From an uncultured Candidatus Saccharibacteria bacterium (GTDB taxonomy: Bacteria; Patescibacteriota; Minisyncoccia; Phycocordibacterales; CSBR16-119), in the NCBI GenBank assembly GCA_964557535.1, contig CAZLAD010000001.1, positions 58,482-122,481 of the forward strand: a DNA stretch of 64,000 nt, written 5' to 3'. Below the pieces are notes generated by a model. That model saw only the letters and a program-made list of their open reading frames with translations, had not been told where the DNA came from and searched no databases. Both the position numbers and the translations under genes were made by a program. Positions 1 to 64,000 of this stretch are shown here, piece after piece (positions within the stretch are counted from its first letter, which is position 1; each line of letters begins with the position of its first letter).

Positions 1-69
1 TCTTGCCATAAGTGGGTAAAAGATAACATAGAATAAAATTTCACGCAATAGGGTAAATGGGGAACGAAC

Positions 70-97
70 AAGGCCCAGCAGTTTACTGCTGGGCCTT
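70..97 (-). terminator. Rho-independent terminator for the 113..691 minus-strand gene
   Basis: Perfect 12-bp stem AAGGCCCAGCAG/CTGCTGGGCCTT with loop TTTA, just downstream of the minus-strand stop codon. Confidence 0.6.
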
Positions 98-112
98 GGT
101 GTCGTTATGTGC

Positions 113-691
113 TTAGGGTGCCAAGAAGTACATGACTTCACCCGAAAAGTAATTGAGTGATGTCCGGCTGTGAATGTCTCCGGCGCTAACGGATGTTTGT
201 CGGTGACCATCTTCTTGATTGTATAACCTGAAATTGGCCACCAAGATGTCATTTTCTTCGTTGCAGACAACAAAGTGTGTGGCTCTGCTGATCTCTTCTC
301 GAGACGGAGGTTGTTCTTGGTCGAATACCCATTCTGCCTGTAGTAGGGACATTGCGATACCACGCTCAACCAATGAAAGATTGAAGGTGTCGTGAGTCGC
401 TTTCTGGAGACCCGTTGCTCTTCTCATCAAGGAGCTGAGTGGAGTTGCTTTCTGGGCTTCCATTAGTGAAGTTGATTCGAGGTGTAGTCTTGCGAGACGG
501 CCTCCATTTCGCTTCGGGACGTATTTTCCAAATTGCTCTATGAGCTTTGGACGATTGACCCAGAATCGGGACCTGTCTCGAACACAACTTGTCAAAAAGG
601 TCCTGGGGGTTTGTGGTACGAGGATATCACTAACCTCGTAGCCGAATTCTTCAACGGCGTTCCATTTGGCAGTGGCTAAGGTGGTTGGCAT
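113..691 (-). CDS. Hypothetical protein (192 aa) in a GC-elevated segment
   Basis: Long ORF with coherent codon usage, about 50% GC against a 40% background, and its own terminator hairpin; no recognisable motifs. Confidence 0.4.
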   Translation of the reverse strand: MPTTLATAKWNAVEEFGYEVSDILVPQTPRTFLTSCVRDRSRFWVNRPKLIEQFGKYVPKRNGGRLARLHLESTSLMEAQKATPLSSLMRRATGLQKATHDTFNLSLVERGIAMSLLQAEWVFDQEQPPSREEISRATHFVVCNEENDILVANFRLYNQEDGHRQTSVSAGDIHSRTSLNYFSGEVMYFLAP

Positions 692-746
692 GGTTCATGG
701 TGTTTGTTCTGAAAGACAATACCATTTTGTTGAGTTTTTGTCAATC

Positions 747-2483
747 TTAAAAAAGATTTTCTGGGTTTACGCGGATTTGCCAGTCGGGGGTGAGGGAGGT
801 GAGAATTTCGGAGAGTTTGGGGTCTTGGAATTCTTCGTTCCAAATTTTCTTCGAAAGTTTTAAGATTATCAGACTTTCAAAAGTTCTCCCGCGTTTTATT
901 CGACGAGCTAGAGGATTCCAAATTGAAAGATGAGACACAAGAGGTGAGACATTAGAATCAAAATCATCCTTGTTTGACGTTCGTGAAATTCTCATCAGTG
1001 TCCCAAATGGTGGATAGCCGAATTTTTCACGCATGGATTTTTCAAATTCGTAAAATTCTTGCAAGTTTCCGTTCGCCAAAGTTTTTATGGCCAAATTTTC
1101 TATGTCGCGAGTTTGCAAAATTGCTTTCGGTGATAAATTTTTTACAGCGAATCCTAGCGAGAGAATTTTTTCGTAAATTTTATAACTTGGAATTGATAAA
1201 AGCGCGTCGAGAGAGATGATGGCGGTAACGTCGAGTGGTTTGTAGAGGTGGGGGATAGCGAGCTCCGTGCCAACCAAAATCGAATTTGGCGTTTCATAAA
1301 ACTTTTGGACGGTTTCGCGAACTTTTTTGTTAGTCTTCGTCACGTCACCATCGATTTGAAAGATTTTTTTCTTTGGAAAAAGTTTCTTCGCTTCGAGGGC
1401 GATAGTATCGGTGCCGATGCCGAGCGTGTCAAAATTCCAACTACCACAATTCCCACACCTGGTCTTTGGATCAAGTGTTGCACCAGTTTGCGGATTTAGA
1501 AGCACTCTTTCTCCCGCACGCTCTCGCAAAACGAGACCGATATCACCATCTTTTACAATTTGCCCACAATCATGACATACGACCGAGCTTCCGAGGCCCT
1601 TGCGCAAAGCAAAGGCAAAAGCTTTGTCGCTCGTCTTAAATTCCTCAAAAACTTTTTTGGAAAAAATAAAACTTTTTTTCTCTCGATTCTCCTTGTCACT
1701 CATATCAATCACACGAATGGAGGTCGGACCTTGGGTTTTGGTGATTTTCAAATTGTTTTCGACAATTGTTTCGAGTGAAAGTGGTGCGCCAATGAATTCT
1801 ATTTTGATTTTTAAATTTTCGGCCAAGGTACGGAAAAAATATCGCAGATCAAAATATGGTCGTTTGAGGCTTCGATACGCCGAAGAATGTTCATCGTGAA
1901 TTATGATTTTGCCCAAATCGTGTCGTGGCGTAAATGCAAATGATGGAGTCATGATGACGACTACGGGTCCAGGATTTTCCAAAATTTCTTGGTAACGAGC
2001 GAGCAATGTCTTTTTTCTCAAACTTCCGTGGATGACGAAAACATCTCTGTCTAAAGTTTCGGCTAGGCGTTCGACGGCACGGACGGTCGGCGCGATATGA
2101 AAAACTGATGAGCCGACCGTCCGTGATACTGGCTTCGGCAGATCTTCATAATGTTCCAAAAATTCTATTGGCAGAAAGTAGTTGACAATTTGTCCTAAAT
2201 TGCCGACAAAAAATCTTTTCGTTTTATCGCAGGCGATAAAAAATTCTTTGTAAAATTTGGTCTTACCTTTGACGCTTTCAATCTTTTTGAAACCAAATAT
2301 TGCTGTTTTGATTTCTTGTTTCAAGTCTTTGGCGTCGCGAACTCCGACGACCAGAGCGTCGTATTTTTTCTTTCTGACTTCGATCTCGACGACATCACCT
2401 ATAGAAATGTCTTTGGCCGAGAAATAGGTTAGAGAGTCTTTTTGGACTTTGGCGGATATTGGGCTGACTTCGACGAGTTTCAT
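747..2483 (-). CDS. priA: Primosomal protein N' (PriA)-like helicase with degenerate ATPase motifs
   Basis: Helicase motif II IIIHDEHSSAY matches DEEH. C-terminal Cys-rich Zn-binding region CHDCGQ...CGNCGS is present. The Walker A position reads VGSSVFHIAP instead of GxGKT, and motif III SAT reads GAP. The N-terminal 3'BD/WH region is short. Confidence 0.7.
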   Translation of the reverse strand: MKLVEVSPISAKVQKDSLTYFSAKDISIGDVVEIEVRKKKYDALVVGVRDAKDLKQEIKTAIFGFKKIESVKGKTKFYKEFFIACDKTKRFFVGNLGQIVNYFLPIEFLEHYEDLPKPVSRTVGSSVFHIAPTVRAVERLAETLDRDVFVIHGSLRKKTLLARYQEILENPGPVVVIMTPSFAFTPRHDLGKIIIHDEHSSAYRSLKRPYFDLRYFFRTLAENLKIKIEFIGAPLSLETIVENNLKITKTQGPTSIRVIDMSDKENREKKSFIFSKKVFEEFKTSDKAFAFALRKGLGSSVVCHDCGQIVKDGDIGLVLRERAGERVLLNPQTGATLDPKTRCGNCGSWNFDTLGIGTDTIALEAKKLFPKKKIFQIDGDVTKTNKKVRETVQKFYETPNSILVGTELAIPHLYKPLDVTAIISLDALLSIPSYKIYEKILSLGFAVKNLSPKAILQTRDIENLAIKTLANGNLQEFYEFEKSMREKFGYPPFGTLMRISRTSNKDDFDSNVSPLVSHLSIWNPLARRIKRGRTFESLIILKLSKKIWNEEFQDPKLSEILTSLTPDWQIRVNPENLF

Positions 2484-2600
2484 CCCGTTAGAGATAGCAA
2501 ACCTTAGTTTGCGTACCTTTGTTATTGTTTTGTAAATAATTTACGACCACGGCGATATTTCCATCAAGATTAATTGTAACCAAGTTATCTCTAACGGGAT
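2482..2600 (-). repeat. Intergenic IR-bounded element E1 (119 nt), reverse orientation, abutting the priA start codon
   Basis: Terminal inverted repeats ATCCCGTTAGAGAT (2482-2495) and ATCTCTAACGGGAT (2587-2600). Read on the minus strand it ends TACGCAAA-hairpin-TTTGCTATCTCTAACGGG followed directly by the priA ATG. Confidence 0.75.
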
Positions 2601-2661
2601 TCATGCCTTCATCATAGCATTTTGGAAATTCGACACGAAAAGGTAAGATAGACACGTAATT

Positions 2662-3981
2662 ATGAGTGACATATTCAAGATCAAGGGCGGGAAAAAACTA
2701 AAAGGCACCATTAGACCACAAGGCTCGAAAAACGAGGCTTTTCAGGTTATCGCCGCGACGCTTCTGACTGACGAAGACGTGGTTATTGAAAATATTCCAG
2801 AAGTTTTGGATATCTTGAATTTGTTCGAAATCCTAAAAATTTTGGGCGTCGAAATTACGAAGCTCGGTCACGGTTCTTACAAACTAAACGCAAGCGCCGT
2901 CGATGTCGAGAAAATGAAATCGGAAGAATTTTCAAAACTTTTCTCCAAACTTCGCGGATCACTTTTGGTTGCGGGTGCGATGCTTGGGCGATTTGGAAAA
3001 AGTGTCATTCAACAGCCAGGCGGAGACAAAATCGGAATTCGTCCAATCACAACTCACGTCAAAGCCTTTGCCGATATTGGTGCGGATGTAGAAACAAAAG
3101 GAGATTTTCAGGAACTTGTTTTGAAAAATATTGTTTCGAAAAGGATCACTTTGAGCGAAACTTCGGTTACTGGAACAGCCAACGCAATCCTCTCGGCTGT
3201 TTTGGAAAAAGAATCTCCGCATGTTTTGGAAATTTATAACGCCGGTTGCGAAACTTATATCCAGCAGCTTTGCAAAATGTTAAACAATATGGGCGCCAAG
3301 ATTTCTGGTGCAGGCACGAATCTTGTCGTTATCGAATCAGTCAAAAAACTACACGCTACAAATCACACTCTTTTGCCGGACATGCTCGAAATCGTCAGCT
3401 TGATCGTGCTTGGAGTTGTGTGTGGCGAAGGAATTTTTATAGAAGGTGCCAAGAGAGAACACATCGGCGAAATTACAAATATTGTTTTGAAGAAACTCGG
3501 TGTGCGTTTCGAAGAGCGAGAAGATGGATTTTTCGTTCCCGAACACAAAGAATATGAAATCCAAAAACCGAGAACTCCAGGAAAAAATATTCGTATCATT
3601 TATGATGACAAATGGCCGGGACTTTCGCCGGACCACATCAGTAGTCTGATTGTGCTTTGTGTTTATGCCAAGGGCATGGTGACTATTCGTCAACGCATGT
3701 TTGATCGACGACTTCTGTTCTGTGACGTTTTGAACACCATGGGCGCAGAAATTGTCATGTCGCATCATCAGGAAGTTACGGTTGTTGGGAATAATCGAAG
3801 TCGAACTTTGGTTGGTCTCGAGATGGCATCACCTGATATTCGCGCCGGCATGGCACTACTTATCGCCGCGCTTTCAGCCAAAGGCGAAAGTATTATCCAA
3901 AATGCGCATCAGATAAATCGTGGTTACGAACAAATCGTTGAGCGACTTCAAACTCTCGGCGCCGATATAGAATATGCCTAA
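2662..3981 (+). CDS. murA: UDP-N-acetylglucosamine 1-carboxyvinyltransferase (MurA), active-site Cys replaced by Asp
   Basis: Full-length MurA similarity (KGGKKLKGTIRPQGSKNEA...). The active-site loop reads QPGGDKIGIRP where E. coli has LPGGCAIGARP. Confidence 0.95.
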   Translation: MSDIFKIKGGKKLKGTIRPQGSKNEAFQVIAATLLTDEDVVIENIPEVLDILNLFEILKILGVEITKLGHGSYKLNASAVDVEKMKSEEFSKLFSKLRGSLLVAGAMLGRFGKSVIQQPGGDKIGIRPITTHVKAFADIGADVETKGDFQELVLKNIVSKRITLSETSVTGTANAILSAVLEKESPHVLEIYNAGCETYIQQLCKMLNNMGAKISGAGTNLVVIESVKKLHATNHTLLPDMLEIVSLIVLGVVCGEGIFIEGAKREHIGEITNIVLKKLGVRFEEREDGFFVPEHKEYEIQKPRTPGKNIRIIYDDKWPGLSPDHISSLIVLCVYAKGMVTIRQRMFDRRLLFCDVLNTMGAEIVMSHHQEVTVVGNNRSRTLVGLEMASPDIRAGMALLIAALSAKGESIIQNAHQINRGYEQIVERLQTLGADIEYA

Positions 3982-4996
3982 CATCGAAGAAAATGTTTCT
4001 CTAAAAGAATTTACGACCTTCAAAGTTGGCGGCAACGCCAAATACTTTTTTGTTCTAAAAGACAAGTCGGAAGTTCCCGAAGTTGTGAGATTTGCTCGCG
4101 AGAAAGAAATCCCTCTTTTCGTTTTAGGCGGAGGATCAAATATTATTGTTGCCGACGAAGAATTGAATGCATGCGTAATAAAAAATGAAATCCTTGGACG
4201 CGAAATTTTAAACGAAAACGATAACCAGGTTTTGATTTCTGTTGGCGCGGGCGAGAATTGGGATGAGTTTGTTGGCTTTTGTGTTGAGCGAGGATTTTCT
4301 GGGGTTGAGGCACTATCGGCAATTCCAGGAACCGTTGGTGGGGCACCGATTCAAAACATTGGAGCCTATGGCGCCGAAGCAGGGAACACCATCGACTCAG
4401 TCTTGGTCTATGATATTGAAAAAGAAAATTTTGAAACTTTGTTAAAGACCGATTGCGAGTTTGCTTATCGCGACAGTATCTTCAAGAAATTTCCAGGAAG
4501 ATTTGTTGTGCTTGAAGTGGTTTTTAAATTATCTAAAAATCAAATTATAACCGTTCCAAATTATCCGGGAGTTTCTGAAAAGTTGGCTGAAAAAAACGTT
4601 ACAAATCCAAATCTTACGGATATACGTCAAACAATTACTGAAATCCGCGCCAATAAACTTCCTGATCCACGAGTTATTCCAAACGTCGGATCATTTTTCA
4701 AAAACCCAATTGTCTCAAAAGAAGTTTTTGAAAAAATAAAATCTATATTTCCAAATGTAAAATATTTTGAAATGGGCCCAGACTTCAAGATTCCGGCAGG
4801 CTGGCTTATTGAGACGGCCGGTCTTCGGGGTGTGGATTTTGGAAAGGTGGGTACTTATGCGAACAATGCTTTGGTTTTGGTAAACAAAGGCGACGCCGGG
4901 TACGAAGACGTGCTGGCAGCTCAGGGGAAAATTGTCTCTACTATAGAAGATAAATTCGGTATAAAATTAGAACGGGAGCCGATTTTAGTTGATTGA
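3974..4996 (+). CDS. murB: UDP-N-acetylenolpyruvoylglucosamine reductase (MurB)
   Basis: FAD-binding N-terminus KEFTTFKVGGNAKYFF...LGGGSNIIV. Overlaps the murA stop by 8 nt. Confidence 0.9.
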   Translation: MPNIEENVSLKEFTTFKVGGNAKYFFVLKDKSEVPEVVRFAREKEIPLFVLGGGSNIIVADEELNACVIKNEILGREILNENDNQVLISVGAGENWDEFVGFCVERGFSGVEALSAIPGTVGGAPIQNIGAYGAEAGNTIDSVLVYDIEKENFETLLKTDCEFAYRDSIFKKFPGRFVVLEVVFKLSKNQIITVPNYPGVSEKLAEKNVTNPNLTDIRQTITEIRANKLPDPRVIPNVGSFFKNPIVSKEVFEKIKSIFPNVKYFEMGPDFKIPAGWLIETAGLRGVDFGKVGTYANNALVLVNKGDAGYEDVLAAQGKIVSTIEDKFGIKLEREPILVD

Positions 4997-6432
4997 ATAT
5001 GAAATTAGAAGAGATTTTAAAAAACATTGAAGTCCTCGAAACCGTTGGCTCGGCCGATGTTATGGTCGAGCACCTTTCTCTTGATTCTCGAAATATAAAA
5101 CCAGATACTTTGTTTTTTGCCGTGTCGGGGACGAAAGTCGACGGACATGCTTTTATCGATACGGCGATTTCGGCTGGTGCCAAAATAATTGTTTGTGAAA
5201 AATTTCCAGAAAATTTAAATTCTGAAGTTACTTACGTTCGCGTCGAAAATACGAGTGAAATTGTCGGGCTTGTGGCTAAAAATTTTTTCGGCAACAACGA
5301 TTTTGAAATGAAAATTGTCGGTGTGACAGGCACGAACGGCAAAACCACGATTGCGACAATGCTTTATCAATTATTTACTTTGCTTGGCCACAAAGGCGGA
5401 CTACTTTCGACGGTTGAAAATATTATCGGGACAGAAGTTCTTCCGGCGACGCATACGACAGGCGATGCAATTCAAATCCAAGAAAATTTGGCCAAGATGC
5501 GCGAGGCCAAGACGAAATATTGCTTCATGGAGGTGAGCTCGCATGCGATTGATCAGAATAGAATTGCCGGAATTGATTTTACCGGCGGAATTTTTACAAA
5601 CTTGACCCAAGACCATCTCGATTACCATCAGACCCTTGATGAATACGCCAAAGTCAAGAAAGCTTTTTTCGATTCTTTAACCAATCAAGCTTTTGCACTT
5701 TATAATTCTGACGATAATCGGGGAAGTTTTATGGTTGCTGATACTCACGCAAAAATAATTTCATACGGTAAAGTTGCCGCAGATTTTATTTTTAAAGTAA
5801 AAAAATCTTCTGCCGACGGACTCGAGCTCGTCATTAACGATACGATAGTTGTAACGTCGCTTGTCGGAGAATTCAATGCGTACAATATCACAGCAATATT
5901 TGCGGCCGCCGTGACACTCGGCGCCAAGCCAGACGACGTCGTAACCGCAATCGCGAAGCTTTCCGGCGCGCGCGGACGCATGGAAAAAGCAACGAGCGCT
6001 TCGGGAATTTTTGGCTTGGTTGATTATGCGCACACGCCGGACGCTCTCGAAAATGTTTTGAAGACGATCAATACTTTCAAACAAGGTCGTGTCGTTACGG
6101 TTTTTGGTGCGGGTGGCGACAGAGATAAAACCAAGCGTCCCATAATGGGTGAAATCGCCTCAAGACTTAGTGATGTTGTTGTCGTTACATCAGATAATCC
6201 GCGAAGCGAACGACCCGAAGACATCGCCGATGACATTCTCGCCGGGATCAAAGATAAAACAAATGTCGAGACGATTCTCGATCGTCGTGAAGCGATCAAG
6301 CGGGCGGTCGAGATCTCAAAGCCTGGGGACATTGTTTTGGTCGCGGGCAAAGGCCACGAAGATTATCAGGATGTCGCCGGAGTCAAAAGTCATTTTTCTG
6401 ATTTAGAAGTTTTGAGAGAATTTTTATCATGA
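4993..6432 (+). CDS. murE: UDP-MurNAc-L-Ala-D-Glu:meso-DAP ligase (MurE)
   Basis: Mur ligase P-loop VGVTGTNGKTT. The DNPR motif (VTSDNPRSE) indicates meso-diaminopimelate specificity. The first ATG is at 4999; 4993 is a TTG. Confidence 0.92.
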   Translation: MNMKLEEILKNIEVLETVGSADVMVEHLSLDSRNIKPDTLFFAVSGTKVDGHAFIDTAISAGAKIIVCEKFPENLNSEVTYVRVENTSEIVGLVAKNFFGNNDFEMKIVGVTGTNGKTTIATMLYQLFTLLGHKGGLLSTVENIIGTEVLPATHTTGDAIQIQENLAKMREAKTKYCFMEVSSHAIDQNRIAGIDFTGGIFTNLTQDHLDYHQTLDEYAKVKKAFFDSLTNQAFALYNSDDNRGSFMVADTHAKIISYGKVAADFIFKVKKSSADGLELVINDTIVVTSLVGEFNAYNITAIFAAAVTLGAKPDDVVTAIAKLSGARGRMEKATSASGIFGLVDYAHTPDALENVLKTINTFKQGRVVTVFGAGGDRDKTKRPIMGEIASRLSDVVVVTSDNPRSERPEDIADDILAGIKDKTNVETILDRREAIKRAVEISKPGDIVLVAGKGHEDYQDVAGVKSHFSDLEVLREFLS

Positions 6433-7751
6433 GTAATTGGCAAGAATTTTTCAAAGGAAAAAAAGTAACGGTCATGGGACTCGGACTTTTGGGTCGGGGG
6501 ATTAACGATGTGAAATTTTTAGCGAAATATTGCGCTGAAGTCTTGGTGACCGATTTAAAATCTGCCGAAGAATTAAAAACCTCGCTTGATGAGATAAAAG
6601 ATTTTCAAAATATAAAACTAGTTCTTGGCGAGCATCGATTGGAAGACTTTGAAAATCGTGATTTTGTTCTAAAAGCCGCTGGGGTGCCGATTGACTCTCT
6701 ATATATAGAACATGCCAAGAAAAATAATGTGCCGGTTTATATGGATGAGGCGCTTTTTGTGAAGTTGGCTGGAGATATTCTAACCATCGGCGTGACTGGT
6801 ACGCGTGGCAAGACAACGACGACAATGATGATTGAGAAAATTTTGTCTGACGCGGGCAAACCAATACTTCTCGGAGGCAATATTCGCGGAATGGCGACAT
6901 TGCCACTTCTCGAAACTTTCAAATCCGGCGATATCATACTTATGGAACTGTCTTCGTGGCAACTTCAAGGCTTTGGTGACATAAAATTGAGTCCGCATAT
7001 TTCCGTCTTCACTAATTTCTACGATGATCATTTAAATTATTACAAGAACGACAAGAATTTGTATTTTGCCGACAAAGCTTTGATTTACAAAAATCAAACA
7101 CCACAAGATTTTCTAGTATATGGAGCGGATATTTCCGAAAATTTCAAAGAGGACATCAGAAATTCTGCCGGAAATAAATTTGAAATTTCTATCAAAGACT
7201 TTCCAGAGAATTTGGATTTGCGAATTCCGGGCGAGCACAACAAGATAAATGCGGCGCTCGCCCGACAAGTCGGTCTCGTTCTTGGTATTGACGAAGATTC
7301 GATTCAAAATTCCCTAAAAAATTTTTCTGGAGTTGCGGGACGTCTAGAATTTGTTCGAAATTTCAAGGGAATTGATTTTTACAACGACACGACAGCGACG
7401 AGCCCCGTTGCGACCATAACTGCCATCAATTCGCTTCACCAAAAAGATAAAAATTTGATTTTGATAATGGGTGGTGCGGACAAAAAGTTAGTCATGGATG
7501 AACTCTTGCCGGTCATAAAAAACAAAGTTTCAAAAGTTGTAATGCTTCCTGGGACAGGAACAGATTTGATAAAAGATAAATTTGAAACTAAAATTGAGGT
7601 GTCAAATATGAAGGAGGCAGTTTCGAAGGCCTTGGAAATATCGGAAAGTGGCGATACGGTGCTTTTGTCTCCAGCTTTTGCTTCGTTTGGTTTGTTTAAA
7701 AATGAATTTGATCGCGGAGATCAATTTGATGAAGCAGTAAAATCTTTATGA
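6429..7751 (+). CDS. murD: UDP-MurNAc-L-Ala:D-Glu ligase (MurD)
   Basis: N-terminal Rossmann-like VTVMGLGLLGRG and P-loop GVTGTRGKTTTT. ATGA overlap with murE. Confidence 0.9.
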   Translation: MSNWQEFFKGKKVTVMGLGLLGRGINDVKFLAKYCAEVLVTDLKSAEELKTSLDEIKDFQNIKLVLGEHRLEDFENRDFVLKAAGVPIDSLYIEHAKKNNVPVYMDEALFVKLAGDILTIGVTGTRGKTTTTMMIEKILSDAGKPILLGGNIRGMATLPLLETFKSGDIILMELSSWQLQGFGDIKLSPHISVFTNFYDDHLNYYKNDKNLYFADKALIYKNQTPQDFLVYGADISENFKEDIRNSAGNKFEISIKDFPENLDLRIPGEHNKINAALARQVGLVLGIDEDSIQNSLKNFSGVAGRLEFVRNFKGIDFYNDTTATSPVATITAINSLHQKDKNLILIMGGADKKLVMDELLPVIKNKVSKVVMLPGTGTDLIKDKFETKIEVSNMKEAVSKALEISESGDTVLLSPAFASFGLFKNEFDRGDQFDEAVKSL

Positions 7752-9046
7752 TAGAAAATTTCGACAAGTTTAAAAAAGTGCATTTCATCGGCATTGGCGG
7801 AATCGGTATTTCGGCTGTTGCCCAGATGTTTTTAGGAGAAGGCAAGAAAGTTTCTGGTTCAGATATTAGTGAATCAATGGTTACGGAAACTTTGCGAGAT
7901 TTGGGTGCAAAGATAAGTCTCGGTGCGTCGGCCAACAATATTTCTCCGGACACGGATTTGGTTGTCTATACGATTGCTATTGCGTCCGATAATCCGGAAA
8001 TGCTCGAGGCCAAGAAACGTAATCTGCCAATCATTTCTTATCCGGAGACACTCGCCGTAATTTCAAAAAATAAAAAAACTATTGCCGTTACTGGGACGCA
8101 CGGTAAAACGACGACGACGTCAATGATTGCCAAGGTGATGAAAGATTCTGGTTTCGATCCGACGGTCATCGTCGGGAGTTTCTTGAAAGAATGGAAAAGT
8201 AATTTCTTGCCGGGCAAAAGCGCGTATTTTGTTGTCGAGGGCTGCGAATATCGCAGGTCATTTTTAAATCTTCATCCATACATTTTGGTCATCAACAACA
8301 TCGAAGCCGATCATTTGGATTACTATAAAGATTTGGCTGATATAAAAAGTGCTTTTCGAGAACTTGCTGAGCGCGTTCCGTCGGATGGATTTATTGTTAC
8401 AGATTTGTCGAGTGATGCCGTCCGTGAAGTTGTCCAAGGACTTTCTTGTCAGGTGATTGATTATCGAAAAGTCGATTTGTCGGGCTTTGTTCTAGACAAA
8501 ATGCCAGGCGAGCACAATCTAAACAACGCTCGAGTTGCTCTCTCGGTTTTAGAAATTCTCGGCGGTAAAAGAGAAGAGGTAAAAAAATCTTTGAAAGATT
8601 TTGGCGGAGTGTGGCGACGGTTTGAGTTCAAAGGCCAAACGCAGTCTGGTGCCGTGGTCTACGACGATTACGCGCATCATCCAACCGAGATTCGGGCGTT
8701 TTTGTCCGGGGCGCGAGAAAAGTTTTCTGACAAGAAAATTTTGGCAGTTTTCCAACCGCATATGGTTTCTCGAACCAAAGATTTCTTGGACGAATTTGCC
8801 GAGGCACTTTCGGGATTTGATAAAGTTCTAATTCTACCGATTTTCAAGGCCCGTGACGAAGAAGAGCAAAACATTTCTTCGAAAGATTTGGTTGAAAAAA
8901 TAAATAAATTAAAAAATGTCGCCGAGACGGTGTCGGATTTTGATGGGGTTAAGAAAATTGTTGGAGAGCTGACAGACGAAGGCTGGGTCGTTGCCACAAT
9001 CGGTGCTGGCAAAACCAATATTTTAGCCGAAGAATTAGTTATATGA
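7748..9046 (+). CDS. murC: UDP-MurNAc:L-alanine ligase (MurC)
   Basis: N-terminus HFIGIGGIGISAVAQ...VSGSD and P-loop VTGTHGKTTTT. ATGA overlap with murD. Confidence 0.92.
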   Translation: MIENFDKFKKVHFIGIGGIGISAVAQMFLGEGKKVSGSDISESMVTETLRDLGAKISLGASANNISPDTDLVVYTIAIASDNPEMLEAKKRNLPIISYPETLAVISKNKKTIAVTGTHGKTTTTSMIAKVMKDSGFDPTVIVGSFLKEWKSNFLPGKSAYFVVEGCEYRRSFLNLHPYILVINNIEADHLDYYKDLADIKSAFRELAERVPSDGFIVTDLSSDAVREVVQGLSCQVIDYRKVDLSGFVLDKMPGEHNLNNARVALSVLEILGGKREEVKKSLKDFGGVWRRFEFKGQTQSGAVVYDDYAHHPTEIRAFLSGAREKFSDKKILAVFQPHMVSRTKDFLDEFAEALSGFDKVLILPIFKARDEEEQNISSKDLVEKINKLKNVAETVSDFDGVKKIVGELTDEGWVVATIGAGKTNILAEELVI

Positions 9047-10290
9047 CATTAAACGAGCTTTACAAAATTTTTTCTGAGAAAAATCTCAATATCTCGACCG
9101 ACACTAGGAAGATTTCACCCGGCGATATTTTTATCGCGCTTCGGGGGGAAAATTTTGATGGTGGAAAATTTATCGATGAAGCTTTTGAAAAAGGCGCGAG
9201 TTTCGTTGTGTCGGAAAATTCTGACATGCTGATGGATCGAAGTGTGTACGCGACGGACTCGCTTATGGCGCTTCAAGAATTTGCGAAAATGCACCGCGAC
9301 AGTCTGCAGATTCCGATAATTGCCATCACCGGTTCGAATGGTAAGACGACGACCAAAGAACTGGTCAGAGTTGTGCTTGCGAAAAAATACAAAGTTCTCG
9401 CAAGTCCAGCAAGTTTTAACAATCACATCGGCGTACCACTTACGATTCTTTCTATCAAACCAGAACATGAAATCGCCGTGATTGAAATGGGGGACAATCA
9501 CGAAGGTGAAATCAGACGTCTTTGCGAAATTGCGCGACCGACGCACGGACTTATTACGAATATCGGGCGTGATCACATTGGCGAAGCGGGCGGGGTAGAG
9601 GCAAATGTTCGGTCAAAACTTGAATTTTATGAATATTGTAAAAATTCCGGAGCGATAAACTTCCTCAATAAAAATGATGAAATTCTATTCCAACATTCGT
9701 ACGAATGTGCGAATGAATTTTATGTAGAGGGAAAAGTTTTGGAGGCGAATGATTATTTGAAAGTCGAAATCGATGGTCAAGAAATCAAAACCAAACTTGT
9801 CGGCGACTACAATCTCGACAATATTCGCGCAACTTTCACAATCGGCCGACATTTTGAAGTTCCAGTAGAAGAAATTGTTTCGGCTCTCGAGAATTACGAA
9901 CCGACAAACAATCGTTCGCAGAAAGTTATGACCGAGAAAAATGAAATTATTCTCGATGCTTACAATGCAAACCCGGACAGCATGAAGCTCGCACTAGAAA
10001 ATTTCGCCAAAATAAAAACCGATCGTAAGAAAATTGCAATCTTGGGCGATATGTTTGAGCTTGGAAGTTTCGCGGGGGAAGAACACCAAAAAGTTTTGGA
10101 CCTTGTGTCTGATTTAAAAATTGAAAGCTATTTCGCTGGCGTAGAATTTAAAAAGCTTGGAGTTGGATTTGAAACAACAAACGAACTTATCGAACATTTA
10201 AAAGAAAACAAAATTGAAAATTCTCTCATCCTCATCAAAGGCTCGCGAGGTATGAAGATGGAAAAAGTTTTGGAAGAAAATCTTTTATAG
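9043..10290 (+). CDS. murF: UDP-MurNAc-tripeptide:D-Ala-D-Ala ligase (MurF)
   Basis: P-loop ITGSNGKTTTKE and Mur ligase central and C-terminal domains. ATGA overlap with murC. Confidence 0.9.
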   Translation: MTLNELYKIFSEKNLNISTDTRKISPGDIFIALRGENFDGGKFIDEAFEKGASFVVSENSDMLMDRSVYATDSLMALQEFAKMHRDSLQIPIIAITGSNGKTTTKELVRVVLAKKYKVLASPASFNNHIGVPLTILSIKPEHEIAVIEMGDNHEGEIRRLCEIARPTHGLITNIGRDHIGEAGGVEANVRSKLEFYEYCKNSGAINFLNKNDEILFQHSYECANEFYVEGKVLEANDYLKVEIDGQEIKTKLVGDYNLDNIRATFTIGRHFEVPVEEIVSALENYEPTNNRSQKVMTEKNEIILDAYNANPDSMKLALENFAKIKTDRKKIAILGDMFELGSFAGEEHQKVLDLVSDLKIESYFAGVEFKKLGVGFETTNELIEHLKENKIENSLILIKGSRGMKMEKVLEENLL

Positions 10291-10302
10291 CTCAAATGAA
10301 AA

Positions 10303-10327
10303 ACCCGTCACATGGACGGGTTCTTCT
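10303..10327. terminator. Bidirectional intrinsic terminator between murF (+) and the 10345..10659 gene (-)
   Basis: Stem ACCCGTC/GACGGGT with loop ACATG, followed by TCTTCT on the + strand and an A-run on the other side. Confidence 0.6.
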
Positions 10328-10344
10328 GCGTTGTCATGGGTTGC

Positions 10345-10659
10345 TCAACGTGCGATCTTGCCCTTGAGGGCCCCACTCCACCGACCTTGCTTGTAGGCAA
10401 TGATCACGGTGTCACCAGGCTTGATCACCTCGTAAAGTTCCTTCGAGATGAAGACGCCGATCTCTCCCGCTTCCGTCGTGGCGTAGAAGAGCGCAACGTC
10501 ATCGTAAGTCGGATAGCCATTCAAGGCCAGCCGGAGTCGTCTTGTCCGATTCAGGTGGGTGATCGTGACCTTTTCGTAGCGGCTCTCGACGAACAGAAGT
10601 TCCAGCCAGCTAGGGACAGGAAGCGGGGTGTTTGAAAAAGCGAAGGGGACGTGTGTCAT
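10345..10659 (-). CDS. Hypothetical protein with a C-terminal AbrB/MazE-like (swapped-hairpin) motif, in a GC-rich islet
   Basis: About 55% GC. The C-terminal GEIGVFISKELYEVIKPGDTVII fits the G.v.iPkeiR..lgi..GD.v.i pattern of AbrB/SpoVT/MazE domains. A minus-strand promoter TTGACG-17-TATTTT lies at 10688-10716, so the second Met (MTHVPF, 10659) is the likely start; the ORF track extends to 10716. Confidence 0.45.
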   Translation of the reverse strand: MTHVPFAFSNTPLPVPSWLELLFVESRYEKVTITHLNRTRRLRLALNGYPTYDDVALFYATTEAGEIGVFISKELYEVIKPGDTVIIAYKQGRWSGALKGKIAR

Positions 10660-10687
10660 TGTTGGGGTGCGTTGGTTTCTTAAATAC

Positions 10688-10716
10688 AAAATATCAGAAG
10701 GATTACAAAACGTCAA
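10688..10716 (-). promoter_or_regulatory. Sigma70-like promoter for the 10345..10659 gene
   Basis: On the minus strand: TTGACG, a 17-nt spacer, then TATTTT, about 30 nt upstream of the ATG. Confidence 0.45.
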
Positions 10717-10740
10717 GGGTATTTAGCCTTCGCTTAAAAA

Positions 10741-10749
10741 TGCTATACT
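10741..10749 (+). promoter_or_regulatory. Extended -10 (TGcTATACT) 9 nt upstream of the mreB ATG; leaderless-type promoter
   Basis: TGcTATACT at 10741-10749, ATG at 10759, and no Shine-Dalgarno. Confidence 0.55.
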
Positions 10750-10758
10750 CCATTCCAC

Positions 10759-11772
10759 ATGGCATTTTTTTCAAAGAAAATCGGAGTTGATTTAGGCACG
10801 GCCAATATTTTGGTCTATGTGCCGGGCAAGGGCGTCGTTTTGAACGAACCGTCGGTTGTGGCCGTGTCTGAACAAGACAACCGTATCCTCGCCATTGGTG
10901 ATGCCGCCAAACAAATGATTGGTAGAACGCCCGAAAATATCGTTGCGCATCGTCCGATGAAAGACGGCGTGATTGCCGACTATCGTATGACCGAGGCAAT
11001 GCTCAAATATTTCATCGGTCGGGCAATGGGAAGTTTCTCGCTTTGGAAACCAGACGTAATGGTGTCGGTGCCGGCTGGAGTTACTTCGACCGAACGTCGT
11101 GCTGTTGTCGAAGCGACCATGAAAGCTGGTGCTAGAAACGCATATATTGTAAAAGAACCAATTCTCGCCGCAATCGGCGCCGGAATTCCAATTTATGAGT
11201 CGCGTGGGCACATGATTGTCGACATCGGCGGAGGTACAACCGACGTGGCGGTGATATGCCTCGGCGGAATTGTCGCATGTACGTCGGTCAAAGTCGCTGG
11301 AGATAAAATTGATTCTGCGATTGCGGATTTTATCAAGAAAACTTTTAATCTCGCGATTGGTGATCGCACTGCCGAACAAGTGAAAATCAAAATTGGTTCA
11401 GCCGTTGTGATGGAAGAACCACTTCTCGCAACTATCAAAGGCCGGGATTTTGTCCAGGGACTTCCACGCACCGCGCAGGTGTCGACGAACGATATAGTGA
11501 AAGCAATTGATAAAGAACTCCGTGCCATCGTGCGTGCTATCAAAGATGTACTCCAAGAAACTCCGCCGGAACTTGCCTCTGACATCATCGATCAGGGTAT
11601 AATTCTGACAGGCGGATCATCTTTGCTTCGAAATCTTCCAGAACTCATCTATCAGAAAACTGGCGTGAAGGCGAGGCTTGCCGATGAACCGCTTTATTGT
11701 GTCGTGCGGGGAACGGGCGTCGCGCTTGATCACTTGGATACCTACAAACGTTCGATTATTTCTAAACGTTAA
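10759..11772 (+). CDS. mreB: Rod-shape-determining actin homolog MreB
   Basis: IGVDLGTANILVYV, DIGGGTTDVAVI and LTGGSSLLRNL actin-fold motifs. Confidence 0.93.
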   Translation: MAFFSKKIGVDLGTANILVYVPGKGVVLNEPSVVAVSEQDNRILAIGDAAKQMIGRTPENIVAHRPMKDGVIADYRMTEAMLKYFIGRAMGSFSLWKPDVMVSVPAGVTSTERRAVVEATMKAGARNAYIVKEPILAAIGAGIPIYESRGHMIVDIGGGTTDVAVICLGGIVACTSVKVAGDKIDSAIADFIKKTFNLAIGDRTAEQVKIKIGSAVVMEEPLLATIKGRDFVQGLPRTAQVSTNDIVKAIDKELRAIVRAIKDVLQETPPELASDIIDQGIILTGGSSLLRNLPELIYQKTGVKARLADEPLYCVVRGTGVALDHLDTYKRSIISKR

Positions 11773-11775
11773 ACT

Positions 11776-12447
11776 ATGGGACTTGAAGAATTGAAAAATG
11801 GTTTGAATCATCACGCGTATCTGATCGAAGGTGATTTGGAGCTTTCTTTCAAGGAACTTTTGCTTGCACTCGAACGACTGGAGATACCGACGCTTGGTAA
11901 TCCAGACCTTTTTATGAAAGAATACGAAAACCTGCTCATCGATCACGCGCGTGAGATCAAAGATTTCCAAAGTGAATCAGCTTCCGAGAAAAACAAAAAG
12001 AAAATCATGATTTTAAAAACACGGATGTTTTCTTATCCGGCCCAGAACGCACTTCTGAAAGTTTTCGAAGAACCACGTCCGGGCGTGGTCGTGTTTCTCA
12101 TCATGCCGGATTCGACAAAACTTTATCCGACGCTTCGTTCTAGACTTCTTGGCACTGTCGGTGAATACGCCCCGCATGATCAGCTAAAAAAAGATGCGAA
12201 AGTTTTCTTGAAGGGGACAATCAAAAATCGCTTGGACTTCCTGAAAAAGTTTTTGGATATCGAATCAAAGCCCAAGCTCAAAGAAGTCGCACTTAATTTT
12301 CTAAACCAACTCGAAGAAGAACTGGCCAAAAGCGATACTTTGGCGGACAAGGACAAAGTCAAAGACATTTATATGGTCAAAAAATACATCGGCGATCAGG
12401 GTTCGAGCCCAAAGATTCTCCTTGAGCATTTGGCAGCGATTTTGTAA
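11776..12447 (+). CDS. holB: DNA polymerase III delta'-like clamp-loader subunit (HolB-like)
   Basis: NALLKVFEEPRPGVVVFLI...TLRSRL matches the delta' sensor and SRC region. No P-loop is present, which is typical of delta'. Confidence 0.6.
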   Translation: MGLEELKNGLNHHAYLIEGDLELSFKELLLALERLEIPTLGNPDLFMKEYENLLIDHAREIKDFQSESASEKNKKKIMILKTRMFSYPAQNALLKVFEEPRPGVVVFLIMPDSTKLYPTLRSRLLGTVGEYAPHDQLKKDAKVFLKGTIKNRLDFLKKFLDIESKPKLKEVALNFLNQLEEELAKSDTLADKDKVKDIYMVKKYIGDQGSSPKILLEHLAAIL

Positions 12448-12477
12448 GTTTTGGGTATAACATTTGAAAATGTCGTA

Positions 12478-12582
12478 TTGTTAAAAGTTCGCGTACGCGG
12501 ATTTTTAACAATATTTAGATTTATTAATATATTAATAAATTCATAAATCCGTAAATTCATAAACTAATTTATGAATTTACGG
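12478..12582. repeat. Cluster of three consecutive palindromes in the holB-to-GC-island spacer
   Basis: (1) TTGTTAAAA...TTTTAACAA enclosing the palindrome CGCGTACGCG (12478-12511). (2) A perfect 22-nt palindrome ATTTATTAATATATTAATAAAT (12519-12540). (3) CCGTAAATTCATAAA-ctaa-TTTATGAATTTACGG with 15-bp arms (12549-12582). Confidence 0.8.
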
Positions 12583-12638
12583 ATCTTAATACCTTACATC
12601 AGTTAGGTGATGCAAAGGTATTGAACTATTACGGAGAC

Positions 12639-12666
12639 TTGACAAGAATTTTGATTCGTGTATAAT
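12639..12666 (+). promoter_or_regulatory. Near-consensus sigma70 promoter (TTGACA-16-TATAAT)
   Basis: TTGACA at 12639-12644 and TATAAT at 12661-12666. An AAAGAGG RBS-like motif lies 10 nt upstream of the ATG at 12724. Confidence 0.7.
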
Positions 12667-12723
12667 ACCCCACGAACCAAAGCTCTTGTGGCAATATCGC
12701 CACATACAAAAGAGGTTCGCAAA

Positions 12724-13215
12724 ATGCCCCAATTCCTCAAGCGACCGTGGCACGTCCTCGGTCTGGTGGCCTTGTTGGCCATCGGTTATACGATCCCACT
12801 GCAGATGAAGGCCGCCAAGTTCGACAGCTACACCGCCAGCGCGCTGACCGTTCCGGATGATCCGGCGCTCGTGACCCACGACCGGTTGGCCGTGAGCTAC
12901 GAGAACCATTTCGCCAATTGGACCCTGATCGACGGCCGCGGCACCAGCACGGTGAGCGTGACCACGGATGACCCGTGGAGCGTGAGCACCAGCGAAAGCC
13001 CGCATTTCGAAGGATATCAGCATTACATCATCGAGAACTTCAAGCACGACGTGAACTTCAGCATTTCGGATGTGAACGTGAGCGCCCAGGTGGCCGGTGG
13101 CCTGCTGGTGCCCATCGTGGGCCCGGCGGACAGCGATCATCAGCGATGGAGCAGTACGGCCCGCGATTACCGTTTGGCAGTGCGCGTGGTGAACCTGCGA
13201 ACGTGTCGGTGCTAG
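12724..13215 (+). CDS. Secreted or exported hypothetical protein (about 164 aa) in a 60% GC cassette
   Basis: N-terminal hydrophobic signal/TM (WHVLGLVALLAIGYTIPLQ). GC3-rich, E. coli-like codon usage (ctg, ggc, agc, acc, ccg), which is foreign to the host. It has its own promoter upstream and a terminator downstream. The antisense ORF 12586..13221 is judged an artefact. Confidence 0.55.
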   Translation: MPQFLKRPWHVLGLVALLAIGYTIPLQMKAAKFDSYTASALTVPDDPALVTHDRLAVSYENHFANWTLIDGRGTSTVSVTTDDPWSVSTSESPHFEGYQHYIIENFKHDVNFSISDVNVSAQVAGGLLVPIVGPADSDHQRWSSTARDYRLAVRVVNLRTCRC

Positions 13216-13285
13216 AAGCACGAGCTTCCTAGCACCTTCACTCTTTCCGCCCGCACGGGAACCCCCGAGCGAGTAGGAAACCCCG

Positions 13286-13319
13286 AACCCCGGCCCGTAA
13301 GCCGGGGTTCTTCTTTTTT
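13286..13319 (+). terminator. Rho-independent terminator of the GC-rich cassette
   Basis: Stem AACCCCGGC/GCCGGGGTT with loop CCGTAA, followed by TCTTCTTTTTTA. Confidence 0.8.
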
Positions 13320-13333
13320 ATAAAACAAATTTC

Positions 13334-13342
13334 TGCTACAAT
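13334..13342 (+). promoter_or_regulatory. Extended -10 TGcTACAAT 6 nt upstream of the frr ATG (leaderless)
   Basis: TGCTACAAT, then ttgccc, then ATG at 13349. Confidence 0.55.
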
Positions 13343-13348
13343 TTGCCC

Positions 13349-13903
13349 ATGCAATTTAATTTCAAACCTTTCGAAGACGCGGTCAAAAATACCAAAGATT
13401 GGCTTACCAAAGAATACGCCTCGCTTCATACCGGCGCTGCGAGTCCGATGGTTCTTGACGGTATCATGGTTGATTCTTATGGTACGCGTCAGCCGATCAA
13501 AAACGTCGCCTCGATTTCGATCGAAGACCCAAAAACTTTGCGTGTGATGCCGTGGGACAAGGGTCAGCTCAAAGAAATCGAAAAAGAAATCATGACTTCG
13601 GACCTTGGACTTTCTGTTGTAATCGATGCCACCGGGCTTCGCGTGATTTTTCCCATGCTTACGACCGAGACCCGTGAAAAACTTGTTAAGGTTTTAAAAA
13701 CCAAACTCGAAGACGCGCGAGTAACTGTTCGCAAGGAGCGCGAAAACAATTTACGAGAAATTGATCGTATGGCGCGCGAAGGTGAAATGTCCGAGGACGA
13801 GAAAATCCGCGCCAAGGATCGTTTGCAGGGTATAGTCGATGAAGCCAATACCGATCTTGAAAAGATATTTTTAGCCAAAGAAGCCGTTGTAATGGGTAAA
13901 TAA
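13349..13903 (+). CDS. frr: Ribosome recycling factor
   Basis: Full-length RRF similarity (…HTGAASPMVLDGIMVDSYG…TREKLVKVLKTKLEDARVTVRKERENNLREI…). The ORF track starts at a TTG at 13343. Confidence 0.9.
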   Translation: MQFNFKPFEDAVKNTKDWLTKEYASLHTGAASPMVLDGIMVDSYGTRQPIKNVASISIEDPKTLRVMPWDKGQLKEIEKEIMTSDLGLSVVIDATGLRVIFPMLTTETREKLVKVLKTKLEDARVTVRKERENNLREIDRMAREGEMSEDEKIRAKDRLQGIVDEANTDLEKIFLAKEAVVMGK

Positions 13904-13907
13904 TTTT

Positions 13908-15011
13908 GTGTCCGTTATTATTTTTATAATCATTTTGGCCGTTCTTATTATCGTTCATGAATACGGGCACTTTATTGTGGCGAAAAAAAGCGGAATTCGG
14001 GTTGACGAATTTGGATTGGGCTACCCACCAAAAGCCAAAACATTATTTAGAAAAAACGGAACAGATTTTACTTTAAACTGGCTTCCGTTTGGCGGATTTG
14101 TAAAAATCTTTGGTGAAAATCCGGACGATGAATCACTCGAAGGAATTCATAAAAACTCTGCATTTGTAAACAAGCCAAAACTTATTCAAGCAGGGGTTCT
14201 TTTTGCTGGTCCGGCGTTTAATTTTATTTTCGCTTGGCTCATTATCATCATTACACTGTTCGTCGGACTCCCAACAACTATCAATGATTCTATGCAGGAA
14301 CGATTTGTTTCTGATCAGGCGACAATTGTTACTCAGGTCGTGTCTGGTTCGCCGGCCGAAGTCGCCGGACTTGTCGTGGGTGACAAGATTTCTTCGGTTG
14401 TGGTTGGTGTTGAAAAATACGATCATATAAATACCAAAGATTTGCGTGATTTAGTTATTGCCAATCCTGAAAAAACATTTGTTATAAATTACAAAAGAGT
14501 CGACGCAGAAAATAGCGTGGAATTAACACCAAAATTAGATGTCGAAACGGGCGAAAAATTATTGGGTGTTGGGATAGATAATTACGGTATTTATAAACCA
14601 AATTTTAGCAATGCTGTCCTCGACAGTTTTAAATTTACGGGCGCAATGATTGCTAACATATCTGTGGCTTTGTGGTCGCTTATCAAAGGGGTTTTTGTTG
14701 GTGGGGCAGATATTGCAAATTTGACTGGCCCGATTGGAATTGTCGGACTCGTGGGAGATGCAAGCAAAATGGGCTTGGCGTACGTTTTGACATTTACCGC
14801 TCTTATATCGATAAACCTAGGACTCATCAATTTGATACCTTTTCCGGCTCTAGATGGCGGAAGACTATTGTTTTTGCTTATTGAGAAAATAAAGGGTGGA
14901 CGAGTGAACTACAAAATTTTAAATTTTTTGAATTTAATTGGTTTTTCAATTTTGATACTTCTGATGTTGTTTATAAGCTACAAAGACATTGGGAGACTCA
15001 TAGGATCCTAG
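13908..15011 (+). CDS. rseP: Site-2 zinc metalloprotease RseP/RasP family (M50) with PDZ domain
   Basis: HEYGHFIVAK HExxH motif in TM1, a central PDZ-like region, a C-terminal LDGG motif, and multiple TM helices. GTG start. Confidence 0.85.
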   Translation: MSVIIFIIILAVLIIVHEYGHFIVAKKSGIRVDEFGLGYPPKAKTLFRKNGTDFTLNWLPFGGFVKIFGENPDDESLEGIHKNSAFVNKPKLIQAGVLFAGPAFNFIFAWLIIIITLFVGLPTTINDSMQERFVSDQATIVTQVVSGSPAEVAGLVVGDKISSVVVGVEKYDHINTKDLRDLVIANPEKTFVINYKRVDAENSVELTPKLDVETGEKLLGVGIDNYGIYKPNFSNAVLDSFKFTGAMIANISVALWSLIKGVFVGGADIANLTGPIGIVGLVGDASKMGLAYVLTFTALISINLGLINLIPFPALDGGRLLFLLIEKIKGGRVNYKILNFLNLIGFSILILLMLFISYKDIGRLIGS

Positions 15012-15127
15012 CCCAAATCTCTGGGGTTGACAGGTATTTGACATTAATTTGCTTTAATGATAGTATACAAACTACAAAGATTTTGAATTTAAAAAGAATA
15101 AATTATTAGCAATTTAAAGGTATATTT

Positions 15128-16165
15128 ATGGCAATTATTTCCTTCAGACCAAAACAAGTTAGTAAGAAGCTTTTGTCCTCCCTCAAGGACCGTTCTTTTG
15201 ATGTCATTGCGAACCGCTATGGTCTCACGGATGATGCCGAAAGAAAGACTCTAGAGGCTATTGGACAGAAGTACGGAATTACCCGCGAACGTGTTCGACA
15301 GATTGAAAATACCGCTTTGGCCACGATTCGCAAGTCAAAGGAAATGTCCGAATCACAAGAGGTTTTTGATGAATTAAAAAATCTTTTACACTCTCTCGGT
15401 GCTATTGTGTCCGAAGAAGAGTTTTTGGAACATGTTTCGAAAGATAAATCGACACAAAACCACATCCATCTATATTTGGTTTTGGGTGATGAATTTGAGA
15501 AGTCTAAAGAAGATGACGATTTCAACGCGCGTTGGTCCTTAAATCACGAAATTGTCGAAAACGTTCACGAGGCTTTGCGTAAACTCTATGCATCTTTGGG
15601 TGACGACGAACTTCTTCCAGAATCGAAAATCGTAGAAAAATTCCTCAGTTTCATCAAGACTGTTTCTGAAGAGCATCGCGATGCTGAAATTGCTAAACGA
15701 TGGTTGCGATTATCAAAGAAGGTTGGCAAAAATCCTTTGAATGAATGGGGCAAGGCTGAATCTAAAAATGTCAAAACTCGCGGTGTCAAAGACTACACAT
15801 TCCTCGTGATGCGAAGACATGGTGAACCTATGCACTTCCGAGAAGTCGCCGAGGCCATCACAAAAACTTTCAACAGAAAGACTTTGGCTGCCACTACTCA
15901 TAACGAACTAATCAAAGACCCTCGTTTTGTTCTTGTTGGACGTGGACGATATGCGTTACGTGAATGGGGTTACAAACCAGGAATAGTGCGCGAAGTCATC
16001 GAAGGCATTATCCGAGAAAATGGTCCAATGACCAAAGACGAAATTGTCGACGCAGTTCTAAAAGAAAGATTTCTAAAAAGAAACACTATCCTCGTAAATC
16101 TCCATAACCCAAAATATTTCAAGAAACTCAAAGACGGACGATACGATAACGTTTCAAGTAAGTAA
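15128..16165 (+). CDS. Sigma-70 region-4 HTH fused to a C-terminal HARE-HTH winged helix; putative transcription factor
   Basis: The N-terminus LTDDAERKTLEAIGQKYGITRERVRQIENTALATIRK is an excellent sigma region 4.2 match. The C-terminus FREVAEAI...HNELIKDPRFVLVGRGRYALREWGY matches the HARE-HTH signature of the RNAP delta subunit. No sigma regions 2 or 3 are present. Confidence 0.6.
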   Translation: MAIISFRPKQVSKKLLSSLKDRSFDVIANRYGLTDDAERKTLEAIGQKYGITRERVRQIENTALATIRKSKEMSESQEVFDELKNLLHSLGAIVSEEEFLEHVSKDKSTQNHIHLYLVLGDEFEKSKEDDDFNARWSLNHEIVENVHEALRKLYASLGDDELLPESKIVEKFLSFIKTVSEEHRDAEIAKRWLRLSKKVGKNPLNEWGKAESKNVKTRGVKDYTFLVMRRHGEPMHFREVAEAITKTFNRKTLAATTHNELIKDPRFVLVGRGRYALREWGYKPGIVREVIEGIIRENGPMTKDEIVDAVLKERFLKRNTILVNLHNPKYFKKLKDGRYDNVSSK

Positions 16166-16173
16166 GAAAGAAC

Positions 16174-16262
16174 ACAAAAAGCCGTTTATAAATTTTTTCC
16201 CCTGCGAAAGCGTGTCTACGCACTAAAGTCCTCGGGTTCAAAAATTTATAAACGGCTTTTTG
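16174..16262. repeat. Long inverted repeat (23-bp AT-rich arms around a 42-nt GC-richer loop) between 15128..16165 and the next gene
   Basis: CAAAAAGCCGTTTATAAATTTTT ... AAAAATTTATAAACGGCTTTTTG. The loop contains GCGTGTCTACGCAC. It is immediately followed by a TGcTACAAT -10. Confidence 0.7.
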
Positions 16263-16265
16263 CTA

Positions 16266-16274
16266 TGCTACAAT
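16266..16274 (+). promoter_or_regulatory. Extended -10 TGcTACAAT 6 nt upstream of the ATG at 16281 (leaderless)
   Basis: TGCTACAAT, then tattcc, then ATG. Confidence 0.5.
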
Positions 16275-16280
16275 TATTCC

Positions 16281-17528
16281 ATGGAATTTTTTGCAATGTT
16301 TTCTGAACCACTTTTACCGAAGGTTTTTTCTATGCTTACTAAAGCCCTACTTTATCTTTCTCCCATTATTTTAATTTTCGTGGGTTGGCATCTGTGGGTT
16401 AGACATCGAAATGCCGAATGGATATCTGAGCTTAAATGGGTATTACTTGAAATAAAAGTGCCCAAAGATATTTACAAAACTCCGCGTGCGATGGAGATAG
16501 CCCTTGGCAATGCATTGTCCCAGACCGGGGGCATAGGCACACGATACAAGAAATATTGGGAGGGTAGGGTACTTTTTTGGTTTTCTCTGGAGATAATTTC
16601 TATTGAAGGGGAAATTCGTTTTTTGATTCGAACTCCTAAAAATTTTCAAAACATAATTCAGTCACAAATTTATGCCCAATATCCTCAAGCAGAAATATTT
16701 GAGGTGCCGGATTATACTTTGGATGTTTTGCGTTCCATGCAGGAAGAAGAATGGGGTATGTGGGGTTGTGAACAACATCTTAAAAAACCCGATGCTTATC
16801 CAATAAGAACATATTCGGATTTTGGTTTGGATAAAGCCACCACCAAAATCGAAGAAGAGGCCGGACTTATAGATCCGATCGTCTCACAAATTGAATGGAT
16901 GGGAACAATGGGAAAGGGCGAGCATTTTTGGATGCAAATACTCGTTCGATCTACAAAAGATAGTTATATCAATCCTTATTCTCTCATACCTAAAACAGAA
17001 GACTGGAAAGACAAAGCCAAGAGGGAAATGGAAAAAATCAAAGCAAAATATGACGGCGCTGACGCGATAGATAAACTTGGCAAGGCTTTGAAAATGTCCA
17101 AAGCCGAACAAGAAGTAATAAATGCCATTGAACGAAGTCTAGACAAGCCAGCTTTTGACGTTGGAATCAGGACTTTGTATGTGGCCAAAAAAGATAATTT
17201 CCGCCCAGAACATATTGCTGGCCTGGTCGGGTTTATGAGACCATATGGTTCGAACAATTTAAATAGTTTTAAAATTGCCAATGAAACTGATTTTGACAAT
17301 CCGTGGGAAGATATATCTGGAGACGGTAAAATTGGCAAGAAACTAGATATGTTGAGAGCATATGTCGAACGAGGTTATTTTTATCCGCCTTTCAAGGGGC
17401 AATACTATGTTTTGACTGCCGAAGAATTGGCCACGATTTATCACTTTCCAGGACGAGTATCCACGACTCCGACATTCAAACGCATCGAGTCTAAAAAGTC
17501 CGAACCGCCAGTCAATTTACCGCTTTAA
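16281..17528 (+). CDS. Hypothetical membrane-anchored protein (about 415 aa)
   Basis: N-terminal TM (ALLYLSPIILIFVGWHLWV) followed by a large soluble domain with a conserved-looking C-terminus (LTAEELATIYHFPG). No recognisable family. The start is chosen after the -10; the ORF track gives 16260. Confidence 0.55.
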   Translation: MEFFAMFSEPLLPKVFSMLTKALLYLSPIILIFVGWHLWVRHRNAEWISELKWVLLEIKVPKDIYKTPRAMEIALGNALSQTGGIGTRYKKYWEGRVLFWFSLEIISIEGEIRFLIRTPKNFQNIIQSQIYAQYPQAEIFEVPDYTLDVLRSMQEEEWGMWGCEQHLKKPDAYPIRTYSDFGLDKATTKIEEEAGLIDPIVSQIEWMGTMGKGEHFWMQILVRSTKDSYINPYSLIPKTEDWKDKAKREMEKIKAKYDGADAIDKLGKALKMSKAEQEVINAIERSLDKPAFDVGIRTLYVAKKDNFRPEHIAGLVGFMRPYGSNNLNSFKIANETDFDNPWEDISGDGKIGKKLDMLRAYVERGYFYPPFKGQYYVLTAEELATIYHFPGRVSTTPTFKRIESKKSEPPVNLPL

Positions 17529-17531
17529 TTT

Positions 17532-18527
17532 ATGTACGAATTTTATACAGAAGACGAACAGTATAAAACTGCTCGAAAACCCAACTGGAAAACTATCATT
17601 TTATTGTCTCTAGTGACGGGCGTTTTGATCTTTGGTGGTTTTTCTATATCTTCCCCAAGAGATTTTCCAACAGACAAAGTGATAACCATCAGAAGTGGTT
17701 CATCTTTGGATGCTATTGCCAAACAGTTCGAGGAGGCTGGAGTTGTGAAGTCTGCGGGAATTTTCAAGACTTTCGTCGTCGCGCTTACCAGTGATAGAAA
17801 TATTTCTGACGGGGATTATCTATTTAATCGACGTTTAAATGCATGGCAGATCGCTGAACGGTTGGCGTTTGGTCGGTTTGGAGTTGAGAAAATCACGATA
17901 ACTTTGTTCGAAGGATTGTCGAACAAGGAAATGTCAGAAATTCTGGCGAGTAAACTCGAATCATTTAATCAAGAAGAATTTCTATATCTTACAAAAAATT
18001 TAGAAGGGTATATGTTTCCTGATACATACTACTTTTTCGGATCGGCTACGGCCGTAGATGTGGTCAAAGCCATGCGAGATAATTTTAATAAAAAGGTTAC
18101 CGAGGGTTTACGAGAAGAAATTGAATCATCAGACAAAACCATGGATGAAATCATAACAATGGCATCTATTATCCAAGACGAAGCGCACGACGGATATACC
18201 GAGAAGCAGATGATTTCTGGAATACTTTGGAAAAGAATCAAAATGGGGATGCTTCTACAAGTTGATGCCAGTTTACGTTATGCAAACGGCAAAGACTCAA
18301 AAAGCCTCACGTTGAAAGATTTAGCCGAAGATCATCCTTACAATACTTATGTGCACAAAGGTCTGCCACCGACACCTATTGGCAATCCTGGCGTTGACGC
18401 GATAAGAGCCGCCATGAATCCCGTAGAATCACCATATTTGTTTTATTTACATGATAAAAATGCTAAGATTCACTACGCCAAAAATTACACAGAACACAAA
18501 CAAAACATTGCTAAATACTTAAAATAA
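17532..18527 (+). CDS. mltG: Endolytic murein transglycosylase MltG (YceG-like)
   Basis: N-terminal TM, and a YceG domain with the ASIIQDEA motif and a C-terminal NTYV..GLPPTPIGNPG region. Confidence 0.85.
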   Translation: MYEFYTEDEQYKTARKPNWKTIILLSLVTGVLIFGGFSISSPRDFPTDKVITIRSGSSLDAIAKQFEEAGVVKSAGIFKTFVVALTSDRNISDGDYLFNRRLNAWQIAERLAFGRFGVEKITITLFEGLSNKEMSEILASKLESFNQEEFLYLTKNLEGYMFPDTYYFFGSATAVDVVKAMRDNFNKKVTEGLREEIESSDKTMDEIITMASIIQDEAHDGYTEKQMISGILWKRIKMGMLLQVDASLRYANGKDSKSLTLKDLAEDHPYNTYVHKGLPPTPIGNPGVDAIRAAMNPVESPYLFYLHDKNAKIHYAKNYTEHKQNIAKYLK

Positions 18528-19072
18528 TGAACAAAGAAGATTTAATTTTTGTAGACATTGAAACAACCGGTTTTGATCCGGAGAAACACGAGATCATTGA
18601 GCTCGCGTACATCCTCGTTCGTCAGAAAGGTGGAGAAGGCAAAGAGTTTGAAATAATCGAAGAGAGAGAATTCCGTATAAAGCCAGAACATATTGAAACC
18701 GCCGAACCCCAAGCCTTGAAAGTAAATGGATATGACGAAGGTCAGTGGCTTTTTGCGAACAGCTTGGCTGAAGTCATGAAAGTTTTTGCTGAGAAGTCAA
18801 AGGGTGCGGTGTTTTTGTCTCACAATGTAACGTTTGATTATTCATTTATTGAAAGAGCTTTTACAAAAACTGGTATCAAAAATGAAATGTTCTATGCCAA
18901 AATGGATACTATTTCCATCGCCTACGCCAAACTTCATGCCAATAAACACATTGAGCGATTCGCTCTCCAAAAGCTGTGTGAATTTTTCGGTATCGAAAAC
19001 ACTCGGGCACATTCCGCTCTCGCTGACACTCGCGCTTTGTTCGAAATCTACAAAAAATTGATGCAATTGTAA
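18527..19072 (+). CDS. DEDDh 3'-5' exonuclease (DnaQ/epsilon-like)
   Basis: Exo I IFVDIETTGFD, Exo II FLSHNVTFDYSFI, Exo III HSALADTRALFEIY. Confidence 0.8.
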   Translation: MNKEDLIFVDIETTGFDPEKHEIIELAYILVRQKGGEGKEFEIIEEREFRIKPEHIETAEPQALKVNGYDEGQWLFANSLAEVMKVFAEKSKGAVFLSHNVTFDYSFIERAFTKTGIKNEMFYAKMDTISIAYAKLHANKHIERFALQKLCEFFGIENTRAHSALADTRALFEIYKKLMQL

Positions 19073-19116
19073 TTCGCCAAAAATCTGTTAGTATTGTCGG
19101 CAAAACCACCACCGCC

Positions 19117-19788
19117 ATGACCAGCGAAAGCTACGAGAAACTCTGCGTGCTCTTGCTGAAAGAGAGACGCGCCCTCGAAGAATCTTTGGGCCGATCGATG
19201 GGACGTTTCGGTCTCATTATGGACGAGCTCGAGGTTACGTTCGTTACCTGGAACTGGATAAGAATTTCTTTCACGGCTAGCATCGTGGGTAAGGGTTCCA
19301 GTAAGCTCTCTTTCATGTTCGTGCCTTCTCCAGCCATGAAAAGTAAGGCGGTCGTTCGTACGCAAGTTGGATCACCCCACTTCGTGATGGGCGCTGACTG
19401 TGAACCGAAGGACCTCTTACTTGCCATCCGTCGCGATGTGTCGTACTCCTACGTAGGTTATCGTGCCGAACGTCTGGCTGTCCGATACTTCGAGAAGCTT
19501 GCCAAGACCTATCCACACATTCTGTCTGTGCGATTGGCTACGCTAGAAGAAGACGCCAAGCGTATGGACGTGATCGTTCGTGCGCGATTCCCGGGATTTC
19601 CAGAGACCGATGTGCCAATACAGATCAAATCAAGAGAGAGGGAACAGAAATACCATCGTGCCGACAAAGAGAAGGCGGGAGTTCCTTCAATTCTTATGCC
19701 CAGGAAGGTCTCGTTTGATCGACTCTGTCCGGGGATGAAAGGAATTCTGCGAGCCTTTGTTTGCAAGGGGCAGGCAATGCACATCTGA
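19117..19788 (+). CDS. Hypothetical protein (223 aa) in a GC-elevated islet
   Basis: About 52% GC. Coherent ORF with a downstream terminator. No recognisable motifs. Confidence 0.45.
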   Translation: MTSESYEKLCVLLLKERRALEESLGRSMGRFGLIMDELEVTFVTWNWIRISFTASIVGKGSSKLSFMFVPSPAMKSKAVVRTQVGSPHFVMGADCEPKDLLLAIRRDVSYSYVGYRAERLAVRYFEKLAKTYPHILSVRLATLEEDAKRMDVIVRARFPGFPETDVPIQIKSREREQKYHRADKEKAGVPSILMPRKVSFDRLCPGMKGILRAFVCKGQAMHI

Positions 19789-19800
19789 GCTGTAGCAACG

Positions 19801-19840
19801 GCTCACCAATGACCTTGGTGAGCTTTGCTTTTTATTGTTT
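19801..19840 (+). terminator. Rho-independent terminator
   Basis: Stem GCTCACCAA/TTGGTGAGC with loop TGACC, followed by TTTGCTTTTTATTGTTT. Confidence 0.75.
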
Positions 19841-19860
19841 TTGTTTTAGATTATCTTTAC

Positions 19861-20910
19861 ATGCATAAGTTCAAGACGGTATTTGTCGGTGTCTCGGGCG
19901 GAGTCGATAGCTCCGTTTCTTTGGCGTTGCTTAAAGAACAGGGGTTCAATGTCGTTGGGTGTTTTATCAAGACCTGGCAACCGGATTTTATAACTTGTAC
20001 TTGGCGTGAAGAACGTCGCGATGCCATGCGTGTCTGTGCTGCACTTGATGTGCCTTTTATAACTATTGATGCTGAAAAAGAATACAAAGAGTTGGTGGGG
20101 GAATATTTTATAAATGAATACCGCGCCGGTCGCACGCCAAATCCAGACGTAATGTGCAACAAAGAAATAAAATTCGGAGTATTTTTAAAATACGCCCTGG
20201 CACATGGAGCTGACTTTGTGGCAACGGGCCATTATGCAATTTCTAAAGAAGGCCAACTTTTTGCTGGCATAGATAAAACGAAAGACCAGAGTTACTTTTT
20301 GTGGACTTTAAAAAAAGATCAAATAGAAAAAATAATTTTCCCAGTTGGGAATTTACAAAAATCCGAAGTTCGAAAATTGGCCGACAAATATAACTTACCG
20401 ACCGCGACAAAAAAAGATTCTCAGGGCGTGTGTTTCCTTGGGCCAATCGATATGAAAGAATTTTTGGCACATTATATCCCGAAAAAAGTTGGCGACGTCT
20501 TAAATATCTCGGGCGAAGTTATCGGAACTCACGACGGAGCGCTCTTTTTCACACTGGGCGAACGCCACGGATTTACGATTACGAAAAAGGGAAATGATGA
20601 CGAGCGACTGTATGTTGTTGATCGGGACTTGAACAAAAACACGATTACGGTTTCAAGCAATACGATTAGAGGTCGGACCTCTAATCGTGGAGAGAAAATA
20701 AAAATCGAAAATATAAATTGGATTTCGGGTGTTGGGCCGGAGCCGACCAAGAAACTTGGGGCCCGGATTCGCTATCAGCAACCGTTACAATCATGTCGAA
20801 TCGAAAACGACGTCGTGATTTTTGACGAGCCGCAAATTGCTGTTAGTTCAGGACAGTCAATCGTCATATACGACGATGAAAAAGTTCTCGGAGGAGGAAT
20901 TATTGCTTAA
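19861..20910 (+). CDS. mnmA: tRNA-specific 2-thiouridylase MnmA
   Basis: PP-loop VGVSGGVDSSV, catalytic Cys region and a C-terminal barrel. The start is chosen at MHKFKTV; the ORF track gives 19825. Confidence 0.9.
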   Translation: MHKFKTVFVGVSGGVDSSVSLALLKEQGFNVVGCFIKTWQPDFITCTWREERRDAMRVCAALDVPFITIDAEKEYKELVGEYFINEYRAGRTPNPDVMCNKEIKFGVFLKYALAHGADFVATGHYAISKEGQLFAGIDKTKDQSYFLWTLKKDQIEKIIFPVGNLQKSEVRKLADKYNLPTATKKDSQGVCFLGPIDMKEFLAHYIPKKVGDVLNISGEVIGTHDGALFFTLGERHGFTITKKGNDDERLYVVDRDLNKNTITVSSNTIRGRTSNRGEKIKIENINWISGVGPEPTKKLGARIRYQQPLQSCRIENDVVIFDEPQIAVSSGQSIVIYDDEKVLGGGIIA

Positions 20911-20970
20911 TTGACTCTTAAAATTACACGTGGTATAAGTTGGTAAACATAACCCCTAAACCCCGAAGTC

Positions 20971-21360
20971 ATGAAAGAATATCTGGATCGGCTTGAGGGT
21001 ATAGACTTGCCCCTCGCCATCAAGGAAAATGACCTGATTCCGCAACTCGTTGATATCGGTATTGAAGCCAGGCGTATAGTGCTGGCTTGTGCTGATCGTC
21101 ACTTTTACTATAAAAGCGACGGCGGACACTTTCTTCCGGCCATTACTCATCTGAAGCCGGTTTACAATGGAAGCGGTAATCTCTCCGCGATCTTACGCCG
21201 AGACTATCCGCCATCATACGATGATGCTGTCGCGAGTTTAGAAGACATACTGAGCGACGGAGTTGGTAAGAAGGTTTACGTCAGAGTTGACCTGAGTGTT
21301 TCTGGCAGAAGCGTCGCCGTGCAGGTGTACGTTTATGTCGGCGTATGGGCCAAGAAGTAG
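20971..21360 (+). CDS. Hypothetical protein (129 aa)
   Basis: Coherent ORF with slightly elevated GC and no motifs. Its 3' end lies upstream of the alaS promoter. Confidence 0.4.
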   Translation: MKEYLDRLEGIDLPLAIKENDLIPQLVDIGIEARRIVLACADRHFYYKSDGGHFLPAITHLKPVYNGSGNLSAILRRDYPPSYDDAVASLEDILSDGVGKKVYVRVDLSVSGRSVAVQVYVYVGVWAKK

Positions 21361-21436
21361 CTCTCTCGAACGACGGCCACAAAGGCCAAGTGAGACAGCC
21401 CCGGGCAGGGGGCTTTTTCATTTCCTGTATTTCCGC

Positions 21437-21442
21437 TATACT
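21437..21442 (+). promoter_or_regulatory. -10 TATACT 7 nt upstream of the alaS ATG (leaderless)
   Basis: gcTATACT, then ttcactc, then ATG at 21450. Confidence 0.45.
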
Positions 21443-21449
21443 TTCACTC

Positions 21450-23168
21450 ATGACAAGCAACGAAATTCGCAATAGATTTCTAAAATTCTTTGAATCAAAA
21501 GGCCACACAATTTTGCCTTCGGCTTCTCTTGTGCCTCAGGGCGATTCCTCGGTCCTATTTACGACGGCTGGTATGCAACCACTCGTGCCGTATCTTTTGG
21601 GTGAGAAGCATCCCGGTGGAACACGTTTGGCAAGTGTCCAGAAATGTTTGCGCACGGGCGACATCGACGACATAGGAGACAATCGTCACCTAACATTTTT
21701 TGAAATGCTCGGGAACTGGTCATTGGGAGACTATTTCAAAGATGAATCAATTGCTTGGAGTTATGAATTTTTGACGGACAAGAATGTTGGACTCGGGCTT
21801 GATCCGACGCGGCTTTATATCACATGTTTTGAGGGTGATGCCAATGCGCCTCGCGATCTCGAATCTGCTGAACTTTGGAAGAAATCTGGAATTCCCGAAT
21901 CGCGAATCTATTTTTTGGGTAAAGAAGATAACTGGTGGGGACCGGGTGACAATGGCCCGTGTGGACCGGATACGGAAATCTTTTACGATGTCACTGGAAA
22001 ATGCGGGGAACTTTCGCATGAAGAATTTTTACGTGCTCAAAAAGAAGAAAAGGTGATCGAGATCTGGAACAACGTTTTCATGGAATATCGATCCGAGAAC
22101 GGCAAAGTCGTCGGCAAACTCGAACAGAAAAATGTCGACACCGGAATGGGATTGGAACGCATTACGGCGGTGGTAAATGGACTGGATAATGTTTACGAAA
22201 CAGATCTTTTCTTCGGAGAAAAAACCAAAGAAGAAAGAATTGTTGTTGATCACGTCAAAGCCGCACTTTTCTTGATTACTGACGGAATTTTGCCAGGAAA
22301 TACCGGTCAAGGCTACATCTTGCGTCGTTTGATTCGTCGGGCTGCCCGATTTTCCAAAGAACAACTCACAGAAATGATTACTAAAGTAAAAGAAATCTAT
22401 AAAGGAATTTACGATTTGGATGACAAAGGTGAAATCACTAAAGAAGAAGTTAAATTCCGCGAAACTCTGGAAAAAGGTTTGAAAGAATTTGAAAAAGGAA
22501 CTGATCCTTTTGTTTTGTTTACGACATACGGTTTTCCAATTGAATTGACGGACGAACTTGCAAAGGAGAAAGGTAGAATAATTGATCATAAAGACTTTTA
22601 TATAAAAATGAAGAACCACCAACAACTCTCCCAAACCTCGTCTGCTGGAATGTTCAAGGGAGGTCTAGCGAACCACAACGAAGCGACGATCAAACTCCAC
22701 ACTGCGCACCATTTGCTACTCGCAGCACTACAGAGTATCCTTGGTCCTGAGGTTAAACAGCGGGGAAGTAACATCACCGAAGAACGTCTGCGCATCGATT
22801 TCTCTTTTGATCGTAAAATGACTGATGAAGAAAAAGCTCGTGTCGAAAATATTGTAAACGACGCTATCCAAAAAGATTACAAAGTCGTCAGACGCGAAAT
22901 GACGAAAGATGAAGCGGAAAAAATTGGCGCCCAGATGGAATTTGGCGCGAAGTATGGTGACATGGTCTCGGTTTATTTTATTGGCGGGGAAAGGTCGGAC
23001 CTTAAAGACGTCAAAGGTCCGATCTTGAGGAGCCAAGAAAATCCTTTCAGTATCGAATTCTGCGGTGGGCCTCATGTGGAACACACGGGTCTTCTGGGTA
23101 AATTTAAAATTCAAAAAGAAGAAGCTTCTTCGGCCGGCGTTCGAAGAATAAAAGCAATTTTGGAGTAA
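21450..23168 (+). CDS. alaS: Alanyl-tRNA synthetase, short form lacking the C-terminal C-Ala domain
   Basis: Class II catalytic core (FTTAGMQP, GNWSLGDYFK), an editing domain with HxxxH...CxxxH (HTAHHLL...CGGPHV), and about 570 aa against about 870 for the canonical enzyme. The start follows the -10; the ORF track gives 21345. Confidence 0.9.
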   Translation: MTSNEIRNRFLKFFESKGHTILPSASLVPQGDSSVLFTTAGMQPLVPYLLGEKHPGGTRLASVQKCLRTGDIDDIGDNRHLTFFEMLGNWSLGDYFKDESIAWSYEFLTDKNVGLGLDPTRLYITCFEGDANAPRDLESAELWKKSGIPESRIYFLGKEDNWWGPGDNGPCGPDTEIFYDVTGKCGELSHEEFLRAQKEEKVIEIWNNVFMEYRSENGKVVGKLEQKNVDTGMGLERITAVVNGLDNVYETDLFFGEKTKEERIVVDHVKAALFLITDGILPGNTGQGYILRRLIRRAARFSKEQLTEMITKVKEIYKGIYDLDDKGEITKEEVKFRETLEKGLKEFEKGTDPFVLFTTYGFPIELTDELAKEKGRIIDHKDFYIKMKNHQQLSQTSSAGMFKGGLANHNEATIKLHTAHHLLLAALQSILGPEVKQRGSNITEERLRIDFSFDRKMTDEEKARVENIVNDAIQKDYKVVRREMTKDEAEKIGAQMEFGAKYGDMVSVYFIGGERSDLKDVKGPILRSQENPFSIEFCGGPHVEHTGLLGKFKIQKEEASSAGVRRIKAILE

Positions 23169-23176
23169 ATTTTCTT

Positions 23177-24358
23177 TTGTTTTCAAAATCTATTCTTGCT
23201 ACAATTAGACAATCTATGGGATTGTTTTCTAGTAAAATAGAAGAAGAATTTGTTGTTGTGCTAGACATTTTTTCCGGTGGAGTTTCTGGGGCGGTTGTTT
23301 TGAAAAATAGAAAAAAGTTACCACTTGTCTTGGCGACAAACACCAAAACTTTTCGCACTCGGGAGAAAATTTCACCCGACAGATTTTATCGAGAGATGAT
23401 CGAAGCAATCGATGGTGTTTGTTTGGCGTTGCAGAGCAAGACGAAGATAATACCAGCAAAAATTTATTGCATTTTATCTGTACCTTGGTCGCATGGCGAA
23501 ATCAAATCCGTTTATGTCGTGCGAGACAGAGAATTTTATTTCACTGATACTTTTGCAGAGAAAATCCTGAACGAAGAGATTTCTAAATTTCAGAAAAATA
23601 ATTCAAAGTATTCCAAAATCATTGACAAAAAAATAACAAAAATTTCTCTAAACGGCTATACCGTAAAATCTCCTCACGGACAAAAGACCAAAAGTGTTGA
23701 AATAGATTTTTTCTTGAGCGTGTCCCCAAACGCTGTCGTAGAAGCCATACAAGATAAAATCAACAAAACATTTAAATCAAAAATTTTGTTTACATCACAA
23801 ATGCTTTCTGATTATATTTTCGTCAGAAATTTTTTGCCGACAACAAAAGAATTTGCGGTTTTAAATGTTGGAGCGGAGGTTTCTGAAGTTTTGATTTCAA
23901 AAAACGAATTTTTGGTTGGCACAGCATTTTTTCCTTTTGGTACAAAAAGCATCTTACGTAAAATATCTGAGATTTTAAATAAAACCGAAGGAGAAACAGA
24001 ATCTTTGCTTCGTCTGCATGTAAGTGGCCTATTAGACGAAGATATTAGTGTCGATTTCAAAAAAGCACTAAATGTTGCTCTCGATATGTGGCAATCAGAG
24101 CTAAAACAAATATTTTTAGACATTTTGCCAAACAGACATATTCCACATCAGATATTTCTTCTCACAGATCGAGTAACTTCGGTGTGTTTGGGTGAAAGAT
24201 TTAATTTCCGGTTTTTTCCAGAATTCACAGCCGGAAGTATGGACTTTGATGTTATAATAAATGACACAAATACCCTGAGAGATTTCTATAACAAAACGGA
24301 GTACGTAACACCAGATCTAAATATTTTGATTAAAGCAATTTATATAAATCAAATTTAA
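23177..24358 (+). CDS. Hypothetical protein, possibly a divergent actin-fold ATPase (FtsA/PilM-like)
   Basis: VVVLDIFSGGVSGAVV resembles a phosphate-1 motif and LNVGAEVSEVLI...GTAFFPFGTKSI resembles a phosphate-2 or adenosine motif. The match is weak. Confidence 0.4.
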   Translation: MFSKSILATIRQSMGLFSSKIEEEFVVVLDIFSGGVSGAVVLKNRKKLPLVLATNTKTFRTREKISPDRFYREMIEAIDGVCLALQSKTKIIPAKIYCILSVPWSHGEIKSVYVVRDREFYFTDTFAEKILNEEISKFQKNNSKYSKIIDKKITKISLNGYTVKSPHGQKTKSVEIDFFLSVSPNAVVEAIQDKINKTFKSKILFTSQMLSDYIFVRNFLPTTKEFAVLNVGAEVSEVLISKNEFLVGTAFFPFGTKSILRKISEILNKTEGETESLLRLHVSGLLDEDISVDFKKALNVALDMWQSELKQIFLDILPNRHIPHQIFLLTDRVTSVCLGERFNFRFFPEFTAGSMDFDVIINDTNTLRDFYNKTEYVTPDLNILIKAIYINQI

Positions 24359-24359
24359 T

Positions 24360-25685
24360 ATGAATCGTAACTATATTCACGACATCAAACCATCGTCACG
24401 AACACAAAAACGTCGCGAGGCTTTGGCGTTGGAGGAAAGTTTGCGTTTAAAGAAACTCTCAGGGGCGCGACCTCGTGCGCGTGTTGCCAAACATGAATAC
24501 GAAGACTACGGCATGCAAAAAGATTCTTCTGGTCGTGGTGTTTGGTATGTCGCCGGACTTGCGATTATAATTTTGGTTTTTGCGCTCACGTATGTTTTTG
24601 CTGGTGCGACCGTATATATAACTCCACGAGAAGGTTCTGTTGAGCTAACAGGGCCGTTACTTGCTGAAAAAGTACCTCAGGACGGTCTCGGATTTCAGAT
24701 GTTGGTTATCGAAGACACCGCTTCTGCGACAGTTGCCGCCTCGGGAACATCATATGTCGAGAAAAAGGCTACTGGTACTGTTAGACTTTTTAATAATCAC
24801 AGCACTTCTCCACAAAAACTTTTAATCGACACGAGACTCGTGGCGCCAAATGGAAATATTTACAAAACCAAAGTCGCCACAACTATTCCAGGACAGAAAA
24901 TGGTTTCTGGTAAACTTACTCCTGGTACGGTGGATGTAGAGGTCTACGCCGACGAATCAGGAGAAAATTACAATGCCAAAGATTTAGATTTAAAAATACT
25001 TGGATTCAAAGGTGGTCCAAAATACGAAACCATTTATGCTCGCACGACGACCGAAATAAAAGGTGGTTTCAAGGGAGAATCTTCAAATATTTCTGAAGAA
25101 GAGTTAGAAAATCAAACAGAAGTTTTGCGAACACAACTCTCAAAATCTCTTATAGAGAAAGCGCGAGCACAGTTACCAGAAAGTTTTGTCATGTATGATA
25201 AAGTCACGGTAATTAATTTTGATGAACCAGCAATTTCGACATCACTTGATGGGTCTGGCGCAGAGATAAAACAGCGAGCTGTTATGAACGCGATTCTTTT
25301 CAAAGAATCAGATTTAACCAAAGCGCTCGTTTCTGGGGTTGTGGCTGATGACGACAAAGAAAAAGTCGCAGTTTCAAATATTCGAGATTTAAATATCGAA
25401 TTAGATCCGGCTTATAAGATTGGCGATCCGTCGACAATGCAGAGTATAAAAATCATCATAAATGACAAAGTAAACGTTGTTTGGCTGGTTGATTATGATG
25501 AATTAAAAACTGTACTTGCTGGAACAAAGAAAAGGGAATTTGAATCTAAAATGCTTCAATTTAAAAATATCGACAAGACAGAACTTAGTTTGAAACCATT
25601 TTGGAAGAGTCGTTTACCAGAAAAACTAAACGCGATAAATATAGTCAATACTTTGGACAAAGAATCCGCATTGACCAACGAATAA
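24360..25685 (+). CDS. Hypothetical membrane-anchored protein (441 aa)
   Basis: N-terminal basic segment, a single TM (VWYVAGLAIIILVFALTYVFAG), and a large extracytoplasmic domain. Immediately follows the previous gene. Confidence 0.5.
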   Translation: MNRNYIHDIKPSSRTQKRREALALEESLRLKKLSGARPRARVAKHEYEDYGMQKDSSGRGVWYVAGLAIIILVFALTYVFAGATVYITPREGSVELTGPLLAEKVPQDGLGFQMLVIEDTASATVAASGTSYVEKKATGTVRLFNNHSTSPQKLLIDTRLVAPNGNIYKTKVATTIPGQKMVSGKLTPGTVDVEVYADESGENYNAKDLDLKILGFKGGPKYETIYARTTTEIKGGFKGESSNISEEELENQTEVLRTQLSKSLIEKARAQLPESFVMYDKVTVINFDEPAISTSLDGSGAEIKQRAVMNAILFKESDLTKALVSGVVADDDKEKVAVSNIRDLNIELDPAYKIGDPSTMQSIKIIINDKVNVVWLVDYDELKTVLAGTKKREFESKMLQFKNIDKTELSLKPFWKSRLPEKLNAINIVNTLDKESALTNE

Positions 25686-25712
25686 TTTACTGATATTATT
25701 TGACCGCTGAAA

Positions 25713-25931
25713 ATGAGTGAAAATAATCAAGCGAAAATAATCACGGGTACTGTATTGGAATCACTTCCTAATACTACTTTTCGGGTTGAATCTGACGATG
25801 GTGCCAAAATTATTTTGGCATATTTGTCTGGTAAAATGCGCAAATTTAGGATCAAGATTATGATAGGTGACAGGGTCGAAGTTGTTACCGATGAGGCCCA
25901 AGAAAAGGGACGCATCTCAAGGAGGCTGTAA
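25713..25931 (+). CDS. infA: Translation initiation factor IF-1
   Basis: S1-like fold: IITGTVLESLPNTTFRVESDDGAKIILAYLSGKMRKFRIKIMIGDRVEV. Confidence 0.9.
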   Translation: MSENNQAKIITGTVLESLPNTTFRVESDDGAKIILAYLSGKMRKFRIKIMIGDRVEVVTDEAQEKGRISRRL

Positions 25932-25942
25932 GAGAGTAAAAG

Positions 25943-26083
25943 GGGGGCTTGCCCACACACCAAGTTAAAACGAAAATCGCCAGATAGCCCAATGTTAATT
26001 TATTACCCTAAAGCATAAAACCACTTCCAGAAATCATTAACTTGGTGTGAGGGCTTGCGTTAATTTTTGATTTGGGTTAGTAT
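25943..26083 (+). repeat. Structured intergenic element A (GGGGGCTTGCCC + long-range IR + GGGCTTGC/-35 + -10) between infA and rpmJ
   Basis: GGGGGGCTTGCCC at 25943-25955. IR CCACACACCAAGTT (25953-25966) and AACTTGGTGTGAGG (26039-26052) with one mismatch. Then GGGCTTGCGT containing a -35 TTGCGT (26055-60), a 17-nt spacer, and TAGTAT (26078-83). It is a homolog of element B at 39980-40151. Confidence 0.65.
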
Positions 26084-26149
26084 ATAAACCTATATTAAGG
26101 GTTACACCTTAATTTTAAATTTTAGGCCTAAAACCTTTTAATAAAGAAC

Positions 26150-26272
26150 ATGAAAATAAAGGCGTCCATTAAAAGAAGCGGTTTGGTCCAGGGTGATCAA
26201 ATCGTCAAAAGGAGAGGAAAAATTTATAGGATAAACAAGAAAAACCCTCGTCGTAAAGCTAGACAGGGATAA
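26150..26272 (+). CDS. rpmJ: Ribosomal protein L36 (non-zinc form)
   Basis: A 40-aa [43 protein letters not shown], matching L36 and sitting in the canonical infA-rpmJ-rpsM position. The ORF track missed it because of its length. It lacks the C/C/C/H zinc ligands. Confidence 0.75.
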
Positions 26273-26280
26273 TTTTAAAT

Positions 26281-26661
26281 ATGCGAATTTCAGGTATAAC
26301 AATAAAAGACAATGTTCGACTAGAAATGGGATTAACTGCCCTTTTTGGGGTTGGACGATCTCGAGCAAGAAAAATTTTAGACGAATCTGGGGTTGAATAT
26401 GGTAAAAAATCAAAAGACCTCACTACCGAAGAAGAAAATACAATCCGAAAAGTCGTCGAACAATACAATATCGAAGGAAATCTTAAGCGCGAAATTTCTA
26501 GTAACATAAAGCGATTAAAAGACATCGGTTCTTATAGAGGTTCTCGACACGCAAAGAGACTTCCTGCTCGTGGTCAGCGAACCAAGACTAACTCTCGCAC
26601 TATTCGAGGAAACGTTAGAAAAACAATGGCATCTGGACGAGTAACCGCAACTAAGACATAA
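26281..26661 (+). CDS. rpsM: Ribosomal protein S13
   Basis: MRISGITIKDNVRLEMGLTALFGVGRSRARKIL... Confidence 0.93.
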   Translation: MRISGITIKDNVRLEMGLTALFGVGRSRARKILDESGVEYGKKSKDLTTEEENTIRKVVEQYNIEGNLKREISSNIKRLKDIGSYRGSRHAKRLPARGQRTKTNSRTIRGNVRKTMASGRVTATKT

Positions 26662-26664
26662 AAT

Positions 26665-27090
26665 ATGGGAAAGAAAAGAATTGTAAAATCTGGTGGATCG
26701 TCTGAGGCGAAATCAAAATCGTCTTCTAAAGGCACAAAAAAGAAAATCGCCGAAGGCGTATTGTTTGTCGAAGCAACATTTAACAATACCAAAGTGTCTC
26801 TTGCGGACAAAAAGGGAAACATTATTTTTTGGTCATCCTCGGGGTCTCTCGGTTTCAAGGGCGCCAAAAAGGGAACTCCGTTTGCTGCCGCCAAGGTCGG
26901 AGACTTGCTTGCTGAAAAAGCCGAGACAATTGGCCTCAAAGAAGTTGACGTGATTGTCAAAGGTGTCGGAACAGGCCGAGAATCAGCCATAAGATCTTTT
27001 ATGTCCCGAGGGGTTGAAATATTGTCAATCAAAGACAAAACTCCAATACCTTTTAATGGACCAAAACCTAAAAAACCTCGAAGAGTATAA
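26665..27090 (+). CDS. rpsK: Ribosomal protein S11
   Basis: GVLFVEATFNNTKVSLADKKGNIIFWSSSGSLGFKGAKKGTPFAA... Confidence 0.93.
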   Translation: MGKKRIVKSGGSSEAKSKSSSKGTKKKIAEGVLFVEATFNNTKVSLADKKGNIIFWSSSGSLGFKGAKKGTPFAAAKVGDLLAEKAETIGLKEVDVIVKGVGTGRESAIRSFMSRGVEILSIKDKTPIPFNGPKPKKPRRV

Positions 27091-27119
27091 AAATTATTAA
27101 CAAGAAGAATGATTGAGTT

Positions 27120-27728
27120 ATGAAAATAGGACCTAAATATAAAATCGCAAGACGTCTCGGATCACCTGTGTTTGATAAAACTCAAACACAGAAATTTACT
27201 CTTTCCGAAAGTCGTCGCGCTAAAAGCGGAAAAGGTAAAAAGAAAAAACAACTCTCAGAATACGGACAACAGTTGATTGAAAAACAAAAAATTCGTTACA
27301 CCTACGGGGTTTCTGAAAAACAATTTAAAAATTATGTAGAAGAAGCAATTTCCACAAAAGGAGCAAATGCCTCCGAACTTCTACAGCACCTCCTTGAAAT
27401 ACGCCTTGATAACGTTGTCTACCGCTTTGGTCTCGCTCCATCACGTCAGGCTTCACGACAAATGGTCTCCCATGGACATTTTTTGGTCAACGGTAAGCGT
27501 GTCACTGTTCCATCATATCGTCTGAAAGTCGGAGATGTTATCGGTGTTCGAGAAGGTTCAAAGAAAAGTGTCATGTTCGCAGATCTAAACACCAAACTCG
27601 ATAAATACATGTATCCAGCCTGGCTTTCTTTTGATCCAAGTGCGATGTCAGGGACACTTAAAAGCAATCCTACTCGCGAAGGCTCGTTGCTTGATTTTGG
27701 TCGCGTTCTTGAATTCTACAGTCGTTAA
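27120..27728 (+). CDS. rpsD: Ribosomal protein S4
   Basis: S4 N-terminus and S4 RNA-binding domain (LDNVVYRFGLAPSRQASRQMVSHGHFLVNGKRV). Confidence 0.93.
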   Translation: MKIGPKYKIARRLGSPVFDKTQTQKFTLSESRRAKSGKGKKKKQLSEYGQQLIEKQKIRYTYGVSEKQFKNYVEEAISTKGANASELLQHLLEIRLDNVVYRFGLAPSRQASRQMVSHGHFLVNGKRVTVPSYRLKVGDVIGVREGSKKSVMFADLNTKLDKYMYPAWLSFDPSAMSGTLKSNPTREGSLLDFGRVLEFYSR

Positions 27729-27759
27729 AATTTAATTATTTATTATTAATAAAAATTCT

Positions 27760-28746
27760 ATGGTTGAATCAAATATTATATTGCCATCGAAACCACGACT
27801 GGTTTTGGAAGAGGGGAACAAGGGGGTATACGAGATAGACAATCTCTATCCGGGTTATGGACATACTCTGGGTAATTCTTTGCGACGCATAATTTTGTCG
27901 TCTTTGACTGGCGCGGCTATTACGAGTTTGAAAATCGACGGTGTCGATCATGAATTTGCCGTCATGGATGGTGTCAAAGAAGATGTTTTAAATATTATCT
28001 TGAACCTAAAGAAAGTACGTTTTAAAGTAATTGGTGATGAACCACAAGTTGTAAACCTCAAATGGAAAGGCGTTGGTCAAGTTACCGCCAAAGATATCGA
28101 AGTTTCTGGACAAGTCGAGATTCTTTCGGGAGATCAATACATTTGCGAAGTCACGGACAAGAAAGCTGAATTAAATATTGAAATCTATGTTCAGAAAGGC
28201 TTGGGCTATGTTTCCAAAGAAGAAATTCAAAAAGAAAAGATGTCTATCGGTCATATTGCCGTTGACGCCATCTTTACACCAATCCGCCGAGTTTCTTATG
28301 AAGTCGAAAACATGCGCGTAGGTGATTCAACAAACTACAACAGACTTCGTATTTCAGTTGAAACAGACGGTACTTACACGCCTCGAGAAGCCGTCGAAAG
28401 ATCAATCGAAATTATGATTCTTCAGCTTCAGTCAATTCATGATTTCAAAGGACTTGATGAAAAGCCAGAAGCGATAATTGAAGCAGTTGAGAAAGAGATC
28501 AAAGATGTTCACAATGAAAAAGAGCTTGCCGAAGGCGAAGAAGAGAAAGAGGTCATGAAAACACGCATCGAAGACCTAAATCTTTCTACTCGCACATTGA
28601 ACGCCCTAACAAATGCGAAGATTAGGACAGTCGGTGGCATTGCCAGAAAGACAAGTGAGGATTTGCTCGCCGTCGAGGGTATGGGGGACAAGGGCTTACA
28701 AGAAATTAAGCGCACCTTGAGTAATTTTGGAATTCTGCTAAAGTAG
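27760..28746 (+). CDS. rpoA: DNA-directed RNA polymerase alpha subunit
   Basis: Alpha NTD plus CTD (LNLSTRTLNALTNAKIRTVGGIARKTSEDLLAVEGMGDKGLQEIK). Confidence 0.93.
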   Translation: MVESNIILPSKPRLVLEEGNKGVYEIDNLYPGYGHTLGNSLRRIILSSLTGAAITSLKIDGVDHEFAVMDGVKEDVLNIILNLKKVRFKVIGDEPQVVNLKWKGVGQVTAKDIEVSGQVEILSGDQYICEVTDKKAELNIEIYVQKGLGYVSKEEIQKEKMSIGHIAVDAIFTPIRRVSYEVENMRVGDSTNYNRLRISVETDGTYTPREAVERSIEIMILQLQSIHDFKGLDEKPEAIIEAVEKEIKDVHNEKELAEGEEEKEVMKTRIEDLNLSTRTLNALTNAKIRTVGGIARKTSEDLLAVEGMGDKGLQEIKRTLSNFGILLK

Positions 28747-28767
28747 AGCAATTGATAAAATCAAGCC

Positions 28768-29124
28768 ATGAGACATCATAACAAAAACCGAAAATTTGGA
28801 CGAAATAGAGCTCAGCGAGGAGCCCTTCTAAAGGGTTTGGCGGTTAACTTAATTCGTGCCGGACGTATCAAGACAACCGAAGCCAAGGCCAAGGAACTTC
28901 GTCCGTATATGGAGAAACTTGTTACTCGTGCAAACATCGGAACTCTCGCTTCCAAGAGAATTATAATTTCTCGTCTCATGAATCGTGCCAAAGAATCAAA
29001 AATGCTGATCGAGGAAATTGCCCCAAAGTTCAAAGGTGTCGCTGGTGGATATACTCGAGTGCTTAAATTACCACCACGAAAATCTGACGGAGCAAAGCTC
29101 GCCTTAATCGAATTTGTTAAATAA
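28768..29124 (+). CDS. rplQ: Ribosomal protein L17
   Basis: MRHHNKNRKFGRNRAQRGALLKGLAVNLI... Confidence 0.92.
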   Translation: MRHHNKNRKFGRNRAQRGALLKGLAVNLIRAGRIKTTEAKAKELRPYMEKLVTRANIGTLASKRIIISRLMNRAKESKMLIEEIAPKFKGVAGGYTRVLKLPPRKSDGAKLALIEFVK

Positions 29125-29125
29125 T

Positions 29126-29470
29126 ATGGAATACAAGATAGACGCAAAAGGCAAAAAACTAGGACGAGTCGCAGCAGAAGCGGCGTCAATTTTGATGGGC
29201 AAAAATGATCCTAGTTTTGAAAGAAATAAAGTTTCTGACAATAAAGTCGTTATTGAAAATGCTTCACAGGCTGACATTTCAATCAATAAGCTTGAAACCA
29301 AAGAATACGATAGCTACTCTGGTCACCCAGGAGGTCTGAAATACGAGAAAATGAAAAGAACGATTGAGAAGAAGGGTTATGCCGAGGTGTTTCGATTGGC
29401 CGTTGTTGGTATGTTGCCAGCCAACCGCATTGCGGCGGAAATGATGAAGAATCTAACTGTCAAAGAATAA
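29126..29470 (+). CDS. rplM: Ribosomal protein L13 (short form), fused to the alpha operon
   Basis: KLGRVAAEAASILMGK...GHPGGLKYE L13 signature. Starts 2 nt after the rplQ stop. Confidence 0.85.
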   Translation: MEYKIDAKGKKLGRVAAEAASILMGKNDPSFERNKVSDNKVVIENASQADISINKLETKEYDSYSGHPGGLKYEKMKRTIEKKGYAEVFRLAVVGMLPANRIAAEMMKNLTVKE

Positions 29471-29476
29471 ATTTAT

Positions 29477-29887
29477 ATGACAACAACAAACAAAGACAAA
29501 TATTTTGAAGCCGTTGGACGCAGAAAAACTGCAACCGCTCGTGTGCGCCTAACTCCGGCTTCCAAGACTTCTGTTGTGGTTAACGACAAGACTTTGGTCC
29601 AATACTTCCCAGTCGTCGACATGCAGATGGTCGTGAGTGAGCCTTTCGAAAACAGTAATCTCGAAAAGAAATTTTCCGTTACGGCAAAAGTTTCTGGTGG
29701 CGGGATGAATGCTCAAGCCGAAGCTGTTCGACACGGAATCACTCGATGTCTAGTCGAATTTGACGAAACACTTCGAACATCTTTGAAAAAATCAGGATTC
29801 CTTAAACGTGATCCTAGGTCACGTGAACGACGAAAAGCGGGCTTGGCTCAAGCCGCTCGAAAGAGAAAACAATGGAGTAAACGCTAA
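29477..29887 (+). CDS. rpsI: Ribosomal protein S9
   Basis: GRRKTATARVRL...C-terminal KRDPRSRERRKAGLAQAARKRKQWSKR. Confidence 0.92.
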   Translation: MTTTNKDKYFEAVGRRKTATARVRLTPASKTSVVVNDKTLVQYFPVVDMQMVVSEPFENSNLEKKFSVTAKVSGGGMNAQAEAVRHGITRCLVEFDETLRTSLKKSGFLKRDPRSRERRKAGLAQAARKRKQWSKR

Positions 29888-29893
29888 GAAAAA

Positions 29894-29922
29894 GCCCCGC
29901 GTCAAACGTGGGGCTTTTTCTT
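29894..29922 (+). terminator. Rho-independent terminator after rpsI
   Basis: Stem GCCCCGCG/CGTGGGGC (one G-U wobble) with loop TCAAA, followed by TTTTTCTTATC. Confidence 0.8.
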
Positions 29923-30180
29923 ATCTGTGAAAAGTTATACACAGAAATATCAATTTATTGCTTTAAATATTTCAAGGAGAGTTATAATAAACGCAAGTAT
30001 AAGTTCTGTCTCCCTTGCGAAATAACCAAGGTCAAAAGACCTTATTAACATAATGGCAGTTCCGAGGAGGTTCTGTCAGAGTAGGTGGAAGAGGGTTCTT
30101 GGTAAGCTAGGTGGCCAGAGAGGGCCAAAGGGGGACAAAGGGCGTCCAGTTCTGGCGCCCTTTGTTCTACCTGGGATGCA

Positions 30181-30209
30181 TTGACAAATAACAGATAATA
30201 TGCTATTTT
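30181..30209 (+). promoter_or_regulatory. Promoter, copy 1 of the TTGACAAATAA-N5-AATATGCTA module
   Basis: TTGACA at 30181-86, a 17-nt spacer, and an extended -10 TGcTATTTT. A near-identical 25-nt motif occurs at 43084-43112. Confidence 0.55.
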
Positions 30210-30269
30210 ATATTTGAGTAACTACGTACAAACCGCCGATGGTAAAACATTGGCTTCAAACTTAAAAAC

Positions 30270-30722
30270 ATGGACACCTTCACCATTGACTACGGAGTTA
30301 ATATTGTGGATATGTTGAAGATCCACAATATTAAGGTAAATACAAGTATCAAGACGAACAGCTTCGAGATGCTCCATGAAGGAAAAGGGATACAGGATAT
30401 CCAGTATGAAGTCTTCAAAGCAACGCGGAGCCACCGAAGTCATTGGGCTGGCTATGTGGGTATTCGTACTCATGAAGTTCGTGAGGAAATGGCAGAAAAG
30501 GGTTTCCGGAATGCTACGCTCCAAGAACTGATAGCTTATGGCGTCTCCGAGAAATGCCCACCAACCAACTCGGGCATAAGAATTCTTGATTGGGCTCTAG
30601 AAGGCCTTCCAGGATACATCCCTCGTTTTGATAAAGGTAAGTACAGTACCTGGCTCACTGTTGATAAAAACGAATGGTCGTGGCACGGCCAAGAAAAGTT
30701 CCTCGGCATTCGTACACAGTAA
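30270..30722 (+). CDS. Hypothetical protein (150 aa)
   Basis: Coherent ORF with its own promoter (30181) and terminator (30739-30768). No motifs. Moderately GC-elevated. Confidence 0.45.
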   Translation: MDTFTIDYGVNIVDMLKIHNIKVNTSIKTNSFEMLHEGKGIQDIQYEVFKATRSHRSHWAGYVGIRTHEVREEMAEKGFRNATLQELIAYGVSEKCPPTNSGIRILDWALEGLPGYIPRFDKGKYSTWLTVDKNEWSWHGQEKFLGIRTQ

Positions 30723-30738
30723 GCTACAAAGTGCAGCA

Positions 30739-30768
30739 GGCCCCGCAAGTCGGGGCCTTTTGCTTTTA
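30739..30768. terminator. Bidirectional intrinsic terminator
   Basis: Stem GGCCCCG/CGGGGCC with loop CAAGT, then TTTTGCTTTT. It sits between convergent genes. Confidence 0.75.
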
Positions 30769-30773
30769 ATTTA

Positions 30774-31298
30774 TTACATCCCAAAAGTTTCTCTGAGAGA
30801 CTTTTCGGTCACGGGGTCGATGTGTTGCGTGACGATGATCATGATTTCGTCAGCGAGATTCATGTCAGTTTTTATATTCATAAACAAATGTTCAAAAGGG
30901 TAGGGCGAGATCCACACAGAATTTTTCATACACAAAAATCCAGCTTTTTTGAGGATGTAGCGGATCGAGTCGCGCTCGCTTTTTCTCGATTCGGGGAAGT
31001 CCAGCATAACCATGCGCCAGTAGCCATCCCAGCGTGTATCGACGAGGCTGGTCGGAGTGCTAAGTTTGATATTTCGGAGTTTGTTTCGTCCCTCAGCTGT
31101 TAGACGTAGAAAAGACGACCGGTCGGTTGGGATTTCCTCTATAAGCCCGGATTCGGCCATGTTTTTGAGGCTTCGAGTTATGGCATATTTCTCGGCCGAA
31201 TCGCTTTCTAGGGCGAAAATTTCGCGGTTTATGGCCTTCTTGGAGCCCAATTTCTCGAGAATTTGCTTTTGGAGATTGGATTTTCTTGACATGCCCAA
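30774..31298 (-). CDS. PaaX-family winged-helix regulator-like protein (paralog 1), divergent from grpE
   Basis: C-terminal WDGYWRMVMLDFPESRKSERDSIRYILKKAGFLCMKNSVWISPYPFE matches the PaaX_C-type signature W..W..v.fD.pe....R..lr..L...GF..lq.SvW..P. It is paralogous to 35886..36455. Confidence 0.6.
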   Translation of the reverse strand: MGMSRKSNLQKQILEKLGSKKAINREIFALESDSAEKYAITRSLKNMAESGLIEEIPTDRSSFLRLTAEGRNKLRNIKLSTPTSLVDTRWDGYWRMVMLDFPESRKSERDSIRYILKKAGFLCMKNSVWISPYPFEHLFMNIKTDMNLADEIMIIVTQHIDPVTEKSLRETFGM

Positions 31299-31349
31299 AA
31301 TGTAGCATATAATACTTTAACTAGCAAGTTTTCCACGGTCGTGAAAAAC

Positions 31350-31377
31350 TTGTCAAAATTATAAAATTGATTATAAT
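31350..31377 (+). promoter_or_regulatory. grpE-dnaK operon promoter (TTGTCA-16-TATAAT), 6 nt from the ATG; leaderless
   Basis: TTGTCA at 31350-55 and TATAAT at 31372-77, with ATG at 31384. It is preceded by the palindromic motif CACGGTCGTG (31339-31348), which also occurs in element E7. Confidence 0.65.
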
Positions 31378-31383
31378 TGGCCC

Positions 31384-31926
31384 ATGAATGATGAATTAGA
31401 TAATGAAATAGAATTTACTGACGAGGACGGAGAATCGAGCCAAGCTGACAAGATCAAAAAGCTTCGGTCCGAACTCAAGGAGTCCAAAGACCAGTCGCAA
31501 AAGAATCTAGATGGCTGGCAACGCGCTCTCGCGGACTATGCGAACCTCCAGAAGACTTCGAACGAGCAGATGAAGGAACTCAAAAGTTATGTGCTCGAGG
31601 GTTTTGTCGAAGAACTTCTGCCTACGCTCGATGCGTTTGAGATGGCGATGAAGAACAAGGAGACGTGGGAATCAGTTTCAGAGAATTGGCGCAAGGGAAT
31701 CGAATACATTTACGAGCAACTTCGCGCGATTCTCACGAACAATGGAGTGACCGAAATTGGCGATACGAAAGAAAAGTTTAATCCAGAACACCATCACGCG
31801 ATCGAAGAAATTGAAACGAGCGATGCTTCTAAAGATCACACCATTTCCGAAGTTGTTCAGAAAGGTTACAAGTCGGCGAAGGGTGTCATCAGGCCAGCGA
31901 AAGTGAAAATATTTATTAAAAAATAA
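31384..31926 (+). CDS. grpE: Nucleotide exchange factor GrpE
   Basis: Acidic N-terminus, coiled coil, GrpE core (YANLQKTS...LPTLDAFEMA...FNPEHHHAI). Confidence 0.9.
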   Translation: MNDELDNEIEFTDEDGESSQADKIKKLRSELKESKDQSQKNLDGWQRALADYANLQKTSNEQMKELKSYVLEGFVEELLPTLDAFEMAMKNKETWESVSENWRKGIEYIYEQLRAILTNNGVTEIGDTKEKFNPEHHHAIEEIETSDASKDHTISEVVQKGYKSAKGVIRPAKVKIFIKK

Positions 31927-31948
31927 TTATTAGCATAATTCAAAAAAT

Positions 31949-33835
31949 ATGAGCAAAATTATTGGAATCGATTTAGGAACTACAAACAGTGCTGTCGCCA
32001 TCATTGAGGGTGGTCAGCCGAAAATTATTGAGAATGCGGAGGGGATGAGAACGACGCCCTCGATTGTTGCTTTGGCCAAAAACGGCGACACGATGGTGGG
32101 TGTAACAGCCAAGCGCCAATCAATCACAAATCCGAAAAACACGATCTACCAAATCAAACGCTTTATCGGCCACAATTTCGACGAACCAGAAGTCCAGAAG
32201 GATATAAAAGCCGTGCCTTTTGAAACGCGAAAATCTGCAAATGGCGGTATCGAAGTAAAATTCGGTGAAGACTGGAAACGTCCAGAAGAAATCTCGGCGA
32301 TGATTCTCCAGAAAATCAAAGCCGACGTTGAAGCGAAAATCGGCCAGAAAGTTACCGAAGCTGTCATCACTGTTCCGGCATATTTCAACGACGCACAACG
32401 CCAAGCGACAAAAGATGCCGGTAAAATTGCCGGACTCGACGTCAAACGCATCATCAACGAACCGACTGCGGCGGCCCTCGCGTACGGATTTAACAAGAAA
32501 AAAGATGAAAAGGTAGTCGTCTTTGACTTTGGAGGTGGAACATATGACGTATCTATTCTTGAAGTATCCGAAGACACGATCGAGGTCAAGTCTACCGACG
32601 GCGACGCGCACTTGGGCGGCAAGGATATCGATCAGAAAATCATGGACTGGCTAGCTGAAGGATTCCAAAAGGAAAATGGTATTGATTTGCGTAAAGATCC
32701 ATTGGCTAAACAGCGTCTCGACGATGCCGCGGAGAAAGCGAAAATCGAACTCTCAACTGCTGTGCAGTCAGAAATCAACATTCCATTTATCACATCTGGT
32801 GAAGCCGGACCACTTCACCTCGTTCGCACTATGAAGCGTGCCGAGCTCGAAGAACTAACACGTGAATTTATTGATCGTGCGATGATGATCACCAAGCGTG
32901 CGATGGAAGCTTCGCCGTTCAAAATTTCTGATATCAACGAAGTTATTCTCGTCGGCGGTCAGACTCGCATGCCGGCTATTCAGGAAGCTGTCGAAAAATT
33001 CTTTGGCAAAAAGGTAAACCTATCTGTTAACCCAGACGAAGTTGTAGCACTCGGCGCAGCGATTCAGGGCGGAGTTTTGCAGGGTGATGTCAAAGACGTT
33101 CTCTTGCTCGACGTGATCCCGCTCTCACTCGGTATAGAGACTTTGGGAGGTGTTGCGACAAAACTCATCGAGAAAAATACGACAATTCCCGCAAGCAAGT
33201 CACAAGTGTTCTCAACCGCAGCTGACAATCAGACTTCAACAGAGATTCACATCGTTCAGGGCGAGCGACCAATGGCAACGGACAACAAATCTCTCGGACG
33301 ATTCGTCCTCGAAGGAATTCCGCCGGCGCCACGAGGCGTACCGCAAATTGAAGTTACGTTTGATATCGACGCGAACGGAATCTTGAATGTTAAGGCGAAA
33401 GACAAAACTTCCGGCAAAGAACAGTCTATCCGTATCGAAGCCTCGTCCGGTCTCTCTGATGCTGAAATTGAGAAGATGAAGAAAGATGCCGAGCTCAATG
33501 CCGAAGCAGACAAGAAAAAGAAAGAACTTGTTGATATAAAAAATAATGCCGAGATGACGATATTCACTGCAGAAAAAGCAATGAAAGACGCCGAAGGCAA
33601 AATTGGCGATGATGTGAAGAAGTCTGTTGAAGAAAAAGTTGCTAAACTAAAGGAGGTCAAAGAGTTGCCAGATCACCATACCGATGACGGTGGACGCCTA
33701 AAGTCTGCGACAGATGAGCTTATGACCGAAATGCAGAAAATCGGCGAGGCGATGAGTAAGGCGCAGGCCGCTGAACCAAAAGCCGAAGAAACAAAAAAGG
33801 ATGACAATATTCAAGACGCTGAGGTTCAAAACTAA
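31949..33835 (+). CDS. dnaK: Chaperone DnaK (Hsp70)
   Basis: [25 protein letters not shown] and [11 protein letters not shown] motifs. Full length. Confidence 0.97.
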
Positions 33836-33837
33836 TT

Positions 33838-34488
33838 ATGAGTCTTGTTAGTGATGTAAAAGATAATATTGTAGACTTTGTGAAAGAAAGAGGGTCAAGT
33901 CCCTTTTGGGTGCCGTATGTTATTGCATGGGCATTTCTTCACTGGAAAGCAGTCTATGTAACAATTTTTGTTGGTTCGGATAGTTTGGAAGGTATAACTA
34001 AGTTGGATTATGTGATAAAAAATTTACCTCGAATGGAGTGGTGGTGGACGACACTTGTTGCGCTTGGGATTACTTACTTTTACTACATATTCATACGTTT
34101 TATTGTTAATCCAACATACTGGCTTAAATATTGGGCAATAAAACATAGGTTTAAGATAAAAGAGGAAGCTGACAGAGAAATAATCGAGGAAAAAATAAAA
34201 ACAGAACAAGCTCAGGATAGTTTAGACAACCAGTGGATTCAAGATTATGAGGAATTCACCATAAGTGCTGAGAATAGAGTAAAACTAGATTCGCTAATAA
34301 ATCTTATCTACAGCGATTCGGCTGGAAATTTACAGCACTCAGGTAACTATAATCTCAATAGATCTGATGTTGCCTTTTTTGATGCTTTAAAAATAGTTCA
34401 CATCGAGGAAGATAAATACGGTAATAAAAGAGCTTCTTTAACCGACAAGGGTAAATATTTCTATAGTCTGTCGAAAAAAAATAAATAA
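33838..34488 (+). CDS. Hypothetical two-TM membrane protein embedded in the dnaK operon
   Basis: Starts 3 nt after the dnaK stop. Two hydrophobic helices, an Arg/Glu-rich cytoplasmic segment, and about 35% GC, which is lower than dnaK (about 46%). Confidence 0.55.
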   Translation: MSLVSDVKDNIVDFVKERGSSPFWVPYVIAWAFLHWKAVYVTIFVGSDSLEGITKLDYVIKNLPRMEWWWTTLVALGITYFYYIFIRFIVNPTYWLKYWAIKHRFKIKEEADREIIEEKIKTEQAQDSLDNQWIQDYEEFTISAENRVKLDSLINLIYSDSAGNLQHSGNYNLNRSDVAFFDALKIVHIEEDKYGNKRASLTDKGKYFYSLSKKNK

Positions 34489-34489
34489 A

Positions 34490-34942
34490 ATGTCAAAAGA
34501 TCACAGAGATAAAATTATTGAGATGACTTCTGGGTTAGATGTTAAACATTCAGTTCATGAACCAGTCGGAAAGAGTAAGGAAGCTTCAGAGCTTCGTGGT
34601 GTTCCACTTTCTTCGGGAGCGAAAGCTATCCTTATCCAAGGCAAGAAAACAGACAAAAGATATTTGTTTGTCGTACCGGCCCATAAAAGATTAGACTCAA
34701 AAAGTGTCCAAAATACGATCGGAGAAAAGTTTTCGTTTGTCTCGGATGTTGAAAAGGAGTTTGATTGCGTTCCGGGATCAGTATCGCCGTTTGGTAGTGT
34801 CTTGGGTCTTCAAACGTATGCCGATGAGGGACTTGAAGATGTGCTAAACTTTAACATCGGTCTTCTGACAGAATCTCTACAAATGAAGAAAGAAGATTAT
34901 TTGAAATTAGAAAACCCGATTCTTGGAAATTTCACTGAATAA
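34490..34942 (+). CDS. YbaK/ProX-family aminoacyl-tRNA trans-editing deacylase-like protein
   Basis: [11 protein letters not shown]...[16 protein letters not shown]...[22 protein letters not shown] fits the YbaK/EbsC fold signature. Translationally coupled between the membrane-protein ORF and dnaJ. Confidence 0.6.
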
Positions 34943-34943
34943 A

Positions 34944-35825
34944 ATGTCAAAAGACTATTACAAAATTCTAGAAGTTGATAAAAGCGCTTCCAAAGAAGAG
35001 CTGAAAAAAGCTTTTCGTAAAAAGGCGCACGAATATCATCCGGACAAGAAAACTGGCAATGAAGCCAAGTTCAAGGAAGTGAACGAGGCTTACCAGGTTC
35101 TTTCTGACGACCAGAAACGCGCACAGTACGATCGGTTTGGTTCTGCCGGACCGCAGTTTGGCGGTCAAGGAAGTCAGGGCTTTGGTGGATTCGATTTTGG
35201 CGGATTCAATATCAACTTCGACGGTTTCCAGAATGGTCAGGAATTTGATTTGAACGACTTGTTCTCGGCTTTTGGTGGCGGAGGATTCGGCCGCCGCGTC
35301 AAACGCGGCAGGGACATAATTTTGTCACTTAGTATTTCGTTTAAAGAATCTGTTCAGGGAACTTCCAAAACTATCAAAGTTCCGTCCGAAAGCGCACAGA
35401 AAGGAAAGGGTGAAGTCGAATTCAAAATCCCAGCCGGTATCGAGTCAGGACAGATGATGAAGCTCCAAGGCTATGGCGAGCCAGTTGCCGATGGTCAGCC
35501 AGGAGATCTACTTCTCAAAATCTACGTCGAGTCACATAAATCTTTGCGCAAAGAGGGAATTCATCTTGTCACGAATCTCTCTGTCAAACTTACCGACGCC
35601 ATCCTCGGCGCGACGTATGACGTCGAAGGTGTTGATGGTCCGATCAAAATCAAAATTCCAAAAGGCATAAACACTGGCAAAATTCTCCGCATCAAAGGCG
35701 CCGGCGTCGCCGCAGGGCGTTTCCAGCATGGCGACCTGCTCGTCGTTGTCGAAGTTGAAATTCCAGATTCACTTTCTCGCGAACAAAAGAAAATCATTGA
35801 AGATCTCCAAAAATCCGGTTTGTAA
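34944..35825 (+). CDS. dnaJ: DnaJ-class co-chaperone (CbpA-like, no zinc-finger domain)
   Basis: J-domain with HPD (YYKILEV...YHPDK), a G/F-rich region, and C-terminal substrate-binding domains. No CxxCxGxG repeats. Confidence 0.85.
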
Positions 35826-35885
35826 ACAAGAAACCCATATATCTATCGGTGGTTTATAATTTACATATGTTACACTTAGACCACC

Positions 35886-36455
35886 ATGAAAAAGGTTTTT
35901 CGGAAGGCTAAAATAGATTACAAAGAAATCGTATTGAAATCACTTTTAGCTCTTGGTATTGTCGGACTTGCTACTCTAGCTCCAAATGCATTACAAATAA
36001 TAAAACTATTCCAAAACGACAAGGATTACAAATACCGAAAATATAATTTAAACAAAAAGATTTTTCTTTTACAAAAACAAGGCTATATTTATTTTGTCAC
36101 GAGAAATGGACAAAAGTTTGTGACGCTGACACCAAAAGGTAAGAAAGAAGTTGATAAATATTTACTTGGAGATCTGCAAATAAAAAAGCCCAAGAAGTGG
36201 GACAAGAAGTGGCGGATTGTTAGTTTTGATGTGAAAAATACCAGAACACCGCTTCGCAATCTCTTACGGCATCACTTGCGCCGTCTTGGATTTGTGCAAT
36301 ATCAGAAAAGTATTTGGATTCATCCGTATGATTGTGAGGAAATTATCATTATGATGAAATCGTATTTTAAATTCGGCAAGGAAGTAATGTATATAGTGGC
36401 TGAGCATTTAGAAAATGATAAAGATCTTCAGAAACATTTTGAAATAAAACGATAA
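35886..36455 (+). CDS. PaaX-family regulator-like protein (paralog 2)
   Basis: WDKKWRIVSFDVKNTRTPLRNLLRHHLRRLGFVQYQKSIWIHPYDCEE aligns with the C-terminus of 30774..31298. About 36% GC. Confidence 0.6.
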   Translation: MKKVFRKAKIDYKEIVLKSLLALGIVGLATLAPNALQIIKLFQNDKDYKYRKYNLNKKIFLLQKQGYIYFVTRNGQKFVTLTPKGKKEVDKYLLGDLQIKKPKKWDKKWRIVSFDVKNTRTPLRNLLRHHLRRLGFVQYQKSIWIHPYDCEEIIIMMKSYFKFGKEVMYIVAEHLENDKDLQKHFEIKR

Positions 36456-36500
36456 TTAAGGTTGCTTATCTTGAACATATGTAAATAATAAGCAACTTGG

Positions 36501-36569
36501 GGTAAAGGTAAAATCGAAATTCCAGAAAGTCTTTCAAGAGAGCAGAAGAAGTTGGTGAAGGAGGTATAA
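36501..36569 (+). pseudogene. Displaced 3'-terminal fragment of a dnaJ gene
   Basis: Translates to [22 protein letters not shown]. There are 12 identities in 17 residues with the current DnaJ C-terminus [17 protein letters not shown], many synonymous nucleotide differences, and no upstream ORF. Confidence 0.5.
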
Positions 36570-36596
36570 AAGCGAGACCTCTAAGATTTAATTAAT

Positions 36597-37082
36597 TTAA
36601 TATCCAACACAATCACCCATTGACGCGCCTAATATTGGAATACCCAAAAGACTTGTATTTTTTGTGTAGGTAGAAACCCCTTTATTTTTGTATATCGTAT
36701 GAACAGTTATGTAATTTTCCCCTGTGCCTTCGATGTAGACTATTTTTTCTTCATTTTCGACTAATTTCAAAAGCGGGACATTAGTGATTGTTTTAGTTGC
36801 ATCAATATAGCTTAATTGACCCGTTTCGCTATTTTCTAGATCAGAGAACGTAAAAATTAAAGGATTGGTTTCGGGTTTGTTTAATGAATGAGAAATAAAG
36901 TTGTCAGAATAATTTGCACTTAAGGTTTGGGGGTAAGTACAGGTTATTTGTTGACCAAACGATAGATTTGTGTCCCAGAAGGGTCTCCTTGCTTCACTGT
37001 AATTAATAAAATTATAATGAAAAATTATATATCCAATCAACACTCCAACACTTATAAATCCGATTATTTTTAATATTTTCAT
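36597..37082 (-). CDS. Hypothetical exported or membrane-anchored protein (161 aa), AT-rich
   Basis: N-terminal TM/signal (ILKIIGFISVGVLIGYIIF). About 33% GC. No motifs. Confidence 0.5.
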   Translation of the reverse strand: MKILKIIGFISVGVLIGYIIFHYNFINYSEARRPFWDTNLSFGQQITCTYPQTLSANYSDNFISHSLNKPETNPLIFTFSDLENSETGQLSYIDATKTITNVPLLKLVENEEKIVYIEGTGENYITVHTIYKNKGVSTYTKNTSLLGIPILGASMGDCVGY

Positions 37083-37103
37083 ATAAATTTACTTATAATA
37101 ATT

Positions 37104-38468
37104 TTATATCTTCCTCACCTCAAATTCCTCTCCCAAGTCTTTAATCTCGTAACCAAGAGACTTTATTTTATCGCGAAGCTCGTCTGATTTGTCCCAGTCT
37201 TTGGCGAGGCGGGCGGAGTTGCGTTCACGGGCGAGAGACAGGACTTCATCAGGAATTTCGTCACGGGTCCATGTGTCCATTCCGAGTCCGAGGACCTGGT
37301 CAAAGTCGAGAAGTGTCGCGCGTTTGTCGGCGAGGAGTGTTTCTTTGTCATTTACAAGTTCCCACATGACGGCCAAGGCTTTCGGCGTATTCAAATTGTC
37401 TTCCAAGGCCTCGGTAAATATTTTTTTATAATGCGCGCTCACGGTTCCGATGTCGGTTCCGAGATCGAGAAAATTATTTTTGAGTTTCTTCAGAGCATTT
37501 TGCGAAGCTTCGAGTGACTCCCAAGTGAAGTTTACAAGGCTTCGATAGTTGGCCTGGAGCAAAAAGTAGCGGTAGTCGATCGGACTGAAACCTTTTTCTT
37601 CCAAAGTTTTTAAGTAGACATCATTGCCCAAAGATTTGGAAATTTTTTCATCGTTTACGTTTAGGAAATTGTTGTGAAGCCAGAAGTTTACATATTTTTG
37701 ACCAGTGGCGTTTTCGGACTGGGCGATTTCGTTGTTGTGATGGATGGAGATGTGATCAATCCCGCCGGTGTGGATATCAAAATGCTCGCCCAAATATTTC
37801 ATCGACATACCGGAACATTCGATGTGCCAACCAGGAAAGCCTTTACCCCATGGCGTGTCCCAGCCGAGTTCGGAATTGAATTTCCAAAGCGCAAAGTCAC
37901 GCGGGTTTTTCTTTTCATTGTTTGTCTCCACACGTGCGACATTTTCATCTGAGAGTCCGCCAAGCGCGCCGTATTTGGAATCTTTGGAAGTATCAAAATA
38001 AAGTCCGTCAGAAGTTTTGTAGACGAAACCTTTTTCTTTCAGCTTTTTGATAATCTCAATGTCCTCGGCAATGTGATCAGTCGCGCGAGGGAACTTGTCG
38101 GCGAGAATTATGTTTAGTTTTTGTAAGTCTTCGATATAAGCTTTTTCGTATTTTTCGGCAACTTCTTTCATGGCTTCCACGGTCATTGGCAGACCCTCAC
38201 GTTTCAGGGCCTTGGTCATTTTGTCCTCGCCATCATCGCCGTCCGAAACGAGATGCCCGACGTCGGTTATGTTGATGACGTGTTTTACTTCCAGTCCTTC
38301 GTACCTTAGGGTTCGTTTCAAAATATCGGCGAAAACATACGAACGGAGATTTCCGATGTGGGCATAATTGTAAACGGTCGGTCCGCACGAATACATCTTG
38401 ACCAGACCTTCGGTCCGGGGCTTAAATTCTTCCTCGGTTTTTGAAAGGGTATTGTAAATTTTCAACAT
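37104..38468 (-). CDS. cysS: Cysteinyl-tRNA synthetase
   Basis: CGPTVYNYAHIGNLRSY (HIGH) and KMSKSLGN motifs, with Zn-binding Cys/His positions. Confidence 0.93.
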   Translation of the reverse strand: MLKIYNTLSKTEEEFKPRTEGLVKMYSCGPTVYNYAHIGNLRSYVFADILKRTLRYEGLEVKHVINITDVGHLVSDGDDGEDKMTKALKREGLPMTVEAMKEVAEKYEKAYIEDLQKLNIILADKFPRATDHIAEDIEIIKKLKEKGFVYKTSDGLYFDTSKDSKYGALGGLSDENVARVETNNEKKNPRDFALWKFNSELGWDTPWGKGFPGWHIECSGMSMKYLGEHFDIHTGGIDHISIHHNNEIAQSENATGQKYVNFWLHNNFLNVNDEKISKSLGNDVYLKTLEEKGFSPIDYRYFLLQANYRSLVNFTWESLEASQNALKKLKNNFLDLGTDIGTVSAHYKKIFTEALEDNLNTPKALAVMWELVNDKETLLADKRATLLDFDQVLGLGMDTWTRDEIPDEVLSLARERNSARLAKDWDKSDELRDKIKSLGYEIKDLGEEFEVRKI

Positions 38469-38474
38469 TTGTAA

Positions 38475-38480
38475 ATTATA
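38475..38480 (-). promoter_or_regulatory. -10 TATAAT 6 nt upstream of the cysS ATG (leaderless)
   Basis: Minus strand: gatgaTATAAT, then ttacaa, then ATG. Confidence 0.5.
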
Positions 38481-38552
38481 TCATCAAAAGTTTTTAAACC
38501 TCGGCGTTGACTAAAGTAAGAATTTAAGATAAAAATAAGCCAAACCCCAGAT

Positions 38553-38951
38553 TTGATCATGACCACCTTCACACAACCAATCCGCTCTGCTGTTACTTCC
38601 ATCTTTCTCTGTCCCGCGGAGCGCCTTCATTGGATCCCCATCATGGACAGGTTGGCCCACGAACAACCGACTTTTCCAAGACACATGCATCGCGTGGCCG
38701 ACAAGGTTCTTGATATGATCCCAGAAAAGGGTCCGTGCATTGTGATCACCGACTCGCTTGTATCGGGTACTATGAAAGACGCTGCAGAATTTGCCCGGCT
38801 TTGCCGTGAGCGAAATGCTTTGTGCAGGGTGATTCTGTACACCGGAGAATCTTACGATCTCAATCCGAAAGACTTCGACTGTCACATCAATGCCTTTGAT
38901 TCAGAAGGCTATGATGAGCTCTTCAAGAAGATCGCGGAGTACATTTCATAA
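38553..38951 (+). CDS. Hypothetical protein (132 aa) in a GC-elevated islet; weak receiver-domain-like pattern
   Basis: About 50% GC. CIVITDSLVSGTM...RVILYTGES loosely resembles a CheY-like D...T fold. A downstream bidirectional terminator is present. The antisense ORF 38511..38885 is judged an artefact. Confidence 0.35.
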   Translation: MIMTTFTQPIRSAVTSIFLCPAERLHWIPIMDRLAHEQPTFPRHMHRVADKVLDMIPEKGPCIVITDSLVSGTMKDAAEFARLCRERNALCRVILYTGESYDLNPKDFDCHINAFDSEGYDELFKKIAEYIS

Positions 38952-38970
38952 GTGAGATCGGACGATAAGA

Positions 38971-39006
38971 AATGGCGGACCGTACCCGGTCCGCCATTCC
39001 GCTTTT
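38971..39006. terminator. Bidirectional terminator between the 38553 ORF (+) and corA (-)
   Basis: 12-bp stem AATGGCGGACCG/CGGTCCGCCATT with loop TACC, then CCGCTTTTC. Confidence 0.75.
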
Positions 39007-39926
39007 CACATCCATTTCTTGCCTTTGAAATAGATTATAGTTATGAGTCCGACGATGACCATAAGAACCAAAACCAAGAAAAAGTCATTTGGACTATGGA
39101 TGAAAAGCACGTTTTCAGAAGTGTTCATACCGAAAATTCCAGTAATAAGCGTGACGGGCAGAAGAACCGACGTCATGGCGGTGAGGCGACCCATGGCCGT
39201 GTTTGTCTTTGTGGTCAAAAGTGAGTCGTTCGTGTCTCGCAAGTCAGTTAAAATCTCTTTGCCAACATCGAGGGTGTTTTTGACCCGGTTGTATTCTGAA
39301 GTAGCGATACCGAGAAGGTGATGAAAATTCTGTCCAAATAATTCGACAGACGATATTTCGAAAGATTTAAAAATTTCCCCATGATGACGCAAGGCTTGTT
39401 TGAAATTCAAGAATTTTCTATTCGTTTCAGAGATTTGTGAGACAGCCTCGACTTGTTTTTCTTTGAAAATATTTTTCTCGATCATTTTGAGTGAGTCATT
39501 GATATTTTCGAGGTTGTCGAGAGAGTTTTTGTAAATTTCGCGCAATAAATGTACAAAAAGATATCCGGCATTCTCGCCAATATTTGTTTTGTCGAGGTAT
39601 GATTCGCGTTCAAACATCCGAGAAAAATTGTTTACGGGATCGATTTTTTCATATCGAGTCGTGATTAGAAAATTTTGACCGATAACAAAATCGATTTCTT
39701 GTTCCACGGAATCTTCACCTTGGCCGATGACAGGAAAATGGAGAACCAGATATATAAGACCAAGTTTTTTATAATAATCGACTTTTGAACGAATCGTGCA
39801 AGTCCCGAGTTCTTCAGCGATTGTCTCCGGCAACTTGTATTCTTCGGCAATATCTAGAATCTCGCCACGGGTCGGAGATTCAAGATCAACCCAAGTAGTA
39901 TTTTTATATTTGTATTTGAAAATCAT
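39006..39926 (-). CDS. corA: Magnesium/cobalt transporter CorA
   Basis: C-terminal two TM helices with the signature FGMNTS (GMN) motif. Confidence 0.85.
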   Translation of the reverse strand: MIFKYKYKNTTWVDLESPTRGEILDIAEEYKLPETIAEELGTCTIRSKVDYYKKLGLIYLVLHFPVIGQGEDSVEQEIDFVIGQNFLITTRYEKIDPVNNFSRMFERESYLDKTNIGENAGYLFVHLLREIYKNSLDNLENINDSLKMIEKNIFKEKQVEAVSQISETNRKFLNFKQALRHHGEIFKSFEISSVELFGQNFHHLLGIATSEYNRVKNTLDVGKEILTDLRDTNDSLLTTKTNTAMGRLTAMTSVLLPVTLITGIFGMNTSENVLFIHSPNDFFLVLVLMVIVGLITIIYFKGKKWM

Positions 39927-39979
39927 TTAAAAATTATAACACCCAAACTATGAAAAAACGTCAAAAATATGGGGAATTC

Positions 39980-40151
39980 GGGGGCTTGCCCCCACACCTA
40001 TATTTCCATTATTCTGCTTTTTCAAAATAAGCTTTCAAAATTATCAAAATTATTGGCAATATCAACGGTTGGACTAGTCAAATTTGCAGAATAAAAAGCC
40101 ATGGAAACATAGGTGTAGGGGGCTTGCAATTTTTTGGATTTCATATAGAAT
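39980..40151 (+). repeat. Structured intergenic element B (homolog of element A) carrying the rplU promoter
   Basis: GGGGGCTTGCCCCC hairpin at 39980-39993. IR ACACCTATATTTCCAT (39994-40009) and ATGGAAACATAGGTGT (40101-40116). Then AGGGGGCTTGC with a -35 TTGCAA (40124-29), a 16-nt spacer, and TAGAAT (40146-51), 9 nt before the rplU ATG. Confidence 0.65.
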
Positions 40152-40160
40152 ACTTCCGTT

Positions 40161-40475
40161 ATGAAATTTGCTGTAATCAAAACCGGCGGAAAGCAATATA
40201 AAGTCGCTGAAGGCGAGATTCTAAAGATCGAGAAGCTCGACGGTGACTTCCAAAAAGGTGACAAAGTAACTTTTGATCAAGTTATGGCTGTTATCGATGG
40301 CGACAAAATCGAAGTCGGGACTCCAACGCTTGCCAAGAAAGTTGAGGCCACCTTCGAAGAAGCTGGACGCAACAAAACCATCGACGTTATCAAATACAAA
40401 GCGAAATCAAACTATTTCAAAAAGCGTGGTCACCGACAGCCATTTATAAAGGTAAAAATTGGAAAAATAGCTTAA
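40161..40475 (+). CDS. rplU: Ribosomal protein L21
   Basis: MKFAVIKTGGKQYKVAEGEILKIEKL... No rpmA follows. Confidence 0.92.
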   Translation: MKFAVIKTGGKQYKVAEGEILKIEKLDGDFQKGDKVTFDQVMAVIDGDKIEVGTPTLAKKVEATFEEAGRNKTIDVIKYKAKSNYFKKRGHRQPFIKVKIGKIA

Positions 40476-40481
40476 AGAAAA

Positions 40482-40520
40482 AGCAAAAATCCGCCAGACA
40501 GGCGGATTTTTGCTTCGTTT
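40482..40520. terminator. Intrinsic terminator after rplU
   Basis: 14-bp stem AGCAAAAATCCGCC/GGCGGATTTTTGCT with loop AGACA, then TTCGTTT. Confidence 0.8.
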
Positions 40521-40575
40521 ACAAAATTTGGTAAATATGGTACTTTGATTGATAAAGAACCAAACACGACCAGCC

Positions 40576-40932
40576 ATGAACACCAAGCTTTTCGGCATTT
40601 TCTTTTTCCTCGTCCTGTGTACAATCTCTCCAGCACGGGGTCAGACCTACATCGAGCCCAAGATGCCCATCGATAGCCTCGATATCGCCCTCGACAAGGA
40701 CGGGTGTATGAGCATCATTGTTGAATATGAAAGTGACATCCTGTGTTTCTTCACGGAAGACGGCCAACAATACAACCCAAGTGGTTATGTTGGGTTTCGT
40801 CCGGGGACGAAGATGCGCGATGTTTCGTTCTGCAACAACTCGGCGTTCATATATGATCCCGCGAGCAAGACATTGTCCTTGGGTGGACGTGTGATCAAGC
40901 AGTGGGCGTATCGGGCACGAGGCAGGCGTTAG
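40576..40932 (+). CDS. Small secreted hypothetical protein (about 118 aa, 4 Cys) in a GC-elevated islet
   Basis: Signal peptide MNTKLFGIFFFLVLCTISPARGQ. About 50% GC. Flanked by strong terminators on both sides. Confidence 0.5.
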   Translation: MNTKLFGIFFFLVLCTISPARGQTYIEPKMPIDSLDIALDKDGCMSIIVEYESDILCFFTEDGQQYNPSGYVGFRPGTKMRDVSFCNNSAFIYDPASKTLSLGGRVIKQWAYRARGRR

Positions 40933-40952
40933 CGATCGATCATGGTCATTTG

Positions 40953-40988
40953 AAGGGCCCCGGATTCCGGGGCCCTTCTTGTTTATTT
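40953..40988. terminator. Bidirectional terminator between the secreted ORF (+) and recR (-)
   Basis: 11-bp stem AAGGGCCCCGG/CCGGGGCCCTT with loop ATT, then CTTGTTTATTT. Confidence 0.8.
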
Positions 40989-41603
40989 ACGATTCGAAAA
41001 TGCTGATTCAAATGTTTCTTTGTCAGAGTATTCAAGTTCGGTGCCGGTTGAGAGTCCACGTCCGAGAATTGAAATCTTGATTCCTTTTTGTTCGAAGTCT
41101 GCTAACTTTTCTTTTAAATATTCGAGCGTATATTCACCTTGTGGATTGACCGAGAGTCCCAGAATTATTTCTACCAATTCTCCAGCGGCAATTTTTTTCT
41201 CAATAATTTTTTTTAACTCATTTATACGGATGAGATTTTCTGGATCTTTGGCGAGTACTGGAATCGAGCCCCCGAGGACGAAGTAAAGCCCGCGATAAAA
41301 ATGCATTGATTCTAGGTTTTCCAAATCAGAATCTTTTTCGACTACAAGCAGGAGACTTCGATCGCGATTTGGATCGCGCGCGATAGGGGAAAGCGTGGCC
41401 TTTGGGTCGCTTGAATAAAAGTATTGAAAAGATTCTTGGCACAAGTGAATGTTTTCTTTCAGTCTTGAAATTGCTGTCGCAAGGTCGCGATTGAAATTTA
41501 CATTTTTGCGAAGTAAGTAATAAACGAAACGCTTGGCCTGGCGTTTGCCGACGCCTGGGAACTTCTCAAATATTTCTGCTAAGTTTTCAATGCTATTTGG
41601 CAT
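40983..41603 (-). CDS. recR: Recombination protein RecR with degenerate zinc finger
   Basis: HhH (FPGVGKRQAKRFVYYLL) and Toprim (SLLLVVEKDSDLENLE) domains are conserved. The C4 zinc-finger region retains only one Cys (HLCQESFQYFYSS...). Confidence 0.8.
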   Translation of the reverse strand: MPNSIENLAEIFEKFPGVGKRQAKRFVYYLLRKNVNFNRDLATAISRLKENIHLCQESFQYFYSSDPKATLSPIARDPNRDRSLLLVVEKDSDLENLESMHFYRGLYFVLGGSIPVLAKDPENLIRINELKKIIEKKIAAGELVEIILGLSVNPQGEYTLEYLKEKLADFEQKGIKISILGRGLSTGTELEYSDKETFESAFSNRK

Positions 41604-41606
41604 AGG

Positions 41607-42998
41607 CTAAAAGCTATCAAATGCTTCGTCGGCATTAACTACCGGTCCGTAACCGCCACTTTTCTCGATCGGCAAGAATGTTGAATTTTTCTCGTCGAAA
41701 TACAAATCAACTTTTCCAACCGGACCGTTTCGGTGTTTTTCGATCAAGATCTCGGCGATACCAGTAGACTCGCTGTCGGTTCTGGTACCGGATCTGTCTT
41801 CGCGGTGGATGAACATGACGACGTCGGCGTCTTGTTCGATGGAACCGGAGTCGCGAAGGTCAGAAAGTCTCGGTTTACCACCACGAGATTCGACGGCACG
41901 CGAAAGCTGAGAAAGTGCAAGGACGGGGACGTTTAGTTCGCGAGCGAGGCCTTTGAGCGAGCGGGAAATTTCGGTAACTTGGTTGACCATCGAATCGTAA
42001 TTTTTGCTCGTGTTCATGAGTTGGAGGTAGTCGACGACGATGAGTCCGAGACCGAATTCGGTTTTCCAGCGACGGGCGACGGACTTCATTTTGATGATAG
42101 AGTTTCCAGCTTGGTCGTCGATGTAAATTGGCGCTTTTGAAAGTTCGTTCAAGGCGTCGCGGATTTTATTGAAATCTGACTCGGCGCTAAGTTTCCCGGT
42201 GCGGAGTTTCCAGGCATCGACGTGGGCTTGGGCAGAGAGCATGCGTTGGGTTAATTGTTGCGCAGACATTTCCAGAGAAAATACGCCGACCGGAACACCG
42301 GCTTTGACCGCGGCGTTTCTGGCGATGTCGAGCGCGAGAGTTGTTTTACCGACTGATGGACGCGCCGCGAGAATAATGAGATCGGATTTGTGAAGTCCAC
42401 CAAGCAGGTTGTCGAGACTTGTAAATCCAGTTGTGACGCCACCCAAGCCTTCTTTGTTGTCGTGAAGTTTTTCGAGATGCTCCCAAGTTTCGTGCAAGCT
42501 TTGTTTTAGACTAACGAATGTCTGACCTTTCGGATCGCCGGTAATAGCAAAAACTTTTTTCTCGGCTTCGTCCATCAAGTCTTCGACGGGTACATCGGAT
42601 TCGGAAAATCCAACATTGGCCAAATGTTCTCCGGCTTCGATAAGCCTCCTCATCAAACTTTTCTTGTAAACGATGCGAGCGTAATGCTTCACATTGGTCG
42701 AAGCGGGAACGGAATTTGTCAGATCGGTCAGATATGTGCGGCCACCGATTTGTTCGAGTTGTCCGCGATTTTTTAGAGATGTTGAAAGTGACAAGAGATC
42801 AATCGGTTCGTTTTTGGAAAACAGATCAATCATCGCTTTGAAAATTATGCGATGTTTTTCGGAATAAAAAGTTTCAGCTTGGACGATGTCGATGATTTCG
42901 TTTAGGGCTTGCGGATTTAGCATAATCGAACCCAAAGTTGCTTGCTCGGCATCGAGATCGTGGGGCGGAATGCGTACATGTTTTTTGACTTCAGACAT
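41607..42998 (-). CDS. dnaB: Replicative DNA helicase DnaB
   Basis: Walker A LIILAARPSVGKTTLAL, Walker B VVDYLQLM, and a RecA-like C-terminal domain. Confidence 0.93.
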   Translation of the reverse strand: MSEVKKHVRIPPHDLDAEQATLGSIMLNPQALNEIIDIVQAETFYSEKHRIIFKAMIDLFSKNEPIDLLSLSTSLKNRGQLEQIGGRTYLTDLTNSVPASTNVKHYARIVYKKSLMRRLIEAGEHLANVGFSESDVPVEDLMDEAEKKVFAITGDPKGQTFVSLKQSLHETWEHLEKLHDNKEGLGGVTTGFTSLDNLLGGLHKSDLIILAARPSVGKTTLALDIARNAAVKAGVPVGVFSLEMSAQQLTQRMLSAQAHVDAWKLRTGKLSAESDFNKIRDALNELSKAPIYIDDQAGNSIIKMKSVARRWKTEFGLGLIVVDYLQLMNTSKNYDSMVNQVTEISRSLKGLARELNVPVLALSQLSRAVESRGGKPRLSDLRDSGSIEQDADVVMFIHREDRSGTRTDSESTGIAEILIEKHRNGPVGKVDLYFDEKNSTFLPIEKSGGYGPVVNADEAFDSF

Positions 42999-43083
42999 AG
43001 GCTGATTTTAGCACGACCGTCGAAACCCAACTCATTGCCAAAAGTTTGTGGATTGTGTGGAGAAGGGGGATAAAGACAGGTGC

Positions 43084-43112
43084 TTGACAAATAATTTCTA
43101 ATATGCTACATT
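43084..43112 (+). promoter_or_regulatory. Promoter, copy 2 of the TTGACAAATAA-N5-AATATGCTA module
   Basis: TTGACA at 43084-89, a 17-nt spacer, and an extended -10 TGcTACATT at 43107-12. Confidence 0.5.
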
Positions 43113-43327
43113 TAACCAGCTTGCATTTCGCTTGCAATAACCGGCCTAGGGCCACAAACCCGCCCTTTCACAACTATCGTCATTTGGGCTGATAACCCCA
43201 CAGATGGTCTTCGGACCCCAGACCTACCAAGGAATCTGTGTTTGACATACGATTACACGGCTCGAAGTTTTCTGTCGGCCATTAATCTTCCGCCCCGCGC
43301 AGCAATGTGCGGGGCAACTTTTTTGTA
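43113..43327 (+). ncRNA. Candidate small non-coding RNA or leader of about 200 nt (promoter to intrinsic terminator), class unknown
   Basis: Lies between the promoter at 43084 and a strong terminator at 43292-43327. There is no ORF. It contains hairpins GGCCTAGGGCC and GGTCTTCGGACC. trpS downstream has its own -10 right after the terminator. Confidence 0.3.
43292..43327 (+). terminator. Rho-independent terminator immediately upstream of the trpS promoter
   Basis: Stem GCCCCGC(g)CA/TG(t)GCGGGGC with a 4-nt loop, followed by AACTTTTTTG. Confidence 0.75.
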
Positions 43328-43341
43328 TAAACCCTAAACTT

Positions 43342-43350
43342 TGCTAAAAT
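43342..43350 (+). promoter_or_regulatory. Extended -10 TGcTAAAAT 6 nt upstream of the trpS ATG (leaderless)
   Basis: TGCTAAAAT, then taggca, then ATG at 43357. Confidence 0.55.
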
Positions 43351-43356
43351 TAGGCA

Positions 43357-44331
43357 ATGGAAAAAAAGATTCTAGTTTCGGGGGCCAAGCCGACAGGCAG
43401 ACTTCATATCGGTAATTATTTTGGCGCGTTGAAACAATTTGTTGATTTACAAAAAGACTACAAAGTCCATATTTTTTTGGCTGACTATCACGCGCTCACA
43501 AGCATTCACGACCGACAAGAAATGCAGAGACTTTCTTTTGATCTTATTTGCGCATACCTCGCTATTGGAATCGATCCCAAAAAATCTATTTTATATCGTC
43601 AGTCAACGCTTCCCGAACACGCAGAGCTCGCCTGGATATTTAACTGCCTTATCAGTGTTCCTTGGCTTGAGCGCGCGCATGCCTTCAAAGATGCTCAAGC
43701 GAAAAAATCAGACATAAACGTTGGAACTTTTGATTACCCGGTTCTCATGGCTGCGGACATCCTCATGTACGATGGTGAGGTGGTGCCGGTCGGTAAAGAT
43801 CAGGTTCAGCACATCGAAATGGCGCGCGAGATAGCGAACAAGTTCAACAACACGTTCGGCGAAACTTTCAAAACACCCAAAGAACTGCTCGTCAAAGAAG
43901 TTGAAATTGTGCCAGGCACTGATGGACAAAAAATGTCCAAAAGCTACGGCAACGTCATTCCGCTTTTTGGAACTGACGCCGAGATTGAAAAGGCGGTTAA
44001 GAGCATTGTCACAGATTCGAAATCTCCAGCCGAGAAAAAAGTCGCCGAGGAAAATAATATTTACAAAATTTACAAGCTCGTCGCAACAGCAGAAGAGCGC
44101 GAAGCGATGCGTGCCGGATTTGAGCAGGGCGGACTTGGGTATGGCGAAGCGAAAAAGATGCTTCTTGCGAAAATTTTGGAATACTTTGGACCCATGAGAA
44201 AAGTATATGACAAGTTTCAAGCCAATCCGAAAAAGGTGTATAATATCTTGGCCCGCGGTGAGAAAAAGATGCGCAAACTCGCCGAGAAGAAAATGGCCAC
44301 AGTGCGCAAGTTAACGGGTTTGAGAAATTAA
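43357..44331 (+). CDS. trpS: Tryptophanyl-tRNA synthetase
   Basis: HIGH-class motif (GRLHIGNYFGA) and KMSKSYGN. Confidence 0.93.
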   Translation: MEKKILVSGAKPTGRLHIGNYFGALKQFVDLQKDYKVHIFLADYHALTSIHDRQEMQRLSFDLICAYLAIGIDPKKSILYRQSTLPEHAELAWIFNCLISVPWLERAHAFKDAQAKKSDINVGTFDYPVLMAADILMYDGEVVPVGKDQVQHIEMAREIANKFNNTFGETFKTPKELLVKEVEIVPGTDGQKMSKSYGNVIPLFGTDAEIEKAVKSIVTDSKSPAEKKVAEENNIYKIYKLVATAEEREAMRAGFEQGGLGYGEAKKMLLAKILEYFGPMRKVYDKFQANPKKVYNILARGEKKMRKLAEKKMATVRKLTGLRN

Positions 44332-44344
44332 TAAAAAAGATGGG

Positions 44345-44459
44345 TCCCGTAAGAGATGTTTTGTTAAAAACAATCACTTCGCGGGTAGGGGTTCGAAGAG
44401 TTATTTAATTACAAAAATTAACAGGGTACGCAAATTAATAATTTGCTATCTCTAACGGG
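44345..44459 (+). repeat. IR-bounded element E2 (115 nt) ending at the ATG of a 49-aa membrane ORF
   Basis: TCCCGTAAGAGAT ... TACGCAAATTAATAATTTGCTATCTCTAACGGG followed by ATG. It begins 14 nt after the trpS stop. Confidence 0.75.
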
Positions 44460-44609
44460 ATGAAAAATTTTGTTTTGGGTTTGGTTTTTGTTTTGATTTT
44501 GATTGCGGTTATCGTTTTATTCAAGAGAATGGGCGAAGAGAAAGAACCAGAACTTAGGAGCTTGGACGAATTTTCAAATATTCAGGAGGGCGACATATTG
44601 CCACAATAG
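44460..44609 (+). CDS. Small hydrophobic protein (49 aa), putative
   Basis: MKNFVLGLVFVLILIAVIVLFKRMGEEKEPELRSLDEFSNIQEGDILPQ. The start codon is the ATG that terminates element E2. A terminator follows. It is below the ORF-track length cutoff. Confidence 0.4.
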   Translation: MKNFVLGLVFVLILIAVIVLFKRMGEEKEPELRSLDEFSNIQEGDILPQ

Positions 44610-44628
44610 ATTTATATAAAAACGAATG

Positions 44629-44652
44629 AAGGCGGACCATGTGGTCCGCCTT
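44629..44652. terminator. Bidirectional hairpin terminator
   Basis: AAGGCGGACCA-TG-TGGTCCGCCTT perfect palindrome, between the small ORF (+) and the 44681 gene (-). Confidence 0.65.
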
Positions 44653-44680
44653 CGCGTTTCGCTCTATGAGCGAGGTTGTT

Positions 44681-45373
44681 CTATGAACCTGCCGGCCGAA
44701 TACCGTTGTTCACGAAGCCGCTTCCGTTGCCCATCTGTACTTCGACTCGTGTTCCTTTCGGAACAGAGAAGAGATACTGGTCATTTCCAGCGATTGTCCC
44801 CGTGGGGACGGCCGTCGGGGCAGGTGCTGAAGCCTGTTGTGTCGGCGGGGGCTGATGGCTTGTCGCTGGCGATGTGCTGGTCTGCCAGAAACGATTCCAT
44901 GCGTCACGTAACACTCCGAGCAATGCCAATGCCAGGGCCAACAGAAAAAGGCCGACCAAGATGGCGAGAACAGGCGGCACCCAATCGAAGTGTTTACCCC
45001 AGTTGATACCGGAGTATTTCGTTCGAGCGTTACAGCCGTCGGCTGCCATCTTGGCATCCAACGGCTTGCCTTGGACCACGAAGGTCGTATCCACGTGTTG
45101 CGACACGCAGATATCCTTTTCGTAGGCCGTGCCGGAGCACCACCTGCGGGTTTCCTTGCTGGGCACCGCTTTCTCGTAGGAGAGATGCACGGTGTCTCCG
45201 CGCAGGTGCAGGCCCTCGAAGTTCTCCTTGGTGAAGGGCGAGGGATTGTTGCAGGCGCTCGCGAAGAGCAGGATGATGCCCAAAAGGGCGATCACTGGGA
45301 GCTTCCAGGTCGGTTTCAGGTTGTTCATGATCATTGGGAATGTGCCGGTCAGGGCGGTTTGGTTTATAAGCAT
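44681..45373 (-). CDS. Putative lipoprotein or membrane protein with a Pro/Thr/Gln-rich linker, in a 57% GC island
   Basis: Signal plus lipobox-like ...LLFASAC. A second TM (VLAILVGLFLLALALALLGVL) and a low-complexity PATSHQPPPTQQASAPAPTAVPT segment. Foreign codon usage. The start is probably at an internal Met (45334 or 45328). Antisense ORFs are artefacts. Confidence 0.5.
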   Translation of the reverse strand: MLINQTALTGTFPMIMNNLKPTWKLPVIALLGIILLFASACNNPSPFTKENFEGLHLRGDTVHLSYEKAVPSKETRRWCSGTAYEKDICVSQHVDTTFVVQGKPLDAKMAADGCNARTKYSGINWGKHFDWVPPVLAILVGLFLLALALALLGVLRDAWNRFWQTSTSPATSHQPPPTQQASAPAPTAVPTGTIAGNDQYLFSVPKGTRVEVQMGNGSGFVNNGIRPAGS

Positions 45374-45558
45374 ACTAGCATATTAAATTGTTTATGTCAA
45401 TAGTTTAAAAGGGAAGTCAATTTTACCCCTTGCTTTTTTAAAACAAGTGTGTTACTATGCATCCACAATCAAATATTGTTCTGTAGATTTCCGAAAACGT
45501 TAATTATTTCGATGTTCTAGAGAGCTTTCGAGATTAATTAATATTTTAGGAATTTTCT

Positions 45559-46902
45559 ATGAATAATTCTCATAAACCAAAGCCTTCGGGCGGTTCACAT
45601 TACAAATCACGGGGTACGGGCGGATTTAGAAAAGGTCCCGCTAAGTCTCCAGTTAAATACACGTCAACTCCAGGATCGCGACCAGCATCGGCGGGTTCTT
45701 ATTCTGCACGACCAGGATCGGGCGGAGGTCGTCCATCTCGTCCAAGTTTCCATCGCGGTGGAAATTCTGGCGGTACACGCAAGAAATTTGAACGTAAATC
45801 AACGCTCGATTTTACAAAGCTTGTTCGCAAAGCGACTCCGATAAAGGAAGCGATTATTCCAGCAATCAAACACAAGTTTACTGATTTCAAACTAGATAAA
45901 GTTTTGGAAGCGAACATTTTGAAAAAAGGTTACAACACTCCAACGCCAGTTCAGGATCAATCAATTCCACACGTCATGACAGGAAGTGACGTAATTGGAC
46001 TTGCAAACACAGGAACGGGTAAGACCGGTGCATTTCTTATTCCACTTATTGAGAAAGTGAACAAAGATCGCACTCAGAAAGTTCTCATCCTCGCTCCCAC
46101 ACGCGAACTTGCAGTTCAGATAGAAAAAGAGTTCCGTGAGTTTTCTGCGACGATGAGAATATTTTCAACTCTCGCTGTCGGTGGTATGCCGATTTATAAT
46201 CAAATCCAAGGATTGGCCCGTAATCCAAACTTCGTCATCGGCACGCCGGGACGTATCAAAGATCTGAGTCAGCGAGGCAATATCAAATTTGCGCAATTCA
46301 ACAACATCGTGCTCGACGAGGTTGATCACATGCTCGACATGGGATTCATCGAGCCGATTACCGAAATTCTCGGTAAAATTAATCCTGATCGCCAGTCGCT
46401 CTTCTTTTCAGCTACAATGCCGATCAAAATTCGCGAACTCATCAAGAAATTTATGAAGTCACCCGTGACTGTCGAAATCGCTTCACGTGATCATGTTACG
46501 TCTATTGATCAAGATATAGTCAAAGTTTCTTCGGAGACAGAGAAATTTCCCGAACTCAAGAAGATTTTGGCTAAACCCGGATTTGACAAAGTGCTCATTT
46601 TCTCTGAGACAAAACGCCAAGTTGATAAATTGACCAAAGCTCTCGTTGCCGATGGTTTCAAAGCCGAATCGATTCATGGCGACAAACGTCAGAGTCAGAG
46701 ACGCAAAGCGTTATCGATGTTTGATGACAACAAGGTAAAAATTCTCGTCGCGACCGACGTTGCTGCGCGAGGACTTGATATCAAAAATATCACCCACGTT
46801 ATAAACTACACGGCCCCAAAAACAACCGAAGATTACACACATCGCATCGGCCGAACTGGTCGGGGTTCGAACAAGGGAATGGCGCTAACGTTTGTTCACT
46901 AA
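45559..46902 (+). CDS. DEAD-box ATP-dependent RNA helicase with N-terminal RG/S-rich tail
   Basis: Q-motif, AxTGTGKT, DEVD(H), SAT and HRIGRTGR motifs. An approximately 80-aa disordered Gly/Arg/Ser-rich N-terminus. Confidence 0.9.
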   Translation: MNNSHKPKPSGGSHYKSRGTGGFRKGPAKSPVKYTSTPGSRPASAGSYSARPGSGGGRPSRPSFHRGGNSGGTRKKFERKSTLDFTKLVRKATPIKEAIIPAIKHKFTDFKLDKVLEANILKKGYNTPTPVQDQSIPHVMTGSDVIGLANTGTGKTGAFLIPLIEKVNKDRTQKVLILAPTRELAVQIEKEFREFSATMRIFSTLAVGGMPIYNQIQGLARNPNFVIGTPGRIKDLSQRGNIKFAQFNNIVLDEVDHMLDMGFIEPITEILGKINPDRQSLFFSATMPIKIRELIKKFMKSPVTVEIASRDHVTSIDQDIVKVSSETEKFPELKKILAKPGFDKVLIFSETKRQVDKLTKALVADGFKAESIHGDKRQSQRRKALSMFDDNKVKILVATDVAARGLDIKNITHVINYTAPKTTEDYTHRIGRTGRGSNKGMALTFVH

Positions 46903-46925
46903 TAGCAAATTTTTATAAATTAGTT

Positions 46926-46931
46926 TAGAAT
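46926..46931 (+). promoter_or_regulatory. -10 TAGAAT 6 nt upstream of the ATG at 46938 (leaderless)
   Basis: tttTAGAAT, then attgcc, then ATG. Confidence 0.45.
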
Positions 46932-46937
46932 ATTGCC

Positions 46938-47087
46938 ATGGCAAAAAGAGCAAGTCAGGATATCAAGCCTCAGAATGCGAATCCACGCAAGACCAAGAAG
47001 CGTCTCGCAGTGAAGAAAGCAATGCTCGAGGCGCGAGCAGCCAAGAAAGAAGCTAATAAAAAGCCTTGGCTCAAAAAGAAGAAATAA
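46938..47087 (+). CDS. Lysine-rich small protein (49 aa), putative
   Basis: MAKRASQDIKPQNANPRKTKKRLAVKKAMLEARAAKKEANKKPWLKKKK. It has its own -10 and a downstream terminator (47098-47140). Below the ORF-track length cutoff. Confidence 0.45.
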   Translation: MAKRASQDIKPQNANPRKTKKRLAVKKAMLEARAAKKEANKKPWLKKKK

Positions 47088-47097
47088 TTATAAGAAA

Positions 47098-47140
47098 CAA
47101 AATCCGTCTCTCGAATACTCTCGGGACGGATTTTGTTTTT
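47098..47140 (+). terminator. Rho-independent terminator
   Basis: Stem AATCCGTC/GACGGATT followed by TTTGTTTTT. Confidence 0.7.
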
Positions 47141-47157
47141 GGTGGTAAAATATATGT

Positions 47158-47355
47158 ATGAAAAATTCTGAAGGTGGATATGTTGGTTTGGTAATACTTT
47201 TACTCAGTCTTTGTTTCATCGTATTTTTTATACTACGGACAGATATTTTTTCTGGAACTGATGGCAATATGATTGAGCGTGGTAATAGTTCTATAGATAG
47301 AGCAAATGACGTGACTACTCAAATAGAATTTCGGAATCAACAATCGGGAGAATAA
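47158..47355 (+). CDS. Small membrane protein (65 aa), putative
   Basis: TAAAAT -10 6 nt upstream (leaderless). One TM (YVGLVILLLSLCFIVFFIL). Confidence 0.4.
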   Translation: MKNSEGGYVGLVILLLSLCFIVFFILRTDIFSGTDGNMIERGNSSIDRANDVTTQIEFRNQQSGE

Positions 47356-47358
47356 TTT

Positions 47359-47637
47359 ATGAAAGACAAGCTAACCGATATTCCAAACGTGGGGAAAAGA
47401 GTTGAAAAAGATTTGTTGGCACTTGGAATTAAAAAGATTTCCGATCTCAAGAAAAAGGATCCATACAAAATGTATGTCGATTTGTGCAAGAAAACAAAAG
47501 TTCGGCATGATCCGTGCCTGCTCGACGTCTTCATGTCGGCTGTTGACTACGCGAACGGCGCTCCCAAAACTCCATGGTGGTTTTATACTCCGGAGAGAAA
47601 AAGAAAATATCCTGATTTGAAATTTGTGTTAAAATAA
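47359..47637 (+). CDS. Helix-hairpin-helix motif protein (Cdd1/TfoX-C-like), putative DNA-binding
   Basis: LTDIPNVGKRVEKDLLALGIKKISDL HhH motif. GGAGA SD-like sequence 7 nt upstream. Confidence 0.45.
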   Translation: MKDKLTDIPNVGKRVEKDLLALGIKKISDLKKKDPYKMYVDLCKKTKVRHDPCLLDVFMSAVDYANGAPKTPWWFYTPERKRKYPDLKFVLK

Positions 47638-47641
47638 AATT

Positions 47642-48175
47642 ATGGAAACTAAAGCAACAAAACTTTGGCAAGTAATTCTAGGGGTTATTGTCGTGGCAAT
47701 TTTGGCAATCATTTTGATTTCCAAACCAGTGCCTGTCGCACAAACTCCCGGAGAATATGACGAATCCGTTCTTGAAAATCCAAGCGTAAATGCTGTGCAA
47801 ATGTGTTACATCTGGAATACCGAAGCTGGCGACAAAGCAATGCTTTCAATGGATATCCGTGGAGAAAATGTCGTCGGCGAATTTAATTGGCTTCCGGCCG
47901 AGAAAGATAAAAAAACGGGAATCTTCAAGGGAACCGTTGGACCGCTCAATCAAATGGAGATGGCGCGAACAGTCAACGCTTGGTGGGAGACGACAGCCGA
48001 GGGTGTGAAAAATACCGAGCAGATCATCATTAAGTTCGGTGATGGGTCAGCCGGAGTCGGATTTGGTGAGATGGTCGAAGATGGGCAGGGCAGATGGGTT
48101 TATGTTGACCCGAACAAATTATCTTTTGAACCAAATTTGTCTCAGACAGATTGTGGTGACGAAGCAATGGATTAA
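47642..48175 (+). CDS. Hypothetical membrane-anchored protein (177 aa)
   Basis: TAAAAT -10 6 nt upstream. N-terminal TM (LWQVILGVIVVAILAIILI) followed by a soluble domain. Confidence 0.5.
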   Translation: METKATKLWQVILGVIVVAILAIILISKPVPVAQTPGEYDESVLENPSVNAVQMCYIWNTEAGDKAMLSMDIRGENVVGEFNWLPAEKDKKTGIFKGTVGPLNQMEMARTVNAWWETTAEGVKNTEQIIIKFGDGSAGVGFGEMVEDGQGRWVYVDPNKLSFEPNLSQTDCGDEAMD

Positions 48176-48267
48176 TTATTAGTTTAATTTTTAAATTTAT
48201 GGGAAAAGGAGATTTTAGTCAGAGGAAAGAGAAGAAGAAGCCAAAAAAGGTGAAATAAAGATACGGA

Positions 48268-48292
48268 AGAGCCCCGGCAATTGCCGGGGCTC
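48268..48292 (-). terminator. Hairpin terminator for the 48323..48946 gene
   Basis: Perfect palindrome GAGCCCCGGCAA/TTGCCGGGGCTC. T-rich on the minus strand after the stem. Confidence 0.6.
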
Positions 48293-48322
48293 AAGTGCTA
48301 CTTCGTTGCCATGAAAAGGATC

Positions 48323-48946
48323 TTACGCTGCCCTCCGTCGTTTCTGTTCGCCACCGTGTAGGGTCCTTAGAGCAGCTTCGGCAATAGTTCCGACACCAAC
48401 CACGCGAATGTTTCTTTCTGTCGCGTAGTCGAGTAGTTCGCGCAGGTCCGTTGGAATCAATCCATCGTAGAGATGGACTTCTTGGATGAATCCGCGTCGC
48501 AACAGGTCTCGAGTCAAAGCTGGGTCTTCCGGATATAGGACCAAGTAAGAAACCATCTTTTTGTGGGAGGTTTCTCGGTTGGCGACCTCGCGTAGTTCTT
48601 CTGGCCCGCGTTTGCCGGAGACCAATAGTACAATCTTGCGACTCCCGTGCGATGGCATGTTCTGGTCGGCGCTGAAGATTGGCCCACCAGGATACAGCTG
48701 GAGATATGTTCGAAAGATCAACGCCTTGTTCTTTTTGGCTCTTTTTAGGGCGTCAACGTCATCCTTTTTTACTCGCCAAAGGCGTACCTCGTGCTGAATG
48801 TCGGTCACGGTGGCCGATTGGAGGAAATCCTCATCGTGACGACCGTCGATCGTCAGAAGTTCTACGATGACCCTGTCGGTATGGGTATCGTTGGTGTAGA
48901 CATACCATGTTGGTGCGTATGTCAACTTGTCCGTGAGCTTTTTCAT
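48323..48946 (-). CDS. Hypothetical protein (207 aa) in a GC-elevated islet
   Basis: About 52% GC. Coherent ORF. No recognised motifs. Confidence 0.45.
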   Translation of the reverse strand: MKKLTDKLTYAPTWYVYTNDTHTDRVIVELLTIDGRHDEDFLQSATVTDIQHEVRLWRVKKDDVDALKRAKKNKALIFRTYLQLYPGGPIFSADQNMPSHGSRKIVLLVSGKRGPEELREVANRETSHKKMVSYLVLYPEDPALTRDLLRRGFIQEVHLYDGLIPTDLRELLDYATERNIRVVGVGTIAEAALRTLHGGEQKRRRAA

Positions 48947-49071
48947 CGTGGCTATGTTGTTGTGTTGTTTACGTGTCTAAAATCACTATAAAAATAATTA
49001 CCTCTTATGTCAATAATTTGTTTAGCACAATATACAAAATTCAATTTCTGTATTAGAATGTAGATCATACA

Positions 49072-49151
49072 ATCCCGATAGTGAAAGCGGTCGCTTTCGG
49101 GAGAATTACTGGTATTTATTAATCTAAAGACCGCAAACTATCACTATCGGG
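49072..49151 (+). repeat. IR-bounded element E3 (short variant, 80 nt) ending at the aspS ATG
   Basis: AATCCCGATAGTGA ... TCACTATCGGG followed by ATG. Internal palindrome GAAAGCGGTCGCTTTC. Confidence 0.7.
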
Positions 49152-50573
49152 ATGCAATCAAGAACTTATATCCGCGATCTTTCGAGTCGCGCTGGGGAAG
49201 AAGTCGTCATAAAAGGCTGGATTCAGATTCGCCGTGACCAGGGGAAAATGATTTTCTTTGATTTTCGTGACGCCACCGGCGTCGTGCAGGGCGTCGTCCT
49301 TCCGGGTTCTAATGCTATGGATACGGCCAAAGAAACTCGCTCCGAATGGGTGGTTGCGGTCACGGGAAAAGTAAATGCTCGCCCTGAAAAAAATATCAAA
49401 GTCGGGGTTTTAAACGGTGACATCGAACTTGAAGTTTTGGGTATGGAAGTTTTAAACAAGGCCGAGACTCCGCCATTTGATATTTTGGCCGATACGCGCG
49501 AAGTCAACGAAGAAACACGTCTGACCAATCGTTACATCGATATTCGTTCCGAACGCCTCCAGAAAAATCTGCGCATGCGTCACAAGGTTCAGAATTTTGT
49601 GCGAGCAAATTTGGACGCGCAAAATTTCGTGGAAGTTGAAACTCCAATTTTCACCAAATCCACTCCCGAAGGCGCTCGCGATTATGTCGTACCATCTCGC
49701 ATTTATCCGGGAAACTTTTACGCGCTTCCACAATCTCCGCAACAATACAAACAACTTCTCATGGCTGGTGGCATGGAACGCTACTATCAATTCGCTCGTT
49801 GTATGCGTGACGAGGACCTGCGCGGTGATCGCCAACCAGAATTTACTCAGCTCGACATGGAAATGTCTTTTGCGACCGAAGAAGATGTCATGGCGGTGAC
49901 CGAAAATCTGCTCATAAAAATTGTCACAGAGCTTTATCCTGAGAAAAAAATTCAAGCAATTCCTTTCCCGAGAATTCCTTATAAAGAAGCGATGGAAAAA
50001 TATGGATCCGATCGGCCGGACATTCGCGAAAACAAAGAAGACCCAAACTCTCTCGCGTTTTGCTGGGTAGTGGATTTTCCATTTTTCGAAAGAACTGACA
50101 AATCTGACAATCCTCAGGCCGAGGGAGAATGGACATTTACTCACAATCCGTTTTCGATGTGCAAACCAGAGCATTTACCAAATGTTATGAACAAGGAAAA
50201 TATTGGTGATGTTCTCGCGGCGCAATACGACATCGTCCTCAATGGTTATGAAATCGGCGGGGGATCGATTCGTGCGCATGATCCGGAGATTTTGAAAAAT
50301 ATTCTCGGCATCCTCGGCTACACTCCAGAGAAAATCGAAACCGACTACGGCCACATGCTTCGGGCGCTTGCATCCGGCACGCCTCCGCACGGCGGACTTG
50401 CTTGGGGCTTTGATCGTCTGATGATGATTCTCCAAAACGAACCGAACATCCGCGAAGTTATTGCATTTCCGAAAACTCGAGAGGGAAGAGATCCAATGAT
50501 GCAATCACCGTCACCAGTTTCGGATAAACAACTCGCGGAACTAAATATTTCGATAAATAAAAGAAGGGAATAA
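49152..50573 (+). CDS. aspS: Aspartyl-tRNA synthetase (short form without GAD insertion domain)
   Basis: N-terminal OB anticodon-binding domain. Class II motifs (FRDATGV...; GGGSIR; GLAWGFDRL). 473 aa. Confidence 0.93.
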   Translation: MQSRTYIRDLSSRAGEEVVIKGWIQIRRDQGKMIFFDFRDATGVVQGVVLPGSNAMDTAKETRSEWVVAVTGKVNARPEKNIKVGVLNGDIELEVLGMEVLNKAETPPFDILADTREVNEETRLTNRYIDIRSERLQKNLRMRHKVQNFVRANLDAQNFVEVETPIFTKSTPEGARDYVVPSRIYPGNFYALPQSPQQYKQLLMAGGMERYYQFARCMRDEDLRGDRQPEFTQLDMEMSFATEEDVMAVTENLLIKIVTELYPEKKIQAIPFPRIPYKEAMEKYGSDRPDIRENKEDPNSLAFCWVVDFPFFERTDKSDNPQAEGEWTFTHNPFSMCKPEHLPNVMNKENIGDVLAAQYDIVLNGYEIGGGSIRAHDPEILKNILGILGYTPEKIETDYGHMLRALASGTPPHGGLAWGFDRLMMILQNEPNIREVIAFPKTREGRDPMMQSPSPVSDKQLAELNISINKRRE

Positions 50574-50644
50574 TCGCTGGTTGAGGTCGGACCTTGCACA
50601 CTTAACGAACTCTTTTAAAGTTGTAAAAAGATATTAAAAGTGAG

Positions 50645-50680
50645 CGAGCCCCCGTGATACGGGGGCTCGAATCGTTTGTT
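50645..50680. terminator. Bidirectional intrinsic terminator after aspS
   Basis: Stem CGAGCCCCCG/CGGGGGCTCG with loop TGATA. Confidence 0.75.
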
Positions 50681-50986
50681 CTATGGCAGGGCATCAAGTC
50701 GGTTTCTCAGTTCTCTAGTGTCATTTAGCGATGCCCAGAAAAAGAGCAATGTTGCGATGTTGCCACCGATGCTTATCACCAAGCTTCCGAAACCAAGAAT
50801 AAGGCTATGGGCCGTTGCTTGATTGGAAAGTATTTTCATCTTCAGCACATAGAAGCTCTCGTATACTACAAAACCCAGATGCCATGCACATATTGGCATT
50901 GCAAACACTACGATAACCGTAAAGACGAGTTGAATTTTAATGTTACGGCTCAAGACAGGGGTTCTCATGGTGTTCGGTTTTCCCAC
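50681..50986 (-). CDS. Hypothetical small membrane protein (101 aa)
   Basis: Two or three TM helices. No motifs. Confidence 0.45.
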   Translation of the reverse strand: MGKPNTMRTPVLSRNIKIQLVFTVIVVFAMPICAWHLGFVVYESFYVLKMKILSNQATAHSLILGFGSLVISIGGNIATLLFFWASLNDTRELRNRLDALP

Positions 50987-51042
50987 ACAATAATTGAATA
51001 ATTTGGATAAGTCAACAAGTCGTTCGTGTTAAAATATCCCTA

Positions 51043-51771
51043 ATGACCGAAACGTCTTATCAGGTAAAAACAGTAGGTTTTGAGGGCCCTCTCGAGGTCC
51101 TTTTGGGTCTTATCGAAAAGCGCAAATTGTTCATCAACGAAATCTCGCTTGCCTCGATTACCGACGACTTCATCACGTATATTAAAAGTCTGCCGAAAAC
51201 GGATTTGGATTCCTACGCATCTTTTATCGCAATTGCGGCAACGCTCATTCTCATCAAGTCCCGCTCGCTTATTCCAAATCTCGAACTTTCGCCCGAAGAA
51301 GAACAAGACGTGTCGATACTCGAACGCCGACTCGAACTTTATAAAGTTATAAAAGACATTGGCGTAGAAATTGCCGAACAATTCGGTAAGCAGATTATTT
51401 TCCCTCGCCTTGAGACCAAAATCGAAATGAAAGTTTTCGCGCCACATGCCGGGGTTACAATTGATTCGATGTTTGCGAATATGCAGGATGTCATCCATGC
51501 GATTCCTGAACCCGAAGCCGTAAAACCAGAAGTCAAAGTTTTGAAAATCAAATCACTCGAAGAAACAATCAACGAAGTGATCGAACGCGTCACTCGTGCC
51601 ATCAAGACAAGTTTCAAAGAAATTTCCGCAAGTGTCCCGGGCGAGGGCAAGGAGAAAAAGGTTGGTGTTATCGTCTCATTCTTGGCCATGCTAGAATTGG
51701 TACGTAACGGATTTATGCACGCCGAGCAGGAAAATGATTTTGCAGATATAAACTTAGAGAAAATAAACTAA
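51043..51771 (+). CDS. scpA: Segregation and condensation protein A
   Basis: FEGPLEVLLGLIEKRKLFINEISLASITDDFITYI kleisin N-terminal domain. Confidence 0.85.
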   Translation: MTETSYQVKTVGFEGPLEVLLGLIEKRKLFINEISLASITDDFITYIKSLPKTDLDSYASFIAIAATLILIKSRSLIPNLELSPEEEQDVSILERRLELYKVIKDIGVEIAEQFGKQIIFPRLETKIEMKVFAPHAGVTIDSMFANMQDVIHAIPEPEAVKPEVKVLKIKSLEETINEVIERVTRAIKTSFKEISASVPGEGKEKKVGVIVSFLAMLELVRNGFMHAEQENDFADINLEKIN

Positions 51772-51773
51772 TG

Positions 51774-51875
51774 AATCCCGATAGTGATTATAAGTCGGGT
51801 TAAATAATTTACTTAGATAAAGTTTGTAATTTGTTGTAAAATGAAAAAATCTCTTAATCAATAATCACTATCGGG
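51774..51875 (+). repeat. IR-bounded element E4 (102 nt) filling the scpA-scpB spacer
   Basis: AATCCCGATAGTGATTA ... AATCACTATCGGG followed by the scpB ATG. It begins 2 nt after the scpA stop. Confidence 0.75.
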
Positions 51876-52430
51876 ATGAATTTGGAATCAAAAATCGAAT
51901 CTTTTTTGTTTTGGAAAGGTGAACCGCAGACAGAGTGGGAGATAGCTGTTGCTATGCGAGTTGATCCGGCTGAAATTCCGGGAGCCCTGGCAAAGCTCGA
52001 AGAATCGCTAAAAGGCCATGGTGTTACACTTGTCCGTCATGGAAACAAGGTGATGCTTGGCACGAATCCCGAAATGTCACATTTTTTTGAAGAACTTCAG
52101 AAAGAAGAACTGAGCAAAGAACTTTCCAAAGCTGCGCTCGAGACACTTTCGATAATTCTCTACAAGGATTCGGTGACGCGAAGCGAGATAAATTTTATTC
52201 GCGGAGTGAACTCAGGATACATCTTGAGAAATCTGGAAATTCGCGGATTGGTGGAGAAAGCAAACCAAAAAAACGATGCCCGCACGTATGTTTACAAGCC
52301 GACTCTCGAATTGTTATCATATCTCGGGGTTTCCAAGGTCTCCGATTTGCCACAGTTCGAAACGATCAGAAATACACTCGAGACCAAGCTCTCCGGTCAG
52401 CCAGATCAGGAAGGAAATGAATCCCGTTAG
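51876..52430 (+). CDS. scpB: Segregation and condensation protein B
   Basis: Tandem winged helices (ALETLSIILYKDSVTRSEINFIRGVNSGYILRNLEIRGLVEK). Confidence 0.85.
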   Translation: MNLESKIESFLFWKGEPQTEWEIAVAMRVDPAEIPGALAKLEESLKGHGVTLVRHGNKVMLGTNPEMSHFFEELQKEELSKELSKAALETLSIILYKDSVTRSEINFIRGVNSGYILRNLEIRGLVEKANQKNDARTYVYKPTLELLSYLGVSKVSDLPQFETIRNTLETKLSGQPDQEGNESR

Positions 52431-52539
52431 AGATTGATTGGTTACAAATTCAGAAAAAAGCGGGTAGAATACGAAGGGTAAATTAATTATAAATTTTAAT
52501 ACAAGCTACGTCGCGCCGGGTGCGACTATCTCTAACGGG
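52421..52539 (+). repeat. IR-bounded element E5 (119 nt); left IR overlaps the scpB stop codon
   Basis: ATCCCGTTAGAGAT at 52421-52434 contains the scpB TAG. ...GTCGCGCCGGGTGCGACTATCTCTAACGGG is followed by ATG (dacA-like). Confidence 0.75.
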
Positions 52540-53481
52540 ATGAAGATTAGAATTAAAGAATCCGAAAGACAAATTATATTTGCGATGGTCTTACTGGCCA
52601 TCGTGGGTGTTTTTTATGTTCGTCAAATAAATCAAGAAATTATTTTAGGTGAAATAAAAGACAAAGAAATTCTCGCATACGAGGAATCGATTAAACCGTT
52701 TTTGAACTTGGCGCTCGAGGCCAAATCTTTCGCTATTTATGACGCTGATATAAATAATTTTGTTTACAAGAAAAACGCCGAGAGCGCCATGCCGCTTGCA
52801 AGTCTGGCCAAAGTCATGAGCGCGATTGTGGTGATGGAGAATGCACCGGCCGACACGGTGTTTGAAATTTCCAAAGAATCGCTTGACCAAGCCGCCGATC
52901 ATGGACTTCTACTTCATGAGAAATGGACTCGTGACGAACTTTTGAAATTTGCGCTACTTGTCTCTTCAAATGACGCTATTCACGAGCTTGCACTTGAAAC
53001 AGGCCAGATCATGGATCCCGAAGCCAAAGACTCGCTCCAAGTTTTCGTAGCGCGTATGAATACCAAAGCATCCGAACTAGGGCTCAAAAGTTTTGTCTTC
53101 AAAAACGAATCAGGACTTGATCTAAATGAAGCAGAAAATGGTGCGTATGGTTCGGCGCGCGACATGGCCAAACTTTTTGCTTACGCGGTCAAAACCTATC
53201 CAGAAATTTTTGACGTAACTCGCACCAAGATTGCGACGATTGCCTCACTTGATAAATCGCACAACATCGACAACACCAACACTGTCGTCGAAGAAATTCC
53301 TGGAATTGTCGCTTCAAAGACTGGATTTACGACTCTCACTGGTGGGAATTTGGTCGTAGCGACAACCCCCGATGCCAAATCAACTCGCGTTATGATAGTC
53401 ATGGGATCGACATATGATGAACGCTTTACCGACATGAAAACTCTCACCAGTGCCGTGGCCCATAGTAACAATAATTTATGA
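52540..53481 (+). CDS. dacA: D-alanyl-D-alanine carboxypeptidase (S11, PBP5/6-like)
   Basis: SLAKVMS (SxxK), SSND (SxN) and KTGFT (KTG) motifs. N-terminal TM or signal. Confidence 0.8.
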   Translation: MKIRIKESERQIIFAMVLLAIVGVFYVRQINQEIILGEIKDKEILAYEESIKPFLNLALEAKSFAIYDADINNFVYKKNAESAMPLASLAKVMSAIVVMENAPADTVFEISKESLDQAADHGLLLHEKWTRDELLKFALLVSSNDAIHELALETGQIMDPEAKDSLQVFVARMNTKASELGLKSFVFKNESGLDLNEAENGAYGSARDMAKLFAYAVKTYPEIFDVTRTKIATIASLDKSHNIDNTNTVVEEIPGIVASKTGFTTLTGGNLVVATTPDAKSTRVMIVMGSTYDERFTDMKTLTSAVAHSNNNL

Positions 53482-54548
53482 TGCTCGACCTCGTTAAAAT
53501 TTTCGTACCTGTCGTTCTGACTTTTACAATCGGGATTTTGATCACGCCTTTTTTCACGGGAATTTTTTACAAATATCGCATGTGGAAGCGTGTGGCTAGA
53601 AACGTCGATGGTGAAAGAAAAGACGATACGATGTCGGACGCTTTCAAAGCTTTAAAGACCGATAACGCCGAGAAAAAAACGCCGCGCGTTGGCGGGATTA
53701 TCATTTGGGCTTCAATAGTTCTGTCTACGCTTCTGCTTTTGCTTGTGGCGAAATTCCACCCAACGTATGTCACGACCAAACTAAACTTTGTTTCAAAAAA
53801 TCAAACATACTTGCCGTTCGTGGCACTACTTATCGGCGCCTTGTTTGGGCTCATAAATGATCTGATGACGATTTATGTCAAAAAGGGAATTTTCGTGAAC
53901 GGCTTTCCGAGGGGCTACATGATAAGTTTTGTCACGATTATCGGACTTGTCTTTGCTTCGTGGTTTTACTGGAAGCTTGGTGTTGATTATGTGATGTTGC
54001 CACTCACTCATCACTACATGTTTTTGGGAATTTGGTTTATTCCGGCGTTTGTCGGAGTTTTCTTGGCGACGTTTTCGTCCGGCGTGATTGACGGCATTGA
54101 TGGACTGGCTGGTGGCGTCATGGCAATTATTTTTGCCGCGCTTTCGGCTATTGCATATTTCCAAAACCAAATCGACATTGCGGCGTTTGCGCTCGTTATT
54201 GCCGGTGCCATCTTGGCATTTCTTTGGTTTAATATTCCGCCTGCACGTTTCTGGATGGGGGAGACGGGGATGCTCGGGCTTATGTTTGCGCTTGTCGTGA
54301 TCGTCTTTCTAACTGACACGGTGCTCATCCTCCCAATTATTGGATTACCACTCGTTCTCACTTCAGCATCGTCTTTTATCCAAATTATTTCCAAGAAGCT
54401 GCGTGGCCCGCAGGGTAAGGTGTTTCGCATTGCGCCACTCCATCATCACTTCGAAGCCCTCGGCTGGTCTCGTGAAAAAATCACCATGCGTTACTGGATC
54501 CTCTCGCTTATGTTTGCCGTCGTCGGTGTAATCGTAGCGCTCCTCTAG
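53478..54548 (+). CDS. mraY: Phospho-N-acetylmuramoyl-pentapeptide transferase
   Basis: 10 TM helices. DGIDGLAGG and HHHFE motifs. ATGA overlap with dacA. Confidence 0.9.
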   Translation: MMLDLVKIFVPVVLTFTIGILITPFFTGIFYKYRMWKRVARNVDGERKDDTMSDAFKALKTDNAEKKTPRVGGIIIWASIVLSTLLLLLVAKFHPTYVTTKLNFVSKNQTYLPFVALLIGALFGLINDLMTIYVKKGIFVNGFPRGYMISFVTIIGLVFASWFYWKLGVDYVMLPLTHHYMFLGIWFIPAFVGVFLATFSSGVIDGIDGLAGGVMAIIFAALSAIAYFQNQIDIAAFALVIAGAILAFLWFNIPPARFWMGETGMLGLMFALVVIVFLTDTVLILPIIGLPLVLTSASSFIQIISKKLRGPQGKVFRIAPLHHHFEALGWSREKITMRYWILSLMFAVVGVIVALL

Positions 54549-54613
54549 GTCTATTGACTTTTTTCAAAAAAACAAGATATAAAAAATACGAAAACCAACA
54601 AAGAACCTTCCCA

Positions 54614-55333
54614 ATGAAACTCAATCCCAACTTCGTCTTCGGGGCGGTTCTCGCCCTCGTCTTTACCTGCTTCCTTGCTGGCATGAAGGATAGCACGCTT
54701 CCATTCGTGCCGACACTCATCGTATCCTTCCTGGTGTGCTATCCCTGGAAGATCGGTAAGAATGTCTGGTCCGTCTTTGGCGGATTCAATGATGATGGGA
54801 GTGTCTATTCGCTTTTTGGTGTAGTCCAAATGGCTTCTGGTAGCGCCATTTCCGGTGGAGGAATCAGTCTTTTCCAATATGCTGGCGACAACTCTTTTCA
54901 GGCCATCGGACTCTGTCTCTATCAATATGCCGAAGGCCCAAGCCCCTTAAAAGTACAAGGCCAAGGTGTCGGCATAGCTGTGTGTATGAGGACTCGAGGT
55001 GGCTCTCTAGGACAACTCGTTGGCCTAACTCTATTCATGGAGTGTGAAAACGATAACGCAGTCCAAATTGCAGGCGTTGTCCTGTTTCAGAGAGGCATGC
55101 AGGTCTTTCAGGGTGTTGGTTTGTGCGGTGTGCAAATCTCTACCGAAACAAAGCTTAGTCAGTCGGATGATGGTGAAGCCATACAACGAGCTGGTCTGGT
55201 CCTGTATCAAAAGGCAAATCAGAGAGCTTATCAGGATATTGGCCTAAGGCTGTTCGTCAGTGGCGCCATCAAACGAGGAACATTCCTTACCATCACGATC
55301 TTTGAGAAGGAGAAGGAGGTGGTTCTGGCATAG
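54614..55333 (+). CDS. Membrane-anchored tandem-repeat protein (about nine 16-residue repeats), GC-rich insertion between mraY and ftsW
   Basis: About 54% GC. N-terminal TM (FVFGAVLALVFTCFLAG), then repeats with the core xQxxGLxL[FY]Q (FQAIGLCLYQ, GQLVGLTLFM, VQIAGVVLFQ, FQGVGLCGVQ, IQRAGLVLYQ, YQDIGLRLFV). It has its own terminator (55358-55392). The start is chosen at MKLNPN; the ORF track gives 54554. Confidence 0.5.
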   Translation: MKLNPNFVFGAVLALVFTCFLAGMKDSTLPFVPTLIVSFLVCYPWKIGKNVWSVFGGFNDDGSVYSLFGVVQMASGSAISGGGISLFQYAGDNSFQAIGLCLYQYAEGPSPLKVQGQGVGIAVCMRTRGGSLGQLVGLTLFMECENDNAVQIAGVVLFQRGMQVFQGVGLCGVQISTETKLSQSDDGEAIQRAGLVLYQKANQRAYQDIGLRLFVSGAIKRGTFLTITIFEKEKEVVLA

Positions 55334-55357
55334 AACACCATTGAACATAAGCGTTAC

Positions 55358-55392
55358 GCGCCCCGGAGAATACCGGGGCGCTATCGTTTTTC
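55358..55392 (+). terminator. Rho-independent terminator
   Basis: Stem CGCCCCGG/CCGGGGCG with loop AGAATA, then CTATCGTTTTTC. Confidence 0.8.
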
Positions 55393-55410
55393 TATGCTAA
55401 AATTTAGTCT

Positions 55411-56514
55411 ATGTCATCTCTTGGAAAAGTCGACAAGTTTTTTCTTTATACGGTTATTGCGCTACTCGTACTTGGCTACGTCAGTTTCGTATCCGCGTCT
55501 TTTGGTGTACTCGCCAAAAGTTCTTCTAAGTTTTGGAGCATGATCATTTCACAATCAATTGGACTTGTTCTCGGAGGATTTTTCATGTATTGGTTTTCGC
55601 GCATTGATTATAAGGTCTGGCGCAAATACGCCTTTTTTATTTTTATCGCTTCAATCGGACTCACACTTCTCGTTTTTATACCAGCGATCAGTCTCGAGCA
55701 TGGCGGAGCGAGGCGTTGGATTGATATCGGACCATTTTCTTTTCAGCCCGTCGAAGTTTTAAAAATCGCATTTGTGATGTACTTTGCCGGCTGGCTCTCG
55801 TGGGTCAAAGGTCGCGCCAAAGAGATAAAATATGGAATCTTGCCAATGCTTATCATGCTTGGAATTGTTGCGGGAATACTTTTACAACAACCAGACACAA
55901 AAAGCATAATTCTTTTGTTTGTTGCCGGATCATCAATGTTGCTTTTGTCTGGCGTACCATGGAAATATGTTTTGTATGGAATGATAATCGCAGTTTTGTT
56001 TTTCGGGGTCTTGGCTTTTTCGAAATCTTATCTGATGAATCGCGTAAAAACTTTTCTTGATCCAAGTGCCGACAGATTGGGTTCTTCTTACCAGTTAAAT
56101 AATGCAATTATCGCCGTTGGTTCTGGGGGAATTTTTGGTCGTGGTTTGGGTCAAAGTATTCAAAAATTTACTTATTTGCCAGAACCCCAGGGCGACTCGA
56201 TTTTCGCCGTAATTGGTGAAGAATTTGGCCTCGTCGGATCTCTAATCATCGTATTGCTCTTTATTATTTTTGGTCTAAGGGGTCTCCGGATAGCTTATCG
56301 AGCACCGGATTCGTTCGGTAGACTAATGGTCGCCGGAATTGTTATACTGATGGTAGGGCAATCATTTTTAAATATTGCTTCGATTATTGGTCTTTTCCCT
56401 TTGACGGGAGTTCCGCTTGTTTTTATAAGTCAGGGGGGGACAGCTCTGATTGTCGCCATGATGGCCACAGGGATTATTCTAAACGTTTCTAGATATCAGT
56501 TACAAAATCGGTAG
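55411..56514 (+). CDS. ftsW: SEDS-family peptidoglycan glycosyltransferase FtsW/RodA
   Basis: 10 TM topology. Conserved loop NAIIAVGSGGIFGRGLGQSIQKFTYLPEPQGDSIFAVIGEEFG. Confidence 0.88.
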   Translation: MSSLGKVDKFFLYTVIALLVLGYVSFVSASFGVLAKSSSKFWSMIISQSIGLVLGGFFMYWFSRIDYKVWRKYAFFIFIASIGLTLLVFIPAISLEHGGARRWIDIGPFSFQPVEVLKIAFVMYFAGWLSWVKGRAKEIKYGILPMLIMLGIVAGILLQQPDTKSIILLFVAGSSMLLLSGVPWKYVLYGMIIAVLFFGVLAFSKSYLMNRVKTFLDPSADRLGSSYQLNNAIIAVGSGGIFGRGLGQSIQKFTYLPEPQGDSIFAVIGEEFGLVGSLIIVLLFIIFGLRGLRIAYRAPDSFGRLMVAGIVILMVGQSFLNIASIIGLFPLTGVPLVFISQGGTALIVAMMATGIILNVSRYQLQNR

Positions 56515-56521
56515 GATATAA

Positions 56522-56638
56522 ATCCCGTTAGAGATGTCGTAGTCAAAATTATTCAGGAAGGTTATAAAATAATGGTCGTCAATTACTTACAAAATATTAA
56601 GTCAGATACGCAAACCAAAGTTTGCTATCTCTAACAGG
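56522..56638 (+). repeat. IR-bounded element E6 (117 nt) filling the ftsW-murG spacer
   Basis: ATCCCGTTAGAGAT ... GGTCGTCAATTACTTACAAAAT...GATACGCAAACCAAAGTTTGCTATCTCTAACAGG followed by the murG ATG. Confidence 0.75.
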
Positions 56639-57769
56639 ATGAAAATTGTTATTACAGGCGGTGGTTCGGGAGGGCATTTTTATCCTGCTATCGCAATAGC
56701 AGAGAAGTTGAACGAACTTGCATTGGCTGAAAAAATTTTAGATCTTGAGCTTTTTTATATTGCCGACACCCCATACGACAAACGCGCGCTCGACGACAAT
56801 CGAATGACTTTTTTGGAACTAAATACTGGAAAACAAAGAACATATTTTTCTGTTCAAAATTTTTTTGATATCTTCAAAACTTTTTTCGCGACAATTCGAG
56901 CAATTTTTATCCTTTATAAAATTTTTCCAGATGTTGTTTTCTCCAAAGGTGGCTATCCGTCGGTTCCGGTGACTATTGCTTCGAGAGTGCTTGGGATACC
57001 TGTCGTTATCCACGAATCAGATTCTGTACCTGGACGCGCCAACAAAATGGCTGGTAAGTGGGCAAAACGTATTGCGATTTCTTACAAAGAAGCTTCGGAT
57101 TATTTCCCCAAAGAAAAAACCGCTTTCGTTGGACACATTGTCAGAAAAGAAATTCGAACACCGCTTAGAGAGGGGGCTTTTGAATATCTAAAATTAAAGT
57201 CTTCTTTGCCTGTTATTTTTATTTTGGGTGGTTCGCAAGGTGCCAAGATAATAAACGAGACGATTTTAAATGCTTTGCCAGAGCTTGTCACGAGATATCA
57301 AATTATCCATCAGACAGGAGTAAAAAATTTTGAAGAAGTGAAAATTATTGCCGATCTAAATCTAAAAGAATCAGAAGCCAAACAAAATTATTATCCATAT
57401 CCATATCTAAACAAACTAGCCATACGTATGGCGGCGGGGGTCGCGGAGCTTGTCGTCTCTCGTGCGGGAGCAAATTCTATTGCCGAAATAGCATCATGGG
57501 GACTACCGTCTATCATCATCCCGATAACAAAAACAAATGGTGATCACCAGCGCAACAATGCGTTTAACTATGCTGAAACAGGAGCATGTGTAGTAATCGA
57601 AGAATCCAATTTGGCTCCGAATGTTTTGATCGAAGAAATAGATAGGCTTTTTGCTGATACAGCGACCTTTAAAAACATGAAGGAAGCAACATCAAAATTT
57701 GTTTTTCCAGACGCCGAAGAAAAAATTGCCCGAGAGATAATTAATATCGGACTTTCCCATGAGCAATAA
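56639..57769 (+). CDS. murG: UDP-GlcNAc:MurNAc-pentapeptide GlcNAc transferase
   Basis: N-terminal GGGSGGHFYPA loop. GT-B fold. C-terminal UDP-binding region. Confidence 0.9.
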   Translation: MKIVITGGGSGGHFYPAIAIAEKLNELALAEKILDLELFYIADTPYDKRALDDNRMTFLELNTGKQRTYFSVQNFFDIFKTFFATIRAIFILYKIFPDVVFSKGGYPSVPVTIASRVLGIPVVIHESDSVPGRANKMAGKWAKRIAISYKEASDYFPKEKTAFVGHIVRKEIRTPLREGAFEYLKLKSSLPVIFILGGSQGAKIINETILNALPELVTRYQIIHQTGVKNFEEVKIIADLNLKESEAKQNYYPYPYLNKLAIRMAAGVAELVVSRAGANSIAEIASWGLPSIIIPITKTNGDHQRNNAFNYAETGACVVIEESNLAPNVLIEEIDRLFADTATFKNMKEATSKFVFPDAEEKIAREIINIGLSHEQ

Positions 57770-59060
57770 TATTGTCACAAGAATGGCGCCGTCCCCGACG
57801 GGGAAATTTCATATCGGTTCTGCTCGAACGGCGCTTTTTTCATATCTTTTTTCTCGACACCATAATGGCAAATTTATTCTGCGTATCGAAGACACCGACA
57901 AAGAACGTTCGAAACCAGAATTTGAGGCGAACATTATCGAATCTTTCGAATGGCTTGGTCTTAAGTACGATGAATTTTATCGACAATCAGAGCGCACCGA
58001 AATATACAAAGAACAATTGAAAAAATTGATTGATTCTGGTTCGGCTTATGTTTCCAAAGAAGAAATTAAAGAAGTTGGCGACAGGGAAGAAGTAATCCGT
58101 TTCAAAAATCCGAACATCAAGATTAAATTCGAAGACGTTGTCCTCGGAGATATTGAATTTGATACGACTGACCTTGGGGATTTTGTTATTGCCAAAGATT
58201 TAGAAACACCTCTTTATCATTTAACTGTGGTTGTTGATGACGGTCTCATGGGAGTAAGTCATGTAATCCGCGCTCAGGAACACCTGTCAAATACTCCAAG
58301 ACAAATACTTATCCTCGAGGCGCTGGGCTTTGCTAGGCCGATTTATGCGCATATTCCGCTTGTCCTCGCTCCGGATAAGACCAAGATGTCGAAAAGGCAT
58401 GGTGCGACGGCGCTCCTTGATTTTCGCGATATGGGATATCTGCCGGAGGCCGTTTTGAACTTCTTGGCATTTCTCGGCTGGAATCCTGGAACGGAACAAG
58501 AGCTTTTCTCACTTGAAGAATTAGTCAAAGAATTTTCACTCGAAAAAGTCCAGAAATCGGGTGGCGTTTTCAATATCGAAAAATTAAATTGGTACAACAA
58601 AGAATACATCAAGAAAATGTCACAGGAAGTATTGCTTACCGAGATCAAAAAATATTTGGATTGGCCAGAAGACATGATTATGCGCGCCAAAGAGGCCATC
58701 GTTGAACGTATCAATAAATTCTCTGATTTGTCGGACGAGGCGGAATTTGGATTTTACAAAACTTTGCCAGATTACTCGGCCGAAAATCTGATTTGGAAAA
58801 AGTCTGACAAGGAAAAAACTTTGGTTCACTTAGAAAAAATGCGGGACATGCTTTCGAACGCTGATTTCACTTCTGTTGATTCTATAAAAAATGCTGTTTG
58901 GGATTATGTCGAAGTGAATGGCAGGGGTGACGTCTTGTGGCCAACCCGATTTGCACTTTCTGGCAAGGATAAATCTCCCGATCCAATAACGCTTGCGTAT
59001 ATTTTTGGAAAAGAAGAAACAATAAAGCGAATTAGTTTAGCCATAGATAAAATTAAATAG
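57759..59060 (+). CDS. gltX: Glutamyl-tRNA synthetase (short form)
   Basis: PSPTGKFHIGSART (HIGH) and KMSKR motifs. 433 aa. Overlaps the murG end by 11 nt. Confidence 0.92.
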   Translation: MSNNIVTRMAPSPTGKFHIGSARTALFSYLFSRHHNGKFILRIEDTDKERSKPEFEANIIESFEWLGLKYDEFYRQSERTEIYKEQLKKLIDSGSAYVSKEEIKEVGDREEVIRFKNPNIKIKFEDVVLGDIEFDTTDLGDFVIAKDLETPLYHLTVVVDDGLMGVSHVIRAQEHLSNTPRQILILEALGFARPIYAHIPLVLAPDKTKMSKRHGATALLDFRDMGYLPEAVLNFLAFLGWNPGTEQELFSLEELVKEFSLEKVQKSGGVFNIEKLNWYNKEYIKKMSQEVLLTEIKKYLDWPEDMIMRAKEAIVERINKFSDLSDEAEFGFYKTLPDYSAENLIWKKSDKEKTLVHLEKMRDMLSNADFTSVDSIKNAVWDYVEVNGRGDVLWPTRFALSGKDKSPDPITLAYIFGKEETIKRISLAIDKIK

Positions 59061-59317
59061 CAGAAAACCTCGGCGAACGCCGAGGTCTAGCAGAAGCAAT
59101 TCCTTTAGGGTTAGGTGTTTGGGGCACCCACATTCAATACCAGACATCACCGAAGTGACTGCCGTCTAGTACATACTCCAGCCCGAAGGCTTTGCCCTGT
59201 TCGTGTGCGAGGCGCATACCCAAATTATCGCACGTGAATCAGCATTGCTTTTCTTGGAAGAACTTCTGCCGTACAGAAGATTATCAAAAGCCGTAATTCC
59301 TGTCAATTGAATCAAAA

Positions 59318-59326
59318 TGCTATACT
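59318..59326 (+). promoter_or_regulatory. Extended -10 TGcTATACT 6 nt upstream of the GTG start of the M23 peptidase gene
   Basis: TGCTATACT, then tggttc, then GTG at 59333. Confidence 0.5.
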
Positions 59327-59332
59327 TGGTTC

Positions 59333-60649
59333 GTGAGATCAGGATTCTTTAAGATTTTCGTAATTCTCGTTTTGATTGTGACGGTAATAAATACTGGCAA
59401 GGTAATTCTCTTTGCCCAAAATTCCGACATCCAGGCTGAACTCGACGCCAAAGCGAAAGCCAAAGCTGAACTCGAAGAACAACTTCGAAAAGATCAGGCG
59501 AAACTAGATGCTATCAGTGCCGAGAAAAATACGCTAGACAAGACTGTTAAAGAACTTGATCTAACCGGCAAAAAACTCACCACCGAAGTAAAACTTACTC
59601 AGTCAAAAATTGGTGTTGTCGCCGAAAATATTCAGATTTTGAATTCAACGATCTCTGAGCGCCAAAAAACTATAAATAATTTCAAAAAGACAATCGGTCA
59701 AAACATCAAAAGTCTAGATGAATCAAGCAATGAACCATTCGTGTTGCGTGTATTGTCAAAGGGCAACATAACAGACGCAATCAAAGAATCCGAAGAGCAG
59801 AGAATTTTGAATGAAAAAATGGGTGAAGCGATTAATTCACTTTTGACCGAGACCGAACGACTGAATCGCGACAAAGAAGATCGCGAAGCCAAGAAGCAGG
59901 ATCTGGAAGAATACAAGGGCGAAGTTGTTGATCAGAAGAATCAGGTTGACGCCAACAAGAAAGAAAAAACTGTTCTCCTGACTCAAACCAAGAGCCAAGA
60001 AGCCGCTTACAAAAAAATTATTGAGGAAAAACTAAAACTAAAAGCTCAGTTCGAATCAGATTTGGCGGCGCTCGAAGCCAAACTTAGTTTTGATTCTGGT
60101 TCGGCCAATTATCCAAAAGCCAAGCACGGACTTTTGGCTTGGCCACTCGAACACGTACTTATCACCCAAGGGTTTGGTCTTACGGAAAGTTCATACAGAC
60201 TTTATTCATATCGCACGGGGCCATTTCGTGGTCGTCATGCTGGGGTAGATTTTCGGGCGAATTCTGACAAAGTTTTCGCCATGGCTGATGGAGTGGTGGT
60301 GGGGGCGGGCAATACCGATACTGTTTGTCCGAAAGCCTCGACCGGTATCTGGGTGCTTCTCAAATACGACAACGGTTTAGCTAGTACTTACTTTCATCTG
60401 TCGCAGACCTTGGTCAAAGCCGGTCAGCGTGTCAAAACGGGCGATCTCATCGCATATAGTGGTAATACCGGGTATTCGACCGCACCACATTTGCATGTGG
60501 GTGTCATGCCAGCTCAGGCCGTGTCCGTGACAACTTGGGCCTCGGCGGGGTGCCCCGGCAAGAACTATACGACGCCGGTTGTGGCGAACTCTTTCTATCT
60601 CAACCCGCTTGATTATCTACCTCAGGCAACCGATGCAATGTTTAAATAA
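59333..60649 (+). CDS. M23/LytM-family peptidoglycan metalloendopeptidase with N-terminal coiled coil (EnvC-like)
   Basis: N-terminal TM, an approximately 230-aa coiled-coil region, and a C-terminal LytM domain (HAGVDFRA...YFHLSQ...HLHVGV). Confidence 0.8.
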   Translation: MRSGFFKIFVILVLIVTVINTGKVILFAQNSDIQAELDAKAKAKAELEEQLRKDQAKLDAISAEKNTLDKTVKELDLTGKKLTTEVKLTQSKIGVVAENIQILNSTISERQKTINNFKKTIGQNIKSLDESSNEPFVLRVLSKGNITDAIKESEEQRILNEKMGEAINSLLTETERLNRDKEDREAKKQDLEEYKGEVVDQKNQVDANKKEKTVLLTQTKSQEAAYKKIIEEKLKLKAQFESDLAALEAKLSFDSGSANYPKAKHGLLAWPLEHVLITQGFGLTESSYRLYSYRTGPFRGRHAGVDFRANSDKVFAMADGVVVGAGNTDTVCPKASTGIWVLLKYDNGLASTYFHLSQTLVKAGQRVKTGDLIAYSGNTGYSTAPHLHVGVMPAQAVSVTTWASAGCPGKNYTTPVVANSFYLNPLDYLPQATDAMFK

Positions 60650-60656
60650 TTTATTT

Positions 60657-60914
60657 ATGAAAAGTTTTTCTGATAAAGTTTTAGATATTGTTCGGCACAT
60701 CAAAAGAGGCCAAACTTTGACGTACAAACAAGTTGCAAAGAAAGCGGGGAATGAGAAAGCCTCGCGCGCGGTTGGTACGATCATGGCGCACAATTTCCGA
60801 CCAGATGTCCCATGTCATCGCGTCATCAGATCGGATGGGACTATCGGAAACTATAATCGTGGCGGAACACTTGCAAAAAAGAGGCTGTTGAGAACTGAGG
60901 GCGCATTGGCGTAG
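60657..60914 (+). CDS. Methylated-DNA-protein-cysteine methyltransferase family DNA-binding domain protein (MGMT/Ogt C-terminal domain, 85 aa)
   Basis: The active-site motif PCHRVI is present together with an HTH (TYKQVAKKAG). The start is chosen at MKSFSDK; the ORF track gives 60579. Confidence 0.7.
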   Translation: MKSFSDKVLDIVRHIKRGQTLTYKQVAKKAGNEKASRAVGTIMAHNFRPDVPCHRVIRSDGTIGNYNRGGTLAKKRLLRTEGALA

Positions 60915-60937
60915 ATTTGCTATTATTTAAGTACGTG

Positions 60938-61056
60938 TCCCGGTAGTGATACCTCGGTTTTGGATGGGATAATTAGTAATCTAACCACGGTCGTGAATTC
61001 TTTACAAAAAACTAACTTCGATACGCAAATTTAATAAATTTGCTATCACTATCGGG
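60938..61056 (+). repeat. IR-bounded element E7 (119 nt) ending at the ATG of the 61057 gene
   Basis: TCCCGGTAGTGATA ... CCACGGTCGTGAATTCTTTACAAAAAACTAACTTCGATACGCAAATTTAATAAATTTGCTATCACTATCGGG followed by ATG. It contains the same CACGGTCGTG motif as the grpE promoter region. Confidence 0.75.
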
Positions 61057-61386
61057 ATGATAAAAATCCTCGTCGGTGTGATTCTCTTGCTTGTTGTGCT
61101 CGGACTTTTGGGTGTATCTGTCCAGCACGATGTTATCGAACATGAAGGTGTTCAAGAAAACGTCTCGTATGTCTCGACAGGGGTCGTGGGATTTTGGAAT
61201 ACATATTTATCTCAACCCGCGCAATGGTTATGGCAAGAACTCATTGTAAATATTCTCTGGGAAACTTTTGCTCGAAATATGGAACGTCTACGTGACGGCG
61301 AGACTCCGACTGACTTCACCAATTCGCACCTCGACGACTGGCCAAGTATCCCGGAACTTATCGACAATTACAACGCGAATAATTAA
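61057..61386 (+). CDS. Hypothetical membrane-anchored protein (109 aa)
   Basis: N-terminal TM (IKILVGVILLLVVLGLLGV). No motifs. Confidence 0.45.
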   Translation: MIKILVGVILLLVVLGLLGVSVQHDVIEHEGVQENVSYVSTGVVGFWNTYLSQPAQWLWQELIVNILWETFARNMERLRDGETPTDFTNSHLDDWPSIPELIDNYNANN

Positions 61387-61401
61387 AAATAGATTCAAAA
61401 C

Positions 61402-61911
61402 ATGCAATATAACATTCACCCGCTCTTCGTTCATTTTCCGATAGCTTTTTTATTGTTTTATTCCGCCATAAGAATTTTGCCACTCGAGCGATGGCTCTCA
61501 AACATTAACTGGAAATCTACAAGACTGGTTCTCTTGGTATGTGGTGTCGCTGGAGCAATTTTTTCAAATCTGACTGGCGAGATTGCCGAACATATTGCAA
61601 GACCAAATCATGACATTGTCGAAACCCACGCGTTCTTTGCATTGACCTCTAGCTGGATATATGGAATCTTGCTTGTTGGTGAATTAATTTCTGTCATTAA
61701 ATCTTATGTTCGCAAGGTAATTTCCATTGATTGGTTAATGAAAGTTCTTGATTTCGTTGACCGTATTTTGAATAATAAATACATAGCTATTCTGCTTTCT
61801 TTGGCTGGGGTTTTGGCTATTTCTGTCACCGGCCTTCTAGGCGGAGTAATGGTCTACGGCGTATCGGCAGACCCACTCGCGCCATTTGTACTACGGATCC
61901 TTGGTTTGTGA
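61402..61911 (+). CDS. Hypothetical integral membrane protein (169 aa, about 4 TM)
   Basis: Multiple hydrophobic helices. No recognised motifs. Confidence 0.5.
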   Translation: MQYNIHPLFVHFPIAFLLFYSAIRILPLERWLSNINWKSTRLVLLVCGVAGAIFSNLTGEIAEHIARPNHDIVETHAFFALTSSWIYGILLVGELISVIKSYVRKVISIDWLMKVLDFVDRILNNKYIAILLSLAGVLAISVTGLLGGVMVYGVSADPLAPFVLRILGL

Positions 61912-61969
61912 TAAAATGAGTGTATTAAAGGTTTCGTAACCAATATGGTAAAACCACGGAGTAAATTTT

Positions 61970-62383
61970 ATGGAATATTCCAAGTACAATAAAATAATCT
62001 TTTTCGTGAGCCTTGGGGGACTCCTGTTTTCTGGATATCTAAGCGCGATAAAATTATTTACTTCTACCTGTGCCTTTAACGAAACCTGTCCGTACTTTTT
62101 GGGCTATCCGACATGTTTCTATGGATTCTTTATATTCCTCGTCATTTTTGTCGCCTCGCTTCTCGGAATGTTTAAAAATGCGAGAAGAGAAACCGTGATA
62201 CTTGCTCATGTCATTGTCTCGATTTTGGGCATTATGTTTGCTGGTTATTTTGTCGTCCATGAAATCGATCTTACTGTCGGCAATTTCATGCTCGGTCTTC
62301 CAACATGCGTTTACGGATTTGTTTTTTATGTCGCGATTTTTATCTTCTCAATTAAACAATTTGTAAAAAGCAAAGGTTATTAA
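61970..62383 (+). CDS. Hypothetical 4-TM membrane protein with Cys pairs (possible VKOR/DsbB-like thiol oxidoreductase)
   Basis: Four TM helices. TCAFNETC loop Cys pair. Repeated PTCFYGF and PTCVYGF motifs inside TM helices. Weak resemblance to VKOR topology. Confidence 0.35.
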   Translation: MEYSKYNKIIFFVSLGGLLFSGYLSAIKLFTSTCAFNETCPYFLGYPTCFYGFFIFLVIFVASLLGMFKNARRETVILAHVIVSILGIMFAGYFVVHEIDLTVGNFMLGLPTCVYGFVFYVAIFIFSIKQFVKSKGY

Positions 62384-62399
62384 AAATAATTTTAATGTT

Positions 62400-62903
62400 A
62401 TGACAACCAAGAAACAAAGCCTCGCCGCAAAAAAGAATATAAAGAAAGCTCAAGCGGTATGGAATGGTATGACCAAGAGACAACATTCTCTAGCCCAGCC
62501 AGAAGGGCGAATGCGTCAAAAACCTGGCGCAACAGGGAAGGGTGAATTTTATAGAATCGAAGTTCGGCCAAAGGGCGAGTTCAAGACTTTTCGCGTTCAG
62601 GACGTCGGAGGCAAAGGCGGACTTGAGCGGCTGGCCGGCAAGAGGACCTCTGGATCATGGGACACTGTTTCGTGGCTGGTATCAAAGAAAGATGCGAAAG
62701 TCGTAGACAAGAAATTGGTCATCACTGGTACAAAAGCCAAATCAGTTTTGAAAAGTTTGCGTGGCCCGATAGTTTGGGTCAAGGGAGATATCTTCAAATC
62801 TCATCCCGTAAAGAATGTTCCCGAGTCCAAAAAACCAACTCCAGCAATGCGTAAGGCTCAAATGTCTAATATCAAAAAAGCCCAGGCAGTCCGACGGAAA
62901 TAA
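62400..62903 (+). CDS. Hypothetical basic protein (167 aa) with matching N- and C-terminal KKAQAV repeats
   Basis: AAKKNIKKAQAVWNG at the N-terminus and KAQMSNIKKAQAVRRK at the C-terminus. Lys/Arg-rich. Confidence 0.45.
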   Translation: MTTKKQSLAAKKNIKKAQAVWNGMTKRQHSLAQPEGRMRQKPGATGKGEFYRIEVRPKGEFKTFRVQDVGGKGGLERLAGKRTSGSWDTVSWLVSKKDAKVVDKKLVITGTKAKSVLKSLRGPIVWVKGDIFKSHPVKNVPESKKPTPAMRKAQMSNIKKAQAVRRK

Positions 62904-63003
62904 AAATTCTCGAGAACTTCGTAATCGGATTTTAAATGAAAAAATGAAAAAGAAGAAGCCCGGCATAACCGGGCTCTCCAAAAGTACGTAAGTGTTGGTC
63001 TTG

Positions 63004-63765
63004 CTAGAATCTTCCTCCAGCGCCACCACCACCAAAGCTTCCGCCTCCGAAACCACCTCCGCCAGAGTAACCACCGGAAGATCCACTACTGTAGCCACCA
63101 CTGTATCCTCCGTAACTTCCGCCGCCGCCTGACTGGTTGCTTACCCAGACTATGAACAAGATTGCGACGACGACAACGATTGCCAGTATCACGATCAACC
63201 ACACCGCCATCCGTGTTGTGGCTTCTTCACGAAGCCTCTTCACTTCAGCGCGCTCCTCTGGCGTCATCAGGATGTTCCTGTTGATTTCCTGGAGTCCTGC
63301 TTGTAGACCTTCGAACCACTTCTCCTCCTTCAAAAAGGGGATCATAGTGTCCTCGATGATTTGCTTGCAAGTCGCATCGGGCAAGTCGTCCTCATGGCCG
63401 TATCCTGTGGCAATGAAAAGATCTCGGTCGCCTTCGCCTTGACCCATGGATAAAAGGATCAGAATTCCGCTGTCGCGGTCTTTGCGGCCGACGCCCCATT
63501 TGTTGCCGATCTCGAATGCCGTGGTTGCAACATCAGCACCGTCAAGATCAGATAGAATGACGATGACGATCTGACTCAACGTGCTATCGCTATATGCGCG
63601 CAGTTGTTGTTCGAGACTCGCCACCTCTTCGGGCGTGAGTACGCCAGCGATGTCGTTCATGAACGTAGCGGGCTCGGGTCGTTCGGGGATGTTGTTGCCC
63701 CGCATGTTCGAAGTTCCAAGCATGCTGAGCATGACAAGGAAGAAAGACAAAAGGCGTGTTTTCAT
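63004..63765 (-). CDS. TPM-domain protein (YgcG/TLP18.3-like) with C-terminal TM and Gly/Ser/Tyr-rich tail
   Basis: Signal peptide. TPM fold signature (IVIVILSDLDGADV...GNKWGVGRKDRDSGILILLSMG...IATGYGHE). TM. GGYSGG repeats. GC about 52%. Confidence 0.75.
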   Translation of the reverse strand: MKTRLLSFFLVMLSMLGTSNMRGNNIPERPEPATFMNDIAGVLTPEEVASLEQQLRAYSDSTLSQIVIVILSDLDGADVATTAFEIGNKWGVGRKDRDSGILILLSMGQGEGDRDLFIATGYGHEDDLPDATCKQIIEDTMIPFLKEEKWFEGLQAGLQEINRNILMTPEERAEVKRLREEATTRMAVWLIVILAIVVVVAILFIVWVSNQSGGGGSYGGYSGGYSSGSSGGYSGGGGFGGGSFGGGGAGGRF

Positions 63766-63895
63766 GAGTGTTGGTTCGGTTTGGTTTGTCAGAGGTCAAA
63801 AATCCTTATGCCTTATATCATATAAACAGTATAATGTCAATACAAAAAGATAGGGAATTATGAGAAGAAAAGTTTAATACAAAAGAAGAAGCCCC

Positions 63896-63926
63896 GGCAT
63901 TGCGCCGGGGCTTCGTTCGAAAACGA
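63896..63926 (-). terminator. Hairpin terminator for a minus-strand gene entering from the right edge
   Basis: Stem GCCCCGGC/GCCGGGGC with loop ATTGC. T-rich on the minus strand after the stem. Confidence 0.5.
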
Positions 63927-64000
63927 CCGTTCTCAACTTCTCACCGAGGAAGAGCCTCTTGTGTTTTTGGACGCGGTTCACTCCGTTGTTGCTGTGTGCT

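Follow-up and report, generated by a model that had tools for sequence, protein, structure and literature searches.

The Correia elements of Neisseria (CREE/NEMIS) are gene-less sequences of about 100-150 bp that carry long inverted repeats and fold into hairpins; they are bordered by a short target duplication, lie between genes, are polymorphic among strains, and often adjoin or overlap promoters. Terminal inverted repeats together with a short duplication of fixed length are a hallmark of DDE transposition, 4-bp flanking duplications are not known from HUH/Y1 single-strand transposition, and homing-endonuclease genes often colonize the loops of other selfish elements. We know of no biochemical precedent for a GIY-YIG transposase, and to our knowledge the GIY-YIG domain does not perform strand transfer by itself. 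For CPR bacteria, GIY-YIG ORFs have been reported in non-intron insertions of rRNA genes, along with many short (<200 bp), uncharacterized, ORF-less insertions in these genes (Tsurumaki et al. 2024, PMC11270868); that paper describes neither inverted-repeat ends nor duplications, gene-less derivatives or promoter sites, and the terms 'inverted repeat' and 'hairpin' are absent from it. A search of the literature on MITEs and inverted repeats in Patescibacteria, and on GIY-YIG transposons, found no description of the family presented here (only the paper just cited touches on the subject), and the family is apparently undescribed.

We analyzed two elements, A and B, in a window of 64 kb (the whole stretch of DNA under study, 64,000 nucleotides from an uncultured Candidatus Saccharibacteria bacterium), and we consider it likely that both are non-autonomous, MITE-like copies of a small mobile-element family that is widespread in Patescibacteria and is targeted to, or retained at, -35 boxes. 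The organism from which the window comes resembles Ca. Paceibacterota. The features to which we refer are listed below.

25713-25931, + strand: infA, upstream of A (Pfam eIF-1a, E 4e-16)
25942-26057: module A, between infA and rpmJ
25942-25947, + strand: G-run GGGGGG on the target side of element A, outside the element; in the filled allele and in empty allele L005
25948-25951, + strand: left direct repeat CTTG of element A (target-site duplication); empty sites have a single CTTG
25952-26053, no strand: element A proper, 102 bp with an AT-rich interior, between the CTTG copies
25952-25966: left inverted repeat of element A, CCCACACACCAAGTT
26039-26053: right inverted repeat of element A, AACTTGGTGTGAGGG
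26054-26057, + strand: right CTTG copy of element A, whose TTG opens the -35 hexamer
26055-26083, + strand: putative sigma-70-type promoter of rpmJ-rpsM (TTGCGT at 26055-26060, 17-nt spacer, TAGTAT at 26078-26083)
26150-26272, + strand: rpmJ (L36), first gene 3' of A (Pfam Ribosomal_L36)
26281-26661: rpsM, next after rpmJ (Pfam Ribosomal_S13)
39006-39926, - strand: corA, transcribed away from B (Pfam CorA, E 8e-49)
39980-40126: module B, between the divergent corA and rplU
39980-39984, + strand: G-run GGGGG on the target side of element B, found whether the allele is filled or empty
39985-39988, + strand: left direct repeat CTTG of element B
39989-40122, no strand: element B proper, 134 bp, arms of 21-22 nt
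39989-40009: left inverted repeat of element B, CCCCCACACCTATATTTCCAT
40101-40122: right inverted repeat of element B, ATGGAAACATAGGTGT-A-GGGGG, with one extra A and one mismatch
40123-40126, + strand: right CTTG copy of element B, whose TTG opens the -35 hexamer
40124-40151, + strand: putative rplU promoter (TTGCAA at 40124-40129, 16-nt spacer, TAGAAT at 40146-40151)
40161-40475, + strand: rplU (L21), downstream of B (Pfam Ribosomal_L21p, E 1.5e-30)

A sequence-only reading of this window had taken A and B for homologous modules of common design, and they are indeed homologues of one family, with their sequences confirmed in place and the described architecture shared. The inverted repeat of that reading is real but extends further, into the C-run and the G-run, thereby taking in the 'CCC' and 'GGG' of what had been described as flanking motifs; a shared flanking motif is likewise present, although the true repeated unit is the 4-mer CTTG, and the GGGGGCTTGCCC "hairpin" is a junction artefact, being merely G-run plus repeat plus left end. 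Element A has arms of 15 nt, and at either end the same position departs from the family consensus (CACACCAAGTT, an arm sequence also present in L139 and L228); the arms of element B pair imperfectly further inward (ATTATTCTGC with GCAGAATAA). Both modules form the predicted long-range helix, with folding energies of -40.9 kcal/mol (z -1.9) for A and -53.1 kcal/mol (z -3.1, none of 200 shuffles as good) for B, and neither contains an ORF of note. The whole window gave no Rfam matches at gathering score, and in E-value mode the two modules gave only weak, sub-threshold matches to generic long hairpins (miRNA precursors). The motif GGGCTTGC occurs five times in the window compared with 1.18 expected (none of 100 shuffles reached five), and four of these copies are modules A and B; the fifth, at 42905 inside a dnaB-like ORF, was taken as chance. 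At the putative promoters, the consensus scan reported TTGCAA-16-TAGAAT of B (9/12), and TTGCGT-17-TAGTAT of A (7/12) lies under its threshold; an alternative pair near A is TTGATT-18-TATATT. Because the rplU -10 hexamer ends 9 nt before the ATG (40161), the rplU mRNA is probably leaderless, or nearly so, judging from this spacing.

Close relatives of the source genome have alleles from which each element is absent. A is absent from strain L005 (96-98.6% identity to the window), where the sequence is ..GGGGGGGG CTTG CGTTAATT.., with a G-run of 8 G, and the sister species (L266-L270, RpoA 93% identical) also lack A and hold a single CTTG (..GTCCT CTTG CGTTAATTTTGG..), there without any G-run (..TATTGTCCT CTTG CGTT..). 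The rpmJ promoter is kept in all of these A-free genomes (CTTGCGTTAATTTTGGATTTGAGTTAATAT) and so appears to pre-date element A. Five strains that are 95-99.8% identical (L007, L008, L009, L012 and L013) lack B and have TTGCAA-16-TAGAAT intact. Given that the -35/-10 pairs persist in module-free strains and in the sister species, it is very probable that the rpmJ and rplU promoters have the right-hand TTGCnn as their -35 hexamer, as the sequence-only reading had suggested. The B-empty alleles read GGGGG TATTG CAATTT and not the GGGGG CTTG CAA expected from a clean 4-bp duplication. The corA/rplU synteny with an intervening element recurs in L212, L157 and L213, and since elements are found at corA-rplU even in species with only about 60% RplU identity, element B may be old, and imprecise deletion may account for the B-"empty" strains. 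A hairpin between direct repeats is prone to deletion by slippage too, so that polymorphism alone gives no direction.

Members of the family share a gapless inverted repeat of about 21 bp with the terminal consensus CCCCCACACC...GGTGTGGGGG, in which the outer 10 nt are nearly constant and the next 11 nt or so inward are variable between copies and complementary within each copy, so that the short gene-less copies form one long hairpin. Across 62 unique elements, Watson-Crick pairing holds in 82-100% of cases at ten of the 11 positions that follow CACACC inward, and in 69% at the eleventh (compared with 30-69% in shuffled controls), and most of the real positions show three to four pair types, indicating that the long-range helix proposed for A and B not only folds but covaries across the family. 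A metagenome scan that was neutral with respect to the flanks gave 109 contigs, mostly of 30-47% G+C, and MAGs of Nomurabacteria, Paceibacterota and Saccharibacteria contain elements built in this way; between class-level lineages the arms keep their sequence and the interiors diverge. Relaxed patterns and a repeat finder gave no family copy beyond A and B in the 64-kb window; the same ends are present in more than 100 Patescibacteria contigs. Among the matches listed for a scan of a genome collection with GGGCTTGCCCNNACACC, most were chance occurrences in high-GC genomes and about nine were useful Patescibacteria matches, with a left flank biased by the pattern. There were two matches in viral contigs: L243 appears by eye to lie within coding sequence, and L244 is a run of GGGGGCTTGCCCCC hairpins.

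Direct repeats of at least 4 nt (mode 4 nt) flank 74 of the 106 arm pairs, where about 12 would be expected. In most of the sampled copies with arms ending in G/C, the 4-mer that is duplicated is CTTG, a preference due in part to the search design (the metagenome pattern required G/C beyond the arms, C-N-N-G, and the genome scan required GGGCTTG); copies with flanks unforced by the search pattern have TTAT, TAAA, TTTT or TTGA. A 2-nt repeat (TT) and later an 8-10-nt repeat (GGGGGCTTGC) had served as the candidate flank unit until displaced by the 4 nt of the unforced copies and of the GIY-YIG units described below. In about half of the family the target side carries a G-run that mimics the end of the right arm. 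Several observations show dispersal: elements upstream of rpsO (L161, L164 and L173) are 92-95% identical over 138 bp to elements upstream of rpsL (L198 and L211) with unrelated flanks, one of each (L173 and L211) coming from a single metagenome; the interior is found in either orientation relative to the promoter; and single contigs hold several copies (L160 and L257). The first 38 nt of element B are 97% identical to the end of an element upstream of hup (L183). Family elements also lie within the 23S rRNA genes of L155 and L193, at helix tips, where there is no duplication and the native helix is already arm-like, and in or next to tRNA genes.

The association with ribosomal-protein genes noted in the sequence-only reading is strong, and it extends to other highly expressed genes: those 3' of family copies are mostly highly expressed (rplU, rpsL, rpsO, hup, groES and rRNA), and rpmF, rpmE, infA, fusA, rpsF, rplJ, csrA and 16S rRNA are among the genes found downstream. 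For 36 of the 47 unique outward flanks with TTG at the start, a -10-like hexamer lies 16-18 nt away, compared with 501 of 4943 control CTTG sites (10%). An insertion would duplicate 4 nt of the target, occasionally 5; as CTTG holds the TTG of the -35, the right-hand duplicate would rebuild the hexamer, so that insertion just 5' of a -35 would leave the promoter intact. Copies are concentrated where strong sigma-70-type promoters begin on their upstream side (those of ribosomal proteins, HU, GroES, EF-G and rRNA), and also at 23S rRNA helix tips and in or beside tRNA genes.

Full-length members of the family are 312-316 bp long and carry one gene, for an 84-aa GIY-YIG nuclease (UPF0213/Slx1-like). 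We found this ORF (PF01541, E 9e-20) between family arms in eight loci (L160, L212, L211, L245, L253, L257, L276 and L279), filling the unit exactly between the family ends and the duplication, with flanking repeats TTAT, CTTG, ATTT, CCTA, TAAA and GCCCGC. Against L264 and L259, clean empty sites in related species with a single AAAGTTATCC each, the L245 unit stands out as an insertion of 320 bp, and the sites that such units occupy are unrelated (a DnaA-box-like site, tRNA 3' ends and the rplU promoter). The terminal 15-20 nt of element B are identical to the unit ends in L245 and L257, and L257 and L212 hold GIY-YIG units in tandem with gene-less copies that have identical ends and a common 4-mer. 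We counted 171 members of the nuclease family, 68-89% identical, with Y5, Y16, G18, R26, H30 and E50 invariant in 23 sequences; the nearest solved structures are those of the UPF0213 proteins EF2693 and BH0048 (1YWL and 1ZG2, E ~1e-5), followed by SLX1. Neither a GIY-YIG gene within the 64-kb window nor a transposase-sized unit between matching arms 600-6000 bp apart within 0.94 Mb of low-GC loci was found; in those loci, matching arms more than 200 bp apart enclose only the GIY-YIG ORF, tRNA genes, or adjacent or tandem elements with pairing outer arms. The arm pairs at 600-6000 bp come from a 23S gene that holds two separate elements (L155), from tandem arrays (L256-L258) and from a class of higher GC content (L140). 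A free-standing homing endonuclease gene was rejected as the identity of the GIY-YIG units on account of their inverted-repeat ends, 4-nt flanking repeats and unrelated sites. The A/B family has three features of MITEs (terminal inverted repeats, a flanking duplication of fixed length, and small, non-coding, dispersed copies). Its ends recur on the 312-316-bp GIY-YIG unit, a candidate autonomous partner, whose nuclease is not a known transposase type.

The sequence-only reading had seen in A and B a conserved regulatory RNA or DNA structure or a promoter module. In its fullest form this would be a cis-regulatory structure (a DNA cruciform, or an RNA leader or hairpin) through which a host factor controls the promoters of translation genes, with the 10-bp base of the helix as a protein-binding site and the distal stem as a spacer. 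The oriented association with rplU, rpsL, rpsO, hup, groES and rRNA promoters is strong, the arms are conserved across class-level lineages with diverging interiors, the helix covaries, and the corA-rplU element is retained across species with about 60% RplU identity, all of which would fit. We nonetheless judge a regulatory structure improbable, because the insertions are dispensable: conspecific strains and sister species lack them with promoters otherwise unchanged. It is also opposed by the target-site duplications, the 92-95% identical paralogues at unrelated promoters, the interiors in either orientation, the copies inside 23S rRNA and tRNA genes, the nuclease-bearing full-length relatives and the lack of any Rfam match; moreover, with the promoter lying downstream of the hairpin, the hairpin is outside the mRNA of the gene that it precedes. 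An intrinsic terminator or insulator that halts read-through from the upstream gene before a strong promoter strikes us as very improbable. Element A does begin 10 nt past the infA stop codon, with TTAATTTTTG 6-8 nt after the stem, and GC-clamped hairpins of this kind are stable in either strand, so that termination of infA, which had been suggested, is conceivable at A. It is impossible at B, between the divergent corA and rplU, where nothing reads into the element (likewise at xerC-like/rpsO and in the corA/rplU relatives); no U-tract directly follows the stem, the terminator scan reported no terminator-like site at A or B, and a terminator needs neither a conserved stem sequence nor flanking duplications nor nuclease cargo.

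Two further readings accept mobility and differ in the enzyme. A MITE family that depends for its movement on an unseen transposase of conventional type (such as a DDE enzyme making 4-bp duplications), the GIY-YIG gene being a passenger or having invaded the hairpin loop in the manner of a homing endonuclease, would agree with the terminal inverted repeats and fixed short duplication typical of DDE transposition, with the lack of known strand-transfer chemistry in the GIY-YIG domain, with the precedent for invasion of element loops by homing endonucleases, and with the presence of tRNA genes as cargo, which indicates that cargo can be incidental. We consider it unlikely: the 0.94 Mb of element-rich, low-GC loci hold no larger unit with family ends and a transposase-sized ORF, and the GIY-YIG ORF occupies its unit exactly, bounded by family ends and duplication, with clean empty sites. 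A tblastn search with IS200 TnpA over 1.82 Mb of loci gave no Y1 match (a weak test with an approximate query), which bears on this reading and also on that of a REP/REPIN-type element kept by a RAYT (IS200-like Y1 transposase) or of a palindromic element derived from IS200/IS605. The latter would account for elements that form a hairpin over their whole length and vary inside between conserved ends, for the full outer hairpin GGTGTGGGGGC-TT-GCCCCCACACC in some copies (L090 and L186) and for the GC-richer class in other phyla, which resembles true paired REPs; with 4-bp duplications flanking the family and the outer hairpin arm mostly missing, we regard it as extremely improbable.

Returning to the mobile-element reading, the GIY-YIG nuclease may mobilize the family, probably by recognizing or cutting a hairpin or junction structure together with a target that resembles the element end, after which host repair would finish the insertion. 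We infer that the bias to CTTG and -35 reflects targeting and not survival alone. A and B, with their imperfect ends, would by now be relics that are no longer active and that hardly influence the expression of rpmJ or rplU, although their lasting presence at highly expressed promoters could reflect a benefit to the host rather than neutrality. A bolder proposal is possible but, in our judgment, doubtful: that the 84-aa nuclease is itself the mobilizing enzyme of a previously unrecognized class of prokaryotic transposable elements, with an autonomous unit of about 316 bp (among the smallest autonomous mobile elements known) and gene-less derivatives that home to -35 boxes, at their 5' edge, and seed short non-intron insertions in CPR rRNA and tRNA genes.

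If the mobile-element reading is correct, it would explain a recurrent signature before ribosomal-protein, HU, GroES and rRNA genes across Patescibacteria, one that could be misannotated as a regulatory motif, leader RNA or terminator. It would also point to a candidate source of some of the short insertions of CPR rRNA genes that lack an explanation, illustrate how a mobile element survives in very gene-dense genomes through a 'harmless' target choice, inserting where the duplication rebuilds the -35, and make the promoter architecture of uncultured CPR bacteria readable from sequence. Transposition driven by a minimal GIY-YIG nuclease is a possibility that, if real, would bring a new enzyme class to the prokaryotic transposons.

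Compared with described systems, A and B resemble r-protein leaders (for example the L21 leader) in being structured and in lying ahead of rplU and rpmJ-rpsM, and differ from them in having no Rfam match, in lying upstream of the promoter and so not in the transcript, and in being dispensable in close relatives. With REP/REPIN-RAYT systems and IS200/IS605 palindromes the family shares extragenic hairpins, conserved structure and ends, variable interiors and many copies, but it has target duplications, its outer REP hairpin is usually incomplete, and no Y1 was seen in 1.82 Mb (approximate query). The CPR rRNA insertions and 23S rRNA IVS are hairpin insertions of about 100-140 bp at 23S helix tips, and the copies in L155 and L193 are alike, whereas A and B are intergenic and not in rRNA genes. 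The cargo protein has a single GIY-YIG domain, as do UPF0213/YhbQ, Slx1, T4 Seg and I-TevI (SLX1 being a structure-specific nuclease), and its gene resembles homing-endonuclease genes in being small and selfish, in encoding a nuclease and in its presence or absence from one relative to another; homing endonucleases, however, spread into homologous empty alleles and lack inverted-repeat ends, duplications and gene-less derivatives, all three of which the GIY-YIG units have. Like the Correia elements, the A/B family consists of small, gene-less hairpins with short duplications, strain polymorphism and promoter proximity. Unlike them, it duplicates 4 bp (CTTG and others) and not TA, has unrelated end sequences, keeps only the outer 10 nt or so constant with highly diverged interiors, has insertion points that lie exactly on the 5' side of the -35 hexamer, has as its candidate autonomous partner a GIY-YIG nuclease and not a DDE transposase, and ranges over a whole phylum-level radiation.

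Modules A and B, the two look-alike hairpin modules of the window, are insertions, and the sequence confirmed the positions at which an earlier, sequence-only reading had placed them.

Modules A and B with their flanking genes, arms and predicted promoter hexamers
25942-26057, module A, between infA and rpmJ-rpsM, upstream of rpmJ: GGGGGG-CTTG-CCCACACACCAAGTT...(72 nt)...AACTTGGTGTGAGGG-CTTG-CG, then TTGCGT, 17-nt spacer, TAGTAT
39980-40126, module B, between corA (minus strand) and rplU: GGGGG-CTTG-CCCCCACACCTATATTTCCAT...(91 nt)...ATGGAAACATAGGTGTAGGGGG-CTTG-CAA, then TTGCAA, 16-nt spacer, TAGAAT (9 nt 5' of the rplU start codon)

We compared contigs that encode exactly identical InfA or RplU and are 95-100% identical to the window. 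Module A is present in L001, L002 and L006 and absent from L005; module B is present in L010 and L011 and absent from L007, L008, L009, L012 and L013. Filled and empty sites differ by 108 bp (A) and 137 bp (B), near the spacing between the two copies of GGGCTTGC (106 and 138 bp, respectively), a motif found five times in the window versus 1.2 expected (none of 100 shuffles reached five). In the alignments, the empty site of A (...GAGTGGGGGGGG-CTTG-CGTTAATT...) exactly matches the prediction of a 4-bp target duplication, and that of B (...GAATTCGGGGG-TATTG-CAATTTTTT...) departs from it, with TATTG in place of CTTG. At the A locus sister species (RpoA 93% identical) read ...TATTGTCCT-CTTG-CGTTAATTTTGG..., with a single CTTG, no G-run and unchanged -35 and -10 hexamers, and in a species with 88% RpoA identity a short, degenerate hairpin occupies this spot. 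Element-free relatives keep the same -35 and -10, and the predicted promoter is therefore older than the module.

The long-range helices of A and B are minimum-free-energy folds (z of -1.9 and -3.1, respectively); neither module has a match in Rfam, and the 64-kb window holds no further copy of this type. The ends of both are imperfect: in A the two arms are mismatched at one shared position, and in B the right arm has one extra base. Both modules are probably inactive. Compared with the family consensus, one inverted-repeat position of A (25952-26053) has gone from C to A in the left arm and from G to A in the right arm, leaving an A-A mismatch; in the L010 copy of B (L010:983-1118) both arms are altered at one common position (T-A to A/G) and pairing is not restored. 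These changes are paired yet non-compensatory. The terminal 15-20 nt of B are those of two units that carry a GIY-YIG gene (L245 and L257); over its first 38 nt B is 97% identical to a gene-less element (L183). A 10-mer in B, TGGACTAGTC (40070-40082), recurs in the rpsL 5' region of L021 and L198 (GGACTAGTCGTTTCGACTA), which may be chance.

A genome-collection scan, biased by its left-flank pattern, found the same architecture, among the matches listed, in MAGs of Nomurabacteria, Paceibacterota and Saccharibacteria, where it precedes rpsL, rplU and a dksA-like gene. A flank-neutral metagenome scan with GCCCCCACACC-N90-120-GGTGTGGGGGC gave 109 contigs, mostly of 30-47% G+C; both scans constrained arm or flank sequence, and many loci are redundant between samples. 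The RpoA of the window organism is 77-78% identical to that of named Ca. Paceibacterota MAGs, and by sequence we assign the organism to the Patescibacteria. Elements of the family end in CCCCCACACC and GGTGTGGGGG. Across 62 unique elements, complementarity is 82-100% at 10 of the 11 positions inward of these ends and 69% at the remaining one (30-69% with randomly paired arms), and most positions show three or four pair types; the inverted repeat is therefore about 21 bp long, its outer part constant and its inner part variable yet symmetric. A direct repeat of at least 4 nt (mode 4 nt) flanks 74 of 106 arm pairs, versus about 12 expected, some loci being redundant between samples. Where the search pattern forced G or C beside the arms, the flanking 4-mer is mostly CTTG, of the form C-N-N-G (also CGTG, CCAG, CTGG and CGAG); at incidentally found copies it is TTAT, TAAA, TTTT or TTGA. 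The 'GGGGGCTTGCCC hairpin' earlier proposed as a unit dissolves into G-run, duplication and start of the left arm, and the proposed motif '(A)GGGGGCTTGC' into end of the right arm, duplication and a C. The G-run, found in about half of the copies, is often a recognisable right-arm remnant or mimic (L163, L090, L186, L253 and L279), and tandem arrays share the 4-mer (L113, L212 and L257).

That a -35 is embedded in GGGCTTGC, as had been suggested, is borne out for the predicted promoters: a -10-like hexamer lies 16-18 nt past TTGnnn in 36 of the 47 unique outward flanks starting with TTG, versus 10% of 4943 control CTTG sites in the same loci. Because TTG is part of the duplicated target, the right-hand side of an insertion carries a restored -35. 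The outward-side genes are overwhelmingly highly expressed (rplU, rpsL, rpsO, hup, groES, rpmF, rpmE, infA, fusA, rpsF, rplJ, csrA, a dksA-like gene and a 16S rRNA operon), and where the gene is rplU, corA flanks the opposite side, just as it does in the window. In L166 the element sits at the promoter -35 of a 16S rRNA gene that also has a group I intron. In the window, to judge from positions 39927-39990 and 40146-40163, rplU and corA are apparently leaderless or nearly so, both lacking a Shine-Dalgarno sequence; the extended -10 of corA, TGTTATAAT, ends 7 nt before its ATG.

A different repeat family occupies window positions 2473-2604, 44440-44486, 52409-52447, 52526-52558, 56510-56535, 56619-56665 and 61037-61083. 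Here TTTGCTATCTCTAACGGG directly adjoins the ATG of several genes (2483, minus strand; 52540; 56639; 61057), as does its variant ATCACTATCGGG (49152, 51876), with an inverted copy, (ATGAA)TCCCGTTAGAGAT, about 100 nt upstream; the arrangement resembles a hairpin that sequesters start codons, or else the boundary of a cassette within a gene cluster.

Elements of the family are dispersed. Those upstream of rpsO (L161, L164, L173) and rpsL (L198, L211) are 92-95% identical over all 138 bp within unrelated flanks, L173 and L211 coming from one metagenome; the asymmetric interior occurs in both orientations relative to the promoter, and several copies can share one contig (L160, L155, L157, L186, L257). 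Copies also lie inside 23S rRNA genes, two in L155 (3772-3908, 5527-5660) and one in L193 (794-931), without a flanking duplication; the L193 copy takes the place of a helix tip at Rfam LSU model positions ~1751-1776, the native stem of which (gCcccccc...ggggggGc) is like the element arms. Family elements also interrupt tRNA genes at C36-A37-A38-G39 (CAAG) in the anticodon loop/stem: L139:2080-2360 (tRNA-Glu(CUC)-like), L150:1590-1960 (tRNA-Gly(CCC)) and L226:3190-3467. An intact tRNA-Gly(CCC) lies between the arms of some elements, and others adjoin the ends of tRNAs or RNase P RNA. L150 has a nested case, an element with tRNA-Gly(CCC) inside the same kind of tRNA borne by an outer element.

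Between the arms in L160 lies an ORF with a GIY-YIG domain (PF01541, E 9e-20), and intact homologues lie between family arms in L211 and L212, the latter in tandem with a gene-less element at the rplU promoter. Relatives of the 84-aa protein number 171 (68-89% identity) and come from Paceibacterota, Nomurabacteria and allied lineages; the catalytic-type residues are invariant. The protein's closest solved relatives are the UPF0213 proteins 1YWL and 1ZG2, then SLX1. Five homologues that were retrieved independently each have family ends and a short direct repeat at their borders.

GIY-YIG units, their flanking repeats and sites
L245: TTAT; DnaA-box-like TTATCCACA
L253: CCTA; tRNA 3' end
L257: TAAA; two gene-less copies follow
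L276 and L279: GCCCGC-type; tRNA 3' end

L264 and L259, from related species that share the neighbouring genes, have a single AAAGTTATCC at the site where L245 carries its unit as a 320-bp insertion. The units at L245:1448-1790 and L160:3510-3850 both lie in the TTAT of the DnaA-box-like site beside tRNA genes; the copy in L160 is frameshifted. Among low-GC loci totalling 0.94 Mb, matching arms separated by more than 200 bp have nothing between them but a GIY-YIG ORF, tRNA genes or a pair of adjacent or tandem elements, with no transposase-sized unit; in 1.82 Mb of loci an approximate Y1-transposase query gave no match.

A and B are MITE-like elements and gene-less derivatives of the family. 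They were inserted, or have been retained, at the CTTG overlapping the -35 of the putative rpmJ-rpsM and rplU promoters. This bias could reflect targeting, G-run plus CTTG being like the element's own end, or survival, no other sites in a gene-dense genome being harmless. Because the inverted repeats are long, the element would form a hairpin, and the folded form may be what the nuclease recognises, given that symmetry is kept despite sequence variation and that the nuclease is of a structure-specific type. The GIY-YIG protein could be driver or passenger of the family; a GIY-YIG-driven class of transposon is a tentative reading, and we lean against it. A regulatory role, which the sequence-only reading had favoured, could exist as a secondary effect, but the modules are dispensable, and the duplications, dispersed paralogues and rRNA and tRNA sites speak against it; the terminator role also proposed is impossible for B and merely conceivable for A.

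Full-text literature searches returned no description of MITEs or inverted-repeat/duplication elements in Patescibacteria, and none of bacterial transposons that carry a GIY-YIG gene. Further repeats concern L140, L168, L171, L199, L206, L216 and L237, and L143, L167 and L221. A GC-richer class with complete outer hairpins (CGTGGGGGC-NNN-GCCCCCACACCCCCGCAAGG...), from other metagenomes, looks like REPINs. Apart from this class, some contigs carry arrays of GCCCCCACACCCCCGTGGAGGCG with a 27-nt period, and MAGs labelled Firmicutes, Spirochaetia and Rickettsiales (L026, L037, L114) have GTGGGGGCTTGCCCCCACACCCC hairpins of a similar kind. Tsurumaki et al. 2024 (PMC11270868) report that non-intron insertions in CPR rRNA genes include GIY-YIG ORFs and that many short insertions there are uncharacterised; these are probably the present family in another guise.

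Follow-up and report, generated by a model that had tools for sequence, protein, structure and literature searches.

A short PaaX_M-domain protein and a conserved DNA dyad as a candidate regulator and operator of the grpE-dnaK operon in Paceibacteria

What controls the Hsp70 operon in a bacterium whose grpE gene has no hrcA before it? In the 64,000-nucleotide stretch analyzed here (the window), the chaperone operon is preceded by rpsI and an ORF with no Pfam match, and the original prediction that neither hrcA nor a CIRCE element lies before grpE was borne out. Neither the window nor 1.4 Mb of related loci contains CIRCE (TTAGCACTC-N9-GAGTGCTAA; 0 matches with up to 3 mismatches) or HAIR (CTTGAGT-N7-ACTCAAG; 0 matches with up to 1 mismatch in the 1.4 Mb). 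Divergent from grpE is a gene for a short protein, PaaXL1, which we consider a strong candidate for a previously unrecognized regulator of the chaperone operon. The reading that we favor, with a probability of roughly two in three, is that PaaXL1 in Paceibacteria represses both its own gene and the grpE/dnaK operon. DNA binding itself, the direction of the regulation, and the nature of the stress signal are what we infer. The features of the locus are collected in Table 1.

Table 1. Coordinates of genes, promoters, and palindromes at the chaperone locus (positions are those of the window)
Feature	Position	Strand	Description
G+C-rich hairpin, probable terminator	30738..30758		between convergent 3' ends of PaaXL1 and ORF 30270-30722
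PaaXL1 gene	30774..31292	-	172 aa from ATG at 31292; alternative TTG at 31298
P1 (promoter-like)	31286..31313	+	TTGACA, 16 nt, TATAAT; 12/12 consensus matches
Px (putative PaaXL1 promoter)	31299..31327	-	-35 TTGCTA (31327-31322), 17 nt, -10 TACATT (31304-31299); read from sequence
Candidate operator, 28-bp dyad	31325..31352		CAAGTTTTCCACG-GT-CGTGAAAAACTTG; 13+2+13 inverted repeat, 12/13 complementary
P2 (grpE-dnaK promoter)	31350..31377	+	TTGTCA, 16 nt, TATAAT; 11/12 consensus matches
Target operon	31384..35825	+	grpE, dnaK, two further ORFs, dnaJ
grpE	31384-31926	+	Pfam
dnaK	31949-33835	+	Pfam
216-aa ORF with no Pfam match	33838-34488	+	in target operon
YbaK/tRNA_edit-like ORF	34490-34942	+	in target operon
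dnaJ	34923-35825	+	Pfam
Imperfect palindrome	35848..35885		GGTGGTTTA...CATATG...TAGACCACC; immediately before PaaXL2 ATG; candidate operator
PaaXL2	35886..36455	+	189 aa; hydrophobic N-terminal segment, winged helix, PaaX_M domain; separate orthogroup

The PaaX-like ORF of the original prediction is real and divergent from grpE, but its dimensions (174 aa, 85 bp from grpE) need revision. They follow from the minus-strand ORF in the ORF list, 30774-31298, if its TTG start is used; homologs begin MSRK or MSKK in an alignment, which makes the ATG the likely start and puts it 91 bp from grpE. PaaXL1 matches Pfam PF20803 (PaaX_M) with an E value of 2.1e-21 (76.2 bits against a cutoff of 24), its only significant Pfam match, while winged-helix and MarR models score below threshold. 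An N-terminal winged helix (residues ~1 to 77) is followed by a Cas2-like PaaX_M domain (residues ~88 to 170) that is very highly conserved. The AF2 model (pLDDT 82) has the topology H-H-H-E-E then E-H-E-E-H-E-H, with the second half predicted to form a ferredoxin-like beta-alpha-beta-beta-alpha-beta fold. A PDB sequence search with the family profile returned nothing significant, only weak eS10/MarR winged-helix matches, so a fold search was needed to recover PaaX. In that search the top match was E. coli PaaX (8A39; E 1.9e-7), followed by the PaaX-like structures 3L09 and 3KFW and then by repressors of the MarR type, some of them in complex with operator DNA; the MarR matches include 5H3R and 7DVV (on DNA). 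Residues Y36, A37, R40, L42, and K43, all in the third helix (32-47), are invariant in the homolog alignment, and from the model this helix is expected to be the recognition helix. None of its residues obviously correlates with the three operator core variants (CGYG, CACG, and KACG/CGTA). Short PaaX_M proteins constitute a large family (~1,480 clusters with an E value of 1e-10 or less), whose members now carry the annotations PaaX, Cas2, or hypothetical.

Such labels raise the possibility that PaaXL1 is a genuine phenylacetyl-CoA-responsive PaaX or a Cas2 nuclease. Several orthologs are listed by JGI as "DNA-binding transcriptional regulator PaaX," and some proteins of the type of the paralog PaaXL2 are called "CRISPR-associated endonuclease Cas2." Nevertheless, the idea is scarcely credible, and membership in either family was refuted by score, domain, operator, and neighborhood tests. 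Against the equivalog cutoff of 264.55 bits, TIGR02277 scores 38.3 on PaaXL1 and covers only model positions 37-142 of 279. No match to the PaaX N-terminal (PF07848) or C-terminal (PF08223) model appears at E up to 1, and the chain, which ends at residue 172 right behind the central domain and is ~130 residues shorter than PaaX, lacks the C-terminal five-helix domain reported to bind phenylacetyl-CoA. The Cas2 models PF09827 and TIGR01573 do not match PaaXL1 at all and give PaaXL2 13 to 14 bits, below their cutoffs. PaaXL1 does share with PaaX the order of a winged helix and then a Cas2-like central domain. PaaX represses its own synthesis as well, vies with RNA polymerase for promoters, and has the operator TGATTC-N27-GAATCA (PMC9493321), whereas the candidate operator of PaaXL1 differs in sequence and is a compact dyad whose halves are only 2 bp apart. 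Finally, the genes flanking the PaaXL1 region are ribosomal, chaperone, and cysS genes, with no paa, cas, or CRISPR features among them; the genomic partners of PaaXL1 are dnaK and grpE, not paa genes. The term "PaaX-family" in the original prediction therefore suits the central domain and overstates membership, as no other domain matches.

The DNA element that accompanies PaaXL1 had been described as a palindromic CACG..CGTG motif by the grpE -35 box. That motif is present (CCACGGTCGTGAA at 31333-31345, four bases ahead of the TTGTCA -35 box at 31350-31355), but the description fell short of the true feature, a 13+2+13 dyad at 31325-31352 of which CACGGTCGTG is the core and which lies between the divergent PaaXL1 and grpE. 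Simulated windows give an expectation of 0.43 palindromes of this class each. Counting the short motif did not reveal enrichment: the 10-mer, with up to 1 mismatch, has 4 matches in the window against 2.4 expected. As the 10-mer/13-mer count was not significant, it was dropped as a criterion and a matrix of the full dyad was used. When the 64 kb were scanned with this 42-nt matrix, the dyad was the sole match of at least 8 bits, at 40.5 bits. The second exact copy of the 13-mer does exist, albeit at 60985-60997 and not at 60975-60987. The copies in elements E7 and E1 were considered as further operators and rejected: neither reaches 8 bits with the full-dyad matrix, their half-site scores are only 8 to 9 bits, compared with 28.5 bits for the real half-site, and the bases that they share with it belong to GGTCGTNAATTNNTTACAAAA, a conserved internal module of the unrelated E repeat family.

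A lack of conserved linkage to chaperone operons would have counted against the original prediction; that objection is decisively answered by two independent sets of loci. Among 80 loci seeded with the protein, 75 carry the dyad between a PaaXL1 ortholog and a divergent grpE or dnaK. A search with nothing but the DNA pattern recovered 120 metagenome loci: this arrangement recurs in 98, a contig end truncates 21, 1 is uninformative, and 0 have the pattern elsewhere. Gene, dyad, and grpE/dnaK thus occur in the same geometry in 173/200 loci combined, and the remainder are explained by contig ends, except for one locus (L041) with 808 nt upstream of the gene and no site. Each of the related loci (588 kb plus 879 kb) has a single site of at least 10 bits, and shuffles have none. 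Between the window and one relative (L001), 47 bases across the dyad and the -35 box are identical while the flanks have diverged, and protein identity is 77%. The consensus that emerges is WTTYCRYG-N2-CRYGRAAW. In the window's 28-bp dyad, the inner ~20 bp (31329-31348) are the probable protein-contact core. The outermost 3 nt of either arm double as the TTG of a -35 box, and conservation of the outer arms may stem from these boxes themselves and not from protein contacts.

No second dyad site was detected near any other gene in the window, the 588 kb plus 879 kb, or the 120 pattern-seeded metagenome loci, a negative weakened by the strict pattern and short flanks. With no second operator by other genes, nothing ties PaaXL1 to a wider heat-shock regulon.

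Three promoters or promoter-like sequences surround the dyad. P2 points at the chaperone genes, overlaps the right arm of the dyad, and has equivalents in 134/171 unique related loci, mostly near-consensus (TTGnnn-17-TATAAT); a promoter of this quality needs no activator. Its -10 box ends 6 nt ahead of the grpE ATG, which predicts a leaderless transcript. On the other strand, Px is the putative promoter of PaaXL1, proposed from its mirror-image geometry and from the fixed distance between dyad and start codon; it scores below the threshold of the consensus scan. Its predicted start is the A of the ATG (31292), so the PaaXL1 transcript would be leaderless too. One arm of the dyad thus reaches into the -35 box of P2 and the other into that of the putative Px. 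The third, P1, has a -35 box overlapping the PaaXL1 start codon and a predicted start near 31320, which places the dyad at ~+6 to +33. A P1-like TTGACA with a -10 box ending 0 to 15 nt before the dyad occurs in 122/174 unique loci. P1 and Px overlap on opposite strands, and at most one of the two geometries may be real.

If P1 is used, the dyad is transcribed, and the palindrome could then work as an RNA hairpin (an attenuator, stability element, or thermometer) to which the protein is unrelated. We regard this as very improbable. The mirror positions 13/18 vary without covariation (C,A in 36 sites; T,A in 31; C,G in 29; T,G in 16), and mismatches of the G.U type (71) show no excess over those of the C.A type (120) or others (143). 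At the centre, 45 sites read GT and 42 carry the complementary AC, and a loop of only 2 nt could not form for steric reasons. Moreover, the site lies outside the P2 transcript, and an Rfam scan of the window gave no match. The half-sites of the dyad vary independently, as suits a site contacted by protein but not the stem of an RNA.

Alternatively, PaaXL1 might regulate only itself, its adjacency to dnaK being inherited synteny of no regulatory meaning for the chaperones. The distances agree with such an arrangement: across ~200 loci the dyad centre stays at a fixed distance from the start codon of the regulator (median, 47 nt) but lies anywhere from 83 to 1748 nt from the chaperone start. Also, other family members from unrelated contexts (PaaXL2 and a distant homolog in L206) have a palindrome at the start of their own gene. 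We nonetheless consider self-regulation alone unlikely, as the right arm overlaps the near-consensus P2-type promoter that faces the chaperone genes, and any extra ORFs inserted between site and chaperones run with dnaK, downstream of that promoter. The linkage has also outlasted a rearrangement. Close relatives have the regulator divergent from grpE-dnaK, and the rest have it between grpE and dnaK, divergent from dnaK, so that in most relatives dnaK, not grpE, is directly downstream of the site; the association survives this change of first gene and persists down to ~42% protein identity. In one locus (L183), an insertion parts the site from the regulator, yet the site is still 64 nt from dnaK.

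The position of the site could likewise suit an activator. The dyad core lies at ~-36 to -56 of P2, where some activators also sit, and reaches only the TTG of the -35 box. PaaXL1 might therefore activate the dnaK/grpE promoter as class I/II activators do, from a place just upstream of the -35 box and adjoining it, the centre of the dyad being near -45.5; the core ends immediately upstream of the P2 -35 hexamer, with a mirror image at Px. This too appears improbable, given that the P2 boxes are near-consensus at optimal spacing in most loci, as is typical of repressed promoters but not of those that depend on an activator, and that the dyad is also just downstream of the P1 start. Furthermore, the closest structural relatives of PaaXL1, PaaX and the MarR family, are repressors (PMC9493321).

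We therefore favor repression by PaaXL1, for which the following scheme can be drawn. A PaaXL1 dimer would most likely bind the dyad, which is placed exactly between the -35 boxes of back-to-back promoters, one presumably serving PaaXL1 and the other grpE-dnaK-...-dnaJ. In PaaX, dimerization is mediated by the second, Cas2-like domain. Bound PaaXL1 would occlude both -35 boxes and would sit just downstream of the P1 start, and it would thereby repress its own gene together with the chaperone operon. Derepression would presumably follow heat or proteotoxic stress. The Cas2-like domain could be the sensor, being either intrinsically thermolabile or dependent on DnaK/DnaJ, as in HspR.

The original prediction also noted a paralog after dnaJ. 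PaaXL2 is real (PF20803, E 3e-18) and shares 26% identity with PaaXL1 over 136 residues (E 7e-16). A role as a general chaperone partner did not survive comparison: linkage to dnaJ is kept only in two close relatives (L203 and L205), and homologs at 41 to 42% identity lie in unrelated gene contexts. PaaXL2 has a palindrome of its own, different from the PaaXL1 dyad, which from its position is a candidate operator for PaaXL2 itself. A clearer palindrome is found at the equivalent place in L203, and a perfect 16-2-16 dyad lies ahead of the distant homolog in L206. The idea that PaaX-like proteins regulate the operon, with the motif as operator, therefore stands for PaaXL1 and its dyad, where the evidence is comparative, and falls for the E7/E1 copies and for the paralog as a general partner.

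How would PaaXL1 compare with established repressors? HspR is a MerR-family repressor of the dnaK operon in Streptomyces, Helicobacter, and Mycobacterium that binds HAIR and has DnaK as its corepressor. The system predicted for PaaXL1 shares with it a dedicated repressor gene beside the dnaK operon, an inverted repeat at the dnaK promoter, and control of the repressor's own synthesis. However, HspR is encoded at the operon end, while PaaXL1 is divergent, combines a winged helix with a ferredoxin-like fold, and has no MerR Pfam match. HrcA is, like the proposed PaaXL1, a winged-helix repressor that acts on grpE-dnaK-dnaJ via an inverted repeat, and in many bacteria its gene adjoins grpE. Its gene is co-directional and first in the operon, in contrast to the divergent PaaXL1, and its sensor domain is unrelated; no HrcA domain was found in PaaXL1 with Pfam. 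The arrangement also resembles MarR pairs, in which dimeric winged-helix proteins act on a short palindrome between their own gene and a divergent target, over -35/-10 elements. MarR dimerizes by N- and C-terminal helices around the winged helix, whereas PaaXL1 has a separate Cas2-like domain. With the class of divergent autoregulated winged-helix repressors, PaaXL1 shares the fold and recognition helix and an intergenic dyad over promoter elements.

Going one step further, we offer only tentatively, as somewhat less probable than its opposite, the view that in Paceibacteria the Hsp70 system has PaaXL1 as its dedicated, stress-responsive repressor. PaaXL1 would then form a further class beside HrcA, HspR, CtsR, and RheA, in which the Cas2-like domain senses temperature itself or senses stress through DnaK, and would take the place of HrcA/CIRCE at the dnaK operon in this branch of the candidate phyla radiation.

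We found no literature connecting the PaaXL1 family with dnaK or heat-shock regulation in Patescibacteria, in a search whose coverage excluded most subscription journals. To our knowledge, transcriptional regulation in the candidate phyla radiation is almost entirely uncharted, as the organisms are uncultured. Here, a protein, a ~28-bp DNA site, and a target operon are defined from sequence alone and are conserved in ~200 independent genomes or contigs, so that recombinant protein and synthetic DNA would suffice to test the hypothesis, without culture. If it is true, PaaXL1 would represent a new regulator family in the small set that controls bacterial Hsp70 expression, and one orthogroup of the large short-PaaX_M family (~1,480 clusters) would gain a function.

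The genes upstream of the chaperone block are rpoA, rplQ, rplM, rpsI, and one ORF without a Pfam match. No hrcA gene precedes grpE among the neighboring genes of the window, and no match to CIRCE, the HrcA operator, was found in the whole 64 kb when up to three mismatches were allowed, as the original prediction had stated for the region ahead of grpE. The divergent ORF encoding the PaaX-like protein PaaXL1 was likewise correctly recognized, but its product has 172 rather than 174 amino acids when the start codon is set by homologs that begin with MSRK or MSKK. In the same block, DnaJ has a J domain and a C-terminal domain but no match to the zinc-finger CXXCXGXG domain model, and thus belongs to class II (CbpA-like) rather than class I. 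No Shine-Dalgarno-like purine run precedes the dnaK start (31927-31951). In L203, a related locus, the dnaK-dnaJ gap contains another small ORF instead, which runs on the opposite strand.

Features of the PaaXL1-chaperone region and of the E repeat elements (window positions)
Feature	Position	Strand or direction	Description
PaaXL1 gene	ORF 30774-31298	-	Start placed at ATG 31292
P1	31286-31313	towards grpE	TTGACA-16-TATAAT; -35 box overlaps PaaXL1 start codon
Px	TTGCTA 31327-31322, TACATT 31304-31299	-	17-nt spacer; read from sequence, below scanner's threshold
Dyad	31325-31352		Candidate operator
13-mer CCACGGTCGTGAA	31333-31345; 60985-60997		Two exact copies
P2	31350-31377	towards grpE	TTGTCA-16-TATAAT; -35 TTG is last three bases of dyad right arm
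grpE	31384-31926	divergent from PaaXL1 gene
dnaK	31949-33835	divergent from PaaXL1 gene
216-aa ORF	first of two in 33838-34942		Between dnaK and dnaJ; no Pfam or NCBIfam match
YbaK/tRNA_edit-like ORF	second of two in 33838-34942		Between dnaK and dnaJ; 150 aa; aminoacyl-tRNA-editing domain
dnaJ	34923-35825	divergent from PaaXL1 gene
PaaXL2 palindrome	35848-35885		Imperfect; immediately ahead of ATG
PaaXL2 (paralog)	35886-36455	divergent from PaaXL1 gene	Last gene of block
E elements	2482-2600, 44344-44461, 49072-49153, 51775-51877, 52421-52541, 56522-56640, 60937-61058		Seven copies, 70-120 nt
E1/E6/E7 module GTCGTNAATTNNTTACAAAA	2526-2547 (-), 56575-56596, 60990-61011		Among ten best right-arm half-site matches in window
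ORF starts at E copies	2483 (-), 49152, 51876, 52540, 56639, 61057

PaaXL1 is a distant homolog of PaaX and not itself a PaaX. Its sole Pfam domain is PF20803, the PaaX central Cas2-like domain (residues 88-166; score 76 bits, cutoff 24), while all winged-helix Pfam models fell below threshold on its N-terminal part. The NCBIfam PaaX equivalog, with a cutoff of 264.55 bits, scored 38.3 and covered model positions 37-142 of 279. An AlphaFold2 model built from 26 orthologs (mean pLDDT 82) has three helices and a two-stranded wing, followed by a beta-alpha-beta-beta-alpha-beta unit and a terminal helix. Although a search of the PDB by sequence alone returned nothing significant for PaaXL1, a Foldseek comparison of the model ranked E. 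coli PaaX first (8A39; E 1.9e-7), followed by the PaaX-like structures 3L09 and 3KFW and then by numerous repressors of the MarR family, some of them in complex with operator DNA. PaaX itself consists of a winged helix, a dimerization motif, and, at the C terminus, a five-helix domain for phenylacetyl-CoA binding, and its operator is TGATTC-N27-GAATCA (review of the phenylacetate pathway; PMC9493321). Taken together, these data indicate that PaaXL1 corresponds to the first two domains of PaaX only and has no counterpart of the five-helix domain, so that the predicted winged-helix fold holds, but calling the protein a PaaX-family member goes too far. The N-terminal residues that are invariant among the aligned orthologs (Y36, A37, R40, L42, and K43) all fall within helix 32-47, which is the expected recognition helix in the model. 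The Cas2-like domain is conserved even more than the N-terminal part, with about 35 invariant positions.

The palindromic CACG..CGTG motif described previously is real, but CCACGGTCGTGAA is only the core of a larger dyad, CAAGTTTTCCACG-GT-CGTGAAAAACTTG, whose 13-nt arms are complementary at 12 of 13 positions across a 2-bp spacer. Palindromes of this class number about 10 in the window, against 0.43 expected from Markov-simulated sequence. The others are mostly G+C-rich, terminator-type hairpins, whereas this dyad lies between two divergent start codons. P2 and its mirror image Px, the putative PaaXL1 promoter, apparently give grpE and PaaXL1 back-to-back promoters whose -35 TTGs are the outer ends of the dyad. 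Because the -10 boxes of P2 and Px end 6 bases ahead of the respective ATG codons (31372-31386 and 31290-31304), both transcripts are predicted to be leaderless.

The association of protein, site, and chaperone gene was examined from two directions. In the first, protein-based test, a 26-ortholog profile led to 80 loci from species-representative genomes, all of them Patescibacteria MAGs, mostly labeled Paceibacterota or Nomurabacteria, with PaaXL1 identities of 51-77%. By tblastn with the window proteins, the closest relatives have the ortholog divergent from grpE-dnaK; in the remaining loci it is directly divergent from dnaK, with grpE on the far side of the regulator, behind rpsI. The two gene orders imply that PaaXL1 is linked to the promoter ahead of dnaK and that this linkage was kept through rearrangement. 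These loci share the dyad consensus ACAAGTATTTCGYG-RY-CRCGAAAWACTTGT at a constant offset from the regulator start. L001 (77% protein identity) and the window share an unbroken run of 47 identical bases over the dyad and the P2 -35 region, with differing flanks.

The DNA-side test is the stronger one because it used no protein information. The pattern ACAAGYWTTYNGYGNNCRCGAAAWNCTTG, scanned over a metagenome collection, matched at least 120 contigs. Among the 120 listed, 98 have a PaaXL1 ortholog on one side of the site and dnaK or grpE, divergently transcribed, on the other; 21 lack one partner because the contig ends within 700 nt; and 1 is too short for gene context. None of the 120 has the site in any other context. 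The full gene-site-gene arrangement is thus present in 75 of the 80 protein-seeded loci and in 173 loci with the DNA-seeded matches listed, and the proposed linkage with chaperone genes in relatives is confirmed for PaaXL1. The first chaperone gene is dnaK in 160 of these loci and grpE in 13. The dyad center lies a median of 47 nt from the regulator start (interquartile range, 47-62) and 128 nt from the chaperone start. A few loci have inserted ORFs, Y1-transposase-like genes among them, that separate the site from one partner. L039 lacks the full arrangement since it is cut at the contig start, and L041, with no site in the 808 nt upstream of its regulator gene, is the sole exception left unexplained. 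Neither CIRCE nor HAIR (the HspR operator) occurs in 1.4 Mb of PaaXL1 loci. By eye, ORFs of about 236 amino acids resembling IS200/Y1-type (REP-associated) transposases separate the operator from the PaaXL1 gene in the metagenome loci L085 (294-989), L102 (1157-1867), and L199 (3017-3739); genes with weak precomputed Y1_Tnp matches also occur near PaaXL2 homologs in L206 and L207, and the window has no Y1_Tnp-like gene.

Further operator sites had been anticipated, yet in the window a 42-nt matrix derived from 71 unique sites matched at 8 bits or more only once, at the grpE site itself (40.5 bits). At a threshold of 10 bits, the same matrix matched once per locus in 588 kb of loci and not at all in shuffled loci, and no secondary site appeared in a further 879 kb of related loci. 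The second exact 13-mer does lie in the repeat copy E7, ten bases from where it had been placed, but there it consists of an internal module, GGTCGTNAATTNNTTACAAAA, common to the aligned E1 (reverse strand), E6, and E7, plus four chance bases. The E elements score less than 8 bits with the full-dyad matrix and have no left arm, and as half-sites the E1, E6, and E7 modules reach 8-9 bits, whereas the true right half scores 28.5 bits. Neither the copy in E7 nor that in E1 is therefore taken to be an operator; their half-site likeness may reflect chance or a common -35-like TTACAAAA.

The E elements are bounded by the inverted repeats ATCCCGTTAGAGATA and TATCTCTAACGGGAT and have no match in Rfam. 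In the six copies checked, the 3' repeat closes with CGGGATG, whose ATG starts the ORF that follows. An E element also sits between P2 and grpE, at the grpE start, in L002, L004, L005, and L006 and is absent from that position in the window, L001, and L003. From the ATG-ending repeat and this presence or absence, the element looks like a mobile 5'-UTR cassette with its own ATG, which, judging from the predicted fold, it could sequester in a 15-bp closing stem (E7 RNA, -35.4 kcal/mol; z, -2.6).

A conserved palindrome ahead of a gene might act as an RNA hairpin rather than as a protein-binding site. Mirror positions are complementary in 79% of cases across 112 unique 30-nt sites. The variable mirror pair 13/18 (C,A in 36; T,A in 31; C,G in 29; T,G in 16) shows the counts predicted by independent variation, with no covariation. 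Mismatches do not favor G.U (71 G.U type, 120 C.A type, and 143 other), and at the center 45 sites have GT and 42 have AC, the reverse complement of GT. All three observations favor a symmetric dimer on DNA over base-paired RNA. The clade of the window has the variant core CACG-GT-CGTG instead of CGYG-RY-CRCG, both arms having changed together; no parallel change in the recognition helix of this clade was obvious.

The promoter context is conserved as well. The right arm ends in a TTG that opens a -35 hexamer, with TAnnnT 16-18 nt on, in 134 of 171 unique loci, the commonest equivalents of P2 being TTGTCA, TTGCAA, or TTGCTA, then 17 nt and TATAAT. Similarly, 122 of 174 unique loci have TTGACA at or beside the regulator start codon and then a -10 box, which ends 0-15 nt short of the dyad. 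Near-consensus promoters of the P1 and P2 kind need no activator. By its placement, a dyad-bound protein would adjoin or overlap the two -35 boxes and lie a short way downstream of the P1 start, so that repression is the likelier sign. The conservation of the outer arm bases ACAAG/CTTGT may come from their being parts of the -35 boxes, which would leave an inner core of about 20 bp, WTTYCRYG-N2-CRYGRAAW, as the putative protein contact.

PaaXL2 is only 26% identical to PaaXL1 and belongs to a separate, widespread orthogroup whose members are named variously PaaX or Cas2 in databases. The paralog does follow dnaJ as predicted, and also does so in L203 (72% identity) and L205 (52%), but homologs at 41-42% identity (L206 and L207) lie among unrelated genes; PaaXL2 is thus not a general component of chaperone loci. 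Like the window, L203 has a palindrome just upstream of the PaaXL2 start codon (about 5960-6000), and a clearer one. Upstream of the start of the distant homolog in L206 (about 6935-6980) is a perfect 16-2-16 dyad, TTACGAAATTTACGCG-AC-CGCGTAAATTTCGTAA, whose core, CGCG-AC-CGCG, resembles that of the PaaXL1 dyad. These palindromes suggest that autoregulation through dyads with 2-bp spacers is a family trait, with subfamily-specific operators. An exhaustive profile search, clustered at 50% identity, returned 4,038 clusters at E<=0.001, 1,482 at E<=1e-10, and 19 at E<=1e-30. These counts mark the dnaK-linked orthogroup as a small branch, under tight conservation, within a large family.

We propose that a PaaXL1 dimer on the dyad is most likely a repressor of its own gene, whose transcript is predicted to be leaderless, and of the grpE/dnaK operon, a reading drawn from the arrangement of site, promoters, and genes. 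The conserved Cas2-like domain would then sense stress, by analogy with known heat-shock repressors: DnaK is the corepressor of HspR, and some repressors are intrinsically heat-labile. No literature was found on the PaaXL1 family with dnaK or heat-shock control in Patescibacteria, and databases name family members "PaaX," "hypothetical," or "Cas2." Repressor-operator pairs are well known at chaperone operons; it is this regulator family and its candidate operator that are new in that role.

Follow-up and report, generated by a model that had tools for sequence, protein, structure and literature searches.

The dnaK operon examined here, from a Patescibacteria genome, carries two additional genes between dnaK and dnaJ, one encoding a 150-aa protein of the INS superfamily and the other a two-TM membrane protein of 216 aa (ORF216). 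The reading to which we give somewhat better than even confidence is that the locus is one stress-chaperone unit in which the gene of the predicted deacylase is long-standing and ORF216 is a separate addition. The window, which is the whole stretch of DNA that was analysed, was 64 kb long and all coordinates refer to it. The features of the locus were as follows.

30774..31298, - strand: PaaX_M-like winged-helix/Cas2-like protein, 174 aa, divergent (Pfam PF20803, E 2.1e-21)
31286..31313, + strand: distal sigma-70-like promoter, TTGACA-16-TATAAT, 12/12 match, 5' of grpE
31326..31351, no strand: operator-like palindrome AAGTTTTCCACGGTCGTGAAAAACTT, directly adjoining the proximal promoter's -35
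31350..31377, + strand: proximal sigma-70-like promoter, TTGTCA-16-TATAAT, 11/12 match, 6 nt 5' of the grpE ATG
31384..31926, + strand: grpE, 180 aa (Pfam PF01025, E 1.5e-40)
31949..33835, + strand: dnaK, 628 aa (Pfam PF00012, E 2.3e-239)
33838..34488, + strand: ORF216, 216 aa, two-TM, AT-rich (no Pfam match)
34490..34942, + strand: 150-aa INS-superfamily (tRNA_edit) protein, predicted free-standing aminoacyl-tRNA deacylase (PF04073, E 3.4e-17)
34944..35825, + strand: dnaJ, 293 aa (PF00226 and PF01556)

The five genes were arranged head to tail on the + strand in the order grpE, dnaK, ORF216, 150-aa gene and dnaJ, and both the ORFs and the Pfam matches agreed with the order given in the original prediction. 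Direct reading of the sequence showed two bases between dnaK and ORF216 (TAA-'tt'-ATG), one base between ORF216 and the 150-aa gene (TAA-'a'-ATG) and one base between the 150-aa gene and dnaJ (TAA-'a'-ATG); the spacings of 3, 2 and 2 reported earlier are the coordinate differences for these same junctions. Coupling of all five genes had also been claimed, which held for the last three junctions (2/1/1 nt) but not for grpE and dnaK, as the 22 nt gap between them is not tight. No Shine-Dalgarno-like motif was found ahead of any of the five starts. The longest ORF of dnaJ opens at TTG 34923, and the start was assigned to ATG 34944 (MSKDYYKIL) in agreement with the J domain and the homologues. The predicted DnaJ consists of a J domain, a G/F region and C-terminal domains and was matched over its full length by PRK14299 and CbpA-type models; no zinc-finger domain was detected in it by Pfam, which gave PF00226 and PF01556 only. 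No proS was present within the window.

A single transcription unit from grpE to dnaJ is plausible because the 12/12 and 11/12 promoter-like sites lie 5' of grpE, no terminator-like site was found on the + strand from grpE to the end of dnaJ and the last three junctions measure 2/1/1 nt, and from this we infer co-transcription of the five genes. A weak promoter-like site (9/12), located at 34438-34467 within the 3' end of ORF216, may also be active. The same palindrome architecture was present 5' of grpE in loci L001, L004, L020, L065 and L102, and a variant form in L021, L022 and L025. A PaaX_M-like homologue also adjoined grpE in eight loci (L001, L004, L010, L021, L022, L025, L065 and L102), and the PaaX_M-like protein is a candidate regulator. 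The CIRCE inverted repeat TTAGCACTC-N9-GAGTGCTAA had 0 matches in the 64-kb window with up to 3 mismatches allowed, and no hrcA was found at the locus, where the gene upstream of grpE is the PaaX_M-like one.

The 150-aa protein scored 63.1 bits for Pfam PF04073 (tRNA_edit), whose gathering score is 25.5, over profile positions 1-123 of 123, and no unrelated family was assigned to it. Residues H23, K45, C93, G96, V98 and P100 were invariant in 36 homologues with 34-90% identity, and G96-S-V-S-P100 forms the GXXXP loop. The INS superfamily is defined by a strictly conserved catalytic Lys and a GXXXP loop (PMC11286415). In 1VKI and 5VXB, K45 aligned with the 'TKN' lysine, the K45 of ProXp-ala. 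The AF2 model (pLDDT 88.4) showed a YbaK-type alpha/beta fold by Foldseek, with TM of 0.76-0.86 and E of 1e-10 to 2e-11 to 1VKI, 2CX5, 1WDV, 3OP6 and 1DBU, and ProRS INS domains were likewise matched. Thus, the YbaK/ProX-superfamily membership given in the original prediction was supported, and K45 and GxxxP, which it had named for checking, are conserved. In addition, the gene is under strong purifying selection, with a dN/dS of 0.035-0.08, similar to the 0.02-0.04 of dnaK. C93, a PPFG loop and F121-N122-x-G124 were clade-specific invariants that are not found in ProXp-ala or YbaK. By these sequence and fold comparisons, the protein is assigned to the lpg1207/3OP6-like clade of the INS superfamily, and it is neither YbaK proper nor a canonical ProXp-ala. 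Its activity is most likely deacylation of a mischarged aminoacyl-tRNA through Lys45 and the GxxxP oxyanion loop.

The place of the deacylase gene was surveyed in the best 80 species-representative loci, picked by the presence of a deacylase homologue, and a gene was called linked when dnaK preceded it and/or dnaJ followed it in the same orientation. Linkage was found in 30 of these 80 loci, where deacylase identity was 41-89% and DnaK identity 56-96%. In a neighbour-joining tree, linked loci made up 30/35 members of the patescibacterial clade and 0/45 of the others, which comprised DPANN archaea, Methylomirabilota, Planctomycetota and further groups. Of the two added genes, the deacylase gene was conserved in the dnaK operons of relatives and ORF216 was missing from the closest relatives sampled; the two genes were not both missing from the dnaK operons of all relatives. 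No description of a deacylase-chaperone linkage was found in the literature searched.

The linkage is not obligatory, because several Patescibacteria keep the gene outside the dnaK operon (L003, L014-L016, L024, L052 and L053) and the dnaK-dnaJ slot of L102 has no deacylase gene. Unlinked patescibacterial copies were located between argS and ileS, by ruvX or near a gene with a tRNA_bind domain; the argS/ileS and tRNA_bind-domain neighbours are translation contexts and were counted toward a tRNA-directed enzyme role. In the closest relatives (L001 and L004-L007), a hairpin and a small reverse-strand ORF with its own promoter intervene between dnaK and the deacylase gene, so only the deacylase-dnaJ pair would be co-transcribable there and not the whole operon. 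The locus also shows signs of recombination, since the deacylase and DnaJ sequences disagree on the nearest relative: the deacylase of the window was 89-90% identical to those of L001/L004 and 69% to that of L008, whereas DnaJ shared 59-64% identity with L001/L004 but 79-82% with L008.

In a doubtful though still credible alternative, a housekeeping proofreading gene once landed between dnaK and dnaJ and was kept there because small, streamlined genomes of this kind place unrelated genes in common transcription units, its position being without functional meaning. The patescibacterial orthologues by argS/ileS or ruvX, the L102 slot and the uniformly unlinked non-patescibacterial homologues fit such a trapped passenger, as does the occupation of the same interval in other lineages by functionally unrelated genes (NUDIX, DHH/DHHA2, SDR, SemiSWEET). 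However, these occupants and small membrane ORFs come and go while the tRNA_edit gene stays, and its linkage lasts down to 41% protein identity in 30/35 clade representatives. Between the deacylase gene and dnaJ, the window and three near relatives (L001, L004 and L008) also keep a junction of 1-3 nt. Gene order conserved at such depth is usually read as a sign of co-regulation, and this would be the reading here as well.

ORF216 had a GC content of 34.1% (GC3 30.9%) compared to 46.9% for dnaK and 46.7% for dnaJ, the second lowest among the 44 window ORFs of at least 200 aa (mean 43.6%, sd 5.1), which agreed with the earlier remark that the membrane-protein gene is AT-richer than dnaK. The two TM helices that had been predicted were recovered by hydropathy as hydrophobic segments at residues 27-46 and 71-91. 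The layout was N-in/C-in, with two TM, a long helix of coiled-coil type and a winged-helix domain at the C terminus; this cytoplasmic end is MarR/PadR-like, a nucleic-acid-binding type of fold. The protein is thus membrane-anchored and probably dimeric. It is not an assembly artefact, because an identical sequence with the same neighbours was present in contigs of two further sequencing runs.

Homologues were retrieved with phmmer E values down to 1.5e-12 from a library of 1.84 billion proteins, and ORF216 is not an orphan but a member of an uncharacterised, scattered accessory family with two TM, a coiled coil and a winged helix. Alignment of 59 members showed S21, P22, W31, W36, P75 and two TM segments in the N-terminal membrane part, all of which ORF216 has, and its winged-helix domain closes with L-T-x-K-G-x-Y/F as in the family. 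The members were lone genes without any conserved neighbour, found at ordinary chromosomal sites as well as in phages, at prophage ends and in defence islands, and ordinary housekeeping neighbourhoods made up about half of the contexts examined. In Escherichia phage EC.W1-9 and Klebsiella phage KO-TP1 the homologue was a single gene on the strand opposite to its neighbours; elsewhere members adjoined a prophage serine recombinase (L099), a type I RM and CBASS cluster (L123) or an Mrr-like nuclease (L147). A total of 54/59 members matched phrog_4780 (best E 1.9e-20), while ORF216 itself gave a marginal match (E 0.0096, 16.5 bits), so that the link runs through intermediate family members. No match was found for ORF216 by tblastn in 50,697 phage records. 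The PADLOC-DB defence models matched neither ORF216 nor the L123 and L147 members, and other members gave only scattered single coiled-coil-type matches.

ORF216 was not present in the dnaK/deacylase slot of L001, L004, L008, L010, L020-L025 or the other surveyed loci, and the tRNA_edit-centred survey returned no homologue, the slots holding other small genes or almost nothing. Even in lineages with 88-92% identical DnaK, the slot held unrelated small ORFs or 41-80 nt. One homologue, P0044 of L102 (241 aa, 34% identity, same architecture), occupies exactly the same slot beside a DnaK 77% identical to that of the window, tightly packed with a 1-nt gap behind dnaK and an 8-nt overlap with dnaJ. 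In their N-terminal membrane domains, P0044 and ORF216 were each the best hit of the other (51-57% over about 50-57 residues), and the presence of ORF216 may therefore be older than a recent insertion. Extended further, this would make ORF216 an old, vertically inherited and fast-evolving member of the Paceibacteria dnaK operon that was repeatedly lost rather than inserted, which we regard as unlikely: at least three losses would be required, the C-terminal domains of the two proteins were not mutual best hits, the GC content is about 13 points under that of dnaK and dnaJ, and the family is elsewhere solitary and context-free. The absence from the closest relatives sampled, the low GC and the lone-gene family point instead to ORF216 as a separate, later addition and not one unit with the deacylase gene. 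A tolerated insertion, as had been proposed for both genes, suits ORF216 but not the deacylase gene.

A recruitment of the 150-aa protein to some Hsp70-linked role that is non-canonical or does not involve tRNA, such as peptidyl-tRNA or aminoacyl-ester hydrolysis on stalled nascent chains passed on by DnaK/DnaJ, appears improbable. Its clade of no known substrate, the clade-specific invariants and the tightest conserved junction, which is the one with dnaJ, would suit such a role, but the protein keeps both the catalytic Lys of the superfamily and its GxxxP loop, and the clade occurs without chaperone linkage in DPANN archaea, Methylomirabilota and Planctomycetota and lies by aaRS genes in some Patescibacteria, which fits a generic tRNA-directed role. 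Least probable is the membrane-tethered chaperone complex of the original prediction, in which ORF216 holds the DnaK/DnaJ machine, perhaps with the deacylase, at the membrane for quality control: all three tight junctions and the L102 homologue between dnaK and dnaJ would accord with it, but the cytoplasmic part is a coiled coil and winged helix that resembles no J domain, NEF or Hsp70-binding module, the closest relatives sampled lack the gene, and family loci near dnaK numbered 0/61 in metagenomes and none among the phage and several genome loci.

In the preferred reading of one stress-chaperone unit with a later ORF216, the promoter region 5' of grpE would drive all five genes, and the deacylase gene would already have stood between dnaK and dnaJ when the Paceibacteria-like and Uhrbacteria-like lineages split. 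Induction of the operon would then produce proofreading capacity alongside the Hsp70 system, and both proofreading and Hsp70 chaperoning reduce the misfolded-protein load. Such co-induction may be the selective reason for the linkage, and functional coupling to the chaperones is likewise putative; of the roles first suggested, a check on mischarged tRNA that is expressed together with the chaperones is the most likely. ORF216 would be a solitary accessory gene that landed in the dnaK/deacylase junction, a site of repeated gain and loss of small genes with signs of recombination in this group, where it would rely on the operon for its transcription and, with junctions of 2 nt and 1 nt, be translated by termination-reinitiation.

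Among solved structures, the closest relative of the 150-aa protein was lpg1207 of Legionella pneumophila (PDB 3OP6), a single-domain INS protein that is uncharacterised and the one member of the clade with a solved structure. The PDB profile match covered residues 8-148, the full length (E 1.8e-17), the fold was the same (TM 0.72-0.77), and an H-x-P near residue 23, an A-K motif, C-x-x-G-x-x-P-P-F-G and F-N-x-G were shared. However, identity was about 23%, and the match to the functionally uncharacterised 3OP6 names a clade and not an activity. ProXp-ala, the Ala-tRNA(Pro) deacylase (5VXB, 1VJF and 1VKI), had the same fold (TM 0.78-0.81), H23 and K45 aligned with its H23 and K45, and a PGSV loop was present, but the profile match spanned residues 4-109 only (E 3e-6 to 4e-9). 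The residues specific to the ProXp-ala family are H23, K50, R80 and H130 in Caulobacter numbering (PMC11286415). A canonical ProXp-ala was rejected: H23 is kept, but the K50 site is variable (Q50 here), R80 lies within an insertion and has no counterpart, and the H130 region is not alignable. Some homologues carry the automatic JGI label 'Ala-tRNA(Pro) deacylase'. With YbaK, the Cys-tRNA(Pro) deacylase (1DBU), the protein shares the superfamily and the fold (TM 0.79) as well as a catalytic Lys and GxxxP loop. The initial designation as YbaK-like was too specific; the protein is not a YbaK orthologue, with 22 bits against the NCBIfam TIGR00011 equivalog cut-off of 153.25 and a PDB profile E of only 2.6e-4.

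For ORF216, the closest known counterparts are phrog_4780 and the related PHROGs 13369, 24478, 22645 and 35327, which comprise phage proteins with no assigned function and a 'moron'-like placement. The phage homologues resemble ORF216 in being solitary genes without a partner, but ORF216 lies in a cellular housekeeping operon, tightly packed and on the same strand as its neighbours.

The canonical bacterial dnaK operon, as in Bacillus subtilis, is hrcA-grpE-dnaK-dnaJ with a CIRCE operator. The operon described here has the same grpE-dnaK-dnaJ order on one strand, with a sigma-70-type promoter ahead. It differs in lacking hrcA and CIRCE, in the upstream region, which has another palindrome that is conserved and a PaaX_M-like gene transcribed divergently, in a dnaJ without a detectable zinc finger, and in two added genes between dnaK and dnaJ.

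ORF calling in the window identified five consecutive ORFs on the + strand between 31384 and 35825, which were as follows:

grpE, + strand, PF01025 (E 1.5e-40)
dnaK, + strand, PF00012 (E 2.3e-239)
33838-34488, + strand, ORF216, 216 aa, no Pfam match
34490-34942, + strand, 150-aa ORF (predicted deacylase gene), PF04073 tRNA_edit (63.1 bits, cut-off 25.5)
34944-35825, + strand, dnaJ, PF00226 and PF01556, CxxCxGxG zinc-finger domain not detected

This gene order, originally proposed from sequence alone, was borne out by the ORF calls, the Pfam matches and the presence of the five-gene set with identical protein sequences in contigs of two further sequencing runs. The tight coupling proposed for the operon held for the last three junctions, where direct sequence reading showed 2, 1 and 1 intervening bases (dnaK/ORF216, ORF216/150-aa ORF and 150-aa ORF/dnaJ, respectively), but not for grpE and dnaK, which are separated by 22 nt. 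No terminator-like hairpin was found on the + strand within the five-gene block, and no Shine-Dalgarno-like motif was found ahead of any of the operon starts. The membrane-protein gene was indeed AT-richer than dnaK: ORF216 has 34.1% GC, dnaK 46.9% and dnaJ 46.7%. DnaJ, the sole J protein of the operon, has 293 aa and is class B or CbpA-like.

Homologue searches with the 150-aa protein produced 38 sequences (35-90% identity), several of them from Paceibacterota or Patescibacteria MAGs, and PF04073 was found in all 38. Residues H23, S29, R36, S42, G43, K45, A46, C93, G96, V98, P100, G102, T109, D112, F121, N122, G124 and S129 were invariant in the alignment. Among these, K45 and G96-x-x-x-P100 correspond to the two defining features of the INS superfamily of YbaK/ProX-type editing domains, a lysine and a GXXXP loop (PMC11286415), and the catalytic lysine and GxxxP motif singled out in the original prediction were thus present. 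The AlphaFold2 model (pLDDT 88.4) showed TM scores of 0.76-0.86 to all single-domain INS structures, so that the fold confirms the superfamily but cannot separate subfamilies. In profile comparison, the best match was PDB 3OP6 (the uncharacterised Legionella lpg1207), which was aligned over the full length at E 1.8e-17, while ProXp-ala structures were matched at residues 4-109 only (E 4e-9 to 3e-6), ProXp-x (2CX5) at E 4e-7 and YbaK at E 2.6e-4. The YbaK equivalog model scored 22 bits against a cut-off of 153, and only H23 and K45 of the ProXp-ala signature residues were retained. From this ranking, the failure of the YbaK model and the loss of ProXp-ala residues, the 150-aa protein is, on sequence grounds, an INS-superfamily member of the 3OP6-like clade. 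The original YbaK/ProX-like call therefore stands for the Pfam family and the INS fold but not for YbaK proper. Three INS clusters, ProXp-7, -8 and -9, are listed as uncharacterised in reviews (PMC11295145).

Exact homologue look-ups showed the order dnaK-[gap]-tRNA_edit-dnaJ in relatives with a 61-90% identical deacylase, and three remoter homologues (52-57%) had argS and ileS on either side, or ruvX and a gene with a tRNA_bind domain as neighbours. For a broader survey, one genome per GTDB species was scanned with the family alignment, which produced 170 confirmed loci, all having the deacylase gene by design, and the best 80 were searched by tblastn with GrpE, DnaK and DnaJ of the window. 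The gene was carried in a same-strand dnaK-dnaJ locus in 30 of these best 80 of 170 loci, with dnaK upstream in 29 and dnaJ downstream in 28 of the 30, which answers the question raised earlier of whether it is conserved inside dnaK operons. Identities to the window were 41-89% for the deacylase and 56-96% for DnaK. Record titles of the linked loci were Paceibacterota, Candidatus Uhrbacteria, Parcubacteria or Patescibacteria group; several were TPA MAGs titled 'uncultured Gammaproteobacteria', a doubtful label since their sequences cluster with Uhrbacteria in the tree. In a crude neighbour-joining tree of the best 80 of 170 loci (midpoint-rooted, without support values), the linked genes constituted the patescibacterial clades with five unlinked exceptions, and the gene was unlinked in each of the 45 sequences of DPANN archaea, Methylomirabilota/Rokubacteria, Planctomycetota and others. 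The main rival to a selected association is that the gene was trapped neutrally in a compact operon. In comparison with two relatives that are about 90% identical, the 150-aa gene had a dN/dS of 0.035-0.05, values comparable to those of dnaK.

The dnaK-dnaJ interval is dynamic, with the deacylase gene as its constant part. The dnaK/deacylase junction consists of 41 nt in the related locus L010, an 80-nt inverted repeat in L008, and, in L001 and L004-L007, a hairpin together with a small ORF on the reverse strand that codes for a membrane protein of 93-104 aa and has its own promoter-like site. In the Uhrbacteria-type interval, + strand genes for NUDIX (two groups), DHH/DHHA2, SDR and unannotatable proteins were also present, which may indicate a 'house-cleaning' theme. 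The accessory genes, in the coordinates of each locus, were:

L010 6482-6754, - strand, SemiSWEET between the deacylase gene and dnaJ
L001 5668-5982, - strand, unannotated 104-aa membrane ORF with its own promoter-like and terminator-like sites
L004 3799-4080, - strand, unannotated 93-aa membrane ORF with its own promoter-like and terminator-like sites
L036 4754-5674, L041 2855-3775, L044 4480-5400 and L048 1754-2674, Uhrbacteria-type 306-aa DHH/DHHA2 phosphoesterase
L033 3583-4008 and L035 4399-4974, two kinds of Uhrbacteria-type NUDIX hydrolase
L033 4476-5219, Uhrbacteria-type SDR

The window deacylase was 89-90% identical to those of L001/L004 against 69% for L008, whereas DnaJ was 79-82% identical to that of L008 against 59-64% for L001/L004, and the C-terminal part of DnaK also grouped with L008. 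This mosaic points to recombination within the locus and suggests breakpoints inside the operon. A further locus, L065 of a Paceibacterota MAG, with a 96% identical DnaK N-terminal part, was left out as evidence of recombination, because its dnaK and deacylase gene (1732-4371) were split across frames by assembly error or pseudogenisation and because DnaK is more conserved in its N-terminal domain anyway. A direct repeat of 16 nt, ATAAAATGTCAAAAGA (stop, A, ATG TCA AAA GA), was found in identical copies at 34484-34499 and 34938-34953, one where the deacylase gene starts and the other where dnaJ starts; both proteins begin with MSKD. Duplication by insertion of the deacylase gene was rejected as its origin, since the deacylase family ancestrally starts with 'MS(K/E)xHRDKI' and AAAATGTCAAAAGA is the dnaJ start in L010 too; both MSKD starts look ancestral in their respective families. 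The two copies flank the deacylase gene exactly, and deletion of the gene could proceed through them.

A word-indexed protein search with ORF216 returned only the self-match, and its resulting status as an orphan was overturned by an exhaustive phmmer search of 1.84 billion representatives, which showed 229 relatives at E ≤ 1e-3, nine of them at E ≤ 1e-10 (23-39% identity). ORF216 has hydrophobic segments at residues 27-46 and 71-91, and the family shares an N-terminal motif ER-x-x-SPF(W/Y)-...-W-...-W(N/H)WK, a second TM segment and a long K/E-rich helix, with the C-terminal domain ending in L-T-x-K-G-K-Y-F in the full-length subfamily. By the positive-inside rule, the basic stretch behind TM2 would place the coiled coil and winged helix in the cytoplasm. 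ORF216 had no family match in Pfam, NCBIfam or PADLOC and no significant Foldseek match in BFVD. While 54 of 59 family members matched phrog_4780 and many matched four further PHROGs of unknown function, tblastn of ORF216 itself against 50,697 phage records gave no match. In a sample of loci, family members were found in the following contexts:

Escherichia phage EC.W1-9, opposite strand, single gene
Klebsiella phage KO-TP1, opposite strand, single gene
IMG/VR prophage contigs, one member adjoining a serine recombinase and a DUF4145 gene
L123, adjoining a type I RM S subunit and a CBASS cyclase/SLATT_6 pair
L147, adjoining an Mrr-like nuclease
L105, L109, L126 and L141, ordinary housekeeping neighbourhoods

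The defence island of L123 (1399-5768) encodes a type I RM specificity subunit, a SLATT_6 two-TM effector and a CBASS CD-NTase (SMODS and AGS_C), directly followed by the family member; a role for the latter as CBASS effector was rejected because that CBASS already has its SLATT_6 effector. No conserved neighbour was found across 28 loci, and dnaK was near family members in none of 61 metagenome loci. The exception was P0044, a 241-aa protein of the same architecture with 34% identity to ORF216, which occupies the dnaK-dnaJ interval of L102, a relative whose DnaK is 77% identical and which shares the rplQ-rplM-rpsI ... PaaX_M-grpE-dnaK synteny. The deacylase gene is absent from this slot in L102, and a search of the metagenome collection with the ORF216 and P0044 pair as query found nothing. 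L102 keeps alive the main rival reading for ORF216, namely ancient presence by vertical descent followed by loss in lineages; the two proteins were reciprocal best hits for the N-terminal domain but not for the C-terminal domain.

The most economical account treats the 150-aa gene and ORF216 separately. The deacylase-type gene would have been kept for a long time by selection in the patescibacterial dnaK-dnaJ interval, and its product, most likely an aminoacyl-tRNA trans-editing enzyme, would be co-produced with the chaperones. Mistranslation has known physiological ties to protein misfolding and established links to the heat-shock response; from the latter, fewer mistranslated proteins would mean a lower chaperone load. 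ORF216 would be an accessory membrane-anchored winged-helix protein in a junction with a recurrent turnover of small genes. Its contexts as phage single genes, at prophage ends and in defence islands lead to a tentative best guess of phage exclusion or membrane sensing. An unlikely, wider reading is that the Hsp70 operon in a large part of Patescibacteria is a 'damage-control' module, in which an uncharacterised 3OP6-like INS hydrolase is a dedicated, co-regulated DnaK/DnaJ partner tying aminoacyl-tRNA (or nascent-chain ester) proofreading directly to the response to protein-folding stress, NUDIX and DHH nucleotide-sanitising enzymes join in some lineages, and the recurrent ORF216-type protein is a second stress- or phage-responsive component rather than a chance insertion.

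A literature search found no paper pairing YbaK with the dnaK operon or with Patescibacteria, none on 3OP6, and no conserved genetic link of a trans-editing-type enzyme with the Hsp70 system. The neighbourhood, conserved in about 30 patescibacterial species, provides an INS clade without known substrate with a testable hypothesis, a stress-co-induced deacylase, and the locus also bears on the organisation of quality control in reduced genomes. The dnaK-dnaJ interval appears to be a site prone to recombination where small accessory genes settle, and the ORF216 family, common to phages and cells, receives its first structural description (two TM segments, coiled coil and winged helix). No proS, which would show whether ProRS lacks an editing domain, was found among ten large window ORFs scanned. 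The alanyl-tRNA synthetase ORF (21345-23168; tRNA-synt_2c and tRNA_SAD) has just 607 aa and appears to lack the usual C-terminal extension.

The regions flanking the five genes contained the following features:

30774-31298, - strand, upstream PaaX_M gene (winged helix and Cas2-like)
31286-31313, perfect promoter-like TTGACA-16-TATAAT just 5' of grpE
31326-31351, palindrome ACAAGTWTTT..N..AAAAACTTGTCA 5' of grpE, extending into the proximal promoter -35
31350-31377, promoter-like 11/12 match just 5' of grpE
35886-36455, + strand, downstream PaaX_M paralogue
36597-37082, - strand, 161-aa ORF with an N-terminal hydrophobic segment (32.1% GC), no family match, between the second PaaX_M gene and cysS
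37104-38468, - strand, cysS, convergent and downstream of dnaJ

The position of cysS is kept in L001, L004, L010, L021, L025 and L065; its proximity to a YbaK-superfamily gene is curious, yet it lies on the opposite strand. The downstream PaaX_M gene is AT-rich (32.6% GC), has about 27% identity to the upstream one and was not found at the same position in relatives, while the upstream one is kept beside grpE in many relatives (45-64% identity). The palindrome, located between grpE and this divergent PaaX_M-like gene, is kept in L001 (2700-2725), L004 (734-759), L102 (3395-3420), L020 (1-26) and L065 (450-475), with altered central bases in L021, L022 and L025. This element may serve as an operator for some heat-shock regulator other than HrcA, or else form a hairpin in the 5' UTR. 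Where HrcA/CIRCE-type control would have hrcA and a CIRCE element, the locus lacks hrcA, the 64-kb window has no CIRCE element, and another palindrome upstream and a PaaX_M-like neighbour are found in their place.
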